Positions 1 through 64,000 of a stretch of DNA of 64,000 bases are shown in pieces (the stretch's first letter is position 1; each line of letters starts with the position of its first letter). This stretch comes from Armatimonadota bacterium (lineage in GTDB: Bacteria > Armatimonadota > SYMT01). Under the pieces are notes generated by a model. It did not search any database. It saw only the letters and a program-made list of their open reading frames with translations, and was not told the origin of the DNA. The DNA is taken from contig JAWLHY010000002.1 of assembly GCA_041690135.1 (NCBI GenBank), forward strand, positions 784,342-848,341. Reading direction: 5' to 3'. The translations under genes were made by a program, and so were the position numbers.

Positions 1-389
1 ATTCTCGCGAACCTTCGGGCGTATCCGAGATCATCTCCATCGATGATTTCGGAGGGGTCCATCAGCAGGAAGCGTCCCGGCCGTTCCGAAATCGTCGCCG
101 CAAACTCGTCCAGGCGTTCGCGACGGATCCGGCCTTCGACCACCGCCAGCAGCAGGGGCACTCGGGCGAGGAATAGCTTTACCGCCGCTTTCTTCTCCGC
201 CGAGAACCGGACCTCCCACCAGGAGCTACCGGCGTGGTGTACGCGGACCAGGCGGACGTCTTCCAAACGGAAGAAAAAGAACCACGCCATGGGAATGTTC
301 CACCGGGAGTCGCAGTACTCCTCATCCACGTGGGGTCTCTTCCACTCGTTGGACCGCTCCGACGTATAGAGATAGGCGCTGTTTGCCAT
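1..389 (-). CDS. Hypothetical protein, partial (3' end runs off window start)
   Basis: Manual translation from ATG at 389: MANSAYLYTSERSNEWKRPHVDEEYCDSRWNIPMAWFFFF..., open to position 1; missing from the ORF track because no stop is in the window. Confidence 0.65.
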   Translation of the reverse strand, partial: MANSAYLYTSERSNEWKRPHVDEEYCDSRWNIPMAWFFFFRLEDVRLVRVHHAGSSWWEVRFSAEKKAAVKLFLARVPLLLAVVEGRIRRERLDEFAATISERPGRFLLMDPSEIIDGDDLGYARRFAR

Positions 390-472
390 CTGCGGACTCG
401 CCTGCTTTCCGATTTCGGAGCTCTCTCACTGCTGGTATCCGGCAGTTACCAACTCCCCGTTTGCTCCTCCCG

Positions 473-796
473 TCAGGATAGGCCGTACTCACGATTCAGG
501 TCCAGCAGGTAGTGACCATACACCTCGTCCGCTCGCAGGTCCACCACCACGACCAGGTAAACGTTCGCCGTCCGGGTCATGACCAGTGCGTGATCGAAGC
601 GCCCATCGGCGCTCCTGTAGGCGGCTTCCACAGTCCCGTCATCCACGCTGTGGCCGGCCAGGTCCAGGGCCGGGACCGACTCCACATAGGGCCAGATGTC
701 CAGCACCTCCTCCACGCTGTCCGTTATATTCCGCATGGGCTCTGGGAAGGTGGCGAGGAACTGCTCTTCGGTTAATCGCCGGGTAGGCATACTCAT
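473..796 (-). CDS. Hypothetical protein, 107 aa, acidic
   Basis: Protein-like composition, GC3-rich codons, closely follows upstream ORF ending at 801. Confidence 0.7.
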   Translation of the reverse strand: MSMPTRRLTEEQFLATFPEPMRNITDSVEEVLDIWPYVESVPALDLAGHSVDDGTVEAAYRSADGRFDHALVMTRTANVYLVVVVDLRADEVYGHYLLDLNREYGLS

Positions 797-800
797 GACT

Positions 801-1382
801 CTACTCGCCCTCCGTAACGGGCCACTCCAGAGGAAACCGACCGGGATGCCGGGCGTGCCACGCGTAGTAGAGAATCGGGGTCAGCGTCCAGAAGCGCACC
901 GTGCGATACTCACCGTCTGCCGGATCGGTCCATTCTTCACCTGGACCGAGTTCACCGATGAGCTCCCCCATCTGCTCGATCTCTCGGTATACCTCTCTCT
1001 GCCGGTCCCAACCTTCCGTTCCATGTCGGAACTCCGCCAGCAGCAGCGACGGCAGCAAGGGCACGGCAGAGGGGCGATCATCACCTTCCCACTCCCAAAG
1101 CCCATATGCCGCGGGATTGCTGCCCCGCATCGCGACCCAGAGGAAGTTGAACCGGGCGGGGCTGATGGAACTCACCGACAGGCACGACTCCTTGAGAGGC
1201 TCCCCTGTCAGCTCACCCCACCGGTCGCCGGGGAATTCCCGACTGTATTTCGCGGCTGAGCCCCCAGGCCAGGGCGGTCGCGAGCAGACGATCTGCCGCG
1301 CGGCCTTGCCGTCGTCGTCGAGTTCCAGGAACTCCACCCAGGTCCGGGGATCTTCGCCGCATACTCTTCGGATGTGCCGCAT
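801..1382 (-). CDS. Hypothetical protein (MRHIRRVCGEDP...)
   Basis: AGGAG RBS before ATG at 1382; the track ORF is over-extended to 1664. Confidence 0.6.
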   Translation of the reverse strand: MRHIRRVCGEDPRTWVEFLELDDDGKAARQIVCSRPPWPGGSAAKYSREFPGDRWGELTGEPLKESCLSVSSISPARFNFLWVAMRGSNPAAYGLWEWEGDDRPSAVPLLPSLLLAEFRHGTEGWDRQREVYREIEQMGELIGELGPGEEWTDPADGEYRTVRFWTLTPILYYAWHARHPGRFPLEWPVTEGE

Positions 1383-1474
1383 ACCCACTCCTGAAAGAGT
1401 GGCCGGTGGACAGTCGCATTGAGCGATCACGCCAGACGGATCGCACACCACACCGCCGCCTGGCCCCGTACCCT

Positions 1475-1636
1475 TCACCGGCCGAGTGCCCCACCATTGC
1501 CTACCACTGCTTGCAGCAGGTCGCCCAGTGCATCCGAGAGGTAAGAAGCCGTCACACGCGCCTGCTGTTCGCCTACTTCCAACAGGCACTCCGCCCAGCT
1601 GGCCCCGATCAGATTGTAGGTGACGGAAACAGCCAT
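1475..1636 (-). pseudogene. Probable truncated gene (MAVSVTYNLIGASWAECLLEVGEQQARVTASYLSDALGDLL...)
   Basis: AAGAAGG RBS, about 45 protein-like residues, then composition degrades and it stops at 53 aa. Confidence 0.4.
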
Positions 1637-1732
1637 CCTTCTTGCTAGCGTTCTGGTAGCCCATTTTCCGCGTTCTTTCGCGTGTTCCGCGGGCAAGAAC
1701 GGTCCCAATTCCGCGGTCAGGCCTTGAGTGAT

Positions 1733-2392
1733 TCAGTCGCTGTCTGGGCAGCGGTTTGCCAGCAGTTCACCGTAAACCCACTCCAGGGTCTCGGGGATGC
1801 TCCGCAGCCGGTTGGCCTCACTCGTTTCGTGGGAGAGCCAGCCGGCGCGGCCGTCGAGCGTGTAGATGAGCATGTCCCCTCCCGGGCTCCAGCCGAAGAT
1901 GTAGGTCCGGCTCGGATCGACGGGCGCGTCCTCGCACAGGTGCGGGTACGACGTGAGACGGGAGTGCCCCAGGGCTCCTTCCAGGCCGCCGGCCATCCCG
2001 AAGCCCATCCAGTCCACGTGGCCGACGATCCGGTAGTACGCGGCGAGATCCGGGGGAAAGTGCTTGGGCAGGTGCTCCGCGGAGGGCGGCCCCACTTCGG
2101 CCCCGCGGATGCCGGGCGCGGAGAACTCGAAGCCCGCGCGCGCCAGCCCGTAAGGAGTCTCGTGCAGGTTCAAACGCCAGCGGCCGTTCTCGGTCATCGC
2201 GCGGAACCAGGCCTGCATCTGGGGACCCAGGGCTCCCTCCGCGACCCGCTGCATCGCGGCGTTCGGGTCGCGCCACCAGGCCTCCACCTCCGGGGTAATC
2301 AGGTACCGGTAGGCTTCCGGAACGGCTCCCAGGTCATCGCCCGGATGCAGGACGACCTGAACGCCTTCGTCCTCGTCTTCGAAGACCTCCAT
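1733..2392 (-). CDS. SMI1/KNR4 (SUKH)-like hypothetical protein
   Basis: C-half has FPPDLAAYYR...IFGWSPGGDMLIY..DGRAGWLSHE pattern typical of SUKH domains; GAGGG RBS before ATG 2392. Confidence 0.55.
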   Translation of the reverse strand: MEVFEDEDEGVQVVLHPGDDLGAVPEAYRYLITPEVEAWWRDPNAAMQRVAEGALGPQMQAWFRAMTENGRWRLNLHETPYGLARAGFEFSAPGIRGAEVGPPSAEHLPKHFPPDLAAYYRIVGHVDWMGFGMAGGLEGALGHSRLTSYPHLCEDAPVDPSRTYIFGWSPGGDMLIYTLDGRAGWLSHETSEANRLRSIPETLEWVYGELLANRCPDSD

Positions 2393-2471
2393 AGTGTCCC
2401 TCGCGATTGCGCAGCCTCTTCCCTCTTCTTGGCGCTCTTGGCGCACCCCTGTGGGGCGTAAATCTTGGCGG

Positions 2472-2915
2472 TTAGACCCGGCCGCCGCCCAGCAGTTCCA
2501 GCGTGCGGCGGTCCGGCCGGCCCTGGAAGTAGCGGTCCAACAACCGGTGGAACACGGAGCCCTCGGGCGATGCCTGGGCGAACAGCGTGGCCGACGACCG
2601 CAGCTTCTGCTCGTCGGTCGCGCCGAAGATGTCGCGGGCGGAACGTCCCTCGACCTGCAACGCCGCCTCCGCGCACTCCCGCAGCCGCGGCCCGAGCACG
2701 GGGTGCTCCAGGTACGCCCGCGCTTCCGCCAGGCTCCGGATCGCATAGCGTTTCGACATCGTGCTGAACCCCAGCCCCTCGATCTGCGGGAAGATGTACC
2801 ACATCCAGTGCGAGACCTTGAGGCCGCCCCGGATCTCGGAGAGGGCCTGCGCGTACACCCCTTCCTGCGCCTCGGTAAAGCGGTGTAGGTCGTAGGGATC
2901 GTTGGTGCTGCTCAT
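2472..2915 (-). CDS. DUF1810 family protein
   Basis: DPYDLHRF..AQ...Y..AL.E...G.K.SHWMWYIFPQ..GLG.S and YLEHPVLGPRL motifs; GAAAGGA RBS before ATG 2915. Confidence 0.9.
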   Translation of the reverse strand: MSSTNDPYDLHRFTEAQEGVYAQALSEIRGGLKVSHWMWYIFPQIEGLGFSTMSKRYAIRSLAEARAYLEHPVLGPRLRECAEAALQVEGRSARDIFGATDEQKLRSSATLFAQASPEGSVFHRLLDRYFQGRPDRRTLELLGGGRV

Positions 2916-3419
2916 CGATGTTCCTTTCGGTACTCTCTGTCGCATCATCGAATACCAGGCGCGCCTGGCAACTCGCCTGCCCGCAAACGCGGGTGTGTCT
3001 TTCCCGTCGCGCCGTCTTCTGGGGCTGGATGCGTTACTCGCGGTAGCATCGCCCCAGAAGGCGCATAGATCCTCCCAGGCCGCGCGAGACCTCGGTCCGA
3101 GCCACGGTTCGAAAACGGCCATCCCAAAGGCCTGGTGGGAGGCCGTGTTCTGGATACCCTCCAGCAATCCGACCACAATCAGTTCCTGCACCTGCTCATC
3201 GCTCTCCGCCAGGCAGCGCTCCACCAGTTCAAACACCCCAGGGAACTCGGAGGTATCGCCAGCCGCGAAGCGATCGACCAGGTGATGGGCCACGACCGAA
3301 ATGTCGTTGTAGTGTCCACGCACCGGTTCGTCTTCCCAGAACTCCAGGTGCCTTTCCCATCGCGGCGTGACTCCTGGACATACCGCAAGGAACCCCGGTA
3401 CCACCTCATCAACGGTCAT
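2916..3419 (-). CDS. Helical immunity-like domain (DUF7674-like), reading in frame without a stop into DUF1810
   Basis: FELVERCLAESDEQVQELIVVGLLEGIQN...WLGPRSRAAW pattern; start overlaps stop of upstream gene; no stop before DUF1810. Confidence 0.55.
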
Positions 3420-4192
3420 CCCGCAATGCCGGCGTTGGTGGGTCCCTCCGACAGCGTGCCGCTGACCTGGATGACGTGGCCCCAGAAGAGACCGCCGTCG
3501 TCGTAGGTGAACTCGAACGCTCCATCCGGGTAGACGACGATTGATTCCAGGCTCATCCGCTCCACGAACTGCTCCGGAGTGAGCTCTTCCTCACCTTCGT
3601 CCTCGTCCAGCCAGGTGTCGTTCTTCAGGTCCAGCAGCTCCTCCACGGCGTAGTCCCGCACCCGCTGCTCCCACTGTTCCTGCTGGTCCCACAGGCTGCG
3701 CGCATGCCGGAACAACATGCCTTCGTCTGGGCTGTCGTCGCGCGAAAGGCACAGTTGCACGGGACGCGAGTTCCACTCGAAGGTCTTCTCGTACCAGTTC
3801 AGGCTCCGGTCGAGCTCCAGGGTCCCGAAGAAGGGGTCTTCCACCGTCACCGCCTTCTGGAGATCCGCGGCGCGCTGGTTCAGCTCGGCATCCGCCGGCT
3901 CCTTACCGAGAACTTCCAGGAGGTGGGCGTTCAGCGTGGTGGGGTCGGAAGGATCGTCCGTGAGCTCGACCCGCAGGCGGAGGATGTCGTAGGGCTCAAT
4001 GCTGTCCATCAACTCGTCCAGCCGCGCTTGCGAGAGGCGCGGCTGACTGACGAAGAGACTGCGTTCGTCCACCCCGCCGTCCGGACGGCGCCAGGGCTGG
4101 AGCGAGAAGTGAAGGGTCCACTCCTCCTCCCCTCCCGCGCGACCGCCTCCCGGTCCGGGCGGGTAGACGATACCGGTGATTTCAACGGCCAT
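3416..4192 (-). CDS. DUF2262 domain-containing protein
   Basis: EDPFFGTLELDRSLNWYE, LKNDTWLDEDE..LTPEQFVERMSLESI...DGAFEFTYDDGGLFWGHVI signature; AGGAG RBS. Confidence 0.85.
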   Translation of the reverse strand: MAVEITGIVYPPGPGGGRAGGEEEWTLHFSLQPWRRPDGGVDERSLFVSQPRLSQARLDELMDSIEPYDILRLRVELTDDPSDPTTLNAHLLEVLGKEPADAELNQRAADLQKAVTVEDPFFGTLELDRSLNWYEKTFEWNSRPVQLCLSRDDSPDEGMLFRHARSLWDQQEQWEQRVRDYAVEELLDLKNDTWLDEDEGEEELTPEQFVERMSLESIVVYPDGAFEFTYDDGGLFWGHVIQVSGTLSEGPTNAGIAG

Positions 4193-4325
4193 GGACGAGT
4201 TCTCCTGAAGGGCGGGGGGTGGGGTTCTGCTCCGGGTTGCGAACAGTCGCCGGCCTAACTGGCCTCACAGCGACTGGTGCCAGCATCACTTTACCGCAGC
4301 TTCTTACTTGCATCCAAGCCGGTGA

Positions 4326-4456
4326 TTAGGCGCCGTCAAGGAATAACCGCTACGTTCTTCCCAGCCGACGGAGGCGGGCGCCCTCTGGGCAGTCGCTGTT
4401 TGTAGCCGCGAGTTCACTCGCCCAACTGTAGCAGTTGTTGTTGGACCGTCCCTTGG
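4326..4456. repeat. ~120-130 bp REP/MITE-like element, copy 1
   Basis: Core TGTAGCCGCGAGTTCACTCGCCCAA (4401-4425) and flanks shared with copies at 35054 and 42890. Confidence 0.75.
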
Positions 4457-4588
4457 CGGTGCGAGACCATCCGATAGGCATGTGTCGGCGAGGGAAAGGA
4501 AGGTTGCCTGGCAGGAGCGAATGTACTCCCAATCACCACGGATGCAGGACCCATCGGTCTGCAACCTGTCAACGGCCGGGAGAGCGCG

Positions 4589-5674
4589 ATGTCGGAAGAA
4601 GCGGAGACCCACGGGCGGTCACGGCGCCTCCTGCTCCAATGGGCCCTGCATACCGCGTTAGGCGGGCTAACGGCCGCTGCCCTGGCCGCAGAAGTGGGGC
4701 TTCCGGAGCATGAGAAACCCGTGGGTCGGCGGGTGCCGCCGGAAGTCGCGACTCTCGGATACCTTCACCGGGAGTGCGGCTTCTCATTCTCCTTCCCACC
4801 GGGTAAGTTCAGCGACCGCCGGAAGGATAACCGGCGCGACATGGCCCGGGCCACCTGGGAGATTCCCGGTCTCCTTCGCGACACGTTCCGCCGGCTCCAG
4901 GCTCCCCCTTGGGCGGCGACCCGGTGGACGATCCGGGACGATGCCGAGCGACGCCGGTTGGCAACCCTCGCCGACCCGGATCGGCTGCGGAAAGCACTGG
5001 CCTGGTTCGAGCCACTGCTGACGGAGTTCGCGGCCGAACTGGAGCCGTTGGGAGGGAACGCCGCGCGCCGGGACCGCCTGCGCGCCGAGGTCCGCGGCTG
5101 GAGTGAGGAGGCGGAAACTCTGGCGGCACGGGTCCGCAAGCACACCGGCCTCCCGACCCCGCGGGTTCCGGGTGAAAAGGAGGTAGAGCGTACGGTTTTC
5201 CAGGACCTTTCGGTGTACCACCCTGCCTATGCCGCTCTTACCTGGTTGGAGCAGAAAGGGCACTTCACCGGCTATCCGGAGCACACCTTCGACAGCCGGC
5301 GAGCGCTCACCCGGTACGAGCATTCCATGGCGCTTCACCGGATGGTTCAATCTCTTAAACGCGTGATCGTTCAGCTTCCCGGCGGTGCTCCGCATACCCT
5401 CGGTAAAGTGGCGCTCGCATCCGGAAGTAGGGTCGTCTGTTCTCCCGGACCGACAGGAGTGCTCCCCGGTATCGAGCGGGAAGCCCAGATCCGTGCGGCC
5501 CTGGCGCGGGAGTCGGGGCTGCGCGGCTTGCTCATCTGGCTTCGCCCACTGGTGGTGGAGTTCTCCGGAGAGCTGGCACTCCTGGGGAGTGACGTACAGC
5601 AAACCCGCGCCGATCTCGACGCGTGGGAGCAGAACGCGGCGGAGATCAGCGCCCGCGCTCGCGTGCGGCGGTAA
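4589..5674 (+). CDS. S-layer homology (SLH) domain protein
   Basis: FQDLSVYHPAYAALTWLEQKGHFTGYPEHTFDSRRALTRYE is an SLH motif; a degenerate second SLH-like unit lies N-terminally. Confidence 0.7.
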   Translation: MSEEAETHGRSRRLLLQWALHTALGGLTAAALAAEVGLPEHEKPVGRRVPPEVATLGYLHRECGFSFSFPPGKFSDRRKDNRRDMARATWEIPGLLRDTFRRLQAPPWAATRWTIRDDAERRRLATLADPDRLRKALAWFEPLLTEFAAELEPLGGNAARRDRLRAEVRGWSEEAETLAARVRKHTGLPTPRVPGEKEVERTVFQDLSVYHPAYAALTWLEQKGHFTGYPEHTFDSRRALTRYEHSMALHRMVQSLKRVIVQLPGGAPHTLGKVALASGSRVVCSPGPTGVLPGIEREAQIRAALARESGLRGLLIWLRPLVVEFSGELALLGSDVQQTRADLDAWEQNAAEISARARVRR

Positions 5675-5854
5675 GAACACGTAATGGCCGAGGATTTCGA
5701 TATCGGGGAATACGAACTCTGGCTGCAGGATCCTGGTCCGCGCCACGCTGCGGCGAAATCCATGACTGCTTGGGGGTTATCGTAACGTGCTGCTTCACAA
5801 CCGTGAATGCGGTACCCGTATTCCACAAGAGCGACCTCGTTCTGGGTACGGGAT

Positions 5855-5914
5855 CCCCCTTCTCTGCGTCGGAGAAGGGGGTGGGGGGATGAGGTTACTG
5901 TGGTCACCGCACCC
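5855..5914. repeat. Palindromic intergenic repeat (CCCCCTTCTC-loop-GAGAAGGGGG..GGGGGATGAGG), copy 1
   Basis: Near-identical 60-bp copy at 52986-53045; 10-bp perfect hairpin. Confidence 0.8.
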
Positions 5915-6010
5915 GCCAGTGTTAACGTACTTGTGGGCTGTCGTCTTGGCGGTTGGACTGTGCAGGTGCTAGTCCATTGGATCGTGCAAAAGGGTGGGGA
6001 GGTAAGTGTA

Positions 6011-6469
6011 TTGAGACTGGCAGAGGCCCTGGTATTGCGGGCGGATGTCCGCAAACGAATCGAGCAGGTGCGGGAGCGCCTGAAGCTGTCGGCGCTGGTG
6101 CAGGAGGGGGAGGAGCCGCCGGAAGACCCGCAAGAGCTGCTGGCGGAGCTGGATCGCTTACTGAATGAGCTGACCGCCCTGGTCCGCCGGATCAACCGGA
6201 CCAACCTGGAGGCAAGCCTCGCGGACGGGCGCACCCTCACGGACGCCCTGGCGGAGCGGGACACGCTGGCGATCTACCATAACGTTTTGCAGACCACGGC
6301 GGAGGCCGCCAGCCCGAAGCTGGACCGCATGGCCCGTGCGGAGATCCGGAAGGTGCCCACCGTGAAGGTGGCGGACCTCCGGAAGCAGGTCGATGAGGTG
6401 GCGCGCCGCCGCCGGGAGCTAGACACGCAGATCCAGGCGGCGAACTGGACCACCGATCTGCTGGACTGA
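6011..6469 (+). CDS. DIP1984 family protein
   Basis: M(TTG)RLAEAL.LRAD...I.Q..ERL...A.VQEGE.P.EDP..LL, INRTN, and LDT.IQ.ANW.T.L signatures; GGAGG RBS before TTG 6011. Confidence 0.9.
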   Translation: MRLAEALVLRADVRKRIEQVRERLKLSALVQEGEEPPEDPQELLAELDRLLNELTALVRRINRTNLEASLADGRTLTDALAERDTLAIYHNVLQTTAEAASPKLDRMARAEIRKVPTVKVADLRKQVDEVARRRRELDTQIQAANWTTDLLD

Positions 6470-6723
6470 TCCTCCCGCAATTGGGAGCACAAGCAGGTAG
6501 CCGGGAAAGCCGAGAGCCGGGGCACGAGGCGGCGACTGCCCGAGTCGCATCCTGGTCATCCCGAGGAGCCATGGGATGAGGAGGGTTCAAATCCCTCTGT
6601 GCACCGTTACGCTCAGCACCGTTACAGCGGCACCGAGCATCGCGCACTGTCACTACCACGTGCCAGCTACGGCGGACCCGGCGAGGGTGGGATTGGGGTT
6701 TCTTGTGCCCCCGAGAGGATCAG
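6466..6723 (+). ncRNA. Candidate structured ncRNA with tRNA-like domain downstream of DIP1984 gene
   Basis: Closing helices 6466-6474/6715-6723 (9/9) and 6481-6493/6702-6714; T-arm GAGGG-TTCAAAT-CCCTC 6581-6597; hairpins 6532-6548 and 6556-6579; four GCACYG repeats; followed by terminator. Confidence 0.7.
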
Positions 6724-6728
6724 AAAGC

Positions 6729-6763
6729 AGAACAGCCAACCCGCTGGGGGTTGGCTGTTCTTT
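6729..6763. terminator. Intrinsic terminator, probably bidirectional
   Basis: AGAACAGCCAACCC / GGGTTGGCTGTTCT hairpin followed by T residues, between convergent ncRNA candidate and tRNA. Confidence 0.8.
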
Positions 6764-6764
6764 A

Positions 6765-6841
<77 letters not shown>

Positions 6842-6873
6842 TCATCTCCGCTCCGGTTTCCCGGTGCGACCGT

Positions 6874-6902
6874 ATAGTAACACAGTCCCGGAGGGGAGTC
6901 AA
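6874..6902 (-). promoter_or_regulatory. Sigma70-type promoter of tRNA-fMet copy 1
   Basis: TTGACT-17 bp-TACTAT with extended -10 TG. Confidence 0.8.
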
Positions 6903-6950
6903 ATCGAGCCGCATTGGCTCATGCGTAAGGAGCCGTGAGAGGTACTCTGT

Positions 6951-7877
6951 ATGACGCTTGAGGAAGCCCTCGACGAGGTGCGCCGGACGCAAGCGTGCTG
7001 GATCGTGTGGAACGCTGAGACGGGAGAGATCCTGGCCGTCCGGGGCAGTGACCCTGGCGCCGGGCCGGAGGAATACTTCCGGCACCTTCAGGGCTCGAAC
7101 GAATTCGGGGTTCCCACCAAAACCCGGTACTTCGAGTCCGGAAAGGTGACGCGCCAGGTTCTGGAGCAGGAGCGGCACGAAACCGACCGCGTGCAGACCC
7201 GGGTCCGCGTGCTCACCTCCTGGTCCCGGGCGCCCGTGCCGGAGCTTCTACAGGTTCTCGAACGAGGCGACTACCAGCCTCCGATGCAAAAGGATTCCGA
7301 TAGCCGGATCATCGTGGACCACCTGTGGGAGTTGCATCGGGATGAGTTGGTGGGGGCCACCCAACGGCGGCTCCAGGCGCTCCTGGGAACGGAACTCCTC
7401 TGCCCCTCCGCCACGCGCCATCTCGAAGTCTATTTTCTGGCCCTGGCAGGGGAAGGAGGCCCGCTCAAAGCCATCTGGCGCGGTGAGCGTCCCGGACGGA
7501 CCTGTTACGCCGACGTGTTCGTGCTGATGGACTGCTTTGCGCATCTAACAACCTCGGACCGGGGCATCATCGACGACATCACGACTATCGTCGCAGAACC
7601 GGGAATGTTCGGCCCCCGGTTCGAGGCCATGATGACGCTGGGCAGGCTGGGGGCCGTGGCTGGGAAGCGCGCCGCAACGGTGATCCGGGACAGCATTTAT
7701 GACAGCACCCCCGAGATCGCGGCGCAGCGGGATCGGGTCCTGGAGCGGATCGAGGCGGAAGAGGCCGATTGGGCACGGTGCGCCGCCTGCTGCTACGGTC
7801 GCGTCCACAGTACGGAAAGTCACGGCGCCAGACCTTGCCCCAAATGCCTGGGGTTGGGCCACTTGCCTGTCCCCTAA
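6951..7877 (+). CDS. Hypothetical protein with HEAT-like segment and C-terminal Zn-finger (CAAC..G...CPKCLGLG)
   Basis: GAGG RBS, 308 aa, DnaJ-type CxxCxGxG-like motif at the C-terminus. Confidence 0.7.
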   Translation: MTLEEALDEVRRTQACWIVWNAETGEILAVRGSDPGAGPEEYFRHLQGSNEFGVPTKTRYFESGKVTRQVLEQERHETDRVQTRVRVLTSWSRAPVPELLQVLERGDYQPPMQKDSDSRIIVDHLWELHRDELVGATQRRLQALLGTELLCPSATRHLEVYFLALAGEGGPLKAIWRGERPGRTCYADVFVLMDCFAHLTTSDRGIIDDITTIVAEPGMFGPRFEAMMTLGRLGAVAGKRAATVIRDSIYDSTPEIAAQRDRVLERIEAEEADWARCAACCYGRVHSTESHGARPCPKCLGLGHLPVP

Positions 7878-7885
7878 TAGTAGGG

Positions 7886-8419
7886 ATGATCCTGGCGAGT
7901 CTTGCGATCTCGCCGGTGGCGGCCCGGAAACTGTCCGCGCCGTCGGAGGGGCCGGAGGCGAAGCTGGCCGCGGCCATCAAGGCGGCGCGATCCCATGTGG
8001 ACTTCAGCCGGCCCGCGATCCTGATCGCCAGGAAGGACGCGGAGGGCACGGTCCGCGTGGAGATCCACCGACCCACCTCGCGCCTGGTGGGAGAAGGAGG
8101 TCGTAGGCCGTCGCGGAAGGTGCTGACGGTGGAATTTGCCGGCAGCCGGTACTCGGTGAAACCCGAGTCGGGCGAGGATGACGTCCCGAGCCAGGAGGTC
8201 GCCGCGAAAGAGACGGCTCGCAAAGCCGGGGCCGCGGCTGCGGCGGTGAGTCACCTGCAGGCGAAGGGTTGGCTCGGGTCGGAGATCGAGGTCTCCGTCG
8301 CTCCGGACGGGAAGGGATATTCTGTCCTCGTCTGGCGGATCCCGTACACGCCTGGCGGTCACTCGATCACGCTGGTAGACCCGGATCTCGCGGTCCGCAG
8401 GGTCGTTCCGGGTCGGTGA
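7886..8419 (+). CDS. Hypothetical exported protein
   Basis: ATG just after upstream stop; signal-like N-terminus; GC3-rich codons. Confidence 0.55.
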   Translation: MILASLAISPVAARKLSAPSEGPEAKLAAAIKAARSHVDFSRPAILIARKDAEGTVRVEIHRPTSRLVGEGGRRPSRKVLTVEFAGSRYSVKPESGEDDVPSQEVAAKETARKAGAAAAAVSHLQAKGWLGSEIEVSVAPDGKGYSVLVWRIPYTPGGHSITLVDPDLAVRRVVPGR

Positions 8420-8502
8420 TCCCCCTTTTCCGCAGTGGTCCTGGAAAGCGAAAAGACCAACTTAACGGGGCTGGCCTCTCACGATGAAAGGGATAAGCAC
8501 CA

Positions 8503-9375
8503 ATGCCCGACAAGCGCTGCATGCCCGAAGACTGGGACGATCACGCAGGATGGGAAGGTTACTACGCCGGTGTGGCTGAGGCGGCCGCACGCATCGACGA
8601 TCCCCTCCCGTTCGGGTATTCGGCGGCAATACGCTTTACCCCATGGTTGGCGGAGCGCGGGTATCGGAAGGTTTGGTTTCCCGGCTGCGGCTTGGACGGC
8701 AGCCCTCGCGTATATGCCTCGCTCGGATGCGAAGTTTGGGCGACCGACGTCTCGCCGTCTGCCGTTGCGTACCAGCGGATGCTGGCGGCCCGTTGCCACG
8801 TGGCACTGGGCGAGAGAGTAATGGAAGGCGTCCGCCAGTACCTGCCGGACCTTCAGGAGTGGCGTCCCGGCATGCTGCATGCGCTGGTGCACGACTTCCG
8901 GCAGCCGTTCCCCCAGTGCGAAGTCGATTGTATCCTGAACATCCGCTCGTACCAGGCGCTGCCGCCGAACAGCATGAAGCAAGCCGCGCAGGTCTTCTTC
9001 GCGACACTTCGACCTGGTGGCCAAGCGTTCTTCGACACGCAGAACGTTCAGGGCGAACGCCGCGACAGGCTAGAAGATGCACTTCTTGACGCGGGTTTCA
9101 CACTACCCGGCATCGAGTCAGAGAGATGGTTCCGCCATACAGTAGCGGAGGCCGATATCCCACACAACTTCGTCTTGGGTCGACCTTGGGTCCTTCGGCA
9201 AGATGCCCGCTACCACGGCACGAAGGGTGCAGCCCGCCTGAAGGCCGATGAGGAACTGCTCCATACCTTTGTCGAGGAGTTCAAGCGTCGTGTAGAGGCC
9301 CATGCGACGGAGGTGGAGCGATTGTGGAACAACCCCGACATACGGATCGCCCAGGTTGTCTACAACACGGGGTAA
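8503..9375 (+). CDS. Class I SAM-dependent methyltransferase
   Basis: Motif I VWFPGCGLDG, VWATDVSPSAV, LRPGG post-motif (TPMT-like). Confidence 0.75.
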   Translation: MPDKRCMPEDWDDHAGWEGYYAGVAEAAARIDDPLPFGYSAAIRFTPWLAERGYRKVWFPGCGLDGSPRVYASLGCEVWATDVSPSAVAYQRMLAARCHVALGERVMEGVRQYLPDLQEWRPGMLHALVHDFRQPFPQCEVDCILNIRSYQALPPNSMKQAAQVFFATLRPGGQAFFDTQNVQGERRDRLEDALLDAGFTLPGIESERWFRHTVAEADIPHNFVLGRPWVLRQDARYHGTKGAARLKADEELLHTFVEEFKRRVEAHATEVERLWNNPDIRIAQVVYNTG

Positions 9376-9597
9376 CGCCACAGCCGTGCAACGGCATCTC
9401 TGTTCGCTCAAGGCACGATCAAGCGACCGACGTTCAGCGGCTCTGGTCGCGGCCGGTCAGTCTCTGGGGACTCACAACAGATGATGAGCGGCAGACACTT
9501 CTCGCAAGCGTCCAGCGGCGGATGGAGATAATGGAGAAAGACCGGGCGCATCGTTCCCGGCCGGTGATCCCGCATCACCGGGATAGGCTCCGAAATC

Positions 9598-9625
9598 AAA
9601 AAGGCCAGCCCGGAAGGGCTGGCCT
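9598..9625 (-). terminator. Intrinsic terminator after tRNA-fMet copy 2
   Basis: AGGCCAGCCC-GGAA-GGGCTGGCCT hairpin with T-tract on the minus strand. Confidence 0.8.
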
Positions 9626-9631
9626 CTCATT

Positions 9632-9708
<77 letters not shown>

Positions 9709-9744
9709 TCATCTCCTCGGTGGGTTGCCCCTTCCGACTTCGAG

Positions 9745-9773
9745 AGTATAGCAGTCCGCCCGGATCCGGTCAA
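9745..9773 (-). promoter_or_regulatory. Sigma70-type promoter of tRNA-fMet copy 2
   Basis: TTGACC-17 bp-TATACT with extended -10 TG. Confidence 0.8.
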
Positions 9774-10055
9774 TACCTAAAATCCCACCATTCTCATCGC
9801 ACCGGAACCCTGTGCCTCGCTCAGGGGTCTATCCGTAGGCGCCTTCCCTGGATGTGCGGTGAGTCACTTCGGTGATTGCTTTTCCGCTCCGGCGTAGCTA
9901 TGAGAAACTGTTGGGCGGCGGCAACCCGCCGTTGGTTTCCTCCTCCGGCGAGGGTAGAATAGGCCGGCCCCCTCCGTTGGGGTGCGCCCCCATCCATTTC
10001 GGAATCCAATCCGTTCGCCTGGCCATCTTCGTCCATGGCTGGAAATGAGCAAACG

Positions 10056-12503
10056 ATGAGTCATAAGCGTTTTCGTCGTACCCTGGGCCTGTCGGCCGCG
10101 GCCCTCGTGGCGACCGCGGGAGCCGGTTGGGCTGCCATCGAAGTCGATGTGAACGGCAAGCCGGTGCAGTTCGGCGCCGTGCAGCCCGCGCGCCTCAGCG
10201 GACGCGTCTTCATTCCTCTCCGCGCGGTAGTGGAGTCGTTGGGCGCGGACATCAAGTGGGATGCCCCCACCCAGACGGTCCGCGGCAGCAAGGGCGAGCG
10301 AGAGTTCAGCCTGCAGATCGGCTCGCGCGACGCTACCGTCAACGGCAGCCCGGTGAAGCTGGACGTGCCTGCGCAGCTCATCTCGGGCACCACCATGGTC
10401 CCCCTCCGGTTCGTGGCGGAGGCCTTGGGCGCGGAAGTCGAGTGGAATGCCGCGGCCCAGCGGGTCGCCATCCAGTCCGCCGAGGAAATGCCGCAGACGG
10501 CCATCGGCCGGGTGGAGGGGGACGTGGTCGCGGTCCGCGCCGAGGGCCGGCCGCCCACGATCACGGTGCGGGCGAACGGCGTCCGCAGCACCTACGAAAT
10601 CACGCGCGACACGATCATCCTGCGCGGTCCGGAAGGGGAGCGGGGTCGCCAGGCCGGGCTGGATGAGATCGAGGTCGGCGAGAAGGTGCGCCTCCGCGTT
10701 GCACCCGAAGGCGGAACCGTGGAAGTGGTGGAGGCGTTCACCCTGGAGGCGCCGCGCCCGGGACAGGAGAAGCAAGTCACCGGCGAGGTCGTGGCGATTC
10801 GGATGCAGGGGAACTCCCGCACGGTCACCCTCAAGACGCCCACCGGACGCGTGCTGTACGTGGTCCCGAATGATACCGTGATCTCTCGCATCATCGGGAA
10901 TGCGCGGCCGATCCGCGGCGCGTTCGACGACCTGCGGGTGGGGGACCAGGTCTCTGTGGTGCCGGATGCCCGCGGTGAAGCGCTCCGCTCGCTGGAAGTT
11001 CGGGTCGAGGATGCGCCCGTCGACAACACCCGCGTTACGGGCGAGGTGGTGGCGATCCGGCCGGACTCACGCCCGCCCACCGTTACGGTGCGCAGCGGCA
11101 ATAACCGGGTGCGGTACGACGTGGCCGAGGATGCGGTCATCTTCCGGAAGGTCGGCCAGGGGCGCGCCGTGCGGGCGCGGCTGGATGAGCTCCAGACCGG
11201 GGATGAGGTCAATCTGCGCCTGGACCCGAAGGGGGAAGTGGCCCGGGTAATCGACGCCACCGGCGAGGATGCCACGGCTCCGCTGCCGGAGCCGGCGAAG
11301 GATCTCCGGATCAGCTCGTTCACCCACACCGGCAAGGGAAGCCTGGCCGGGGGCAGCCGCCTGGAAGTGACGCTGGTCGGCACGCCCGGCGGTATGGCCT
11401 TCGTCGATATCGGGAGCGTGGCGAAGAACGTGCCGCTGCAGGAAGACCGCCAGCGGCCCGGCCGCTACGTCGGCGCCTTCACCGTGCCGAAGGGGGTGAC
11501 GGCGAAGGACGTGGCGATCATCGGTCAGCTCAAGTCCGGCACCCGGACCGCGCCGCTGGTCCAGTCCGCCGCCGTCATCGACATCGATTCCGAAGCGCCG
11601 AAAATCTCGGACGTGGCGCCGGACGACAAGGGGCAGACCACCAACCCGACGCCCGACATCTATGCGGAGATCAGCGACGCGGCCGGATCCGGTATCGATG
11701 AGGAGTCGATCAAGGTGACCGTGCGCGGGCAGGACGTCACCCGGATGGTCAAGGTCACGCCGCGGTTCCTGCTCTATACCCCTTCGAAGGCGCTCACACC
11801 CGGAGCCGTGCCGGTAACCATCAGCGTGCGCGATCGGGCCGGCAACGAGACCCAGTCCACCTGGACGTTCAACGTCCGCCCCACTTCCGATGCCGTCCAG
11901 TCGGTGACCCACAACGCGACGGAGCCCCTGAAGGTAGGTGACGTGCTCACCGTTACCGTGAAGGCGCAGCCGCGCAGCCGGGCCACCTTCAGCGTGGGCG
12001 AACTGGTGAAGGGCCGGGAACTGCGGGAAACGTCTTCCGGTACCTTCGTGGGTCGCTACATCGTCCAGGAAGGTGACGAAGTGGTGAAGGCGCCCGTGAC
12101 GGTGGAAGTCGTCACCCCGGACGGCGATCGGGTGAAGCAAGAAGGGACCGCTCCGGTCAACATTCTCACCCGCGATCCCGAGGTGCCGAAGATCCTGACT
12201 CCCGATCCGGAGATGCCGCTCCGCCTGGACAACGAGTTGATCGTGAGCGGCCGCGGCACGCCGGGCAGCAAGATCGTGGTGGAGGTCACCTACGTCGGCA
12301 AGGCCTTCGGCGCCCTGCCGGTCAAGGGGACCTTCGGCTCGCAGGAAGTGACCGTCGACAAGAACGGCCGCTGGGAAACCGAGCCGTTCGCGGTGCGCCT
12401 CTCCCTCGGCGTCCGCCGCCCGGACCTCACGATCCGCGCCGTCACCATCGACGCCGCCGGCCGCGAGTCCAAACCCGAGGAGCTCAACCTCCAGACCCGT
12501 TAG
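10056..12503 (+). CDS. Secreted copper amine oxidase N-terminal (stalk) domain protein with three OB-like repeats and Ig-like domains
   Basis: Signal peptide; GRVFIPLRAVVESLGADIKWD and GTTMVPLRFVAEALGAEVEW motifs; repeated V(T/E)G(E/D)VVA units. Confidence 0.8.
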   Translation: MSHKRFRRTLGLSAAALVATAGAGWAAIEVDVNGKPVQFGAVQPARLSGRVFIPLRAVVESLGADIKWDAPTQTVRGSKGEREFSLQIGSRDATVNGSPVKLDVPAQLISGTTMVPLRFVAEALGAEVEWNAAAQRVAIQSAEEMPQTAIGRVEGDVVAVRAEGRPPTITVRANGVRSTYEITRDTIILRGPEGERGRQAGLDEIEVGEKVRLRVAPEGGTVEVVEAFTLEAPRPGQEKQVTGEVVAIRMQGNSRTVTLKTPTGRVLYVVPNDTVISRIIGNARPIRGAFDDLRVGDQVSVVPDARGEALRSLEVRVEDAPVDNTRVTGEVVAIRPDSRPPTVTVRSGNNRVRYDVAEDAVIFRKVGQGRAVRARLDELQTGDEVNLRLDPKGEVARVIDATGEDATAPLPEPAKDLRISSFTHTGKGSLAGGSRLEVTLVGTPGGMAFVDIGSVAKNVPLQEDRQRPGRYVGAFTVPKGVTAKDVAIIGQLKSGTRTAPLVQSAAVIDIDSEAPKISDVAPDDKGQTTNPTPDIYAEISDAAGSGIDEESIKVTVRGQDVTRMVKVTPRFLLYTPSKALTPGAVPVTISVRDRAGNETQSTWTFNVRPTSDAVQSVTHNATEPLKVGDVLTVTVKAQPRSRATFSVGELVKGRELRETSSGTFVGRYIVQEGDEVVKAPVTVEVVTPDGDRVKQEGTAPVNILTRDPEVPKILTPDPEMPLRLDNELIVSGRGTPGSKIVVEVTYVGKAFGALPVKGTFGSQEVTVDKNGRWETEPFAVRLSLGVRRPDLTIRAVTIDAAGRESKPEELNLQTR

Positions 12504-12543
12504 TCTCCGAAGCCGGTCTCCCGCCAAGCCGCGGAAGGTAAGG

Positions 12544-12754
12544 TCTCGCGCCAAGCCGCGAAGCCGCAAAGAAAGCGGGAAGAGAGGAACAAGATAGACA
12601 GGATGGAAAGGATGAAGCCGGCATCCGTGTCCGAGTGACGCACTTCTCGTTCGCTGGGTCGGTGTCATAAGTATGAGGGGAACGAGCAAGGCTATGGATC
12701 ATAGTCTCGCCCGTTCCCCTCTTCTTCTTTGCGTCTTGGCGGCTTGGCGCGAGA
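12544..12754. repeat. Inverted repeat pair of 9-nt periodic arms
   Basis: TCTCGCGCCAAGCCGCGAAGCCGCAAAGA versus reverse complement of TCTTTGCGTCTTGGCGGCTTGGCGCGAGA (27/29). Confidence 0.75.
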
Positions 12755-12769
12755 CACCCCGGAGCGGCT

Positions 12770-13903
12770 TTACCCGCGGAGGCGGGCCACCACCCGCTCG
12801 AGGGTGTCGACGACGGTATCGATCTCGGCCTCCGTGGTGCCGCGGCCGAGGGAGAGGCGGATGGCGCTCATCAGGCGGGCGTGGGGGAGGCCCAGGGCCT
12901 TCAACACGTGCGAGGGCTCGATCGCCCCGGCCATGCAGGCGGAGCCGGAGGAGGCGCCGATCCCTTCCAGGTCCAGGTTGAGCAGCAGCAGGTCGCTCTC
13001 CGCGCCGGGGAGGGAGAAGTGGGCGTTGTTCGGCAGTCGCTCGTGGCGGGGTCCGTTCAGGGATGCCTCGGGGATCCGCGCCAGCACCTGGTCGATCAGG
13101 CGATCCCGCAGGGCGGTGATCCGTGTGGACGTTTCCGCCAATTCCGCGACCGCCAGTTCCAGGGCCGTGGCTAGTCCCACGGCGCCGGCGACATTCTCGG
13201 TCCCCGGCCGCCGGCCGCGTTCCTGGCCGCCGCCGTGCAGCAGCGGCTTGAACCGCGCGCCGCGCCGGGCGTACAGCAGACCGGTGCCCTTGGGCCCGTA
13301 GAACTTGTGCGCGGTCAGCACCAGGAAATCCGCGTTCATCTCCGCCACCCTCAGCGGCAGGGCTCCGGCCCACTGGACGGCGTCGGTGTGGAACAGCACC
13401 TCTCGCTCCCGGCACACGGCGCCGATCTCGGAGACGGGGTAAAGCGTCCCGATCTCGTTATTGGCCGCCATTACGGACACCAGGAACGTATGAGGCGTGA
13501 TCGCGTTCCTCACATCGTCCGGGGAAACCCGTCCCTGCGAGTCCACCGGCAGCACCGTCACGTCGGCGCCCAGTTCCCGGAGCCACTCGGCGGTGTGCAG
13601 CACGGCGTGGTGTTCTGCGGCGGTGGTAATCAGGTGGTTCTTGCGGCCTTTCTGCTGCATGAAGGCACCGATCAGCGCGAGGTTATCCGCCTCCGTGCCG
13701 CCGCCGGTGAAGAGGATCTCTTCCGAGCGGGCCCCCAGCAGGCGCGCGACGCGGTCGCGGGCGCCGTCCAGCGCGGCTCGCGCGGCCTGCCCGGCGGCGT
13801 GGACGCTGGAGGGGTTGCCGAAGATTTCGGTGAAGTAGGGCTGCATCGCCTCCGCCACTTCCGGGCGGCAGGGCGTGGTCGCGGCATGGTCGAGGTAGAT
13901 CAC
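12770..13903 (-). CDS. iscS: Cysteine desulfurase (IscS/NifS type)
   Basis: IYLDHAATT, GNPSS, HTDAVQ, TAHKFYGPKG (PLP Lys), SSGSAC (catalytic Cys). Confidence 0.93.
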   Translation of the reverse strand: MIYLDHAATTPCRPEVAEAMQPYFTEIFGNPSSVHAAGQAARAALDGARDRVARLLGARSEEILFTGGGTEADNLALIGAFMQQKGRKNHLITTAAEHHAVLHTAEWLRELGADVTVLPVDSQGRVSPDDVRNAITPHTFLVSVMAANNEIGTLYPVSEIGAVCREREVLFHTDAVQWAGALPLRVAEMNADFLVLTAHKFYGPKGTGLLYARRGARFKPLLHGGGQERGRRPGTENVAGAVGLATALELAVAELAETSTRITALRDRLIDQVLARIPEASLNGPRHERLPNNAHFSLPGAESDLLLLNLDLEGIGASSGSACMAGAIEPSHVLKALGLPHARLMSAIRLSLGRGTTEAEIDTVVDTLERVVARLRG

Positions 13904-14754
13904 GGCTTCAGCATCTCGTTCATGCTCCCGCTGCGGAAGCCCTGGAGGTCGAGGGTCACGAACGGGTAACCGGCCTGCTTGATCCCTTCGACCACGCGGT
14001 CCAGGACTCCCTCCGCCAGGAGCGAGGGGAAAGCGTCACGCGGGATCTCGATCCGCGCGACGGTGTCGTGGTGGCGCACCCGGAACTGCTCGAACCCGGC
14101 GGCGCGCAGCACGTTCTCCGCCGCTTCGATCTTCGCCAGGGTTTCGGGCGTCACCGGGGTGCCGTAGGGAACGCGGGAGGAGAGGCACGCCATGGCAGGC
14201 TTGTTCCAGTTCGGGAGGCCCATGGCCCGGGCGATCTCGCGGATCTCCGGCTTCGCCAGCCCCGCCTCGTAAAGCGGGCTGCGCACCTCCCGCTCCCGCG
14301 CTGCCTGGTGACCGGGGCGCCAGTCCGACATGTCATCCACGTTCGCCCCGTAAGCGATCTCGGCATAACCTTCCGCGGCGGCGATCGCCTTCAGGTGGGT
14401 GAACAACTCCGCCTTGCAGAAGTAGCAGCGGCGGCCGTCGTTCTTCTGGTATTCCGGGTTGTCGATCTCGCTGGTCTCCACAATCCGCAGGTTCCAGCCC
14501 CGCGCGCGGGCCAACTCCACGGCCAGGTCCAGCTCCGCCTTCGGATAGCTCTCGCTCTGGGCGATCACCATCAGCGCCCGCTCCCCCAGCGCCTCATGGG
14601 CCGCCGCGGCCACCAGCGTGCTGTCAATCCCCCCCGAAAACCCCACCACCACGCTGCCCATCTCCCGCAGGATCTCGAGTAGCCGTTCTTGCTTCCGCTT
14701 CACTTCGGCCGGGTCGAGGACGGGTTTGGTGTCAAGGGTGAGGAGGGGTGTCAT
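13900..14754 (-). CDS. larE: ATP-dependent sulfur transferase LarE
   Basis: PP-loop FSGGIDS, RCYFCK, RPG..AA, KPAMACLSSRVPYG, RVRHH, DLQGFRSGSMN. Confidence 0.9.
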   Translation of the reverse strand: MTPLLTLDTKPVLDPAEVKRKQERLLEILREMGSVVVGFSGGIDSTLVAAAAHEALGERALMVIAQSESYPKAELDLAVELARARGWNLRIVETSEIDNPEYQKNDGRRCYFCKAELFTHLKAIAAAEGYAEIAYGANVDDMSDWRPGHQAAREREVRSPLYEAGLAKPEIREIARAMGLPNWNKPAMACLSSRVPYGTPVTPETLAKIEAAENVLRAAGFEQFRVRHHDTVARIEIPRDAFPSLLAEGVLDRVVEGIKQAGYPFVTLDLQGFRSGSMNEMLKP

Positions 14755-14897
14755 AGGTGCTGTTACGAACTGCGTATTGTGTGTCGCGACGTCCGGGTAC
14801 TGGAGTAGACTCCGCGAGATTATACCCTCCGGTCCAGAAGCGAGACAAACGTAGGCAGGAGCTTTCACGGAGTAGAGCCTTCAGGGAGAAGTTAGCG

Positions 14898-17800
14898 ATG
14901 CAGGTCGATTCCTCGGCGCTGGCGGAGATGCGGGGGCTGTATGAGCAGGGGCTTTGCCTGCAGGCGTATACCGTCACCCAGCGGTTCGGGCCGTTTCAGG
15001 AGTGGGAGGGTGCGGATGCCCAGGCTCTCGCCGGGCGTCTCGCAGCAAACCTGGGCGCGCCCCGGCTGCAGCAGTGGCTGCACCTGAAGGCCTGGCGCAG
15101 CGACCGGGGGCATTTCGAGGCACGTTATTACCTCACGCGCACGGCCCTGGAGCGCCGTGGCCCTCTGGGCGCCTGGAAGCTGCTGCGGCGGTTCGGCGAC
15201 CTCTCCGGCGCGTCTCCCCAGTTGCGCTCCGACTGGCTCGCCTTCGCCGGCTATGTGGCGGGCCGCCTGCGCGACTTCGACACCGCGGAGTACTGGCACG
15301 GCCAGGCGCTGGCTCTCTGCCCGGAGAACCCCTGGATCTACGTGGAGCGCGCCTCGCTGCTGGAGGCGCAGGACCGTTACGACGAGGCTCTCGCCTCCGC
15401 CCGGCGCGCCCTGGAGCTGCGTCCCTGGTACCGGCCGGGGGTCCAATCTCTCGCCCACCTGCTGCAGTTGCGGGAGCGAGACCAGGAAGCCCTGGAACTG
15501 CTGACGGAGGCCTCCCGGCGGGTGGAGAGCGGTCCGCTGGTGGCGCAGTTGGTGCTCCTGCAGTCGGAGCTGGGTCTCTATCGAGAGGCCTGGGACACGC
15601 TCGACCGGTTCGTCGAGTTGTGCCCGCTGATGGAGAAGGAGTTCCAGCAGTGGCTGGGCAGCCAGCGGTCGGAGCTGGCCTACCTCCTGGGGGATCACGA
15701 AACCGCCATCCGGGAGGCCGAGGCCCTGGCGGAGGTGAGCCCCTTTCACAAAGAGGTCGCGCAGCGGATGGCCGCTACCGGTCCGGATGATCGCCGGGTG
15801 CTGCACCCCGTCGGGTTCGTGCGGCAGCACCACATGACCTGCGCGCCCGCCACGCTCTCCGCGCTGAGCCGGTTCTGGGATCGCAGCGCCGACCACCTGG
15901 CCCTGGTGGAGGAGATCTGCTACGACGGCACTCCCGCTCACAGCGAGCGCTCCTGGGCGGAGAACAACGGCTGGATCGCGCGGGAGTTCCGGGTGACCTG
16001 GGAGAGCGCGAAGGCTCTCCTGGACCGCGGCGCGCCGTTCACCTTGACCACGGTCCAGACCGCCAACGCGCACCTGCAGGCCTGCGTGGGCTATGACGCC
16101 CGGCGGGGGACCTTCCTGATTCGCGATCCCTATATGCGGGAAGTGGGCGAGTTCCTGGTCGACAACCTCCTGGAACAGCACCGCTCCTCCGGCCCGCGCG
16201 GCATGACGCTGGTGCCCCAGGAGCAGGCGCACCTTCTGGAGGGAATCGAGCTTCCGGATGCCGAGCAGTACAACCACTTCCATCGCCTTCAGGCGGCCCT
16301 GCAGAAGCACGACCGCGCCACCGCGCATGCTTCTTTTGAAGCGCTGCGCGCCCTCGATCCGGAGCACCTCCTCACCCTGCAGGCGGAGCGGTCCCTGGCA
16401 GCCTACGATGCCAATTCCGTGGAGCTCCTGGCGTGTATGGAGAAGCTGGTCGCGAGCTATCCGGAAGACCAGAACTTCCAGCTTTGCCGGTTGAGCCTCA
16501 TGCGCGAGCACGCTACCCGGGAGGAGCGGCTCCAGGCCTTGAAGGAGATCTGCGACCGCGAGGAGAGCGATCCGCACTTCTGGCAGCAGTACGCCCAGGA
16601 GTTGGGGCTGGATGCTCGCCAGCAGGAGGAGGCGATCCGCCTGCTCCGCCGGGCCCTCCGGTACCGTCCGCTGGATGCCTCCGTCTACTTCATCCTGGCC
16701 AACACCCTCTGGGACCAGCGCAAGTGGGACGAGGCGCTGGAGCTGTACCGGTTCGCGGCCTGCCTGGACGATAAGGACGAGCAGTTCTCCCGCGGCTACT
16801 TCAACGCGGCGCGCCACCTCAACCGGGTTCAGCACGCCCTCCAGTTCCTGGAGGGTCGCTACAAACGGTTCGGGGCTCGCTCCGGTCACCCCACGCGGAC
16901 GCTGTTCTGGGCCCTCACCGAGCTGGACCACACGCCGCGTGCGTTCGAGATCCTGGAAGAGGCGCTGCGAGCCCGCCCGAACGACGACGAGCTGATTCTC
17001 TTTGCCGTGGAAGCCTACGGTCGTCACGGCCGGTACGATCGCGCCCAGCAACTCCTGTCGGCGGCCCACGGGAAAACGTCCGAAATGGCCTGGCTGCGCA
17101 GCGCCGGCGGCCTGGCGCTCCTCAAGGGGGATCATCCGGTCGCGCTCAGCCTGTGGCGGCAGGTTCTGGAGCGAGATCCGCTGGCGATCGAAGCGCATCG
17201 CAACGTGGCCCGCCTGCTGGCGCAGATGGAGGGGCCGGAGGCCGCGAAGCGCCACTACGCCGCGGTCACCCAGCGTTTTCCGCACAACTACCTGCTCTTC
17301 CAGGCGTGGGAGGAGTGGCTGCGGGACGACGATCCGGTCGGAGCGGAGGCGTTGCTGCGCCAGGTCTTGCGCATCAACCCCGCCGATGCCTGGTCGCATC
17401 GCGAGCTGGCGCTCGCGCTGGCCGAGCAGCGCCGGTTCGATGAAGCGATGGCGGCCGCTCGTGACGCCTACCAGCTCGCCCCGTCGGAGCCGGCCTGTTA
17501 CGCCGTCCTCGGTGAGATCTGCCTGAAACAGGGGCAGTCCGAGCGGGCGCGGTCCGCCCACCGGGAAGCGCTGCGCCTCTCCGTGGACAACGGCTACGCC
17601 ATTGCCCGGCTGATCGAGTGCTGCGACAACCCGGCCGAGCAGCGGGCGGAGCTGCAGTTTATCGAAGGAGAGTTGACCCGCCAGGCGCTGTTCGGGGAGG
17701 GGCTCGTTGCCTACCGCCATGTCGCGCGGGACGTGCTGACTCCGGATGAGTTGCTGGCTTCCGTCTGGCGCGCGCTCCAGTCCCGGCCCGACGTGTGGCA

Positions 17801-19874
17801 CACCTGGACGACGGCCGTGCGCCACCTGAACGACATGGGCCGGTACGACCAGGCGCTTCAGCTCGGGCACCAGGCGACGCAGCGGTTCCCAATGGTGCCC
17901 AACGTCTGGCTGGAGCTGGCCCTGGTCTACTCTGCGCGTCTCGACCGCGAGAACGAGCGGAAGGCCCTGCAGCAGGCCCTGATGCTCCGTCCCGGTTGGG
18001 GATCGGCCGTCCGTCAACTCTGCCAGTCCTACGAACGCGCGGGCGAGTTCCGGGAGTCGGAGGCGCTGCTGGAAGCGACCATCAACCGGGATCCCCTGGA
18101 CGCGCTAAGTCACGGCTGGTACGCGGACGTGTTGTGGAAGACCGGCCGCAAGGAAGAGGCGATTGCCCGGGTAAAACACGCCCTCACGCTCGACCCGGAC
18201 TACGGTTGGGCGTGGAACTCGCTGCGCGAGTGGACCGAGGAGTTGCAGCGGCCGCAAGAGGCGATCGAGCTGGCCCGCGACCTGACCCGGCGCCGACCGG
18301 GCAACCCGGAGTCGTGGATGATGCTGGCGCGCGTGCTGACCGACGAGCGCGACGCGGAGGAGCGGCTGGCCGCCTACAACCAGGCGATCGAGCTCAACCC
18401 CCGTTACTACGATGCCTACGACGAACGCGCCGAGTGCCTGGCGGGCATGGACCGCCTGGACGAAGCGGTCGCCTCCTGCTTCCCTCCGGGGATGACACAC
18501 CCACCCTTGGAGCTCCGGGCGCGCGCGGCGTGGCTCGAAGCCCCGCGTGGTAACGTCGAAGGCGCCATCCAGCAGATGCGCGCGATCGTCCAGGAGTCGC
18601 CCAACTACGTCTGGGGGTGGGCGCAACTGGCCCGCTGGTACGACGCCCTGGGTCGCAATGCGGAGTACGCCCAGGCTGCCGGTGAGCTGGTCCGGATCAA
18701 CCCGCAGGATACCGTCGGGCACCTGATGCTGGGTGAGGCCCGGATGCAGGCGGGAGACCGCTATGGGGCCAAGGCCGCCTACCATCACGCGCTCTCGCTC
18801 CAGCCGGACAACGAGTATGCGGGCCTCTCCCTCTTCATGATGCAGCTGGAAGATAACGAGCTGCTGGCTGCCGCCCACACGCTCCAGACGCTCCGCCAGC
18901 GGACCAACAGCGAGTGGATCATTTTCCGGGGCGTGCAACTCGCGGCCCGCCAGAATGATCCCGGCACCGCGCTGGAACGGTTCCGCGAGCTCTGCTTCTA
19001 CCCCCTGGAAGAGGACGGCCTTCTTCCCGCCGCGGCCGAGATGCTCAAAGAGGCGCAGTGGGGCGACTGGGTGGACCAGACCTACCAGTGGGCCCTCAGC
19101 CAGCCCGGCGTGCATCCGCGGGTGGCGGAGTTGTGGGTGGAAGCCTGTATCGCCCGCAACGACTGGAGCTGCGAGCAGCACCTCCCTTCGCTGGTGGCGC
19201 TGGGTCCCGTTGGCGCGTGCGCTTATGGGGCGTTCGTGGAGGCGCTGGCGGACCAGAAGAGCTTCGACCGGGCCCGCCAGTTCATCCACCACCACCGGGA
19301 GATCCTGCGCAGCCACAACCGGAGCTGGGCCAAGGTCGCCTACGCTTACTCGGAGATGGAAGATTACCCCACCGTGGTCAACTGGATGGCCGATTGGCAG
19401 CAGCGGGAGGGGATCCGTGCCTGGATGGTGGTGAATCTCACCCTCGCCCTGCGCTCCCTGAACCGCGACAAGGACGCCGCCTTCGTGAGCCGCAAGGTCC
19501 TGGAGTCGGACGAGAGCAGTACCGCCGCCCAGATCCAATCGCTGTGGCTGGCCCTCGATGCCGCTCTGGAAGGCCGGCGCGATGAGCTGTTACTGGAGTT
19601 GGCCAGGGTGGACCCGGACGACCTGCCGCCCTACTACGCGTTCCTCTACCTGATCGCCCGCGCGATCCGGGAAGTGGCGGCGGCCGGGCCCGCGGAGAAG
19701 AGCAGCGCCTTCGGAGAAGCCAAGCGCCTGATCGACCTGGCACGGAACGCCTACCCACCGTTCAAATCCGACGTTCTCCTCAAGCGCTACTTCCCGCTCG
19801 CCGTCAAGCGCGTCGCCGCCGAAGCCGGCGGTTTCGGCGCCACCGCCTGGCAAGCCTCCCAATTGATCCGGTAA
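14898..19874 (+). CDS. Giant TPR protein with embedded C39-like peptidase domain
   Basis: VRQHHMTCAPATLS...HLQACVGYD....LIRDP (Q-C-H-D papain-like pattern) flanked by many TPR-like repeats; GGGAG RBS. Confidence 0.8.
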   Translation: MQVDSSALAEMRGLYEQGLCLQAYTVTQRFGPFQEWEGADAQALAGRLAANLGAPRLQQWLHLKAWRSDRGHFEARYYLTRTALERRGPLGAWKLLRRFGDLSGASPQLRSDWLAFAGYVAGRLRDFDTAEYWHGQALALCPENPWIYVERASLLEAQDRYDEALASARRALELRPWYRPGVQSLAHLLQLRERDQEALELLTEASRRVESGPLVAQLVLLQSELGLYREAWDTLDRFVELCPLMEKEFQQWLGSQRSELAYLLGDHETAIREAEALAEVSPFHKEVAQRMAATGPDDRRVLHPVGFVRQHHMTCAPATLSALSRFWDRSADHLALVEEICYDGTPAHSERSWAENNGWIAREFRVTWESAKALLDRGAPFTLTTVQTANAHLQACVGYDARRGTFLIRDPYMREVGEFLVDNLLEQHRSSGPRGMTLVPQEQAHLLEGIELPDAEQYNHFHRLQAALQKHDRATAHASFEALRALDPEHLLTLQAERSLAAYDANSVELLACMEKLVASYPEDQNFQLCRLSLMREHATREERLQALKEICDREESDPHFWQQYAQELGLDARQQEEAIRLLRRALRYRPLDASVYFILANTLWDQRKWDEALELYRFAACLDDKDEQFSRGYFNAARHLNRVQHALQFLEGRYKRFGARSGHPTRTLFWALTELDHTPRAFEILEEALRARPNDDELILFAVEAYGRHGRYDRAQQLLSAAHGKTSEMAWLRSAGGLALLKGDHPVALSLWRQVLERDPLAIEAHRNVARLLAQMEGPEAAKRHYAAVTQRFPHNYLLFQAWEEWLRDDDPVGAEALLRQVLRINPADAWSHRELALALAEQRRFDEAMAAARDAYQLAPSEPACYAVLGEICLKQGQSERARSAHREALRLSVDNGYAIARLIECCDNPAEQRAELQFIEGELTRQALFGEGLVAYRHVARDVLTPDELLASVWRALQSRPDVWHTWTTAVRHLNDMGRYDQALQLGHQATQRFPMVPNVWLELALVYSARLDRENERKALQQALMLRPGWGSAVRQLCQSYERAGEFRESEALLEATINRDPLDALSHGWYADVLWKTGRKEEAIARVKHALTLDPDYGWAWNSLREWTEELQRPQEAIELARDLTRRRPGNPESWMMLARVLTDERDAEERLAAYNQAIELNPRYYDAYDERAECLAGMDRLDEAVASCFPPGMTHPPLELRARAAWLEAPRGNVEGAIQQMRAIVQESPNYVWGWAQLARWYDALGRNAEYAQAAGELVRINPQDTVGHLMLGEARMQAGDRYGAKAAYHHALSLQPDNEYAGLSLFMMQLEDNELLAAAHTLQTLRQRTNSEWIIFRGVQLAARQNDPGTALERFRELCFYPLEEDGLLPAAAEMLKEAQWGDWVDQTYQWALSQPGVHPRVAELWVEACIARNDWSCEQHLPSLVALGPVGACAYGAFVEALADQKSFDRARQFIHHHREILRSHNRSWAKVAYAYSEMEDYPTVVNWMADWQQREGIRAWMVVNLTLALRSLNRDKDAAFVSRKVLESDESSTAAQIQSLWLALDAALEGRRDELLLELARVDPDDLPPYYAFLYLIARAIREVAAAGPAEKSSAFGEAKRLIDLARNAYPPFKSDVLLKRYFPLAVKRVAAEAGGFGATAWQASQLIR

Positions 19875-19884
19875 TGGGTATGTC

Positions 19885-21012
19885 TTACGCCCCCGTCTCC
19901 TGCAGCAACACGCCTGGATCAACATACGGCAGCCCGAATAGATCGGCCAGCGGTTCAAACGTGAGCTGACCATCCGCCAGGTTGAGGCCCTTGCAGAGGG
20001 CCAGGTCCTCGCGCAGAGCGCGGCGCCAGCCCTTGTCGGCGAGCCGTTTGAGGTAGGGCAGAGTCACATTGGTGAGGGCGTAGGTGCTCGTGCCGGCCAC
20101 GGCCCCGGGCATGTTCGCCACGCCGTAGTGGACGATGCCATCCACCAGGTAGGTGGGATTGCTGTGCGTGGTGGGACGGATCGTCTCCACGCAGCCTCCC
20201 TGGTCGACCGCCACGTCCACGATCACGGCGCCCGGCTTCATCAACCCCAACATTTCGCGAGTCACCAGGACCGGCGCGCGGTCGCCACGGATCAACACCG
20301 CGCCGATCAGCAGGTCCGCCTCTCGGAGCATCCGCCGGATGTTGACGGCGTTGGAGTAGAGCGTGAAGACGTTCTGCGGCATCACGTCGTCCAGGTACCG
20401 CAGGCGGTCCAGGTTCACGTCGAGGATCGTCACCAGGGCGCCGATGCCCGCCGCGATCTTGGCCGCGTTCAGGCCCACCACGCCGCCGCCCAGGATGACG
20501 ATGTTCGCGGGTGGTACGCCGGGGACGCCCGAAAGAAGGATGCCACGCCCTTCCTCTGGGCCCTCCAGGTACTTGGCGCCTTCCTGGATCGCCATGCGCC
20601 CGGCCACTTCGCTCATCGGCGTGAGGAGCGGCAGCGAGCCGTCCACCTCCTGGATGGTCTCGTAGGCGATACAGGTGCAGCCCTTTTCCAGCAGCGTGCG
20701 GGTCAGCACCTCACTGGCGGCGAAGTGGAAGTAGGTGAACAGCACGTGATCCGGCCGGATGAGCGGAAACTCCGCGTCCAGCGGCTCCTTCACCTTGACG
20801 ATGAGGTGGCTCCGCTGCCAGACCTCTTCCGCCGTTGCCACGATCTCCGCGCCGTGATCGGCATACTCCTCGTCCGAGATGCTCGTCCCCAGCCCGGCGC
20901 CGGCCTCCACGAACACGCGGTGCCCGGCCTGGGTCAGCACCTCCACCCCGGCCGGCACCAGCGAAACGCGGTACTCGTCCGCCTTGATCTCCTTCGGCAC
21001 CCCAATCAGCAT
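19885..21012 (-). CDS. ald: Alanine dehydrogenase
   Basis: IGVPKEIK..EYRV, PMSEVAGR, GGGVVG, DVAVDQGG, VANMPGAV. Confidence 0.96.
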   Translation of the reverse strand: MLIGVPKEIKADEYRVSLVPAGVEVLTQAGHRVFVEAGAGLGTSISDEEYADHGAEIVATAEEVWQRSHLIVKVKEPLDAEFPLIRPDHVLFTYFHFAASEVLTRTLLEKGCTCIAYETIQEVDGSLPLLTPMSEVAGRMAIQEGAKYLEGPEEGRGILLSGVPGVPPANIVILGGGVVGLNAAKIAAGIGALVTILDVNLDRLRYLDDVMPQNVFTLYSNAVNIRRMLREADLLIGAVLIRGDRAPVLVTREMLGLMKPGAVIVDVAVDQGGCVETIRPTTHSNPTYLVDGIVHYGVANMPGAVAGTSTYALTNVTLPYLKRLADKGWRRALREDLALCKGLNLADGQLTFEPLADLFGLPYVDPGVLLQETGA

Positions 21013-21037
21013 CCATTGCCTCCTTCGAAAGGGAGAC

Positions 21038-21244
21038 TCACCGCAGAGACGCAGAGGACGCGGAGAGGGAAAGCGAGAGAAGAACTCTTGCAGGCGAAAA
21101 GCGCACTACAGTCAGGTTGCCTACTCCTGCAACTCCAATCGTTCTTTGCAGCGGAGCCGCTTACCTCAACCCGGCTTCGGCCCTCTGATCCTCGTTTCCC
21201 TCTTCCTCTGCGCTGCCTCTGCGCCCTCTGCGTCTCTGCGGTGA
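21038..21244. repeat. Inverted repeat pair of 9-nt periodic arms (CGCAGAG units)
   Basis: TCACCGCAGAGACGCAGAGG (21038-) is the exact reverse complement of 21225-21244. Confidence 0.8.
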
Positions 21245-21269
21245 ATGCAGGTTCCCCCCAGAGGATACC

Positions 21270-22763
21270 CTAGAGTTCGGACGGGGCGCAGCAGTTGTGG
21301 ATGAGGACGGGGTCACGGGCGGCGGCGACTTCGTTCAGGCGGGAGACCGGGGTAGCGTGCGGCGCGCTCTGGATCGCCTCCAGGTTCGTCCGGGCCTCTT
21401 CCGCGATCTGGTTCATGGCGGCCGCGAACTCCTCGAGCGTTTCGGGGGTCTCCGTCTCCGTCGGCTCGATCATCATCGCTTCCTTCACGATCAGCGGGAA
21501 GTAGATCGTGGGCGGATAGAAGCCGAAGTCCATCAGCCGTTTCGCGATGTCCAGGGCGGAGGCGCCGAGGGCCTTCTGGCGATCCGCTGAGAGCACGAAC
21601 TCGTGCATGCAGCGCGTGCCGTTCGGGAAGTTGAACTGCTCCGCCAGCAGGTGCGCCAGGTAGTTCGCGTTAAGGACGGCGGTCTCCGAGACGGCGCGCA
21701 GCCCCTCCGCGCCCTGGCTGCGGATGTAGGCATACGCCCGGGCGGAGATGCCGAAATTGCCGTAGAAGCCGTGTACCTTGCCGATGGAGAGCGGCCGGTC
21801 CTCATCCCAGAGGTAGGTGTCGTCCGCGCGCACCACCACCGGGCTGGGGAGGAACGGCGCCAGGAACTCCTTCACCGCCACCGGGCCGGACCCGGGCCCG
21901 CCGCCGCCGTGCGGGGTGGACATGGTCTTGTGCAGGTTGTAATGCATCACGTCGAAGCCCATGTCTCCCGGCCGGGTGACGCCCAGGATGGCGTTCATGT
22001 TGGCGCCGTCCATGTAGAGGAGCCCGCCCGCGTCGTGGACGATCTGGGAGATCTCCAGGATCTCATCCTCGAACAGCCCCAGCGTGTTCGGGTTCGTGAG
22101 CATAATGCCCGCGGTCCGTTCGTTGACTGCCGCCTTCAGCGCCTCCAGGTCAACGCGCCCCTCGGCGTTCGACTTGATGGAGACGGTCTTGAACCCGCAG
22201 CGGGCGGAGGTGGCGGGATTGGTCCCGTGGGAAGAGTCCGGCACGATCACCGTGTCGCGCGCCGTGTCGCCCCGGTGGCGGTGATAGGCGCGGATGATCA
22301 GCAGACCGGTAAACTCCCCGGCGGCGCCCGCGGCGGGCTGGAGGGTGGCGGCGTCCATCCCCCCGATCTGGCAGAGGAGCCGCTCCAGCGCCCACATCAG
22401 CGCCAGTTCGCCCTGGACCTGCTCCACCGGTTGATAGGGGTGGCACTCCGCGATGCCGGGGTAGCGGACCACCTCTTCATTGATCTTGGGGTTGTACTTC
22501 ATCGTACACGAGCCGAGGGGATAGAAGCCCGTGTCGATGGAGTGGTTCCGCTGGCTGAGCTTCACGAAGTGGCGGATCACCTGAAGCTCCGCCACTTCCG
22601 GCAGCGGGAGGTCCTTCCGGAGAGCCACTCCCGGCAGCAGGTCCGCGGCCTCGCGGGCCGGAACGTCCAGCGCCGGCAGCGCATAGCCTTTCCGGCCCGG
22701 TACGGACAATTCATACAGCAGCGGCTCGGTGGGCCGGCGGGTATCCGATGTCAACTCAGCCAT
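21270..22763 (-). CDS. gcvPB: Glycine dehydrogenase subunit 2
   Basis: [42 protein letters not shown]. Confidence 0.96.
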
Positions 22764-22817
22764 GGTTCAATCTTCCTGAAGGGGTCTTAACCACCTATCA
22801 AAGTTATTGCCGTGGAT

Positions 22818-24428
22818 CTACGGGATCTGGATCCAGCAGATCTTCTCCGGGTCCATCCGGTGCAGCGTGGCCCACTTGCGCAGCGCGAGCGAGATCATCT
22901 CGCGGTCGTGTTCCGTTTCCACTTTCCAATCCACAAAGGGCCAGTTCGGGGGCTGGTTTCCGGAATAGCCGTTCACCGTCGGCTTTCCGGTCCGCAACTG
23001 GACCCACATCGCCAGTATATTGTACTCGCCCGTTGACCCTTCCCGCGGCGTGAGGAAGAACGCCTCACAGTCCGCGGGAACCTGGTCCGCCAGGCGCTGG
23101 ATTTCCGCCCGCGCCTCGATCTTATCGTAGGAGGGGATCCCGCGGCCCTGCTCCAGCACCACCAGCAGCGCCAGCACCGGCAGGAGCCACCCCACTCGCC
23201 CCTGCAAACGTTTCTGGAAGAAGAGCGCGAGCCCCACGGACGCGGGGAAGAGCATGATCAGCCCGATCCGCGACATGATGCGGACCGCATACGCTCCCGG
23301 CACATAGTAGAAGTGGTATGCGGTGAGGATCATCGCGCTGGAGAGCACCAGCATGTAGAGGATGAGGCTGCCCGCGGTGAGGCCCAATAGCCGAACCGAG
23401 CTCTGCTGGCGATGCTCCACCAGGCCCCACACCACCAGCACCAGGGTCACCAGCCCGATCCCCACCACCTGTTCGTGCGGGAACTCCAGGCGGGTGAAGA
23501 ACGGCGCGGAAGCCGTCCACCCATATAGCCAGCTCGTCTCTCCCATGTACAGCCACGTTTGCCAGCGCGGCATCGTGTTGTAGGCGTCGATGAACAGCCG
23601 GCTGCGCACCTCGCCCGCCGCCGCCATGTAGTGGTTCAGCATCGGCAGGAGCAGCCACGCGCTCACGGTCATCGAGAGTAGCGTGGGGATCAAGTACTCG
23701 CGCAGGGTGGAAAAGAGGCGCTGCCGGTATCCGCGAAGGATCACCGCCCAGAGCGCCGCCACGCCGACGCAGAACACCAGGAACCATCCCTGGTAGAAGC
23801 CGGCGTAGAGCTGCGCCGTAGCGCTGAGAAAGAAGATCGCGATCCAGGTGGTGACCCGCGTGCGGTTTTGCTTCTCCGGCGCCACCTGAAAGATCTCGAA
23901 GAGCGCGTAGAAGGCGAGCAGGGTGTAGAACTGCGGCACCAGTTGCTGATGGCCGATCTGCGCCAGCCGTGGGGAACCGAACGCAAACAGGAACGCCCCG
24001 AGCGAGCCGGCCACCGCGGACAGGTCGAACCACCGGCGGAGCAAGAGATAAGCCCCGGCGAAGTTCAGGATCGCCACGGTGAAGAGCCAGAGCTGGAATG
24101 AGGTATCCGGCGCCGCCCCCAGGAACCGCCAGATCCAGTAGAACGGCCCGACCGTCAGCAGGATGTCCGAATAGGCGGCGGTGTTCGGATGCGGGTAGAA
24201 GATGGGCGGGCTCCAGAAGTCGCGGTGCAGCGCCGCGCCCCGGAGCCACTGGTAGCCGTGCTCCAGCACGTAGTTGTTGAAAGGGGTATCCCGGAGATCG
24301 GTCTCCACGCGCCGGAAGCCGGAGAGCACCATCGGGTAGTACGCCCAGAACAGCCCCACCAGGCACGCCACCACCGGTATCCCCAGCGAACTGACCAGGC
24401 GCGGTAACTGCGAACGGTTGGTGCTCAC
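22818..24428 (-). CDS. Multi-pass membrane protein, YfhO-like / GT-C glycosyltransferase-like
   Basis: About 11 hydrophobic segments, FYPHPNT.AYSD and PTVNGYSG motifs; GTG overlaps upstream TGA. Confidence 0.7.
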   Translation of the reverse strand: MSTNRSQLPRLVSSLGIPVVACLVGLFWAYYPMVLSGFRRVETDLRDTPFNNYVLEHGYQWLRGAALHRDFWSPPIFYPHPNTAAYSDILLTVGPFYWIWRFLGAAPDTSFQLWLFTVAILNFAGAYLLLRRWFDLSAVAGSLGAFLFAFGSPRLAQIGHQQLVPQFYTLLAFYALFEIFQVAPEKQNRTRVTTWIAIFFLSATAQLYAGFYQGWFLVFCVGVAALWAVILRGYRQRLFSTLREYLIPTLLSMTVSAWLLLPMLNHYMAAAGEVRSRLFIDAYNTMPRWQTWLYMGETSWLYGWTASAPFFTRLEFPHEQVVGIGLVTLVLVVWGLVEHRQQSSVRLLGLTAGSLILYMLVLSSAMILTAYHFYYVPGAYAVRIMSRIGLIMLFPASVGLALFFQKRLQGRVGWLLPVLALLVVLEQGRGIPSYDKIEARAEIQRLADQVPADCEAFFLTPREGSTGEYNILAMWVQLRTGKPTVNGYSGNQPPNWPFVDWKVETEHDREMISLALRKWATLHRMDPEKICWIQIP

Positions 24429-25048
24429 TCGCCAGGTACTCCGTCTGCGGACTGACCACTCAACGTGAGCAGAAGCCGACTGACTTCGCGGAAGCACTTG
24501 TCGAAGGAGTCGGCACTCCGCGCCATTTGAAGGTCGAACCGAGCCGTGAGTGCGGGCTGGTCCAGCGTCTCGGAATACCTCCGGCTCTTCCCCATCTGCT
24601 TTCCGAGCCAGTCCTTGGCTCCCTGTATCCCCTCCGGATCGGAGGGCGGCTTGAGTTCGGCAGGTAGGCCGCGTTGACCCGCAATGGAATCGGCGGCGGC
24701 CAGAAACCAGGCCTCGTATTCGTGCCTGGCCAGAACGACGGCAATTGGGAGGTCGCCACGTGTCGTCCGGGCGCGGCGCAGCAACTCCGGGCCCAGTGTC
24801 GCCGGACAGGCATCGTCGCTATCCAGAAGGATGAAAATGCCGCCCTCACCGGCGACCTTCCGGCCGGAGAATTCGACGGCTCGTTCCAATTCGCCGGACT
24901 TCACCACCCGATCACGGCTAACGCGAAGCGGCGGGGATATGTCCAGGAATAAGCCTGGGACCACCATCTCCCCGATACGGCGCAGTAGAATGGGCACCGC
25001 CTCGACTTCGCCGTGGCCTTCGACGATGCAGGCAATCTTCACGCGCAC
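24425..25048 (-). CDS. DUF4276 family (TOPRIM-like) protein
   Basis: IVEGHGE, ILLDSDD, EYEAWFLA, Y..T.DQP, SFDK. Confidence 0.85.
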   Translation of the reverse strand: MRVKIACIVEGHGEVEAVPILLRRIGEMVVPGLFLDISPPLRVSRDRVVKSGELERAVEFSGRKVAGEGGIFILLDSDDACPATLGPELLRRARTTRGDLPIAVVLARHEYEAWFLAAADSIAGQRGLPAELKPPSDPEGIQGAKDWLGKQMGKSRRYSETLDQPALTARFDLQMARSADSFDKCFREVSRLLLTLSGQSADGVPGE

Positions 25049-26256
25049 GGGGGAGTGTCCTCCGCAAAAAGCCGGAGTTGACTTGCGGACTGGACTTCGG
25101 CCGCAACGGGGTCGGGCTGCAACTGGTTAAGCCGAAGCAGTTCTCCCGCGGTGTAAAGCGAGCTTCGTAACGCCTGTCTTCCTGCCGCGTCAATGGGCCC
25201 AATCCGCGTAACCCCCTGTTCGGAGGTGACGGCGAGGATCGATGCGGGATCCAACTCCGGATCGTCGAGAAGATCCGGGCTGTGGCTCGTAACGAGGACC
25301 TGCCGGGCTTCGGCCGCGTGCCGGAGGCCGTCCCGGAGAACGCCTGCCGCTGCGGGATGGAGTGCCACCTCCGGCTCTTCAATTCCCACCAGAAGAACTC
25401 CGTCGCGGGCTGTGTAGGAAGGTTGGAAAAGGGCCACGAGGATGCCCAGTGCCCGGAGTGTTCCGTCCGACATGCTGGCGGCGAGAAAGCGCCAGGGATT
25501 TGGAGTGCCTTCGAAATCTTGCCGAAACTCCAGCGTTTCCTTCGGCCCGATTTCCCGGGAAACAACCCCTCTCACGCCCGGCACCACTTTGGAAAGAAAC
25601 TCTTCGATGAGCTGTTTTCCTTCCGGGGACTGTGTTTCCAGGCGTGAAAGGACACTTGCCAGGTTCGACCCATCGCGCGTCAGAAGGTCTCCGGCGTCCG
25701 GGGATTGGAGATCTCGAATGCGGTCAGGGTTCAGATTATAGAACCCCATGTGGGTAAAGGCTTCGTAGACCGGACGAAACTCCGGTAGGCCGGAGGCGGC
25801 GACCAGATAGAGCCGGTCCGGTGCCGCGGCAGGTGCTACTTTCACGGAGGTGTGGACGACGGTTCCGTTTTGAACCTCGTAGGAGGCGCGGGTCAGTGGC
25901 TCCGGCCCCACGATCTCGCAGGCTTCCTGCTGTACCTCAAAGCCGCCCTGCGCTCGTGCACCGATCCGAAATGCGTAATACCCCCATTCTCCGGAGGGCA
26001 ACTCAAAATCCAGGCGAATGCCGAAGTGAGTGGGGTGGCCGCTGGATCGCCGTCGCACTTCTTTGATCCCACCCCTATCCCGAAGAGCGTGATCCAGTGA
26101 AGTCCGTAAACCGTCGGCGGTGAACCTCAAAGCATCTAGAAAGTTGCTCTTACCCGACCCGTTCGGTCCCACCAGAAACGTCAAGGGGTGGAGCTCCACC
26201 GAGCAGCCGGCAATGCTCCGATAGTTCTGGATCTTGACGCGACGCAAAAAGGTCAT
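25039..26256 (-). CDS. AAA_21/ABC-type ATPase
   Basis: IQNYRSI, GPNGSGKS, MSDGT signature, IEEPE, TSHS. Confidence 0.9.
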   Translation of the reverse strand: MTFLRRVKIQNYRSIAGCSVELHPLTFLVGPNGSGKSNFLDALRFTADGLRTSLDHALRDRGGIKEVRRRSSGHPTHFGIRLDFELPSGEWGYYAFRIGARAQGGFEVQQEACEIVGPEPLTRASYEVQNGTVVHTSVKVAPAAAPDRLYLVAASGLPEFRPVYEAFTHMGFYNLNPDRIRDLQSPDAGDLLTRDGSNLASVLSRLETQSPEGKQLIEEFLSKVVPGVRGVVSREIGPKETLEFRQDFEGTPNPWRFLAASMSDGTLRALGILVALFQPSYTARDGVLLVGIEEPEVALHPAAAGVLRDGLRHAAEARQVLVTSHSPDLLDDPELDPASILAVTSEQGVTRIGPIDAAGRQALRSSLYTAGELLRLNQLQPDPVAAEVQSASQLRLFAEDTPPCA

Positions 26257-26307
26257 GGTGGCGGAAGGTTCATGGTGGCGAAAGGATCTTTGGTCCGGGT
26301 CCGCGAC

Positions 26308-27645
26308 CTATGGGGCGGCAATAGCATCCGCAAACTGGTCGATCTCTTCAGCGGTGCGCTTTTCGGTGACGGCCACGAGGAGGCAGTCTTCCAGGTGCGG
26401 GAAGTGCTTCCCGAGGGGATAGCCCGCCAGAATCCCCTGCTGGGCCAGCCGGTCCGCGACGTCCGCGGCGCTGCCCGGGCACTGAAGCACGAACTCGTGG
26501 AAGAAGGGAGCCCGGAAACGCAGCCGGTAGCCGGGAACGCTCGCCAGCTTCTCGGCGGCGTAGTGCGCCTTCTGCAGGCACTGCGATGCCACGTCACGCA
26601 GCCCATGCTTGCCCATGAAGGAGAGGTAAACGGTGGCGGCCAGCATCATCAGGCCCTGGTTGGTACAGATGTTGCTCGTGGCGCGTTCGCGGCGGATGTG
26701 CTGCTCGCGGGTTTGCAGGGTCAGCACGTACCCCCGCCGGCCCTCGCGGTCCTGCGTCTCGGAAACGAGGCGCCCTGGCATCTGGCGGAGATACTTCTTG
26801 CTCGCGGCGAAGTATCCCAGGAGAGGCCCGCCGAAGTTCAGGCCCAGCCCGAGCGGTTGCGCTTCGCCCACCACCACGTCGGTGCCCAGGGCGCCCGGCG
26901 GCTCCAGCAGTCCGAGTGGGATGGGGTTCGCGCCCACCACGCAGAGCGCGCCCGCCCCGTGGGCGAAGTCCACCAGGGTTTTGATGTCCTCCAGGCAGCC
27001 GAAGAAGTTGGGCTGCTGCACGGCGATCACGGCCGTTTCGTTGGAGAGGTGGAGCTGCAGCCACTCGCGGTCGGCCACGCCGGTCTGCGACGGCGCTTCG
27101 ACCACCCGGATTCCCAGCCCTTCCACGTAAGTCCGGGTCACCTGCACCCAGGCGGGATGGACGCCCACCAGCAGCGCCTCGTCGCGGTTGGTCGCACCAC
27201 AGGCCAGGATGATCGCTTCCGCGAATGCGGTGGCCCCGTCGTACATGGAGGCGTTCGCCACGTCCACGCCGGTGAGTCCCGCGATCATGGTCTGGAACTC
27301 GAAGATGGACTGCAGCGTGCCCTGGCTCATCTCCGGCTGGTAGGGGGTATAGGCCGTGTGGAACTCGCCCCGCAGGATGATCGTGGGCACGATGCTCGGC
27401 ACGTAGTGGTCGTAGATGCCGGCCCCCAGGAAGCAAAGCTGCTCGCCCGCGCTGATATTGGCCCCCGCCAATGCCTGGAAATGCTGCCGGAGCTCGAGTT
27501 CGCTCATCGGCGCGGGAATGTCGAGCGGGCGGTCCATCCGGAGCGCCGCGGGAACCTGCTCCTCGAAGAGCTGCTCCACGCGCTCCAGGCCCAGGGCCGC
27601 CAGCATTTGCTGCTTCTGTTCTTCGGTGTGGGGAATGTAGGCCAT
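26308..27645 (-). CDS. gcvPA: Glycine dehydrogenase subunit 1
   Basis: FLGAG.Y.HYVP, YTPYQPEMSQG.LQ..FEFQ, TREQHIRRERATSNICTNQ. Confidence 0.96.
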   Translation of the reverse strand: MAYIPHTEEQKQQMLAALGLERVEQLFEEQVPAALRMDRPLDIPAPMSELELRQHFQALAGANISAGEQLCFLGAGIYDHYVPSIVPTIILRGEFHTAYTPYQPEMSQGTLQSIFEFQTMIAGLTGVDVANASMYDGATAFAEAIILACGATNRDEALLVGVHPAWVQVTRTYVEGLGIRVVEAPSQTGVADREWLQLHLSNETAVIAVQQPNFFGCLEDIKTLVDFAHGAGALCVVGANPIPLGLLEPPGALGTDVVVGEAQPLGLGLNFGGPLLGYFAASKKYLRQMPGRLVSETQDREGRRGYVLTLQTREQHIRRERATSNICTNQGLMMLAATVYLSFMGKHGLRDVASQCLQKAHYAAEKLASVPGYRLRFRAPFFHEFVLQCPGSAADVADRLAQQGILAGYPLGKHFPHLEDCLLVAVTEKRTAEEIDQFADAIAAP

Positions 27646-27652
27646 ATTGGTT

Positions 27653-27708
27653 CGGGTATTCGGGTATTCGGGTATTCGGGTGTTCGGGTGTTCGGGTGTT
27701 CGGGTGTT
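27653..27708. repeat. Octamer tandem repeat (CGGGTATT)3(CGGGTGTT)4
   Basis: Directly visible, immediately upstream of the gcvPA start. Confidence 0.95.
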
Positions 27709-27719
27709 CGTAAGATTTC

Positions 27720-27917
27720 TTATCCGGTGGATTGAGCCGGTCCGACGAAGAGGACCATGACGGCCATCCAGACCAGGACCAGGACCAGCGCAATCCCCAC
27801 GACCACCACAATGGACCGGCTCGCCGAGGCCGGCCGGGTGGAAGGCATCCGGCTCACCGCCACGAGAGCCCCAATGACCAGAATCACGGCAGCCAGGATC
27901 AACGGCAGGGTGGTCAT
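27720..27917 (-). CDS. Small two-TM membrane protein, 65 aa
   Basis: Two hydrophobic stretches; starts 4 nt after gcvT stop. Confidence 0.6.
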   Translation of the reverse strand: MTTLPLILAAVILVIGALVAVSRMPSTRPASASRSIVVVVGIALVLVLVWMAVMVLFVGPAQSTG

Positions 27918-27921
27918 CAGC

Positions 27922-29019
27922 TTAACGACGCTGCGCCCGGTAGAACGGCAGCGGCGTCACCACCATCGGCTCCGCGCGCTCGCGGATGATGACGTCCACT
28001 TCCGTTCCGGGCTCCGCCAGTTCTGGCGGCACATAGGCCATGCCGATCGGTTTGCTCAATGTGGGCGAGAAGGTTCCGCTGGTGACGAAGCCGACGTCCT
28101 GCCCATCTTTCCGCACCACGTAGTCCTGGCGCGGAATGGCCCGGGTGGCGCTGGTGAGACCGACCAGCACCAGCGCCGCGCCGGCCTGCAGGTACTCTGT
28201 CAGCTTCTCACGCCCCAGGAAGGCGCCCTTCTCCATCTTTACCGTCCACATCAGCCCGGCGGAGAGGGGGTTCACCTCTTCCCAGATCTCGTGGCCGTAG
28301 AGCACGTTCCCGGCCTCGATCCGCAGCACGTCCCGCGCGCCCAGCCCGCACGGCTTTACCCGGCCCTCGCCGGCCTCGCTGATCGTTTTCCACAGCGCCG
28401 CGGCATCTCCCTGGGTGAACAGCTCGAACCCATCCTCGCCTGTGTACCCGGTTCGCGAGACGACGCAGGGAATGCCCGCGACCTCTCCGGCCGCGAATCC
28501 GAACCGCCGGAGCTCCGCCAGGGGGCCGCTGCAGAGCGGTTGCAGAATCTCCAGCGCCACGGGTCCTTGCAGCGCAATCAGCGAGGTGACCAGCGACGAG
28601 TCCTCCAGGCGGACCCCGGGGAGCAGCTTGCCCTCGAGCCAGGCATAATCCTTGGCGGTGTTGCCCGCGTTGACGACGACCATGAAGGTCTCGTCGTCCA
28701 CGCAGTAGACCAGGATGTCGTCGATGATGCCGGCTTCCTCATCCAGCAGCAGCGAGTACTGGGCACGCCCCGGAGTCAGCCGCGCAACGTCGTTCGTCGT
28801 CATGGAGTTCAGCCACGCCAGGGCCGCGGGGCCCGTCACGTGGAACTCCCCCATGTGGCACACGTCGAACAGGCCGGCGGAGGTGCGGGTGGCCTTGACC
28901 TCATCGATGACGCCGGAATACTGGACCGGCATCTCCCACCCGGAAAACGGGACCATCCGGGCCCCCAGGGCGACGTGGGTATCGTAAAGCGGTGTGCGGC
29001 GGAGCGGTGCCTCGGACAT
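27922..29019 (-). CDS. gcvT: Glycine cleavage aminomethyltransferase
   Basis: RTPLY, FSGWEMPVQY, GLFDV.HMG, SRTGYTGEDGFE, GLGARDVLRIEAG. Confidence 0.96.
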   Translation of the reverse strand: MSEAPLRRTPLYDTHVALGARMVPFSGWEMPVQYSGVIDEVKATRTSAGLFDVCHMGEFHVTGPAALAWLNSMTTNDVARLTPGRAQYSLLLDEEAGIIDDILVYCVDDETFMVVVNAGNTAKDYAWLEGKLLPGVRLEDSSLVTSLIALQGPVALEILQPLCSGPLAELRRFGFAAGEVAGIPCVVSRTGYTGEDGFELFTQGDAAALWKTISEAGEGRVKPCGLGARDVLRIEAGNVLYGHEIWEEVNPLSAGLMWTVKMEKGAFLGREKLTEYLQAGAALVLVGLTSATRAIPRQDYVVRKDGQDVGFVTSGTFSPTLSKPIGMAYVPPELAEPGTEVDVIIRERAEPMVVTPLPFYRAQRR

Positions 29020-29173
29020 GCGTGTTGTTCAGAGTCGAAAGTCTGGCCCACGGCAACTCCGCGGTCCCAGCCCCATTATAGCCCACCTCCTCCCTCGTTG
29101 GAGGTGCGGCCGCATCTGCGGTGTCTACGGTTCTCCAATGGTTGTGCGAACCATCTTGATGGAGATCCTGGCG

Positions 29174-29190
29174 GTCTATAGAATATAGAC
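29174..29190. promoter_or_regulatory. Palindromic operator upstream of vapBC
   Basis: GTCTATA-GAA-TATAGAC perfect inverted repeat 22 nt before the antitoxin start. Confidence 0.6.
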
Positions 29191-29212
29191 AGATGTATAG
29201 AAAGGCAGACCG

Positions 29213-29467
29213 ATGGCGCTCAGTATCAAGCATCCGGAAGCCGACCGGCTGGCTCGCGAACTTGCGGCGTGTACTGGCGAAAGCCTTACCGATGCCGTCC
29301 TTGAGGCACTACGCGAACGCCTGCAGCGTGAGCAAGCTCGCCGCGAGGTGGGCAGTCTGAGCGAAGAAATTAGGCGGATCGGCAAACGCTGTGCGTCACT
29401 TCCGGTGTTGGATGCGCGGCCTGCCGATGAGATCCTCGGCTACGACGAGCGCGGGTTGCCGAACTGA
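29213..29467 (+). CDS. vapB: VapB antitoxin (Rv0623-like)
   Basis: [32 protein letters not shown]...ILGYDE.GLP. Confidence 0.9.
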
Positions 29468-29865
29468 TGGTCATCGATACCTCGGCGTTGGTCGCTATCT
29501 TACTCGACGAACCTGAATCGCAAGCTATCGGCGAAGCCATCGATCGGGATCCTAACCGACTCCTCTCGGCAGCTTCGTTGGTGGAGGTGAGTCTCGTCAT
29601 TGAGTGTCGATTTGGCGAGCCGGGAATCCGGGAGTTAGACCTGTTGCTCTACAAGTCGTCGGTGGATGTCCGGCCTGTGGACCGCCGACAGGCCGAAATC
29701 GCCCGCGATGCATTCCGTCGCTATGGAAAGGGGCGCCATCCGGCCGGGCTGAACTTCGGAGACTGCTTCTCTTATGCGCTATCCCAGGTAACTGGAGAGC
29801 CCCTCCTTTTCAAAGGGAACGACTTCTCACAGACGGATCTGGTAGCTGTGGAGTGGTCACTGTAA
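29467..29865 (+). CDS. vapC: VapC PIN-domain toxin
   Basis: [42 protein letters not shown]. Confidence 0.93.
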   Translation: MVIDTSALVAILLDEPESQAIGEAIDRDPNRLLSAASLVEVSLVIECRFGEPGIRELDLLLYKSSVDVRPVDRRQAEIARDAFRRYGKGRHPAGLNFGDCFSYALSQVTGEPLLFKGNDFSQTDLVAVEWSL

Positions 29866-30645
29866 TCAGCCACTGCGCCGCCGACGTGGAGCGGAAATAG
29901 GGACCGCTGTGATCTTCCGCTCCGGGCAGGGCACCAGTACGGGCGCGTCCGTGGTGAAGCCCGCGGGCACTTTCACCGGCTCCAGGATGGTCCGCGCATT
30001 CATCTCCACGGTCACCTTCTCGATGCGCACCGGCTTCAACTTGGAGGTGACGCTCGGGACGAACAGCACGTCGTAGGTGCCGGGCTGCAGGAACCGCGTC
30101 TCGAAGTACGCGGGAAGGATGGGGGTGCCCATCCGCGCCTCCATGGCCACGGTGAACCCCCGGTAAATTTTGATCGTGCCCTCAACGGGGGCGCCCTGCT
30201 CCGTCAGCAGCCGCAGTTCCAGCCAGCCGCCCACCCAGTTTCGCGGCATGTCCTCCCGGATGGGGATGCCCTCTTCCTGGTAGAACAGCGCGTTTGCCGG
30301 AGCGGCCGGCTCGAGGACCACGTTAACCTGCTTCTCGCCGAAGGTGTCGAGGTCGACCCCCCAGATTCGCTTGGGGTGCGCGCTTGGCGCCACCACGAAG
30401 AGTTCGTGCCGTCCCGCCACCAGTCCCGGAATCGAGTAGCCCACGTTGCGCCCGCCTCGGAACTTCACCGCGTAGGAGCGGTACTTTGCCTCCCGGGCGA
30501 TATACAGGCGGGCATTCGCGACGTTGCCGCCGCGATAGGTGACCATCCCGGTCAGCGTGGTCTGGCCCGTTTGCGCCCGGCTGCCTCGCGCCAGGGTCGC
30601 GGCCCCAAGGCCCATGAGGAAGATACGCCTGCTGCTTCGTGCCAT
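29866..30645 (-). CDS. Hypothetical exported protein (Tat-like signal, carboxypeptidase-regulatory-like beta domains)
   Basis: SRRIFL twin-arginine motif; AGGAG RBS. Confidence 0.65.
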   Translation of the reverse strand: MARSSRRIFLMGLGAATLARGSRAQTGQTTLTGMVTYRGGNVANARLYIAREAKYRSYAVKFRGGRNVGYSIPGLVAGRHELFVVAPSAHPKRIWGVDLDTFGEKQVNVVLEPAAPANALFYQEEGIPIREDMPRNWVGGWLELRLLTEQGAPVEGTIKIYRGFTVAMEARMGTPILPAYFETRFLQPGTYDVLFVPSVTSKLKPVRIEKVTVEMNARTILEPVKVPAGFTTDAPVLVPCPERKITAVPISAPRRRRSG

Positions 30646-30851
30646 GCCTTACTCCTGCCGTCGTTCTCGTGGGAGCTTTCGTTTCTTTAGTCGGTCGCCT
30701 GCTCTACGACCTCCTCCCGGAACGTGCGCCGTATCGCACAGAGTATACGGAACGCAACGGCGGATCGTTCGTTATGGTGTGCCGGTGGCGGGATAGCATG
30801 ACTCCGGTACGAGCGGGCCATTGGATCTTGAGTTAGCGAAAGGAGAACACG

Positions 30852-31310
30852 ATGCTGCAGGTAGGCGATCCGGCTCCCGACTTCACTGCGACGGATGGAA
30901 ACGGTAACCCCGTCAGTCTCGCCGCGCTCCGGGGGAAGAAGGTGGTGCTGTACTTCTACCCGAAGGATATGACCCCCGGGTGCACCCAGGAAGCGTGCGA
31001 CTTCCGCGACCGCTACGCCGAGCTTCAGGAGGCGGGCGCCGTGCTGCTGGGAGTGAGCCCGGACAGCGGCAAGAGCCACGCGCGGTTTACCGCGAAGTAC
31101 GAACTGCCCTTCCCGCTCCTTGCGGACGAAGACCATGCGGTGGCGGAAAGCTACGGCGTCTGGAAGGAGAAGTCGATGTACGGCAAGACGTACATGGGCA
31201 TCGAGCGGAGCACCTTCCTGATCGATCCCGAGGGCAAGATCGCCCGCGTCTGGCCGAAGGTAAAGGTCACCGGTCACGGGGATGAGGTGCTTGCCGCGGT
31301 GAAGGACTAG
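30852..31310 (+). CDS. bcp: Thioredoxin-dependent peroxiredoxin BCP
   Basis: VVLYFYPKDMTPGCTQEACDFRD, GIERSTFLID; AAGGAG RBS. Confidence 0.95.
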   Translation: MLQVGDPAPDFTATDGNGNPVSLAALRGKKVVLYFYPKDMTPGCTQEACDFRDRYAELQEAGAVLLGVSPDSGKSHARFTAKYELPFPLLADEDHAVAESYGVWKEKSMYGKTYMGIERSTFLIDPEGKIARVWPKVKVTGHGDEVLAAVKD

Positions 31311-31398
31311 GGTTTCCTTCGCGATTGGCAGCGACTCCCACTGGGGAAAGTCCAGAGTGTCTCCCGTCACCGAGCTGGGAGGCCCCAGGGAGAAGCGA

Positions 31399-31752
31399 AT
31401 GCCAAGAGGAGCCAGTGCGAAACGCGAAAGGGAGTACGAAGAGCTCGTCGACCGGTTCGAGGAAGAAGGCCGGTACGAGGGCCGCGAGGAAGAGGTGGCC
31501 GCCCGCATCGTAAACAAGCAGCGGGCGGAGTTCAGCGAGACCCAAGAAGCGAAAGCGAAAGACCGGGAAGGCACGTCGCCAGACCGGAATCTGCCCATCG
31601 ACCACTACGATCACCTGACCGTGGATGAGATCGAGCGGAAACTCGGCAACCTCTCGACCGGCGAGATCCGGAAGATCCGCTCCTACGAGCAGGAACACAA
31701 GAACCGCAAGACTCTGATGGAGCAGCTCGACCGCTGCCTCGACGCCAGGTAA
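31399..31752 (+). CDS. Small stress-type hypothetical protein
   Basis: SAKREREYE...AARIVNKQR motif plus C-terminal LPIDHYD.LTV.EI...YE..HKNRKT motif. Confidence 0.75.
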   Translation: MPRGASAKREREYEELVDRFEEEGRYEGREEEVAARIVNKQRAEFSETQEAKAKDREGTSPDRNLPIDHYDHLTVDEIERKLGNLSTGEIRKIRSYEQEHKNRKTLMEQLDRCLDAR

Positions 31753-31771
31753 CCGTTACCGGGCCGCCGCA

Positions 31772-32923
31772 TCAGGCGGCCCGGCGGTCTTCATTCGCGG
31801 CGCGGTGCGTGTAGGCCCGCACCGCCCGGGCGACTTCCGGGTCCCAGTGCCGCCGGCGCGCGGGATCCTCCGGGTCCCAGGTGACCCAGGCGCCGGGCGC
31901 GGGTTGGCCCCAATCGAAATCCCCGAGCGTCAGGATGGGCGCCCAGGTGACCAGGCGGGCATCCGCGCCCTGGCGGTTCGCTTCTTCCAATTGGACGTCC
32001 AGCAGTTCCAGCCAGCCGGCGACCGAATGGCAGTGGGAGAAGTGACAGTTGCCGGTCTCTCCCATGATGATTTTCTTACCGGGAAAGGCTTGCCGGGCCT
32101 CCAGGATCAGGCGGGAAAGCGGCCAACCCTGATCGGCACCCCAGTTGTTGTAGAAGTTGAGGCCGACGATCTGGAGCAGGTCGTCTCGCCCTCCCAGGTC
32201 GTCGGTGCCCAGCTCCTCCAGGGCTTTCGGGTCCGGGTGACCCAGCAGCGTGTGGAACGGCCGGCCCTGTTCGTCCAGGCTCAGGTCCGGGTGCCACGCC
32301 CACGGTTCGTTGAGGGCGATCGGGACCTCCGGGTCCGCCTCGCGGACCGCGCGAGCCATGGCCGTCATCATCCGGCCGACGACCCCGTACATCCGCCACC
32401 AGGAGACGTTGCGCTTCTGGTCCTGGGCGGGCCACCAGCGCCCCCAGTCCGTCATCATGGCTGTCCAGTAGCCGCTCTCCACGACGGGGATGTAGGCCGC
32501 GAAACACCCCCGGTAGCGCTGCGCGACTCGCCCGGCGAACTCCGCCATCAGGTCGAGCACGCGACCGTTCCACAGGTCCGCCTCGCAAATCCAGGGCAAC
32601 CACTCGTAGTGGCATAAAGAAAGGAAAACGCGCCCCTGGCTGACTGTGGCCACCCGGTCCAGGTAGTCCCAGTCGAAGTAACCGGGACATGGAAAAGTGC
32701 GCGCTAGCCAGGCCCCATCGCGGAACCAGGTAAGCCCGAATTCCTCCCGAAAGAGCTGGTAGTCCGCTTCCAGTTGGTCCGCGTGTCCGCTCAGCTCCAA
32801 CTGGTGGAAATCCAGTTCTTTCTGCCATCCCGGAGACCAACCCCGGATATGCCCCGCATCGAACGCCCCGGCCAGCTCCCACGACCGCTTCGCTGCGGGC
32901 GCGGGTTCAGTCGATTCCGCCAT
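31772..32923 (-). CDS. GH1-like TIM-barrel protein
   Basis: Paralogous layout to the adjacent gene: FRDG..W, LCHY, IVGLNFY, IMGETG. Confidence 0.7.
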   Translation of the reverse strand: MAESTEPAPAAKRSWELAGAFDAGHIRGWSPGWQKELDFHQLELSGHADQLEADYQLFREEFGLTWFRDGAWLARTFPCPGYFDWDYLDRVATVSQGRVFLSLCHYEWLPWICEADLWNGRVLDLMAEFAGRVAQRYRGCFAAYIPVVESGYWTAMMTDWGRWWPAQDQKRNVSWWRMYGVVGRMMTAMARAVREADPEVPIALNEPWAWHPDLSLDEQGRPFHTLLGHPDPKALEELGTDDLGGRDDLLQIVGLNFYNNWGADQGWPLSRLILEARQAFPGKKIIMGETGNCHFSHCHSVAGWLELLDVQLEEANRQGADARLVTWAPILTLGDFDWGQPAPGAWVTWDPEDPARRRHWDPEVARAVRAYTHRAANEDRRAA

Positions 32924-32941
32924 CGTGGGTTCTCCCGAAGA

Positions 32942-34252
32942 TCACGCCGCCTGGGGGATCCGGCTCCGAACGGTCTGGTCTCCCGGTTCGCGCTCCGCCC
33001 ACTCCCGGGCGTAACGGCGGAGCTCCGAGAGTTCGACCCGCCGCTGGTTCGTGGCCAGTTCTCCGGGCTCCAGTTGACCGGGCTGGTGCAGCAAGTGCGT
33101 CCACCGGCGCAGTTCCTCCAGATAGGGATCGCAGGGGCAGCGCTCGCAGGTCTCCCGGTCGTGCACGTCGTAGAGGCCGATCTTCGCCCACTCGCCCGTG
33201 TTCCAGTCCGGAATGTCCACGCAGGGATAGAGGCACACGCCCTGGAGGTCGCAGCCCGAGAGCAGCGCCTTCATCGACTCTTCCATCGTCATCCGCAGCC
33301 ATTCCGCCCGCCGGTCCTGGTAGCCGCTGGTCTCGCCAATGATCATTGGCCGCCGGTAGCGTTCCCAGCCGTACATCAGCAGCTCCGAGAGCGGCTTGCG
33401 GTCCGGGTCCCGCGGCCCGAGGACCTCTCGTTCTCCGTTCTCCTTGAGCATGGCCTGGCTGAAGTGGTAGACGTTCACCCCCACGATGTCGAGGATCTCG
33501 GGCGAGCCCCCCAACTCCGGGTTGAGCCGGCCGTGGAGGATGTCCCAGCCCTCATAGGCCTCATCGTAGGATTTGCGGTAGGCCTCGTCGGAGAGGTGCG
33601 GCTGGTCCGGCGGCGGAACGTGATGGACCATCGGGTCCACGTGCACCATCCGTGCGTCCGGAATCACCTCCCGGATCGCCTTCACTCCCTCGATCGCCAT
33701 CCGGCACAGGACCCGCTTGAACTCGGCGTACCGACCCTTCGCGAACGGGTACATCCAGCCCATGTCGGTCCCCGCTCCGGCGAAGAAGGAGATCTCGTTG
33801 ATCGGCGTGAAGAAGCGGGCGCCCGTTCCGCGGGTCAGGACCCGTTCCGCACAGGCGCGGCAATAGTCCGTGAACCGCCGGATGCAGGCATCCGAGAACG
33901 GATCGCAGCCATCCGGGAGGCCGTAGTGGCAGAGGTCCCAGATCGGCGTGATGTGGCACGCTTCCGCCGCTTCCAGGAACGGATCGACCGTAGACCAGTC
34001 GTACCGCCCGTTCCCGAGGTCAACGAAGGGCCAGCGGATCGCCTCCCGCACGACGCCGATCCCCAGGTCTTCCAGCCGCCGGTAATCCTCCTGGAGATAC
34101 CGGTCGTGCGCGGTGAGCTTCACGTAGTCTTTACGCTCGCGGTCCTTCCAGATGAAGGTGGAGCACTCAAAGCCCGCCATGAAGAAGGTGGGAAAGAGCC
34201 CCGGCGTCTCCTGCGCAGGGGCCTCACCCCTATTGGCTCGGCTTTCGGTCAT
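32942..34252 (-). CDS. Glycoside hydrolase family 1-like (beta-glucosidase-related) protein
   Basis: FPTFFMAGFECST, IWDLCHYG.PD, TPINEISF, IGETS, GVCLYP. Confidence 0.8.
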   Translation of the reverse strand: MTESRANRGEAPAQETPGLFPTFFMAGFECSTFIWKDRERKDYVKLTAHDRYLQEDYRRLEDLGIGVVREAIRWPFVDLGNGRYDWSTVDPFLEAAEACHITPIWDLCHYGLPDGCDPFSDACIRRFTDYCRACAERVLTRGTGARFFTPINEISFFAGAGTDMGWMYPFAKGRYAEFKRVLCRMAIEGVKAIREVIPDARMVHVDPMVHHVPPPDQPHLSDEAYRKSYDEAYEGWDILHGRLNPELGGSPEILDIVGVNVYHFSQAMLKENGEREVLGPRDPDRKPLSELLMYGWERYRRPMIIGETSGYQDRRAEWLRMTMEESMKALLSGCDLQGVCLYPCVDIPDWNTGEWAKIGLYDVHDRETCERCPCDPYLEELRRWTHLLHQPGQLEPGELATNQRRVELSELRRYAREWAEREPGDQTVRSRIPQAA

Positions 34253-34285
34253 CAGAGGGCCTCTTCTGCGGTCGAATGCGATGTT

Positions 34286-34507
34286 CTAGAAGGCCGTGCC
34301 GCGCATCGAGCGCCCGATGATCAGGTACACGACCGACCCAATGATCGGAAAGAAGAGGATCGCCAGCGCCCAGATGATCTTCAGCGTGTTGTCCATCGGG
34401 CGCTTGAAGAGGTCCACCAGGGCGTAAATGATGAGGGCCAGCGCCGCGATCCCCAGCAATAGCATGATCAGGAAAGCGCCCCCCACGAATTCGCCAACTT
34501 CCAGCAT
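34286..34507 (-). CDS. PLDc N-terminal domain small membrane protein
   Basis: IYALVDL...KIIWALAILFFPIIGSVVYLIIGR; AAGGAG RBS. Confidence 0.85.
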   Translation of the reverse strand: MLEVGEFVGGAFLIMLLLGIAALALIIYALVDLFKRPMDNTLKIIWALAILFFPIIGSVVYLIIGRSMRGTAF

Positions 34508-34690
34508 AGATTCTCCTTTCGGCAAAAGCCTCCGGGAGGTGGTACCCGCCCGCCCCACTAGTCACACGTTGACGGCAGGTTGAAGGCCGAAGCACGTGCG
34601 CGAGTGTCGGTTATAGCAAGATCTTGCCTGGATTCGCGCTTAAAATTACAATGGTCTTTCGCATATGCGACTTCCGAGGAGACCAGGGAA

Positions 34691-35053
34691 ATGAGCCCCG
34701 CCGAGATCGAACTGGGGAAACGCGAGTTCCAGGCAACCTGGAAAGCAATGTTCACGCGCGTGCTCGGCTGGTCCACAGAGCAAGCTGAGATCTGGATCGA
34801 AAATCGGGCATCGATCTGGGAGAGCTCGTGGTTTCTTCACGATTCCCCAGTCAAAGAGATCGTGGATGTGTTGATTCCCGCGGACCTCCGGGAGCGCTGC
34901 AAGAGATTGGTTCTGGTAGAACTGGTGCAGCGCATTGAGGAAGTGCTGATGCCACAGTGGGACTGGCATCCTGACCAAAACCCGAACTTCGATTGGGACG
35001 CCGCCAGAACAAAACTTGAGGCACTCCTCCACGAGTATCGAAGCACCGTGTGA
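34691..35053 (+). CDS. Hypothetical protein
   Basis: Protein-like 120 aa, lower GC than flanks. Confidence 0.55.
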   Translation: MSPAEIELGKREFQATWKAMFTRVLGWSTEQAEIWIENRASIWESSWFLHDSPVKEIVDVLIPADLRERCKRLVLVELVQRIEEVLMPQWDWHPDQNPNFDWDAARTKLEALLHEYRSTV

Positions 35054-35169
35054 CTGAGGTCCTGCCAATGAAAACAGCTTCGTCGATGTTTAGGCTGAGG
35101 AGGCCGGCTTCGCCATTTGTAGGCGCGAGTTCACTCGCCCAATCGTAGCGTTTTTCTTGATGGTTCCAG
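35054..35169. repeat. REP/MITE-like element, copy 2 (degenerate)
   Basis: Core TGTAGGCGCGAGTTCACTCGCCCAA at 35118-35142. Confidence 0.65.
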
Positions 35170-35200
35170 CGAACGGAGCAGCCTACAGTCTGCTCCGATG

Positions 35201-35959
35201 CTATTTGCTGGCCGGTGTGTACAGGTACAGCGTCCCGATCTGCCGGTAACCCACCACGGGATAAAGCCTGGCGCCCGTGTGGCTGGCGAGGAGCACGGCG
35301 GATCGGGCGCCGGAAGCCCGGTCGTCGCGGAGCATCCGGCAGAGCATGGCGCGGGCGATCCCGCGGCGGCGGAACTCCGGCTTCACGTACATGTTCGAGC
35401 ACCAGGAAGCGCTGCCCGCCGCGATACTCCGGACCCAGCCCACCAACTCGCCGTCTATCTCGGCCACGTATTGGCGGAGCTCGTCGTCCCGGCCCAGGTG
35501 CCGCGGCAGCACCTGCCGCGAACGCGCCGCCCGGTTGAGCCGGTCCGCCAGTTCCTGCGTTTCCACGCGCGCAATGGTGGCCGGCGCCGGGAAGTCCGGG
35601 ATCTCCTTCAGGGCGTGGATCATCAACGGCTCCGTAACGCCCAAACGATAACCTAGGGCCTTGTAGCCTTCGCGGAGGGACTGGTCCGGCTCACCCTCGG
35701 GCAGGATGGCGCAGATCGCGAACCGCCCCCGCGTCTGCTCGCGGACGATCCGGTCCGTCTCCTCCGGCGGCACGTTGAAGGCGACCCACTCTTCGCAGCG
35801 GTAGTCGCCCCGCTTTCTCGGCCCGTCCCGCAGCGCCCACAGCGGCCCCACCCGTTCCGCCAGGAAGGGATGCGTGAAGCTGCGCGTGTAACTGAAGCCG
35901 CGCGCAAATGCCTCCAGCGCCCGCTCGATTTCGGCTGTATCGGATCCCGTAGTTCCCAT
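35201..35959 (-). CDS. GNAT family N-acetyltransferase
   Basis: NMYVKPEFRRRGIARAML, GARLY..VGY; GGAGGGAG RBS. Confidence 0.88.
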   Translation of the reverse strand: MGTTGSDTAEIERALEAFARGFSYTRSFTHPFLAERVGPLWALRDGPRKRGDYRCEEWVAFNVPPEETDRIVREQTRGRFAICAILPEGEPDQSLREGYKALGYRLGVTEPLMIHALKEIPDFPAPATIARVETQELADRLNRAARSRQVLPRHLGRDDELRQYVAEIDGELVGWVRSIAAGSASWCSNMYVKPEFRRRGIARAMLCRMLRDDRASGARSAVLLASHTGARLYPVVGYRQIGTLYLYTPASK

Positions 35960-36408
35960 CGCTCCCTCCCGACCGCTATGGCCCGCAGAACGGCCTTTCG
36001 TCCCATCGCTGCTCTGCTGGATTCAAAGTCCGGACCCAAAGGTCCTCCACCGTACGGTACGCTCATTGCGATAGACTGGCCGGATGGTCTCAGGTGCCAA
36101 TGAGCCATAAGTTTTCGAGGTCAAGTAGAGCTCAAGATTCGTGCTCGCCATCGAGTCAGCTTGGTCGGCGTCCAGCGTTGAAATAGCCGAAATCAGCCGC
36201 ATTAGATGCCTTCACTCACGGGGATTGCACGAGCTTGCTGGAACGGTTCTGCCGAACGGACCTATCAACGGTCGCGCACCGAAGTAGGGCAGGCTCTCCG
36301 ATGCCTGCCTTGTCGTGGTTACGCATCAGTAGTGCTGAGTGGGACTCTGCGCCGGCACCCAACGTGCGTGAATGGGAAGTCGTTGAGGCGAATAACAGGA
36401 GGTGTCGG

Positions 36409-36723
36409 TTGACGCCACAGCGGATTTGCCGGGTGGAAGCCACATTTATGGTTCAGGGGCGCGGACTGGCGGTCGTGCTCGGCGAATGGGAGAGTGGAGA
36501 ACTCAGAGCGGGAGCCCGGATTGAGATCCGCGGAAGCGACGGCCGTATTCACCGGACGCGCATCAAGTCTATTGAGATGGTCCGCTTTGCTCCCGGTGCG
36601 GATCGGAAGGTCGATGAGTGCGATGGTGGTGCACTTCTTCTTGAGGATTCGGAGCCCGGCGACGTGAGGCCGGGGGATGAAGTGTGGTCCGTAGTGGACC
36701 ATCCGACGGTCCCTCCGGTGTAA
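36409..36723 (+). CDS. Stand-alone EF-Tu domain II-like beta-barrel protein
   Basis: VEATFMVQGRG..V.GE.ESGEL..G..IEI....TRIKSIEM...GALLL...DVRPGD; AGGAGG RBS before TTG. Confidence 0.6.
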   Translation: MTPQRICRVEATFMVQGRGLAVVLGEWESGELRAGARIEIRGSDGRIHRTRIKSIEMVRFAPGADRKVDECDGGALLLEDSEPGDVRPGDEVWSVVDHPTVPPV

Positions 36724-36753
36724 TCGAGGACAAGTGTGTTAGGAGACCACCGA

Positions 36754-37461
36754 ATGACCGCAGCAGACATTCTGCAGCAGCTAGAGCCCCTGGGAACGGA
36801 ATCCTACAAGCGGGTACTGTTCAACCACGGGGTGGTGGAGCCGGTCTTCGGGGTCAAGATCGCGGACCTGAAGCCGATCCAGAAGCGGATCAAGAAGGAC
36901 TACCAGCTCGCGCTCGATCTCTACGATACGGGGATCTACGACGCGCAGTACCTGGCTGGCCTGATTGCCGATGAGCGCCGGATGACCCGGGAAGACCTGG
37001 GCCGCTGGGTGGCCCGGGCAAACTGCAGCGCCATCAGCGCCACGACGGTGGCCTGGGTGGCGGCGGAGAGCCCCCACGGGCGCGAGTTGGCCCTGGAGTG
37101 GATCGAGTCGCCGGAAGAGAACACGGCGCAGGCCGGCTGGGCGACCCTGAGTGGGCTGGTAGCCTTGAAGGAAGACGCTCAACTCGACCTGGAGGAGTTG
37201 CGGTCTCTCCTGGAGCGGGTGGCCCGCACGATTCACGAATCGCCGAACCGCGTCCGCTACGCCATGAACGGCTATGTGATCTCCCTGGGGTCTTATGTCG
37301 CCGCATTTACGGAGCCGGCCATCCGCGCGGGGGAGCGGATCGGCAAAGTGTCCGTCGACATGGGCAAAACCGCCTGCGCCGTTCCCTACGCTCCGGACTA
37401 CATCGAGAAGGTCCGGCAGCGTGGCTCTCTCGGCAAGAAGCGGAAGACCGTGCGATGTTGA
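36754..37461 (+). CDS. DNA alkylation repair (AlkD-like) protein
   Basis: FGVKIADLK.I.K.IK.DY.LAL.LY.TG.YDA.YLA, VDMGKTAC.VP.A. Confidence 0.85.
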   Translation: MTAADILQQLEPLGTESYKRVLFNHGVVEPVFGVKIADLKPIQKRIKKDYQLALDLYDTGIYDAQYLAGLIADERRMTREDLGRWVARANCSAISATTVAWVAAESPHGRELALEWIESPEENTAQAGWATLSGLVALKEDAQLDLEELRSLLERVARTIHESPNRVRYAMNGYVISLGSYVAAFTEPAIRAGERIGKVSVDMGKTACAVPYAPDYIEKVRQRGSLGKKRKTVRC

Positions 37462-38627
37462 ACCAACTGCTGAAGCACGAGTTGCTGGAGATCCGCGAGC
37501 GTGGAAAGTCCGCGGCCGTCGCGCATGGCACCCTCCAGTTCCATATGGCGCTGATGTGGAACTATGAGGACTACCGGAAGTCGCTGGGCGATTCAGACGC
37601 TCACATCGACCAACTGCGGACTGCGCAGTCCCGTGTGTACCCGGACTGGACCGCCGAGCAGGTCGAAGTCTCGCTGGCGATCGGCAACCTCCGGGGCGCC
37701 GCCAACCAGGAGCTCGGCATCGATCGCCGGATCTTGCGCGACGACCCCGCGGAACTGGCGGTCGCCGTGGCTCTGGGCGCGCGGGTCGAATGGCTCAACC
37801 GGCGATTGGACGAGCAGTCGGGGTTGGGCAGCCCTGAGGACGACGCATTCGTGCTGCTGCTGGCATTGCCCGTGCGCGACGATGCCCTCATCAACCGCGT
37901 GCTCGCGTTGCCCAACCTGGAGCCGGACCCGGAGCGACGGTTTGTGTACGAGGGCGTCGCCGCGGCCTACCGGCGGGATCTCGTGGCACTCGAAGCTCTC
38001 GTCACGAAATTTGGCAAGCGGAAAGTCGATCGCTCAATCCAGGGCATGCGCACCTGCCTGACGGGGATCGCGCGGCGGGAGCCCACGCTGGTCTCCCAGG
38101 GTCTTCACGAGCTGCTGGAAGAAGAGAACCGCCTGCGGAAGCGGAAGGAGGGGCGTGTCATCAGCCTGGAAGCCCACCAGTTCTACCGCCTCTGCGAGTG
38201 GGTCTTGCCCGAGTTGGTGGGCGGTTTCGACGTAACGCAGGGCCTACCGTGGGATGCCGGCTTTCACGCCTGGACGGAGGCGCATCCGAATGCGCTCGCA
38301 GGCTGGGACCTCCGCGAAATCTCCCCCATGCTGCACGCTCTCCTGATCGACCTCTGTTTACCGGAAGGGTGGCGGGAGATCGCGGAGCCGGAATTGCCGC
38401 AGGACATCTGTCGCCTCGTGCTCGAAAGCGTGGGGCCAAACCCGCGAAAGGTTCGCGAGATGGTGGACGCCTGGTGTCGCCTGCGCCGGTGGGAGCCCGT
38501 GGACCTCGATGCCAGTCCCCTCGTGATCTCATCCGACGTTCCCCGGATGAACGCGTTCATGATGCGGCAGTCGCTGTTGGAAGCGGGAGCCTCGGCACGG
38601 TTCGAGAGGGTTCGGGATGGACAATAG
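37455..38627 (+). CDS. Imm49-like helical protein with C-terminal L7/L12 C-terminal-like domain
   Basis: ATG overlaps upstream gene end; C-terminus RLVLESVGPNPRKV...PLVISSDV....LLEAGASARFE. Confidence 0.55.
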   Translation: MLNQLLKHELLEIRERGKSAAVAHGTLQFHMALMWNYEDYRKSLGDSDAHIDQLRTAQSRVYPDWTAEQVEVSLAIGNLRGAANQELGIDRRILRDDPAELAVAVALGARVEWLNRRLDEQSGLGSPEDDAFVLLLALPVRDDALINRVLALPNLEPDPERRFVYEGVAAAYRRDLVALEALVTKFGKRKVDRSIQGMRTCLTGIARREPTLVSQGLHELLEEENRLRKRKEGRVISLEAHQFYRLCEWVLPELVGGFDVTQGLPWDAGFHAWTEAHPNALAGWDLREISPMLHALLIDLCLPEGWREIAEPELPQDICRLVLESVGPNPRKVREMVDAWCRLRRWEPVDLDASPLVISSDVPRMNAFMMRQSLLEAGASARFERVRDGQ

Positions 38628-39081
38628 TCGAACGTGCGTCTTCTGTGAGATCGTGGCCGGAAGGGAGCCGGCCAGCGTGATTTACCAGGACGACCGGGTC
38701 CTGGCCATGATGGGCATCCGCCCCATTCATCCCGGTGAGTGCATGGTGATTCCGAAACAGCACATCGACCACTTCACCGACATCGACGATGAGCTTTCCC
38801 AGCATCTCATCGTTGTTGCCCAGCGAATTGCGCGGCGGATGCGGGAAGTCTTCCAGCCCCAGCGCGTAGGAATGGTCGTCCACGGCTTTGGCGTGCCGCA
38901 TGCCCACCTCTTGCTCATACCCCAGCATCGCCCGGACGACATCACCTCGGGACGGTTTGCCTACCTGGCGGAAGATGGAAGCATCGCCTTCGGCGTCCGG
39001 CACTTACCGCTGGCGGAGCGCTCGTTGCTCGATGAGCACGCCCGCTTACTGGCTATTCCTACCGACCTTCGGACGAGTTGA
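38617..39081 (+). CDS. HIT family hydrolase
   Basis: CVFCEIVAG, VIPKQH, VPHAHLLLIP (third His replaced by Leu). Confidence 0.85.
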   Translation: MDNSRTCVFCEIVAGREPASVIYQDDRVLAMMGIRPIHPGECMVIPKQHIDHFTDIDDELSQHLIVVAQRIARRMREVFQPQRVGMVVHGFGVPHAHLLLIPQHRPDDITSGRFAYLAEDGSIAFGVRHLPLAERSLLDEHARLLAIPTDLRTS

Positions 39082-40055
39082 TGGCAGCCATGACCACCTC
39101 CGAAGGAAGACGGTTCCGCGGGCGCCTCGCCCCCAGCCCGACCGGCTACCTGCACCTGGGCAACGCGCGCTCCTTTCTCCTGGCGTGGCTGCAGGCGCGC
39201 GCCGCCGGGGGCGAGATACTCCTCCGCATTGAGGATCTCGACCAGGCCCGGGCCGCACCGGGCGCGGTGGAGGGGATCGTCCGGGATCTGGAGTGGCTGG
39301 GTCTCGATTGGGACAACCCGCTGACCCCGGACTACTTCCAGTCGAACCGGATGGAGAGCTACCGCCGGGCCATCGCGGATCTCCGGAGCCGTGGCCTCGT
39401 ATACGAGTGCTTCTGTTCCCGGCGGGAGCTGCGAGAGGTCGCCAGTGCGCCGCATGGTCCCACGGGCCCGCAGTACCCCGGCACCTGCCGGGGCCTGACC
39501 CCGGAGGAATGCGCCCACCGGCGGCAGGCGAAGGAGCCGGCACTCCGCTTCCGGGTGAAGCCGGGGACGGTGGTCGAATTCCGGGATCTGGTGGCGGGGG
39601 AGCAGCGCGAGGTGGTGGACGAGTCGGCCGGGGACTTCATCATCGCGCGGGCCGACGGCGTTCCCAGCTACCAGCTTGCGGTGGTGCTGGACGACCTGGC
39701 CATGGGAATCACGCACGTCCTGCGTGGGGACGACCTCCTCGACTCCGCCGCCCGGCAGATCCTGCTGTTCCGCACCCTGGAAGGTGAGCCTCCCACCTAC
39801 GCCCACGTGCCGCTCATCCTGGGCCCGGACGGCGTGCGGCTGGCCAAGCGCCACGGCTCGGTCTCCCTGGCGGAGTTGCGGGCTGCCGGTCATAGTGCGT
39901 CCGCGGTGGCCGGTTGGCTCGCCTGGAGTTGCGGCCTCATTCCCGAGGTGAGTCCACTGCGGCCGCTGGATCTCGTGGCGGAGTTCTCCCTCGACCGGCT
40001 CTCCCACGAGCTGACTCGTCTCGCCTCCCTTCAAATACTCGGCGATGTCCTATGA
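39081..40055 (+). CDS. gluQ: tRNA glutamyl-Q(34) synthetase
   Basis: RLAPSPTGYLHLGN, LRIEDLD, CFCSR, YQLAVVLDD, RLAKR; lacks anticodon-binding domain. Confidence 0.9.
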   Translation: MAAMTTSEGRRFRGRLAPSPTGYLHLGNARSFLLAWLQARAAGGEILLRIEDLDQARAAPGAVEGIVRDLEWLGLDWDNPLTPDYFQSNRMESYRRAIADLRSRGLVYECFCSRRELREVASAPHGPTGPQYPGTCRGLTPEECAHRRQAKEPALRFRVKPGTVVEFRDLVAGEQREVVDESAGDFIIARADGVPSYQLAVVLDDLAMGITHVLRGDDLLDSAARQILLFRTLEGEPPTYAHVPLILGPDGVRLAKRHGSVSLAELRAAGHSASAVAGWLAWSCGLIPEVSPLRPLDLVAEFSLDRLSHELTRLASLQILGDVL

Positions 40056-40603
40056 ACGCTACTGTCCTCTGGCGGCGCCTGGATACCCCCGGCCATGACG
40101 CCTGTCGCCTGGTCCAAACGGCGGACGGCTGCCAACTGGCGAGCACGGCCGTTTTTCGGCACGACGGAGTTTCCGCGCACCTGGCTTACTCGGTGGAGTG
40201 CGGTTCGGACTGGCTGGCGCGGCGGGGTCGTGTGGTCGGCTGGCTCGGTGCTCGCCCTGTGGAGTACGACATCGCTCGAACGCCGGGCGGAGCGTGGAGC
40301 CTGAATGGGGTGGCGGTAGCGAGTGCCGGCTGCAGTCCGGATCTTGACTTCGGGTTCACGCCGGCCACCAATCTGCTGCCGCTGCGACGGATGGCATTGG
40401 CGGTCGGGCAGGCGGAGGACGCTCCAGCCGTCTGGCTGAATGTTGAGGCGGGTGTCGTCGAGCTTCTGCCGCAGCGGTACGAGCGGCGGTCCGACTCAAC
40501 CTACTGGTACGAGGCCCCCAGTGTCGGCTACGCGGCTCTGCTGGAAGTGCGGCCCGATGGCTTCGTCAGTCGCTATCCGGGTCTTTGGGAGGCTGACGCC
40601 TGA
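40052..40603 (+). CDS. Putative glycolipid-binding domain protein (DUF1089)
   Basis: WRRLDTPGHD.C, DLDFGFTPATNLLPLRR, L.Q.Y, GFV..YPGLW. Confidence 0.85.
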   Translation: MNATVLWRRLDTPGHDACRLVQTADGCQLASTAVFRHDGVSAHLAYSVECGSDWLARRGRVVGWLGARPVEYDIARTPGGAWSLNGVAVASAGCSPDLDFGFTPATNLLPLRRMALAVGQAEDAPAVWLNVEAGVVELLPQRYERRSDSTYWYEAPSVGYAALLEVRPDGFVSRYPGLWEADA

Positions 40604-40670
40604 CCTTATCCCGGAAATCGGGAGGCCGCGGATCGGTTCGCGACCTTGGCTACTGGAGTGAAGTGACGAA

Positions 40671-41507
40671 ATGGCGATGAACTGGACACGCAGAGAGGCT
40701 CTTCTTGCTGGTCTCGCAGGGCTGGGAATGGTCACGGCGGACGCGATCCCCTCGGAGGGGCAGCAGCGCCGGGAAGTGAAGTGGAACAACCCGGACGGCC
40801 CGAAGATTTCGGGCGTCGAACACGGCAGCTTCCGCAGCCCCTCCATGGAGGTGGAAGTCGGCTACAACGTCTACCTGCCTCCCGGCTATGCGGGGGGAAA
40901 CACCCGGTATCCCGTCGTTTACTTCCTCCACGGGGCGGGCGGCAACGAGAACTCGGACGCGGGTGCGTTTTCCGGGCTGGTCGGCAAGCTCATCGCGCAA
41001 AAGCAGATCCCCCCGGTGATCTGCGTCTTTCCGAACGGCGGCATGAGCGGCTACCTGGACCGCCCCGACCGGAAGGTGATGGGGGAGACGCTCATCATCA
41101 AGGAGCTTCTCCCGTTGATCGACCGGACCTACCGCACGCAGCCGGAAGCCCGCGGCCGCCGCATCGGCGGGTTCTCCATGGGCGGGGGCGGCGCGATCCG
41201 CCTGGCGCTGAAGTACCCGGAGTTCTTCTCCGCCGCCGGGTCCTGGGCGGGCGCCTTCGGGCTGCGAGGCCTCCCGGCGCTTCCCACCGAGCCGGAAACG
41301 CTCCGGAAAGTCGCCGGCAGGGTGCGCATGCTGTTGGTCGTGGGGGACCAGGACTTTACGCGCCAGGGCCAGCCGGAGCTCGTCCGCAGCCTGGAAGAGG
41401 CGAAGGTCCAGGTACAGTTTCGTCTCCTCGAAGGCGTGGGCCACAACCTCGGCCTCTACCACCAGCGCACCGGTGACGAGATGGTCCGCTTCCTCGCGGC
41501 GGAATAG
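40671..41507 (+). CDS. Secreted alpha/beta-hydrolase esterase (CE1-like)
   Basis: Tat-like TRREALL, YLPPGY, YPVVYFLHG, GFSMGG nucleophile, GH. Confidence 0.88.
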   Translation: MAMNWTRREALLAGLAGLGMVTADAIPSEGQQRREVKWNNPDGPKISGVEHGSFRSPSMEVEVGYNVYLPPGYAGGNTRYPVVYFLHGAGGNENSDAGAFSGLVGKLIAQKQIPPVICVFPNGGMSGYLDRPDRKVMGETLIIKELLPLIDRTYRTQPEARGRRIGGFSMGGGGAIRLALKYPEFFSAAGSWAGAFGLRGLPALPTEPETLRKVAGRVRMLLVVGDQDFTRQGQPELVRSLEEAKVQVQFRLLEGVGHNLGLYHQRTGDEMVRFLAAE

Positions 41508-41844
41508 CGATCGGGAAGTAAGGGGCTGGGGGAAGTATCTGAACAGCTTTCGATCACTCACCACGAGCCTGCATCTCCGTGCAGGTCAGCGTAACTTGCC
41601 GGAGTGACGGCGCCGGGTACCCGCACGCGGGTGTCGGCCTCCCTCTGGGAAACCGTACCTGCTCAGTTTCTCGCCCCAACCCCTTAGCTGCCTTTCATGG
41701 TGTGGTTGTAGGAGGGTTGCCGCACGCTGCCAACGAGATTTTGGGCCGCGGCCATTCTGCATCAGCACGGTCGCCAGAGTAGCCTATCCTGAAGGAGTAT
41801 TCGTCTGTTATGCTTTATGGCACTGTGGGAGTGGAGGTTGGAGC

Positions 41845-42048
41845 ATGTCACTGGCGGAGTTGATGCCGATAGTGCAGTCCCTTTCGCGTGGCGAGAAGTA
41901 CCGGTTGGTGCAGGAGTTGCTGGCAGAGTTGGCGCAGGAGGAGGGTCTTGCCGCAGGAGAATACGCGGTGTGGTCTCCCTACGAAGCACACGAGGCTGCC
42001 GCCACGCTGCTGCAGTTGTTGGAACAGGATAAGGCGGAAGCCGCATGA
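41845..42048 (+). CDS. Small antitoxin-like protein
   Basis: MSLAEL...VQSLSRGEK.RL.Q.L..ELA..E...VWSPY.A..AA..L; GGAG RBS; overlaps next gene. Confidence 0.7.
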   Translation: MSLAELMPIVQSLSRGEKYRLVQELLAELAQEEGLAAGEYAVWSPYEAHEAAATLLQLLEQDKAEAA

Positions 42049-42418
42049 ACGGTTCTCACCGTTTCCCCTTCGTGGACGCGGAACCGACGCAACCGGGCGC
42101 CAGTCTCTTGCCACTGCTGCCGCTGACTCTTGGATACAGGAGCAACGGTAAACGTGCTGCCCTATTCTATCGGTGTGCAGTTGGGGTTGGTGTGGACGCA
42201 ACAGCGGACCGCGGTGGTGCTGTCGGGAAATCTAGCACTTGTGCCCGCACGGGGGATTGTGCTGACAGGGGTAGTGGGCGACTTTGCGCCCGTGCGCCTC
42301 GCCTTCGCCTGGACCCAGACCGACAACGTTAGGCTGCTTCTCGGCCAGGCTAACTTTTTATGGAGTTCGACGTCTGCTTCTATCGTTCTCGGCAGATTTT
42401 CGAGGTGCGGGCCAAGTA
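42045..42418 (+). pseudogene. Retropepsin-like aspartyl protease, disrupted
   Basis: Frame 1 MNGSHRFPF...LPLTL, frame shift to LDTGATVNVLPYSIG...LLLGQANF, second shift at T5 run (42355-42359) to MEFDVCFYRSRQIFEV. Confidence 0.75.
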
Positions 42419-42425
42419 ACGGCAG

Positions 42426-42893
42426 GTGAGCTGGATGCCCCACTACTGCTGGTGCTGCGGCGTTTCGCGCCGCAACGAGGCCTTTTCCGGCCGCGGCCAT
42501 CGCGATCACGTCTGCCGGAAATGCCAGAGCCTTCCCTCCGAGGAACGGGCGCGGCGGCGAGCCCTGTGTGACATGGAGCGAATGCTCCACCAGTCGCGGA
42601 TCTCCGAAAAGAACGTAGCTTACCTGCGCGGGCTCGCCGCTTCCCCTTCTCCGGATGTTGCCGAGTGGGCAGCCGTGTTGCTGGAGATCGCCCGCATCCA
42701 TCCCTATCGCCGTCGCCGGTACGCGGCGCTTCGGCGCCATCGCAGGCTGTGGGCGCGCATGGCACGCCTCGGGATCGTGGCGGACTACGGCTCGGGAGAA
42801 CCGGAGCCACACGAAGCCGGGATAGACGAAGTCGAGCCAGACGAAGTCATAGTGGACGAAGTCATGATTGACGAATGCTATTGGGACGACTAA
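42426..42893 (+). CDS. Hypothetical protein with N-terminal Zn-finger and acidic tail
   Basis: HYCWCCG..R.NE.FSG.GH..HVC.KC. Confidence 0.7.
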   Translation: MSWMPHYCWCCGVSRRNEAFSGRGHRDHVCRKCQSLPSEERARRRALCDMERMLHQSRISEKNVAYLRGLAASPSPDVAEWAAVLLEIARIHPYRRRRYAALRRHRRLWARMARLGIVADYGSGEPEPHEAGIDEVEPDEVIVDEVMIDECYWDD

Positions 42894-43010
42894 AGGAATC
42901 GTCAATGAATAACCGCTAAATCGTTCCCAGCCGACGGAGGTCGGCTTCGCCGTGTGTAGCCGCGAGTTCACTCGCCCAACTGAAGCGGTTATTGTTTGGC
43001 AGTCCCTTAG
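42890..43010. repeat. REP/MITE-like element, copy 3 (best preserved)
   Basis: ~27-bp imperfect terminal inverted repeats (CTAAAGGAATCGTCAATGAATAACCGCT / AGCGGTTATTGTTTGGCAGTCCCTTAG) around GTAG hairpin core. Confidence 0.8.
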
Positions 43011-43049
43011 TAGATTCACTATCAACAGCCGGAAGGCCGCGTCGCCCGG

Positions 43050-43502
43050 TCAGCGGCTGAGGGACGTGCTGCCGTCTCGGGCCACGTACAGGGTCTTCGC
43101 TCCCGCATGGAGTGGGTAGGCGGCATCCGCGAACTTCACCTTGCCGCCGTTATCGATGATCTGGAATTCCTGACCGTTGAGTGAGAGGTTGGCCACTCCC
43201 TCGGAGTAACGGTTGGAAAGGCGGATGTCGTCGAAAGCCGCGGGCGTGTCGCCCTCGGGGGGAGCGGCTTTCCGGCCCCGGACCTGCATAAGACAACTGC
43301 CCAGGACCGGCGCGTCCGGTCCCTGGCTCAGGAGACCCTCGAACACCATGGTGACGCCGCCGACCCGCAGGACCGGACGGCCCCCCCTGCGCCCGACGGC
43401 GACCTCCGCCGAGTCTCGCTTCGACGGACCGCGAGCCCCGCCGCAGCCGCTGCTGAAGGACACCAGCACAAGCAGAACACAGGCTGTCAGGATAACACGC
43501 AT
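43050..43502 (-). CDS. Putative lipoprotein
   Basis: Hydrophobic signal ending SSGC (lipobox-like). Confidence 0.65.
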   Translation of the reverse strand: MRVILTACVLLVLVSFSSGCGGARGPSKRDSAEVAVGRRGGRPVLRVGGVTMVFEGLLSQGPDAPVLGSCLMQVRGRKAAPPEGDTPAAFDDIRLSNRYSEGVANLSLNGQEFQIIDNGGKVKFADAAYPLHAGAKTLYVARDGSTSLSR

Positions 43503-43700
43503 CACACACCTCGCCGGCAGCTACGCGGCTGCCTCGCGACGCCGGTCAATAAATGGGCTCTAGTGGAGATGAATAGGATTGCGTGTAAATGCCTGTTCTC
43601 TGTCTGGTAGGTTCCTGTCCTTCCCACCGGAATCGGGAAGGAACGGGAACGTTAAGGGATGCCTGGAGGAATGTCGGCGGCGCGTGTCGGACTGGCGCCT

Positions 43701-44150
43701 GTGAAAACCTACCGACGCGTTCTGTTTATCTGTACCGGCAATTACTACCGCAGCCGCTTCGCGGAGGCGGTGTTCAACCATCACGCGGAAACCACTGCCT
43801 GCGGCTGGCGGGCCCTCTCCCGCGGGCTGGCAACCCACATGGCGGAAGGCGACCTCTCGCCCTACTCCGCCCAGGCCCTGGAAGAGCGGGGAATCGAGCT
43901 GCGGCACACGGGGCCGACCCGCGTCTCCCTCTGCGAGGACGACCTCCACGCCGCCGACCTAATCGTTGCGCTCGACGAGACGGAACACCGCCCGATGGTG
44001 ACCACGCGCTTTCCGCACTGGGAAGACCGCTTCCGCTTCTGGGCCGTGGCCGATGCCCCCCTCACGGCCCCGGAAGACGCCCTCCCCGCCATCGAACGCC
44101 TGGTCCTCGAACTCTTGCAGGAGTTGGAACGGGAAGGGCCTCTTGAATGA
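43701..44150 (+). CDS. Low-molecular-weight protein-tyrosine-phosphatase family
   Basis: VLFICTGNYYRSRFAEA (CX5R), SRGL, ADLIVALD..EH; start uncertain. Confidence 0.85.
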   Translation: MKTYRRVLFICTGNYYRSRFAEAVFNHHAETTACGWRALSRGLATHMAEGDLSPYSAQALEERGIELRHTGPTRVSLCEDDLHAADLIVALDETEHRPMVTTRFPHWEDRFRFWAVADAPLTAPEDALPAIERLVLELLQELEREGPLE

Positions 44151-44181
44151 TCGCTCTACCCCGGCCAAGAACTACAGCGAA

Positions 44182-44874
44182 TCAATAAAAGGGTTCCATA
44201 GGATAATCGGGGAGAGCGGCTACGGCTTCCTTAGCCTCTTGGAGAGAGAAAGCTCCCGACACGTACCGTTCCCACACCTGAAGGTGTAACCGGGCGTGGG
44301 CGGCGTGCTGTTCTCCTCTTCGTCCCGCCGCAAGCTCCTGAAGCCAACCGATATTTGCCTGGGAAGACAAATCCTCCTGCCGCCGCAGGCTCTCGGTGTA
44401 GGGGACACCGAGTATGCCGCACAGCCACTCGGTAGGCATGGGTGCGCACCGGCCCTGGATGGTCAGGAAGACGTAGTCACGATTGATGGGATCGAACACG
44501 GGATCGCGGTCGAAACCCGGATGCCGAATGACCCAGCCCTTACCGCCACAAGGGTTGTGGACCACTCCCGACACATAATCCAGTTTCCGGATCGTGGCGT
44601 TCAGGAACTGCTCCAGGTTGTAGACCTCGGGCGCGGAGATGATCTGCAGGCGCGCTCCGACCTCTTCCAGGTTGGCTCCCAGCGCAGCAACACGGAATGC
44701 TCCGCAGTACACCCCCAGGATGATGGGTATGGGCCGGGCCAGGATCTCCCGCGCGGCCGGGATGGACAGGTCGGGGAGGGCCTTGCGCAGTGCCGCCATC
44801 AGCGCGACCCGGCGCAGCCCGGCATCGACAATCCAGACCTCGTAATCCTGTTCGAGGAACTCCAACCCTACCAT
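44182..44874 (-). CDS. Hypothetical protein with N-terminal L7/L12 C-terminal-like domain
   Basis: YEVWIVDAGLRRVALMAALRK....LSIPAAREIL...P.I......A....LEEVGARLQI. Confidence 0.55.
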   Translation of the reverse strand: MVGLEFLEQDYEVWIVDAGLRRVALMAALRKALPDLSIPAAREILARPIPIILGVYCGAFRVAALGANLEEVGARLQIISAPEVYNLEQFLNATIRKLDYVSGVVHNPCGGKGWVIRHPGFDRDPVFDPINRDYVFLTIQGRCAPMPTEWLCGILGVPYTESLRRQEDLSSQANIGWLQELAAGRRGEQHAAHARLHLQVWERYVSGAFSLQEAKEAVAALPDYPMEPFY

Positions 44875-45195
44875 TTCAATCCGTAGCCGTTCGTCGTAGC
44901 GGGCCTGGCCTCGCGTGCTCGCGACCTGACAGACGGCTCCTGTTCGGTGGTGAACCTCATCTTTGCGGTCGCGTTCCCCAGGACACGCGTACCGGCTCTA
45001 TCGTCGCGAATACGGACAGCGCTAAAGCGCTTAACTACCAGCCGGGGGGGGCATTCGCCCACCCCCGTACCGCCGGCCGCCGGAGTTCGCCACGACCGTC
45101 AATCTCCAGAACGGTCCGGCTGTCCCCTCCTTTGCGTCCTTTGCGCTCTCCGCGACCTTCGCGTTGCAGCGGCCGAGGGTAGTGCGCGGACCACA

Positions 45196-46404
45196 TCACC
45201 CCAACGCGTACCCGAAATCCAGTTCCGGGGTCTCTAACTTCTTCCCCTGGTGGAACCGGGACTGCATCGCCCGGTCGAGAATGCCGGTGGTGAGGAGGGT
45301 GCGCTCGACCGGGTAGGTCGGTTTGCCGGACAGCATCATCTTCTCCACCGCCTGGCAGAGGCGACCGAAGTGCCCAAAGGGGCGGCCGTCCTGCAGCCGG
45401 AAGAGGGTGGCCGCCGGGATCTCCCGGCTCTTCAGCTTCGCGGCGAACAGGAACTCGTCCGCGAGACCGTGGGGCATGATCATCGTGCCTCGCAAGCCGT
45501 CGCGGTACTCCACCAGGAACGCCTCGGGTTTGCGTGTTCGCTCCCGTACCTGCTGTTCCGTCAGGTGGTGGCGCTTCGGATCGTCGGAGCAGTTGAGCGC
45601 CGCTAGCAGGAGTTCCCAGCTCCAGAGGCCCTGGTCCGCCGCTTTCCACACGTCGTCTTCACCCAGGTACCGCACGCTGCGGACGCCGGTCTCGCCGCCC
45701 TTCCGGCGCTCTACCATACATTGGAGCCCCTCCAGCGCGTGGAAGCCGTAGGCCTCCGTGCCGCCGTACCCCACGGACAGGGCTTCGGTAAACTCCGTCC
45801 CGATCTCGAACTGGAGCTCCGGCTTGCGCCACGATACCGGGACGGAAGAGCCCGCCATGAACGGGATCCGGAGCTCCCGCGCGGTGTCGTACATCCATCT
45901 GGCGTCCGCCCAGTTGTAGGAGAGATGCTTGTCGTTGAAGACCGGCACCACCCGCCCGGACTTCCGGAAGACCGCCACCGTTTCCTCGAAGAAGCGGCGC
46001 CGGGGGTACATGAGCTGGTCCAGCTCGTTGTATGGGTAGTGGCCGTGCTCACCGATCAGGAACACGCCGTCTACCGCCAGTTTCTCGCCTCCCAGGGTCA
46101 GCGCTTCGGCGATGGTGGGGAAGATGGGGATGTGGTGCTTGGCGGCCGTTTCCCGCCCGATGTCCTGGGGCGGCACCTGGTCCATATAGAGGGAAGCGAC
46201 CTCGACTGCCGGCTGGTAGTCGAGGTCGAGCGTCTTGCAGCCCTCCAGGAGCTTGGTCACGATGACGTCCGCGTGGGAGTTGACGCGGTATTCCGTAACG
46301 ATGGCGGCAACCTTTGGCTTCATTCTGGCTCCGGATCGCAGGGGAGCGGCGCAGGCGAGCGCCAGGCCGCCTCCCACACGCAGCAAATCGCGCCGGGACG
46401 TCAA
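45196..46404 (-). CDS. Tat-exported Rossmann/oxidoreductase-like conserved hypothetical protein
   Basis: SRRDLL signal; SHADVI, VDGVFLIGEHG.YP, FNDKHL, YGFHALE, YPVERTLLTTG. Confidence 0.75.
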   Translation of the reverse strand: MTSRRDLLRVGGGLALACAAPLRSGARMKPKVAAIVTEYRVNSHADVIVTKLLEGCKTLDLDYQPAVEVASLYMDQVPPQDIGRETAAKHHIPIFPTIAEALTLGGEKLAVDGVFLIGEHGHYPYNELDQLMYPRRRFFEETVAVFRKSGRVVPVFNDKHLSYNWADARWMYDTARELRIPFMAGSSVPVSWRKPELQFEIGTEFTEALSVGYGGTEAYGFHALEGLQCMVERRKGGETGVRSVRYLGEDDVWKAADQGLWSWELLLAALNCSDDPKRHHLTEQQVRERTRKPEAFLVEYRDGLRGTMIMPHGLADEFLFAAKLKSREIPAATLFRLQDGRPFGHFGRLCQAVEKMMLSGKPTYPVERTLLTTGILDRAMQSRFHQGKKLETPELDFGYALG

Positions 46405-48149
46405 CGCCCCATTCCTCCCATGGCTCCCGCCAGGCCACCCAGGATCGCGACGCCCAGAGCCAGGACGATCACGACGAAGATAACGATGGAGGCGACCCCC
46501 GACAGGACCGCGACCCCCGCCGCTTTGCCTGTGCTCAGAGAGTGGATGTTCGACACGCCGATCCCCAGCAGCACGAAGTAGTAGATCAGGCCCACGACCG
46601 AGAGGGCATTGCTGATGGGATGCTGCTGGGCAAAGGGTGAAGCCCCCGGCGTGAGGCCTGGGAATCGCCGGCTTTGCGGAAACTGGCCCGTTCCCGGACT
46701 TCCGGGGAACCCGGGCGCCTGCCCGGGCCGGCCGGGGAAGTTCGGGCTGGGGAAGTTCTGTGCGAGGACGATCTGCCCCGCGGAGCTGCGGATGGCGGGC
46801 CTGCCTCCCGGAAGCCCACCCGGCGTCGGGCGCAGGCTGGGGCCCGCGGTGGCCAGGGTAATTATGGCGCTAAGCGAGCCAATGATAGGGAGGGGCGCCA
46901 GTGCGTAGCTAGCGGCGCGGAAAGTGCCGCTGTAGCCGGCAACACCGCCGAACATTTTGCAGAACAGGTGCACAATGCCCGCCCACACGAACATGCTGGC
47001 GACCAGCAAGAGCCAGTAGAGCACGGACCCGCAACCCAGGCCCACGAACATCCCTATGATCATCCCCACTCCTCTTGCCGCGGAATTTCCGGCCCCGCCC
47101 ATGGCGGAGTTGATCGAGGAGAGGGTGAAGATCGACACCGGGATCATCACCAGCAGGAAGAAAATGAAGACATAGGTGAGCAGGAAGGAGATCGGGGCGG
47201 ACAGCCCCTCGCGTCCCTGCTGCTCCTGGAAAAAGGAGCTCGGTGACGTAAGCGCGTGCCACCAGTCGCGGGCGCCTTGCACGGGGCTGAACCCGTCCTC
47301 AGGTGGCGCGGCATACCCTACTCCGCCGGTGAAGGCCGTGCCCTGACCATAACCCGCGGCGGTTACCGGATCGGCGCTTGCGGAGCGCACCGGCGGCGCC
47401 AGCGGCGCGGAGCACCACTCACAGGTCATTCCCAGCCGCGAAAACTGGCTGCAGCGGGGGCACTGCGTCGTGCCCGGAGGTCCCTGCGGCGCGTTGAGGC
47501 CGCCACCCATCTGGGGCGGTCCTCCGTGCATTCCGGGAGCAGGCCCGCCCATCGGCGGTCCGCCCATCGGCGGCATTCCCGGCGGCGGTCCGCCCATGGG
47601 CCCGGACCCGGGTCCGGGAGGCGCATGCGGGCCGGGCGGCGGGGCGCCGTAACTGGGGGGAGCTCCGTAGCTTGGGGGGGCGGCGGGAGGCGGGGCGCCG
47701 TAACTGGGCGGAGCACCTCCCGGCGGGTTGGAGTAGGAAGGCGGGGCCGCGCCTCCCAGGTTGCTGGGGGGTGCATTGGCCAGCAACTGGTGCGCGTTCG
47801 GAATCGCCTGGAGCTTGGCGCGCGCCTGGGCGTGATCCTTGTTGAGGGTCAGCGTGTCCCGGTAGGCGGCGGCTGCCCCCGCCGTATCGCCGCTACGCTC
47901 CAGTACGACACCAAGGTTGTAACGGTAATTCGGGTTCTGCGGCTGTAGCTCCACGGCGGTCCGCAGGGCGCGGACGGCCTGGGCGTGGATGCCCTTCTGG
48001 CTGTAGACGATGCCCAGCAGGGCCTTCGCCTCCGCGTCACTGTCGTCCGCCATCACGGCGCGCGCGAGAAGATCGATCGCCTTATCCAGGTTGCCTTCCC
48101 GCAGCGCCTGGACTCCCTGCTCGCGAATGGAAGGAGTGGGAGCACTCAT
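46401..48149 (-). CDS. TPR / proline-rich / Zn-ribbon / Yip1 membrane protein
   Basis: GGAGG RBS before ATG 48149; 3 TPRs, PPSYG repeats, CPRC..CEWC, Yip1-like TM region (track ORF over-extended to 50441). Confidence 0.8.
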   Translation of the reverse strand: MSAPTPSIREQGVQALREGNLDKAIDLLARAVMADDSDAEAKALLGIVYSQKGIHAQAVRALRTAVELQPQNPNYRYNLGVVLERSGDTAGAAAAYRDTLTLNKDHAQARAKLQAIPNAHQLLANAPPSNLGGAAPPSYSNPPGGAPPSYGAPPPAAPPSYGAPPSYGAPPPGPHAPPGPGSGPMGGPPPGMPPMGGPPMGGPAPGMHGGPPQMGGGLNAPQGPPGTTQCPRCSQFSRLGMTCEWCSAPLAPPVRSASADPVTAAGYGQGTAFTGGVGYAAPPEDGFSPVQGARDWWHALTSPSSFFQEQQGREGLSAPISFLLTYVFIFFLLVMIPVSIFTLSSINSAMGGAGNSAARGVGMIIGMFVGLGCGSVLYWLLLVASMFVWAGIVHLFCKMFGGVAGYSGTFRAASYALAPLPIIGSLSAIITLATAGPSLRPTPGGLPGGRPAIRSSAGQIVLAQNFPSPNFPGRPGQAPGFPGSPGTGQFPQSRRFPGLTPGASPFAQQHPISNALSVVGLIYYFVLLGIGVSNIHSLSTGKAAGVAVLSGVASIVIFVVIVLALGVAILGGLAGAMGGMGR

Positions 48150-48371
48150 CGAATCGCCTCCAGACCCGCAGTCACTCGGAGCCGGAGTAGAAACGCAAAG
48201 AACCCTCCGAGGATGCTGCCATGTCCAGGTATTAAGCGAATCTAATGGTGATTCCTGCCGGGTGACCGGAACCGGCAGGTGGCTCCTCGGCTTGAGCACG
48301 AACCTATCGAGTGCGTGCGGCACGCGAGCCGTGTCCCGCTCACCCTTCTCCAACCCAAGGACCCGTCCCCG

Positions 48372-50024
48372 ATGCACACCCACTGGAAAACCGCGCTCCT
48401 CACCTTCAGCCTCTGTGCCGCCGCTCTCGGTGCCTCCGCGAACTGGCCGCAGGCCGGCGGACCGGACGGGTCCTGGCGCCTCCGGGAAGGGCGGCCGCCG
48501 GAGCGCTGGAGCGTCGCCCGCCAGGAAGGCCTCGTCTGGCGGACGCCGCTGCCGGGTGCCGGGCAGGGCGGGATCGCCGTCTGGAAGGACCGCCTGTTCC
48601 TCACCACGTTCGAAGAATACCGGGAGGGAGCGCCGAAGTTCAGCGCCGCCATCCTGGGCCACTGCCTGGATGCGAAGAGCGGCCGGGTCCTCTGGTCGGT
48701 GCCGCTCCGGGGGGAGTTCCCCAGTCCCATGCTGTACGCCTACAGCGACTCCACCTCCTGGACGCCGGTCACCGATGGGAAGCACGTGTGGTTCTTCAAT
48801 GCCAGTGGGGAGATGGGTTGCTGGGACTTCCAGGGGCGGGAAGTGTGGCGGCGGAAGTTCCTGGCGCCGGGCGAGCCGTTCAACAAGCAGCACGAGCCGA
48901 TCCTCCACGGGGACATGATCGTGACCCTGGAGCCGCTGGCGCCGCACGAGCCGGGCTACCGCGCGGATCGCGCCGCCTGGCACTACCTGCGGGGGATCGA
49001 TAAGCGCACCGGCCAGACGCGCTGGATCGCGGAAGACGCGACGACCTTCTACTGCACCTCGGTGCTGGGCCGGCTTCCGGACGGCACCCCCGGAATCCTG
49101 CATGGCCGGGGAGGCCCCCACGACGTTCCCGAGCGCCCCATCGGTCTCAGCATGACGAGCCTGGCGCCCGGTCACGAAGGGAAGACTGTGTGGCGCTACA
49201 CGCCCGGGGATCTCCCCGGCGGGCCGGTGGACGGGACCACCTTCATGGCGCTGTACACGATGACCTGGGACCCCCAGCATGCCTACTGGTTCCGGAACGC
49301 GCCCGAGGAATCCCACCTGGTGCTGGACGCGGCAACGGGCCGCCTCCAGAAGACGCAATCCCTGGTCCGGAACGTGGACTACCGGCAGTGGGACCCGGCC
49401 GCCGGCCGTCACGTGCTGCACCGGAACGTCAATATCCGCGAGGTCCGGGATCTCTCGCCGCGCGTCGGCCAGAGGCCGGGGGAGGTGCTCCACGTTTTTC
49501 CCAACTGGCACGCCAACCTGGCGGTGGACGGGCACCACTACTTCTTCACCTCCACCGGCCACCGCCGGAACGCGCACGCCCCCCGCGGACGGAGCGGCCC
49601 TTCCCACTGCATCGGGCGGGTCAACGTGGAGACCGGCAAGGTCGAGTACCTGGAAGTGCCGGTCGGGGTGGTGCGCGAGCCCGGGAAGCCGGACCGCTTC
49701 CTCTACGGGCAAGCTCTCCGCACGAAAACGGAGGATGCAAAGGGCCGGGACGTCGCCGCGGAGGACCGCTCCCGCACCGACGGCTGGCAGATTCCCGCTT
49801 TCTTCGGGAGCCCCATCGCCGTGGGCCACCGCCTCTACCTGGGCACGATGCTCGGGATCACCTACGTCATCGACACCCGCGCAAAGGTTCTCGACGAAAG
49901 GGCGCTGGTGGCGGTGAACGACCTCGGCCCCCTGAGAGAGACCTGGAGCCTCAACTCCCTCAGCTTCAGCCGGGGCCGCCTCTATCACCGCAGCTCGAAA
50001 GAGGTCGTCTGCATCGGCCGCTAA
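48372..50024 (+). CDS. PQQ-binding-like beta-propeller secreted protein
   Basis: Signal peptide, NWPQAGGPDG, WRTPLPG.GQ, TPVTDGKHV, GRLY.RS. Confidence 0.8.
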   Translation: MHTHWKTALLTFSLCAAALGASANWPQAGGPDGSWRLREGRPPERWSVARQEGLVWRTPLPGAGQGGIAVWKDRLFLTTFEEYREGAPKFSAAILGHCLDAKSGRVLWSVPLRGEFPSPMLYAYSDSTSWTPVTDGKHVWFFNASGEMGCWDFQGREVWRRKFLAPGEPFNKQHEPILHGDMIVTLEPLAPHEPGYRADRAAWHYLRGIDKRTGQTRWIAEDATTFYCTSVLGRLPDGTPGILHGRGGPHDVPERPIGLSMTSLAPGHEGKTVWRYTPGDLPGGPVDGTTFMALYTMTWDPQHAYWFRNAPEESHLVLDAATGRLQKTQSLVRNVDYRQWDPAAGRHVLHRNVNIREVRDLSPRVGQRPGEVLHVFPNWHANLAVDGHHYFFTSTGHRRNAHAPRGRSGPSHCIGRVNVETGKVEYLEVPVGVVREPGKPDRFLYGQALRTKTEDAKGRDVAAEDRSRTDGWQIPAFFGSPIAVGHRLYLGTMLGITYVIDTRAKVLDERALVAVNDLGPLRETWSLNSLSFSRGRLYHRSSKEVVCIGR

Positions 50025-50114
50025 GGCAGGCGGCCGTCGAGAATTCGCAAGGGGATTCCCGCCCTTCCGGCTAATGGGAACTGGCTGTATCCGCGTAAGA
50101 AGAGAGGAAAAGCA

Positions 50115-50498
50115 ATGCGCAAATCCGTGGTGACCGACAACGCCCCCCGCCCCTCCGGCCCCTACTCGCAGGCGATCATCGCCGGTGATTTTATCTACGT
50201 GGCCGGTCAGGGCCCGACCGATCCCGCCACCGGCAAGGTCGTGCGGGACAGTATCGGCGCCGAGACACGCCAGGTGTTGAAGAACATCCAGGCGATCCTG
50301 GAGGCCGCCGGCGCCACCATGGCGGATGTGGTGAAGTGCAACGTCTACCTGGCTAACCGCTACGATTTCGCGGCGATGAACGAGGTCTACCGGGAGTTCT
50401 TCCCCACCGAGCCCCCGGCCCGCACCACGGTGGAATCCCATCCGCCGGCCGACATCCGCGTTGAAATCGATTGTGTCGCGTATCTCCCCCGTGGCTGA
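50115..50498 (+). CDS. RidA family deaminase
   Basis: GPYSQA, VAGQ, VVKCNVYL, MNEVY..FF....PARTTV, VEIDC. Confidence 0.92.
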   Translation: MRKSVVTDNAPRPSGPYSQAIIAGDFIYVAGQGPTDPATGKVVRDSIGAETRQVLKNIQAILEAAGATMADVVKCNVYLANRYDFAAMNEVYREFFPTEPPARTTVESHPPADIRVEIDCVAYLPRG

Positions 50499-51510
50499 TC
50501 AGCAGAGACTACCCCCCGATAGCGTGGCGCTGGCGCCCAAGGCCTCGTTCGGCCAGTCACTCAGCAGAGTGCTGGCCCCCCTGGCCGCGCTGTTCGCCAT
50601 CGTGCTCTTCTTCACCTGGACCACGCGCGGCGCGTACCTGCAGACCGGAAGCCTCATCGACATCGGTCGCCAGGCGGCCGTGATCGTCATCGTGGGGATC
50701 GGGCAGACGTTCATCATCATCTCCGGGGGGATCGATCTCTCCGTGGGGGCGGTGGTGGCCTTTGCCGGGACCTCCGCGGCGGTGCTCATGCTCAACGCCG
50801 GGTTCCACCCGTTGGCGGCCGCGCTCATTGGGATCCTGACGGGCGGCCTCATCGGCTGGATCAACGGCCTGCTCACGGTGCGCACGCGGCTGCACCCCTT
50901 CATCATCACCCTCGGCTCGATGATGATCTTCCGCGGACTGGCGCTCTACCTCACCGATGCCCGGAATACCACGCGCCTGCCGGACCTCTTCGCTGGGCTG
51001 GCCAGCGGGGAATTTCCCCTCGGCGGCGGCAAGGTCCTGGTGGTGCCGTTCATCCTGCTCCTGTACATCATCGTGGTCGCGGTGCTGGCCCACATCTTTC
51101 TCACCCGCACCCGCATCGGCCGGTACTGCTTCGCCATCGGAAGCAACGCGGCGAGCTCGCGCCTGTCCGGGATTCCGGTCGACCGCTGCCTGATGCTCTA
51201 CTTCACCCTGGCTGGCCTGCTGTTCGGCATCGCGGGCGTGGTGCAGACCGCGCGCATCCGCATCGGCCAGCCGACCATGGCGGAGGGGATGGAGCTGGAG
51301 GCGATCGCGGCGGCGGTGATCGGGGGGACCAGCCTCCAGGGCGGCCAGGGCTCCATCCTGGGCACGGTCCTCGGAGCCTTCCTGATGGCGGCCCTCCGCC
51401 AGGGGCTGCGCATGAACAACCTGGCCCCCTACTGGCAGACGGTAGCCCTCGGGGCCGCCATCATCATCGCCGTGATCTACGACCGCGCCAGCCGGAGGCG
51501 CATGGCCTGA
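50491..51510 (+). CDS. Sugar ABC transporter permease (RbsC-like)
   Basis: GGIDLSVG, PFIITLG, G.ELEAIAAAVIGGTSL.GG.G. Confidence 0.92.
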   Translation: MADQQRLPPDSVALAPKASFGQSLSRVLAPLAALFAIVLFFTWTTRGAYLQTGSLIDIGRQAAVIVIVGIGQTFIIISGGIDLSVGAVVAFAGTSAAVLMLNAGFHPLAAALIGILTGGLIGWINGLLTVRTRLHPFIITLGSMMIFRGLALYLTDARNTTRLPDLFAGLASGEFPLGGGKVLVVPFILLLYIIVVAVLAHIFLTRTRIGRYCFAIGSNAASSRLSGIPVDRCLMLYFTLAGLLFGIAGVVQTARIRIGQPTMAEGMELEAIAAAVIGGTSLQGGQGSILGTVLGAFLMAALRQGLRMNNLAPYWQTVALGAAIIIAVIYDRASRRRMA

Positions 51511-51661
51511 AACCACAGACCCGACATCCGAATGGGTTGGTGCTGGAAGCGGCCGAGGATAAGCCCAGGCGCATGCGTCGGGTGCCTTCGTAGTGGCTGA
51601 TAGAAGGGGCGTGAGAGGTTAGCACCCCGGGTGGTTCAGTTTTCGGCGTGTTCGGGATCGG

Positions 51662-51782
51662 CAGCCCCGGAGGGGCGATAGAAATTAGCCGGGGGTGCAA
51701 GCCCCCGGAATGTGAAACGAGTACTTTTCCAGCCCTGGAAGGGCAGCAGAGGACAGCCTCTGTGACGATCGCGCTGCCCTGG
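51662..51782. repeat. REP-like palindrome cluster
   Basis: GCCCC-GGA-GGGGC, CCGGGGG-TGCAAG-CCCCCGG and GCCCT-GGA-AGGGC hairpins in the intergenic gap. Confidence 0.55.
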
Positions 51783-51890
51783 TTCGGCCCGCAGTATGCC
51801 GTGGGTGGCAGATCGAGCATCGTTCGGCAGTGCTTCCGGTAACGGTCCCAAAGCGGGGCTGCCGCCGGGTTTAACAAGCGGAAAGAGACC

Positions 51891-52934
51891 ATGAAACGCA
51901 GACAGTTCTGTTCACTGGCGCTGGTGCTGGGGACGACCGCGTTGACCGGGTGCGTCCAGGACGCGGAGCAGCCTTCCACGGGCGGCGGCTCGTCGGCCTC
52001 CAACTCCCCCTCGGCCAGCCCGGCGGCCATCAAGACCAAAGGCGCGGACGAGCGCCTCAAGATCGCCGTGGTGCCGAAAGGGACCACCCACGAGTTCTGG
52101 CAGACCATCAAGGCGGGCGCCGACGCGGCCGGCCAGGAGTTCAACTGCGAGATCCTGTGGAACGGCCCCAAGCGCGAGACGGACATTCAGGACCAGATCG
52201 ACATCATCCGCGGCTACGCCAGCCAGGGGGTGGATGGCGTGGCCCTGGCCGCCACCGATAAAACGGCGCTGGTCGATACCGTCAAGGAGCTCCAGTCCAA
52301 GGGCATCGCGGTGGTGACCATCGACTCGGGGATCGATCAGGAGATCTCCAGCTCGTTCATCGCCACCGACAACGTCGCGGCGGCGCGGCAGGCCGCGGAC
52401 GAACTCGCGCGCATCATTGGCAAGAAGGGCAAAGTCGCCGTCCTATCGTTCCTCAAGGGTGCGGCCACGTCCGACGAGCGCGAGCAGGGCTTCAAGGAAG
52501 GGATCGCGGCCTTCTCGGATATTGAAGTGGTGACGGTAGAGTACACCGACAGCGACTCCGCCAAGGCCCAGGACAAGATGGAGACCATCCTGACCCAGCA
52601 CCCGGACCTGGCGGGCGTATTCGCCTCCAATGAACCGAACGTGGTCGGTGCCGCCAGCGCCCTGCAGTCCCGCAAGCTCGCCGGGAAGGTCAAGCTCATC
52701 GGCTTCGACGCCAGCCAAGCCGAGATCAAGGCCATGGAGCAGGGCGAGTGCCAGGGCGTCGTGGTTCAGGACCCGTTCAAGATGGGCTACGAAGGCGTGA
52801 AAGCTCTCGCCCAGCTTCTGCGCGGCCAGGGCACCCCCGAGCGCCGCATCGACACCGGCGCGAAGGTCGTCACCCCGGAAAACATGAAGAGCGCCGAAAT
52901 GGAAAAGCTTCTCTACCCCCTGGGCAAGAAGTAG
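51891..52934 (+). CDS. Sugar ABC transporter substrate-binding lipoprotein
   Basis: LTGC lipobox, IAVVPKGTTHEFW, IATDN..AA, GFD, VVQDPFKMGY. Confidence 0.92.
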   Translation: MKRRQFCSLALVLGTTALTGCVQDAEQPSTGGGSSASNSPSASPAAIKTKGADERLKIAVVPKGTTHEFWQTIKAGADAAGQEFNCEILWNGPKRETDIQDQIDIIRGYASQGVDGVALAATDKTALVDTVKELQSKGIAVVTIDSGIDQEISSSFIATDNVAAARQAADELARIIGKKGKVAVLSFLKGAATSDEREQGFKEGIAAFSDIEVVTVEYTDSDSAKAQDKMETILTQHPDLAGVFASNEPNVVGAASALQSRKLAGKVKLIGFDASQAEIKAMEQGECQGVVVQDPFKMGYEGVKALAQLLRGQGTPERRIDTGAKVVTPENMKSAEMEKLLYPLGKK

Positions 52935-52985
52935 GCGGCTTCACCTTCTAGTTGACCCACCGCTGCATTGTTCTCCAACCGATAG

Positions 52986-53045
52986 CCCCCTTCTCTGCGT
53001 CGGAGAAGGGGGTTGGGGGATGAGGTTACCCTGGTCAACGCACCC
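52986..53045. repeat. Palindromic intergenic repeat, copy 2
   Basis: Matches 5855-5914. Confidence 0.8.
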
Positions 53046-53128
53046 ATCGTGTCCCAAACTGATCCCGCCCCGCCAACCCGTACCGCCACTGGAATCCGGG
53101 GTCCCAACCCTTAGTCCCCGAGGGGGAC

Positions 53129-53240
53129 TTCCACCTTCAACTTTCCACCTTCAACCCAGACCCACGATCCCGCCAAACCGTACTCTCTCGAGGAACCTGG
53201 GGTTCCAACCTTCAACCTTCAACTTTCAACTTTCAACCCT
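53129..53240. repeat. Degenerate heptamer repeats (TTCAACY / TTCCACC)
   Basis: Two short runs, e.g. TTCAACC TTCAACT TTCAACT TTCAACC at about 53211-53238. Confidence 0.7.
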
Positions 53241-53341
53241 CAGCCTGCAGAGTCCGGAGCCTCCCTCCATAATCTCCATGATCCGTCGATAGGTTACAGG
53301 TAGCACGCTCATGGCCGAGCGTGGTTTGTCTGGAGTGTGTC

Positions 53342-54496
53342 GTGTCTACGCTGCCCCTCGCCCAGGTCGTACCCAACCCGAACCAGCCCCGCAAGTACTT
53401 TGACGAAGACGCCCTTCAGGAGCTCGCTGCCTCGATCCGGGAGCGCGGCGTCCTGGAGCCGATCATCGTGCGCCCCAAGGAGGGGCAGTACGAGATTGTG
53501 GCCGGGGAGCGGCGCTACCGGGCAAGCCTGATCGCCGGCATGGACACCATTCCCGTCGTGGTGCGGGAGATGTCCGATGAAGAAGCGATGGCCGATTCCC
53601 TGCTGGAGAACTTCCAGCGGGAAGACCTCACGGTCATGGAGCGAGCGGAGGCGATCAAGAACCTCCTCACCTACATGACGCAGGAAGATGCGGCCCGGCG
53701 CCTGGGCTGCAGCACCAGCACCCTGCGTCGCTACCTCGACCTCCTCGACCTCCCTCCCATCGTCCAGGCGGAGCTTTCGCTGCCGCCGGCCAAGCAGATG
53801 CAGAACGTGGTGACGGAAGGCCACGCCCGCACGCTCCGCTCGCTGAACCACGACTACGGCACGCAGGTCCGCGTCCTCGAGAAGATCAAGAAAGACAACC
53901 TCTCCGTCGACGAAACGGAGCGTCTGCTCGAAGCAATCCAGAAGGCGCCCGAACGCAAGGAAGCCTTCTTGAGGATCTCGCTCGAAGCCACGGAGGAGAT
54001 CCTCAAGCGGACCGGGGTCAAGCTCGAGCGCCGCAAGAACTTCAAGCGCAAGACCGCCGCCGAGTTCCTGACCGCCTACCAGAAGCAGGTGACTGCGCTC
54101 ACGCATCTCCTCGACGACGAGGTGACGAAGTACCTCGACTTTGAGCAGATGAACCAGCTCCTCTCCGCCAGCGTGCAACTCTGGGAAGACCTCGACAGCT
54201 TCATCCGCGTCGTGCGGCAGGACCTGATCTCCCAGGACTACGGGTTTGCGGAAACCTACGTGCTGTGCGGCCTCTGCGGGCGCCGCGAGCTGGTCGGCAG
54301 CGGGGTCTGCAGCGTCTGCGGCAGTGTCCTGAAGCGGTGCATCGACTGCGGGCACTACGACACCAATTACCAGCAGTGCAGCTTCCACGGGTACTACGTC
54401 TACGGAAGCGAAGCCGAGATGCCCACGGAAGATAGCCACAGCTTCAACTGCGAGCAGTTCAAACCGCGTGTCGATATCCGGCCCCGCCTCATGTGA
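53342..54496 (+). CDS. ParB/Spo0J-like protein with C-terminal Cys-rich domain
   Basis: PNPNQPRKYF, LAASIRERGVLEPI, IVAGERRYRA, ENFQREDL, HTH; C-term CGLC, CSVC, CIDC and further Cys. Confidence 0.85.
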   Translation: MSTLPLAQVVPNPNQPRKYFDEDALQELAASIRERGVLEPIIVRPKEGQYEIVAGERRYRASLIAGMDTIPVVVREMSDEEAMADSLLENFQREDLTVMERAEAIKNLLTYMTQEDAARRLGCSTSTLRRYLDLLDLPPIVQAELSLPPAKQMQNVVTEGHARTLRSLNHDYGTQVRVLEKIKKDNLSVDETERLLEAIQKAPERKEAFLRISLEATEEILKRTGVKLERRKNFKRKTAAEFLTAYQKQVTALTHLLDDEVTKYLDFEQMNQLLSASVQLWEDLDSFIRVVRQDLISQDYGFAETYVLCGLCGRRELVGSGVCSVCGSVLKRCIDCGHYDTNYQQCSFHGYYVYGSEAEMPTEDSHSFNCEQFKPRVDIRPRLM

Positions 54497-55467
54497 GACA
54501 CTCGCGCCTCTGCACGCTGGCTCCGCCGATCGATCCGGACGCACCCCTGCGCCCGGACGTCGCTTTGCTGCTGCCTCTCCCCCCTTCCGAACCACTCGAC
54601 CTGGAAGCCACGTTCCGGTGCGGGCAGGTCTTCCGCTGGCGCCAGGAAGGGGACACCTGGTACGGTCCCTACGGCGCCGGTTCGCTGGCCGTGCGCCGCA
54701 CGCCGGAGGGAGTGGCCGTCCGCGCTCTCGGCCCTCCGGTGACGGCCGGAGAAGCCTGGCGGTTCCTGGGCCTCCACCGTTCACTGGTCGAAATCTACGA
54801 CCGCCTCGCCGCCGACCGCTGGGTCACCGCTGCGATCCAGGCCTACCCGGGCCTCCGGATCCTGCGTCAGGACCCCTGGGAGTGCCTGCTCTGCTACCTC
54901 TGCTCCCAGAACAGCAACATCCCCAAGATCGAGTACTCCACGGAACGCCTCGCGCGAGGTTGGGGGACGGTCCACCGCTGGCCCGAGGGAGTGGAAGTCG
55001 CCGCGCTTCCGGGGCCGCTCCCGCTGGCGGAGATACCCCTGGATGAACTCCGGACCACCGGCCTGGGCTACCGCTGCCGCTACCTCCTGGCCACGGCGCG
55101 GCGCGTAGAGGAAGAGGGGTTCGATGTCGCCGCCCTGCGCGGTTGCGACTACCCCGGGGCGCTGGAAGCACTGCTCACCCTGCCGGGAGTGGGGCGCAAA
55201 GTGGCGGACTGTATCCTCCTCTTCTCCCTCGACCAGGAGCAGGCCATCCCCGTGGACGTGTGGGTCCGCCGCGTCATCCACGAGCTCTACCCGCGCCGGC
55301 TTTCCGAATATCTCCCGGATGCCCGTGAGCGGATCGAGAAAGCCCTCACGCCCCGCGAATACGACAGCATCGTCCGGTTCGCCCACCACCGCTGGGGCCG
55401 CCTCTCCGGCTACGCCCAGCAGTACCTCTTCCACGCCCGCCGCACCCACCGTCTCCTGCCGCCGTAG
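54493..55467 (+). CDS. ogg: 8-oxoguanine DNA glycosylase (OGG1-like)
   Basis: TFRCGQVFRW, GLRILRQDPWE, SQNSNIPKI, GLGYR, HhH LPGVGRKVADC, PVDVW, GYAQQYLF. Confidence 0.9.
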   Translation: MRHSRLCTLAPPIDPDAPLRPDVALLLPLPPSEPLDLEATFRCGQVFRWRQEGDTWYGPYGAGSLAVRRTPEGVAVRALGPPVTAGEAWRFLGLHRSLVEIYDRLAADRWVTAAIQAYPGLRILRQDPWECLLCYLCSQNSNIPKIEYSTERLARGWGTVHRWPEGVEVAALPGPLPLAEIPLDELRTTGLGYRCRYLLATARRVEEEGFDVAALRGCDYPGALEALLTLPGVGRKVADCILLFSLDQEQAIPVDVWVRRVIHELYPRRLSEYLPDARERIEKALTPREYDSIVRFAHHRWGRLSGYAQQYLFHARRTHRLLPP

Positions 55468-55631
55468 CCTCCTGCCGCCGCGGCCGCCCTCCGCCCTCCG
55501 CCTCGCCCTCCTCGTGATCGTAACCGTGCTGCGGAATGTGAGGGAGGAGGTTCCACCGGTGATAGGCCGAATATGGGTTTGATCTATAGGTAGGGTTGAT
55601 CGCCGCGTGTGGTGGATGGAGAGCACTCGTG

Positions 55632-56834
55632 ATGGAGAGACCGGATGGCCTCGACTTTCTGTTGGACCTCCCTCTCTGGGATCTTGACGGCAGGATTGCT
55701 CGTGTTCAAGAGTATCTCGTCGAGCACCCCCATTGCGCGTTAGCCTGGGGCATCCTCGGGAACACTTACCTCCGGAAGCTCGGCAAGAGAGCAGAAGCGA
55801 AAGCGGCGTTCGAGCGCGCGATGGTGGAAGATCCCCACGATTTCGGATGGAGAATGGGTTGGGTTCAAAGCCTGGACTTTAGCCAGATGCAGTCCGAGGA
55901 TACCTGGAACACTCTGATGCCGGTTCCTAACCTGCCGTCGGTGGTCTTCGAGGTCCTGGAGTGTGTTTACCCGAGTTCCGCTCCTGGTTTGGTTCCTGGT
56001 GAGGGTGCACTCAAGTTAGCCCGGGACAATTTTCTTCTGCATCCTTCCAATCCAGAGTCAGGTTTGCAGTACGCGAAATTACTCTTAAGGCGACGGCGTC
56101 TGGAGGAAGCGGCTGATATCGTCGAGCGGGTCCTCCCTGACATCCCGGATAGCTGCGAGTTTGGGAGGGATTGGCTTCTTCACTGCCCTATGACGGCCAT
56201 TCTGACCCAAGAACAGCATGAGAATGCGGGCCGCATCCTCATGCGGGCGAATCGGCTATCAGCGGCAGCATCGGAGTTCCGGCACGCGCTGAAGCTTGCC
56301 AGATTCCTCGACTATCAGCCGAGTTGGTTGGAAACCTGGGCGATCAAGACGTTTGTCGAGATCGGGGAGATCGACGAGGCGATCGCGCTTTGCGACGAGG
56401 TTATCGCCATACCGGTGGTGGGGCTGGATCACCGGTTCGTCCAGCGTAAGCTGGAGGTGCTGCGAGAAGCCGGCAGAACGGATGAATATGTGCGTGCGTA
56501 TCGCTCCGCTCTTGAAGAACAGGACAACGAAGAGGTCTGGATGTTTGTTGGAGCGGTCTCAAGCTATCTACGCGAGCAGCAACGGTGGAGTGAGGCCAGG
56601 AGCTTTCTGGAGTTGTGGTTGGCCAATCGCCCCCGGTTTTGTCCTCCTGACTATTACCCTCCACTGGTGGAAGAGGTTCAGCCGGAGGTGTACCTGGAGC
56701 TGGGGAGGGTGAAGCAGGCGTTGGGCGACCTGGAGGGGGCTCGCGAAGCGTGGCATGTCGTACTCGAATCGAGTGATGCAGAAGTAGCGGCGCAGGCCAG
56801 GGCTGCTCTAGAAGTAGCATCAGACGGCGGTTAA
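55632..56834 (+). CDS. TPR-containing protein
   Basis: Several TPR-like helices; lower GC than flanks. Confidence 0.7.
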   Translation: MERPDGLDFLLDLPLWDLDGRIARVQEYLVEHPHCALAWGILGNTYLRKLGKRAEAKAAFERAMVEDPHDFGWRMGWVQSLDFSQMQSEDTWNTLMPVPNLPSVVFEVLECVYPSSAPGLVPGEGALKLARDNFLLHPSNPESGLQYAKLLLRRRRLEEAADIVERVLPDIPDSCEFGRDWLLHCPMTAILTQEQHENAGRILMRANRLSAAASEFRHALKLARFLDYQPSWLETWAIKTFVEIGEIDEAIALCDEVIAIPVVGLDHRFVQRKLEVLREAGRTDEYVRAYRSALEEQDNEEVWMFVGAVSSYLREQQRWSEARSFLELWLANRPRFCPPDYYPPLVEEVQPEVYLELGRVKQALGDLEGAREAWHVVLESSDAEVAAQARAALEVASDGG

Positions 56835-57898
56835 ATGAGCCTCTGAGAACATTAGAGGGGCTCGTGCTCGCACACAGCTTCCGTACCGGCCGCATATCGG
56901 AGCAGCAGGGGGACGGGTCTCGGACAGGTGCCCGTCAAATGTTTGACGATTGTGGTGTGGTGTCCGCTTGGAAGGATGAAGGCGCAAGCCATACGGCCAT
57001 AGAGGCTGAAGGTCAAGAGGGGATCTCCTTCCTCGTGCTTTCGTCCTATCGTGCTTCCGTGTTCCCTGGGCGGCCCCTTTCTCTGCGTCTTGCGCTCTCC
57101 TACGGGCCTGAACGGCTTTCCCGATTTCGTCCTCCTACGAAGGTGAGCGGATTCCCGCGTTCTTCGCTCCCCGCCGGGTGTGTAGACATTTCGCGTTTTT
57201 CGCGTTCTCTCCGGTTGGTTGCCTCTCATGGTGAGCAGGACTGTTCCGGGGCTGATCACCGGGGACGCAGGCGACCTTCAGAAGGATGAAGGATGAGGGG
57301 TGAAGGCGGAAACCCTACGGCCGTAGCGGATCAAGGATGAAGGGGAGGTCTCCTGGAGCGGGAGTGCGCAAGGTTGACTGAAGTGTCCAGGAGGGCGGCC
57401 GGCGAGGAGTCGGAACGGCAGTTGGGGCCGAGATATTTCTCGGACTCCGCGGCATGGTTCAGGATTGTATCCGAGTTGGCGTGTACGGCATCGTTGGCCT
57501 GGGCCCGGTTCTCCGTACAGTCCCAGGTGGGAACGGGGTGAGAGGGCAGGGTAACAAGTACGAGTTTGCGCTGGGGTCATCGGGTGCGGGCCAGGGCAAG
57601 CAGGGCCACTGCCCCTACATTTCGGTTCACCAGGGCGGGCCGGGAAACGCGGGGCGTCTGCACTCGCCGCTCCTCATCTCAATCGTAGTCATCACCCCAA
57701 TCCCTCCCAGGTACCCTCCTCATCCTAATCTGCCCGTAGGCCTCTCCTTGTCCTTATCTTCATCATCCTTATCCTTATCTTCATCGATCCGGGGTATATT
57801 GACCACGAGCCCCTTCCAGGACCACTGGTCTGGGTTGTGCCTCATCGGTTACACTTCCTTGAGTCCATGCTAATAATGGTCGAGGAGACCGCGACGGA

Positions 57899-58354
57899 AT
57901 GAACCGCTTCTACGAAGACTTGATTCGCCAGATGGAGCAGGAGTTCGAACGCTCCGACGAGGTGCTGCGGCGGGTGCTGCACGCCTTTACCACTCCCGAA
58001 CGGTTCTGGGAGCCGCGAGCCGACGTCTATGAGACGCGGGAGGCCGTAAAGGTGAAGGTGGAGCTGGCGGGCGTCCGCCCGGAAACCATCCAGGTGGAGT
58101 TGTCCGGCGATGCGCGGACCCTGAGTATCCGCGGCGTCCGGGAGGATGAGCGCACCGAGGCCGTGGACCGCATCCTGTTCCACCAAATGGAGATTTACCT
58201 GGGCCCGTTCGAACGGGTATTGCCGATGCCGCCGGGCGCGGAAGTGGAACGGGATCAGGTGGCCGCGACGTACCGGGATGGCTATCTGCTCATCACCCTC
58301 CCGAAGCGCACGCGAGCGTCCCAGCAAATGACCCAGATCCAGGTTTCCGGTTAA
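57899..58354 (+). CDS. Hsp20/alpha-crystallin small heat shock protein
   Basis: WEPRADVYET, VELAGV, EI..GPFER...P, ATY.DG.L.ITLPK; GAGGAG RBS. Confidence 0.92.
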   Translation: MNRFYEDLIRQMEQEFERSDEVLRRVLHAFTTPERFWEPRADVYETREAVKVKVELAGVRPETIQVELSGDARTLSIRGVREDERTEAVDRILFHQMEIYLGPFERVLPMPPGAEVERDQVAATYRDGYLLITLPKRTRASQQMTQIQVSG

Positions 58355-58495
58355 GCGGAGCCCGGGACTAACCTCGCACGAGATGGGTAAAGGCAAGTCG
58401 TTCCTGCACGGAACCGACGGCCGGCCCAAACCGGGATCTCCGGGGCCCGCCACGCTGTAATGGCGCAGCGTCCCTAGAAACGGCGTGATGGTGTT

Positions 58496-61186
<2,691 letters not shown>

Positions 61187-62021
61187 TGCGTGATGCGTAA
61201 GGCGTAAGACCTCCGTCCACGGTGGTTGCGGAGGCGGGCGGTTATGCCTCGCACAGGCGGGGGATGCGTATTGCGAGATGCGTGGTGGGGAAGGCCTGGA
61301 CTATGCCTGATCGGCCAGTCCAGGCCTTCTTCCATTTGTCCCGACCCAAATGCCTGACCGCCTGCCGCGAAAACAGGCACCTACCGATCAAGATCCCCTT
61401 GCGGCCCCGCCCCCGGTTCCCGTTCTGCCAATCCAGTGCCTATCCTGGCCCCCAGTGTGGACTCGCCGATTGCATCGGCGTTTCGTGAGCATGCCCCGGC
61501 CTCCCATCCTGCCAACCCAGCGCCCGTCCGAAACCCACCCCGATGCACCTACCCTGCCCTGAAAGAGCCACCCAACAGTGGGCTATGCCATCCCGAGCGG
61601 AGGCCCGCGGGCGTGCTTGCGCAGGGCCGGGCACCCGGGTACCTACGGAGGGGGTGTGGTGGCGTTTACGGGTGTGGGTGGGGCGCCGGTACGAAACATC
61701 TCCTGGCGACCTTGACCTCGGAGCCCGTATTGACGGCCGGGAAACGCTCCAGGCAGCGTGCTGGAACCAGGGTAAGATCCCTCGCACGTGAGCCGTGTCC
61801 ACGTGACCGAACAGGTGCGGCGCGAGATGACGGGGTACTCCACGGCTGGATCGGCTGCCGGCATCGGCTGCAGTTGCACTGCAGCCGGAACGCTTCATGC
61901 GCAGTTGCACTGCGCCGCACCCGAATTGAGACCAGCACTGGCGATCCGGGTAATCCACGACGACAGCGAGACCACAGGTTTCCGCAGTGCAACTGCCCGC
62001 GATCGAATTTCCCAACAGCAT

Positions 62022-62086
62022 CCCGAATGCCCAACGCCCAACGCCCGAATGCCTGAATGCCCGAACACCCGAACACCCGAACACCC
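62022..62086. repeat. Octamer-family repeat (CCCGAATG/CCCGAACA)
   Basis: Reverse complement family of the 27653-27708 repeat. Confidence 0.8.
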
Positions 62087-62108
62087 AACCACCCCCTATC
62101 ATTTCCAC

Positions 62109-62137
62109 TTGATACGCACACAAGCGTTTGATATACT
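62109..62137 (+). promoter_or_regulatory. Sigma70-type promoter of Rad52-like gene
   Basis: TTGATA-17 bp-TATACT with extended -10 TG. Confidence 0.75.
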
Positions 62138-62198
62138 CTCCGTGAGTGGCAAACAGCCGTTCTCGTGTAGAAACAGGAATGGGATCATGGAGACGACA

Positions 62199-63104
62199 AT
62201 GGAGTTCACGAGAGAAGTCACGGAAGCGTTAGGGGCGGCGTTCCCCGAGGATGAAGTCGAGTTTCTGCCACGCGGGTTTTACAACGGCAAGGCGCGGGCG
62301 CTGGCGTACATCGATGCCCGCAGCGTGATGCGGCGCCTGGATGCGGTGGTCGGTCCCGGCAACTGGTCGTTCGATTTCGACGTGATGTCTCCGGACTGCA
62401 AGATGGTGAAGGGCCGTCTTACCGTGCTGGGGGTCACGAAGTGTGATGCCGGAGAAGCCGGGGCGGAGGACGAACCGCTCAAGTCGGCCGTCAGCGACGC
62501 GCTGAAGCGGTGCGGCGTGCATTTCGGCATCGGACGTTACCTCTACTACCTGCCCCAGGTGTGGGCGCCCTACGACCAGCAGAAGCGGCGGTTCACGGAA
62601 GCGCCGCGCGTTTCACCCGATGCGGTGAGCCGTGCCCTGGCCATTTGCGGTGTCTCCTCCAACGGGCGTCCCACGGCCCCCGCGGTCTACACGGCGGCTC
62701 GCCATGAGGCGTCCGAGAGCCTTGCGGAACCGATTGGCACTGGGACCAATGGACAGCCCGGGCGTGACTCGATCTGGAGCACGGGCGCCCGGCGCGAGGC
62801 GAATGGGGCCGGAGCAACGGCAACGCGGAACGGCGCCCGTGCTGCGGGACCCACTGAAACGCCCGCCGAGCGGAGTGCCGTTCGCGCCGAAAGCCGGCCG
62901 GCCGCGGCGCCTGCAGCGGCGTCGGCTGCCTCCTCATCCTCCGCGCCCACCGCAAGTGTTCCGGTGGATCCTTCCACGCTGGTTTGCAGCGGTGGAGGCT
63001 GCGGCAAGGCCCTGACCCGCGGTCAGCACGACATCAGCATCCGGGCCTTTGGCCAACCGCTTTGTCCGGCCTGCCAGAAGGAACGGGCTCGCGCGGCGGC
63101 CTGA
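62199..63104 (+). CDS. Rad52/Rad22-family single-strand annealing protein (DdrA/Sak-like) with C-terminal Zn ribbon
   Basis: LAYIDARSVMRRLDAVVG.GNW, K.AVSDALKR....FGIGRYLY.LP; low-complexity linker; C...C...LCPACQ; alternative start 62187. Confidence 0.88.
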   Translation: MEFTREVTEALGAAFPEDEVEFLPRGFYNGKARALAYIDARSVMRRLDAVVGPGNWSFDFDVMSPDCKMVKGRLTVLGVTKCDAGEAGAEDEPLKSAVSDALKRCGVHFGIGRYLYYLPQVWAPYDQQKRRFTEAPRVSPDAVSRALAICGVSSNGRPTAPAVYTAARHEASESLAEPIGTGTNGQPGRDSIWSTGARREANGAGATATRNGARAAGPTETPAERSAVRAESRPAAAPAAASAASSSSAPTASVPVDPSTLVCSGGGCGKALTRGQHDISIRAFGQPLCPACQKERARAAA

Positions 63105-63237
63105 CGCCAGAGCGGCTCCGTCCGGATTTATTGAAACGGACGGAGGGACAGATAGGGGAGCGACCGAACGGGCGTAGGTGTCCGGCAGGCTCGCTCCTCT
63201 TTTATTAAGCTCATCGATCCACAGGAGATTTCCCCAA

Positions 63238-64000
63238 GTGCACGCCTGGATGTGGCGGCTGACCGAAGCCCACGCCGTCCTTTACGTCGATGATCGCGCT
63301 CTGCTCAAGGCGGTGCTCGACTACCCCCGTTTCCCCCACAAGAATTTGGATCGAGCCACCACCTACGCTAACGCCAAGGGGAGAGTGTTCGCATGGCAGT
63401 TCACTTTCCCCGCCAGCCTCTGGAATGGCCTCGTCCGGCACCTGGGCCGCGCCAACGTGACCTATCTGGACCAGGACGTGGACTTTGGCCCACCCGTGGA
63501 GGCTCCGCCAGTGGTGGTCCCACCGGCGCCCGTAAAGAAGAAGGCCGCCTCCGTATCTCGCCCGGTCGCACCGAAGGGCAAGGAGAAGGCGAACCGCGCA
63601 TCTTCGCAGCCGGCCATCGCCGCTACCGCCGGGCCGAAGGCGGCGGCACCCGCGGCGCCGCCTTCGGCGCCCAGGGCTCGCAAATCCGGCAGGACAGCCG
63701 CCACCTTATCGGGCGAGACCCCGCCCCGGGTTTCCGTGCCAAGCTCACCACCAGTCGAAGCGGCAGCGCCGCTCGTCGCTGCACCACCCACCAGCGTGCC
63801 GTCCGCCGCGTCTCCGGAAGACGTATCGCCCCGCAAGAGCCGGCGAAGCGGCACGCAGCAACCCGTCGCACCCTCCCCGGGTCCGGCGACGACACCGTCC
63901 GCAGCCGCAGGATCTTCCAGCCGATCGCGCAACAAGGTCGCCGCTCCGGCGGAAGGAAGTAATGCCCCCACCGGAGTCGCGCCGCGTCCCGCCGATCCAT
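63238..64000 (+). CDS. Hypothetical protein with Pro/Ala/Ser-rich tail, partial
   Basis: AGGAG RBS, GTG 63238, frame VHAWMWRLTEAHAVLYVDDR...AWQFTFP... open to window end; missing from the ORF track. Confidence 0.7.
   Translation, partial: MHAWMWRLTEAHAVLYVDDRALLKAVLDYPRFPHKNLDRATTYANAKGRVFAWQFTFPASLWNGLVRHLGRANVTYLDQDVDFGPPVEAPPVVVPPAPVKKKAASVSRPVAPKGKEKANRASSQPAIAATAGPKAAAPAAPPSAPRARKSGRTAATLSGETPPRVSVPSSPPVEAAAPLVAAPPTSVPSAASPEDVSPRKSRRSGTQQPVAPSPGPATTPSAAAGSSSRSRNKVAAPAEGSNAPTGVAPRPADP

Follow-up and report, generated by a model that had tools for sequence, protein, structure and literature searches.

A widespread, uncatalogued structured RNA lies directly 3' of DIP1984/DUF6847 genes

Introduction

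What is encoded in the non-coding DNA immediately behind a DIP1984 gene, and does it belong with the protein? The question is raised by a 64,000-nucleotide stretch of an Armatimonadota genome (hereafter the window), in which a preliminary description had noticed an element with a tRNA-like cloverleaf at the end of such a gene and had read gene and element as one dedicated protein-RNA system. DIP1984/DUF6847 proteins are annotated in hundreds of genomes and a crystal structure (PDB 3kdq) dates from 2009; in the literature that we searched, which took in part of the RNA-repair operon surveys, neither a function nor an RNA partner is in print. Searches by name returned nothing for DUF6847 and DIP1984 only in an unrelated context, and, going by title and abstract, the matches listed for 'septicolysin' are surveys of genomes or plasmids. 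Here we report that window positions 6481-6714 (plus strand) belong to a widespread structured RNA, so far uncatalogued, that is found directly 3' of DIP1984/DUF6847 genes.

Results

The gene at 6011..6469 (plus strand) encodes 152 amino acids from a TTG start to a TGA stop at 6467-69. Its product matches the DIP1984 family over its full length and above the curated cut-offs (PF20935: E 1e-53, 181.2 bits against a cut-off of 27; NF038048: E 2e-54, 183.5 bits against a cut-off of 70), in agreement with the earlier assignment. The protein matches PDB 3kdq by sequence (E 5e-28) and has its fold: the AF2 model (pLDDT 93), in which four long helices are predicted, compares with 3kdq at a TM of 0.92. 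A Foldseek search of the PDB returned 3kdq as the sole significant neighbour, the rest being generic helical bundles (E > 0.1), and no nuclease-like fold among them.

Behind this gene, every sequence stretch quoted in the preliminary description was found where it had been placed, and the element is, as claimed there, non-coding and structured. Folded as a single sequence, it has z = -3.8, with 0 of 100 shuffles equally stable, and it scores 142 bits (E 4e-47) against R1, our covariance model of the family. The structure expected behind other DIP1984 genes is present and covaries across homologues. Over 99 distinct homologous rows and the 41 pairs of 11 helices, pseudoknots accounting for two of these, 88.2% of paired cells were pairable as against 64.1% in shuffles, none of 500 shuffles reaching as high a value; the covariation score was 0.488 as against 0.173, and controls with slid positions paired at 28-43%. 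Double, compensatory changes were seen in 39 of the 41 pairs, including those of both pseudoknots, which are absent from the model, and the element is conserved with such changes in at least eight phylum-level groups. The family, ~200-240 nt long with two pseudoknots, is well supported as a new structured-RNA class.

The RNA is closed by a long, interrupted stem, all of it on the plus strand. The outermost 9-bp helix (CTGATCCTC, 6466-74, with GAGGATCAG, 6715-23) is known from the window sequence alone, and the stop codon of DIP1984 falls inside CTGATCCTC, its 5' strand. P1 (TTGGGAGCACAAG, 6481-6493, with CTTGTGCCCCCGA, 6702-6714), read directly in the window, starts 12 nt past the stop codon; proposed earlier as a closing helix, it is real, as its duplex energy in 80 homologues averages 7.05 kcal/mol compared to 2.58 with swapped partners. 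Next comes an internal loop whose 5' side, CAGGUA (6494..6499), contains a GGUA (6496-99) that is invariant in three alignments (A3, A4, A5), and whose 3' side, facing GGUA, is the G box GAGGGUGGGAUUGGGG (6683..6698). Of 108 locus rows, 92 have the pattern [AG]GGGNGGGN2-6GGG ~180-260 nt past the stop codon, and the Gs of this box are invariant in alignment A3; one clade of the window's phylum lacks the GGUA/G-box module, as does the Acinetobacter plasmid copy. P2 consists of two aligned helices that map to 6500-04/6678-82 (P2a) and 6509-14/6667-73 (P2b); together they are 94% paired with all 10 pairs compensated, and RNAalifold recovered both independently. The pairing suggested earlier for this region, GCCGGG (6516-21) with CCCGGC (6677-82), gives way here, as CCCGGC instead pairs with the earlier GCCGG(G) at 6500-05, after the invariant GGUA. 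Finally, P3 (GGCAC 6521-25/GUGCC 6660-64; 97.3% paired, 5/5 pairs compensated) closes the core.

Within the core, two arms of the supposed cloverleaf proved to be genuine helices engaged in pseudoknots. The first, GCGACU 6532-37/AGUCGC 6543-48, covaries (70-72% paired, compensated); rather than a simple arm, it is stem b of an H-type pseudoknot, PK1 (6528..6548), whose stem a (GGC 6528-30/GCC 6538-40) is 82% paired with CG/GC swaps though it lies outside the model. We read the window pairs of stem b directly because the model alignment is one column off register there. The second is the covarying hairpin P5 (UCAUCCC/GGGAUGA, 6556..6579; 6 pairs, 89% paired); its loop is not free, as GAGC (6566-69) pairs with GCUC (6611-14) to form PK2, which is 95% paired and has 24 GC-to-AU swaps at its central pair. 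Both P5 and PK2 rank high in an MI-APC scan. The third arm, the tRNA-type T-arm at 6581..6597 with its UUCAAAU loop, stands where it is present, with a helix 95% paired and a loop-closing G-C invariant in 58 of 58 arm-bearing rows, but it is an optional module, missing from ~40 of the 99 rows and from both scored plasmid copies.

The remainder of the core, a 3' domain at 6598..6659, has conserved columns in alignments A3 and A5 and no covarying helices; the MI-APC scan detected no further helix in it. Within it lie GUNAC-type repeats, ACUACC (6652-57) and the GCUCA that pairs in PK2. A candidate long-range pairing of GGUAG with CUACC was not adopted: GGU and ACC are invariant and therefore uninformative on it, and the next two positions vary uncompensated (AC in 11 and 20 rows). 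The terminator noted earlier after the element is a GC-rich 14-bp hairpin at 6729..6761, shared with a convergent tRNA-Met gene (6765-6841, minus strand) that lies 50 nt from the element; the terminator scan scored the hairpin on the minus strand, and the plus-strand sequence after it is UUUAU.

How far does the likeness to tRNA extend? The element has the T-arm features of a tRNA at 6581-97 (5-bp stem, 7-nt UUCRANY loop, G53:C61-type closing pair), and it has neither an acceptor stem nor an NCCA end. At three of its five positions, the acceptor-like stem described earlier (GCACG 6522-26/TGTGC 6598-6602) is paired in no more than 15-21 of ~90 rows, and its 5' strand is unavailable in the family, being engaged in P3 instead (GGCAC 6521-25/GTGCC 6660-64); the ACCG tail likened to NCCA is not conserved among homologues. 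With the acceptor stem unconserved and the arms taken up by pseudoknots, the four-way cloverleaf fails. Neither the Rfam tRNA model (RF00005, threshold 29 bits) nor ARAGORN found a tRNA on 6466-6723, the only related match being tRNA-Sec (13.9 bits, E 8.9); in 20 homologous loci Rfam found no tRNA on the element, and ARAGORN calls a tRNA inside it at only 2 homologous loci. Model positions 37 to ~111 do weakly match genuine tRNA genes: weak R1 matches (17-22 bits, positions 37 to ~110) were genuine tRNA genes where checked, and by analogy six weak cyanobacterial matches are probably tRNAs too. More broadly, no Rfam 15 covariance model matched the element, whether the window was scanned at gathering thresholds or 6350-6900 and the 20 homologous loci were scanned by E-value.

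The T-arm, the nearby tRNA-Met gene and the two ARAGORN calls are what one would expect of a functionless decayed tRNA or tRNA-derived relic, for example a former integration site. Such decay is contradicted by the compensatory changes across phylum-level groups and by the strict linkage to one gene described below; moreover, no tRNA model scores, the acceptor stem is unconserved and the conserved parts are mostly unlike tRNA. We consider a relic highly improbable.

The linkage of the RNA to DIP1984 is close to one-to-one. Of 100 sources, 96 have a same-strand match to R1 directly 3' of DIP1984 (93 matches being full length), and two of the four misses are contigs that end soon after DIP1984. 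In a sample of 151 cyanobacterial genomes, the six with DIP1984 above the cut-off are the same six with a full-length RNA, and the remaining 145 have none. These results uphold the earlier proposal that the RNA is genetically dedicated to DIP1984. The window's phylum has the RNA in 16 of 151 genomes, beside DIP1984 in 15 of the 16. There is a single R1 match per genome in the window's own genome and five others, and tandem copies, two in number, were found only at one locus (L032). Overall the distribution is patchy (38 of 401 genomes). DIP1984 is also carried by 353 PLSDB plasmids (325 of them from Acinetobacter), many being small Acinetobacter plasmids, and by 4 phage records. As the RNA travels with DIP1984 across many bacterial phyla, both most likely act together.

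A separate observation concerns an orphan match of 130 nt, without the whole central domain, at a locus without DIP1984 (genome G017). It follows a 674-aa ORF that looks secretin-like by eye, and in our reading it is either a remnant of the RNA or a minimal variant.

The position of the RNA bears on whether it has a function of its own. It could be a cis-acting 3'-UTR element that stabilises the DIP1984 mRNA or mediates feedback by the protein, as it always lies on the same side of the transcript, directly past the stop codon, which in the window is even taken into the outermost helix. Co-transcription as such is also part of our preferred explanation, as the gaps between gene and RNA (12 nt in the window, and 14-31 nt between the matched part of DIP1984 and the modelled RNA at the six cyanobacterial loci) leave little room for a promoter. 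Against an element that acts only in cis, the usual need of 3'-end protection is far exceeded by ~200 nt that include two pseudoknots, the invariant internal loop and a conserved unpaired stretch of 60 nt, and in Leptolyngbya the RNA sits between tRNA genes, from which it is presumably freed by tRNA processing. Metatranscriptomes from two studies also count against a purely cis-acting role: one contig (run X1) maps over its whole length to 6481-6670 with 1 mismatch and another (run X2) to 6509-6673 with 2 mismatches, and neither run has any cover of the coding sequence at 6011-6465. These contigs define neither ends nor strand, and both end short of the G box, so that the true 3' end is left undefined by them; two other runs (X3, X5) do not cover the element. 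The contigs hint that the RNA accumulates separately from the coding sequence, and we judge a cis-element without further function to be unlikely.

In a second alternative, function resides in the RNA, which would be a ribozyme or would bind a ligand or an ion, and DIP1984 would be only its chaperone or a downstream effector. In its favour are the invariant Gs, which are grouped in three to four tracts across the two strands of the internal loop without covariation, and the extreme conservation of core residues across phyla; the GGUA/G-box loop might then form a G-quadruplex-like core. Copies without the G box nevertheless exist and still lie 3' of DIP1984, and our analysis gives no indication of a ligand or of a cleavage site, which leaves this idea about as doubtful as a cis-acting role.

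The plasmid and phage records, together with PIN, HEPN, VapB, DUF262 and transposase genes among the neighbours and the compact, self-contained, patchily distributed nature of the module, could instead indicate a plasmid- or island-borne addiction or defence module, in which, for example, a toxin would be paired with an RNA antitoxin or the RNA would act as a tRNA decoy against anticodon nucleases. The PADLOC defence-protein library, however, has no match for the window DIP1984 or for either neighbouring ORF, the DIP1984 fold is not nuclease-like, and most chromosomal neighbours of the module are housekeeping genes. In type III systems, the antitoxin is an array of tandem RNA repeats encoded upstream of the endoribonuclease toxin; here, by contrast, a single RNA unit lies 3' of the gene, L032 having the only tandem pair, and a nuclease-like neighbour in fold is lacking. 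We rate an addiction or defence role as slightly less likely still than the two preceding alternatives.

The neighbourhoods of the module point in another direction in some lineages. In P. alginolyticus, one strand carries RtcB, DIP1984, the RNA, RlaP, a second RtcB and an AAA protein, with a WCX-domain protein divergent; in P. ehimensis, the order is Hen1, Pnkp, DIP1984, the RNA and a Band-7 protein; in P. tyrfis, Pnkp is upstream of the module. An RNA ligase flanks it in Coleofasciculus and Aphanothece, RlaP lies beside it in two genomes of the window's phylum, one of which has 8 tRNA genes directly upstream, and in Leptolyngbyaceae the module sits within arrays of 14-15 tRNA genes. RNA-repair genes flank only ~8 of ~100 loci, in ~4 lineages. 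A tblastn screen with RtcB, RlaP, RNA ligase and Pnkp queries, blind to other families such as RtcA, archease and Hen1, found none in the window and none in 20 wider (~16 kb) own-phylum contexts; the window's own genome has two RtcB genes and Ro60, 300-490 kb off or on another contig. tRNA neighbours are only modestly enriched, with 2 cases among 20 own-phylum contexts and 6 among 23 others.

Discussion

Our preferred explanation, to which we assign a probability of about 0.5, is that this undescribed structured RNA and DIP1984 form a dedicated ribonucleoprotein acting in the response to RNA or tRNA damage, with the RNA persisting as a discrete species. The RNA would be made as a 3' extension of the DIP1984/DUF6847 transcript and would be retained afterwards. 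It folds into a long P1-P2-P3 closing stem, interrupted by an invariant asymmetric loop with GGUA opposite GAGGGYGGGNNNGGGG, around a core in which a compact H-type pseudoknot is joined by a hairpin with a GGRGC loop, paired to GCYYA further downstream, by the optional T-arm and by a conserved stretch of ~60 nt that is apparently unpaired. The four-helix DIP1984 would bind this RNA, and the particle may work by the logic of Ro60/Y RNA (rsr-yrlBA-rtcBA), with a partly tRNA-like scaffold that would engage tRNA-directed enzymes (repair ligases or nucleases, for instance) or tether them. Counting against this explanation, the DIP1984 fold lacks an informative neighbour, the T-arm is dispensable and the GGUA/G-box module is absent from some copies. 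The RNA family, its fold and its strict linkage to DIP1984 are established here and its accumulation is hinted at; the binding of RNA by DIP1984 and the role in RNA damage are steps that we infer. Of the preliminary interpretation, the dedicated, uncatalogued RNA stands and the cloverleaf architecture does not.

The comparison with Y RNAs made earlier gains support from the RNA-repair operons around the module. The rsr-yrlBA-rtcBA operon is linked to damaged tRNAs (PMC7790460). YrlA has a GNCGAAN0-1G motif near its 5' end, and its conserved T and D stem-loops are separated by an acceptor-like one (PMC4201824). Like Ro60 (Rsr) and YrlA, the module pairs a structured non-coding RNA with one dedicated protein encoded beside it, has long terminal stems that close a domain with a tRNA-type T-arm (for YrlA, PMC4201824), and in some genomes sits in operons with RtcB-type repair genes. 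Unlike them, its protein is a 150-aa four-helix bundle rather than the TROVE ring of Ro60, and its RNA contains a G-rich internal loop besides two pseudoknots, has the T-arm only as an option, and shows neither a D-arm nor an acceptor-like stem-loop in the order of YrlA. No Rfam Y RNA model matches the element in the window or in the 20 homologous loci; a conserved GGCGAG/GCGAAC box ahead of P3 bears a loose likeness to the YrlA motif, and the only TROVE gene of the genome (C2:299609-300502) is 490 kb from the locus at C2:790k.

Other characterised systems are further removed. SmpB/tmRNA is likewise a small dedicated protein with a pseudoknotted RNA that has a T-arm; the DIP1984 RNA, in contrast, has no acceptor stem, CCA end or tag reading frame and drew no tmRNA call from ARAGORN or Rfam, and DIP1984 is all-helical and belongs to an accessory, patchy module. 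OLE (with its Oap proteins), raiA, ROOL and GOLLD are complex, pseudoknotted RNAs of unknown biochemical function that were found by comparative genomics, and some of these large orphan RNAs occur near tRNA genes or on mobile DNA. All four are in Rfam and no model matched our element, which is smaller and one-to-one with a single protein family. It is conceivable, as a more tentative reading, that DIP1984 and its RNA make up a bacterial ribonucleoprotein class of their own, neither part being related to characterised systems, in which a partly tRNA-like, doubly pseudoknotted RNA with a G-quadruplex-like core would sense broken tRNA or rRNA ends or present them to unrelated repair ligases (RtcB, Pnkp/Hen1, Rnl).

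For the DIP1984/DUF6847 family, with a solved structure and yet an unexplained function, an obligate, complex RNA partner provides a lead to function and turns DIP1984 into a tractable problem of RNA biology. For RNA biology, the element adds a structured class that combines two pseudoknots with a T-arm found in only some members and an invariant G-rich internal loop of an unusual kind, and a pitfall for annotation, as ARAGORN at times calls a false tRNA within it. The module recurs beside three unrelated repair systems (RtcB/RlaP, Pnkp/Hen1 and RNA ligase) and inside tRNA arrays, which suggests that it may be an answer to RNA damage parallel to Ro/Y RNA. If the more tentative reading above is true, DIP1984 and its RNA would be a general RNA-repair adaptor, carried on chromosomes, on plasmids and in tRNA arrays from Armatimonadota to Acinetobacter.

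A conserved RNA follows DIP1984 genes

The DIP1984/DUF6847 gene of the window (6011-6469, + strand, TTG start) encodes a 152-amino-acid protein (PF20935, E 1e-53; NF038048, E 2e-54) that is predicted to form four long helices (pLDDT 93); the only significant fold neighbour of this model is the unexplained crystal structure 3kdq, a relative of the protein. A literature search that did not cover Burroughs and Aravind (2016) found no published work on the function or an RNA partner of DIP1984, DUF6847 or septicolysin. Downstream, a 14-bp hairpin (6729-61) separates the RNA from a convergent tRNA-Met gene and serves as a terminator hairpin common to both. That gene (6765-6841, -) is the first of two tRNA-Met (CAT) genes, the second lying 2.8 kb away (9632-9708, -). 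The flanking ORFs (4589-5674 and 6951-7877, both +) belong to no Pfam family, and the upstream one resembles the porin family por_somb only weakly, at 25 bits where the cut-off is 100. Elsewhere in the window, an Acido-Lenti-1 RNA (RF01687; 51663-51708, -) scores 47.5 bits, exceeding the gathering score.

DIP1984 matches occur in 38 of 401 genomes of the phylum, Armatimonadota, and relatives are encoded in at least 580 of 185,579 species genomes. A DNA search of 40 relatives returned two distant matches, both directly 3' of a DIP1984 homologue and both with compensatory changes in the T-arm. Loci were taken from both sets, and the 80 retained from the species genomes cover Armatimonadota, Chloroflexota, Cyanobacteriota, Paenibacillus and other Bacillota, Campylobacter, Deinococcales, Actinomycetes, Gemmatimonadaceae and Abditibacteriia. 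Comparing the regions downstream of DIP1984 homologues across phyla revealed a conserved, covarying structure. Of 108 locus rows, a small number of which duplicate a genome already included, 92 have a G-rich box ~180-260 nt past the stop codon. A covariance model, R1 (198 positions and 34 nested pairs, built from 20 seed sequences), scores the window element at 142 bits and, in 96 of 100 sources, finds a match immediately behind the gene, 93 times at full length; of the other four, two are contigs that break off 125-156 nt past the gene, and two come from a clade in which the RNA takes a reduced form.

The association also holds in whole genomes. Among 151 cyanobacterial genomes, the six with DIP1984 above cut-off are the same six with a full-length RNA, each on the same strand and starting 14-31 nt past the matched part of the gene; R1 found no full-length RNA in the remaining 145. 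Among 151 Armatimonadota genomes the RNA occurs in 16, beside a DIP1984 gene in 15. The exception (G017, contig C33; 2011-2140 of locus L118) has an orphan 130-nt copy and no DIP1984 gene; this copy follows a 674-aa ORF, secretin-like by eye, and keeps P2, P3, the 3' domain and the G box while lacking the whole central domain, and we read it as a remnant or minimal variant. The RNA is single-copy in its own genome and in five others. At locus L032, two tandem copies (1004-1206 and 1240-1459, -) follow one DIP1984 gene and precede a tRNA-Ala gene. The pairing with DIP1984 proposed in the preliminary description is borne out, with very strong genetic evidence that protein and RNA form a dedicated pair.

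The RNA core is a double pseudoknot

The window region folds better than its shuffles (z = -3.8, single sequence), and RNAalifold on a plain MAFFT alignment recovered P2 and P3, with compensatory changes in all 17 pairs. A model-based alignment of 99 distinct rows gave the full structure, 41 pairs in 11 helices, with both-sided changes in 39 of the 41. Paired cells reached 88.2%, compared to 64.1% in shuffles (0 of 500 as high) and 28-43% in slid controls, and the covariation score was 0.488 (0.173 when shuffled). An MI-APC scan of the alignment ranked these helices alone at the top and yielded no further ones.

The strands quoted in the preliminary description all lie where it placed them, and its closing helix P1 (6481-93/6702-14), which lies outside R1, is supported because its duplex energy across 80 homologues exceeds that with swapped partners (7.05 versus 2.58 kcal/mol). 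Inside it follow P2a (6500-04/6678-82), for which the other GCCGGG copy had been chosen as partner, P2b (6509-14/6667-73) and P3 (6521-25/6660-64). Both proposed arms are supported, GCGACT/AGTCGC as stem b (6532-37/6543-48) of pseudoknot PK1, whose stem a is 6528-30/6538-40, and TCATCCC/GGGATGA as P5 (6556-62/6573-79). The alignment was fitted to nested helices and both pseudoknots lie outside the model, yet they are supported; the central pair of PK2 (6566-69/6611-14) is GC in 38 rows and AU in 24. The acceptor-like stem found no support among homologues, and the core, in place of a cloverleaf, combines a double pseudoknot with ~60 conserved nucleotides that are unpaired. A rival reading, an RNA-centred ribozyme or sensor, we consider unlikely. 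GGUA (6496-99) and the G box (6683-98) face each other across a single internal loop between helices and carry invariant G tracts (GG, GGG, GGG, GGGG), an arrangement that recalls the G-quadruplex cores of aptamers.

The T-arm (6581-97), where present, matches the tRNA form exactly, and its closing G-C pair is invariant; it is missing from about 40 of the 99 rows, and also from Picosynechococcus and Enterococcus plasmid copies. On the element itself, ARAGORN and Rfam (gathering and E-value thresholds) returned nothing, the sole related match being tRNA-Sec (13.9 bits, E 8.9); the RNA is non-coding and, as anticipated, matches no family in Rfam 15. Some tRNA likeness remains, since ARAGORN calls a tRNA inside the element in two homologues and R1 positions 37 to ~111 weakly match genuine tRNA genes. 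Calls of an 89-91-nt 'tRNA-Val' or 'tRNA-Ala' (L066 1715-1805, L099 1688-1776; also L150 and L159) probably give rise to spurious tRNA annotations in those genomes.

Expression, mobility and genomic context

In each of two metatranscriptome studies, a single contig aligns along its entire length with the element (6481-6670, 1 mismatch; 6509-6673, 2 mismatches), and neither run covers the coding sequence. These contigs, which give no ends, strand or level, hint at a discrete, stable RNA. Its position behind the gene would also suit a cis-acting 3'-UTR element, an improbable reading given these hints.

DIP1984 occurs in 353 plasmid records (325 from Acinetobacter) and 4 phage records. On A. baumannii plasmid p2_005078, a reduced RNA (L115 2960-3180) follows the gene in an unannotated 320-nt gap adjoining znuD2; R1 does not match it, and by eye it keeps P2, P3 and the GUUAC...ACUACC region without GGUA and the G box. 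One Armatimonadota clade has a similar form. These records would fit a mobile addiction or defence module, which we think quite unlikely for a pair whose chromosomal neighbours are mostly unrelated housekeeping genes.

RNA-repair genes nevertheless recur. P. alginolyticus encodes RtcB, DIP1984, the RNA, RlaP, RtcB and an AAA protein on one strand, with a divergent WCX-domain protein; P. ehimensis has Hen1, Pnkp, DIP1984, the RNA and Band-7, with NADAR and PARG nearby. Pnkp lies upstream in P. tyrfis, an RNA ligase flanks the module in Coleofasciculus and Aphanothece, and RlaP adjoins it in two Armatimonadota genomes, one with eight tRNA genes directly upstream. In Leptolyngbyaceae the module sits inside arrays of 14-15 tRNA genes. 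Such arrays enclose it in L140 (7011-10862, Leptolyngbya sp. PCC 7375), near a NADAR gene, an HNH endonuclease and a DDE transposase, and in L153, which also has a NADAR homologue; both look like a mobile accessory tRNA array.

A role in RNA-damage control is suggested by association with repair genes in about four lineages and by partial tRNA mimicry. Against this, tblastn with RtcB, RlaP, RNA ligase and Pnkp queries found no such genes either in the window or across 20 wider Armatimonadota contexts, and the Ro60 and RtcB genes of the window's own genome lie far from the DIP1984 locus. As our leading reading, to which we give a probability of roughly one half, DIP1984 and its RNA may act in RNA-damage control as Ro does with Y RNA.
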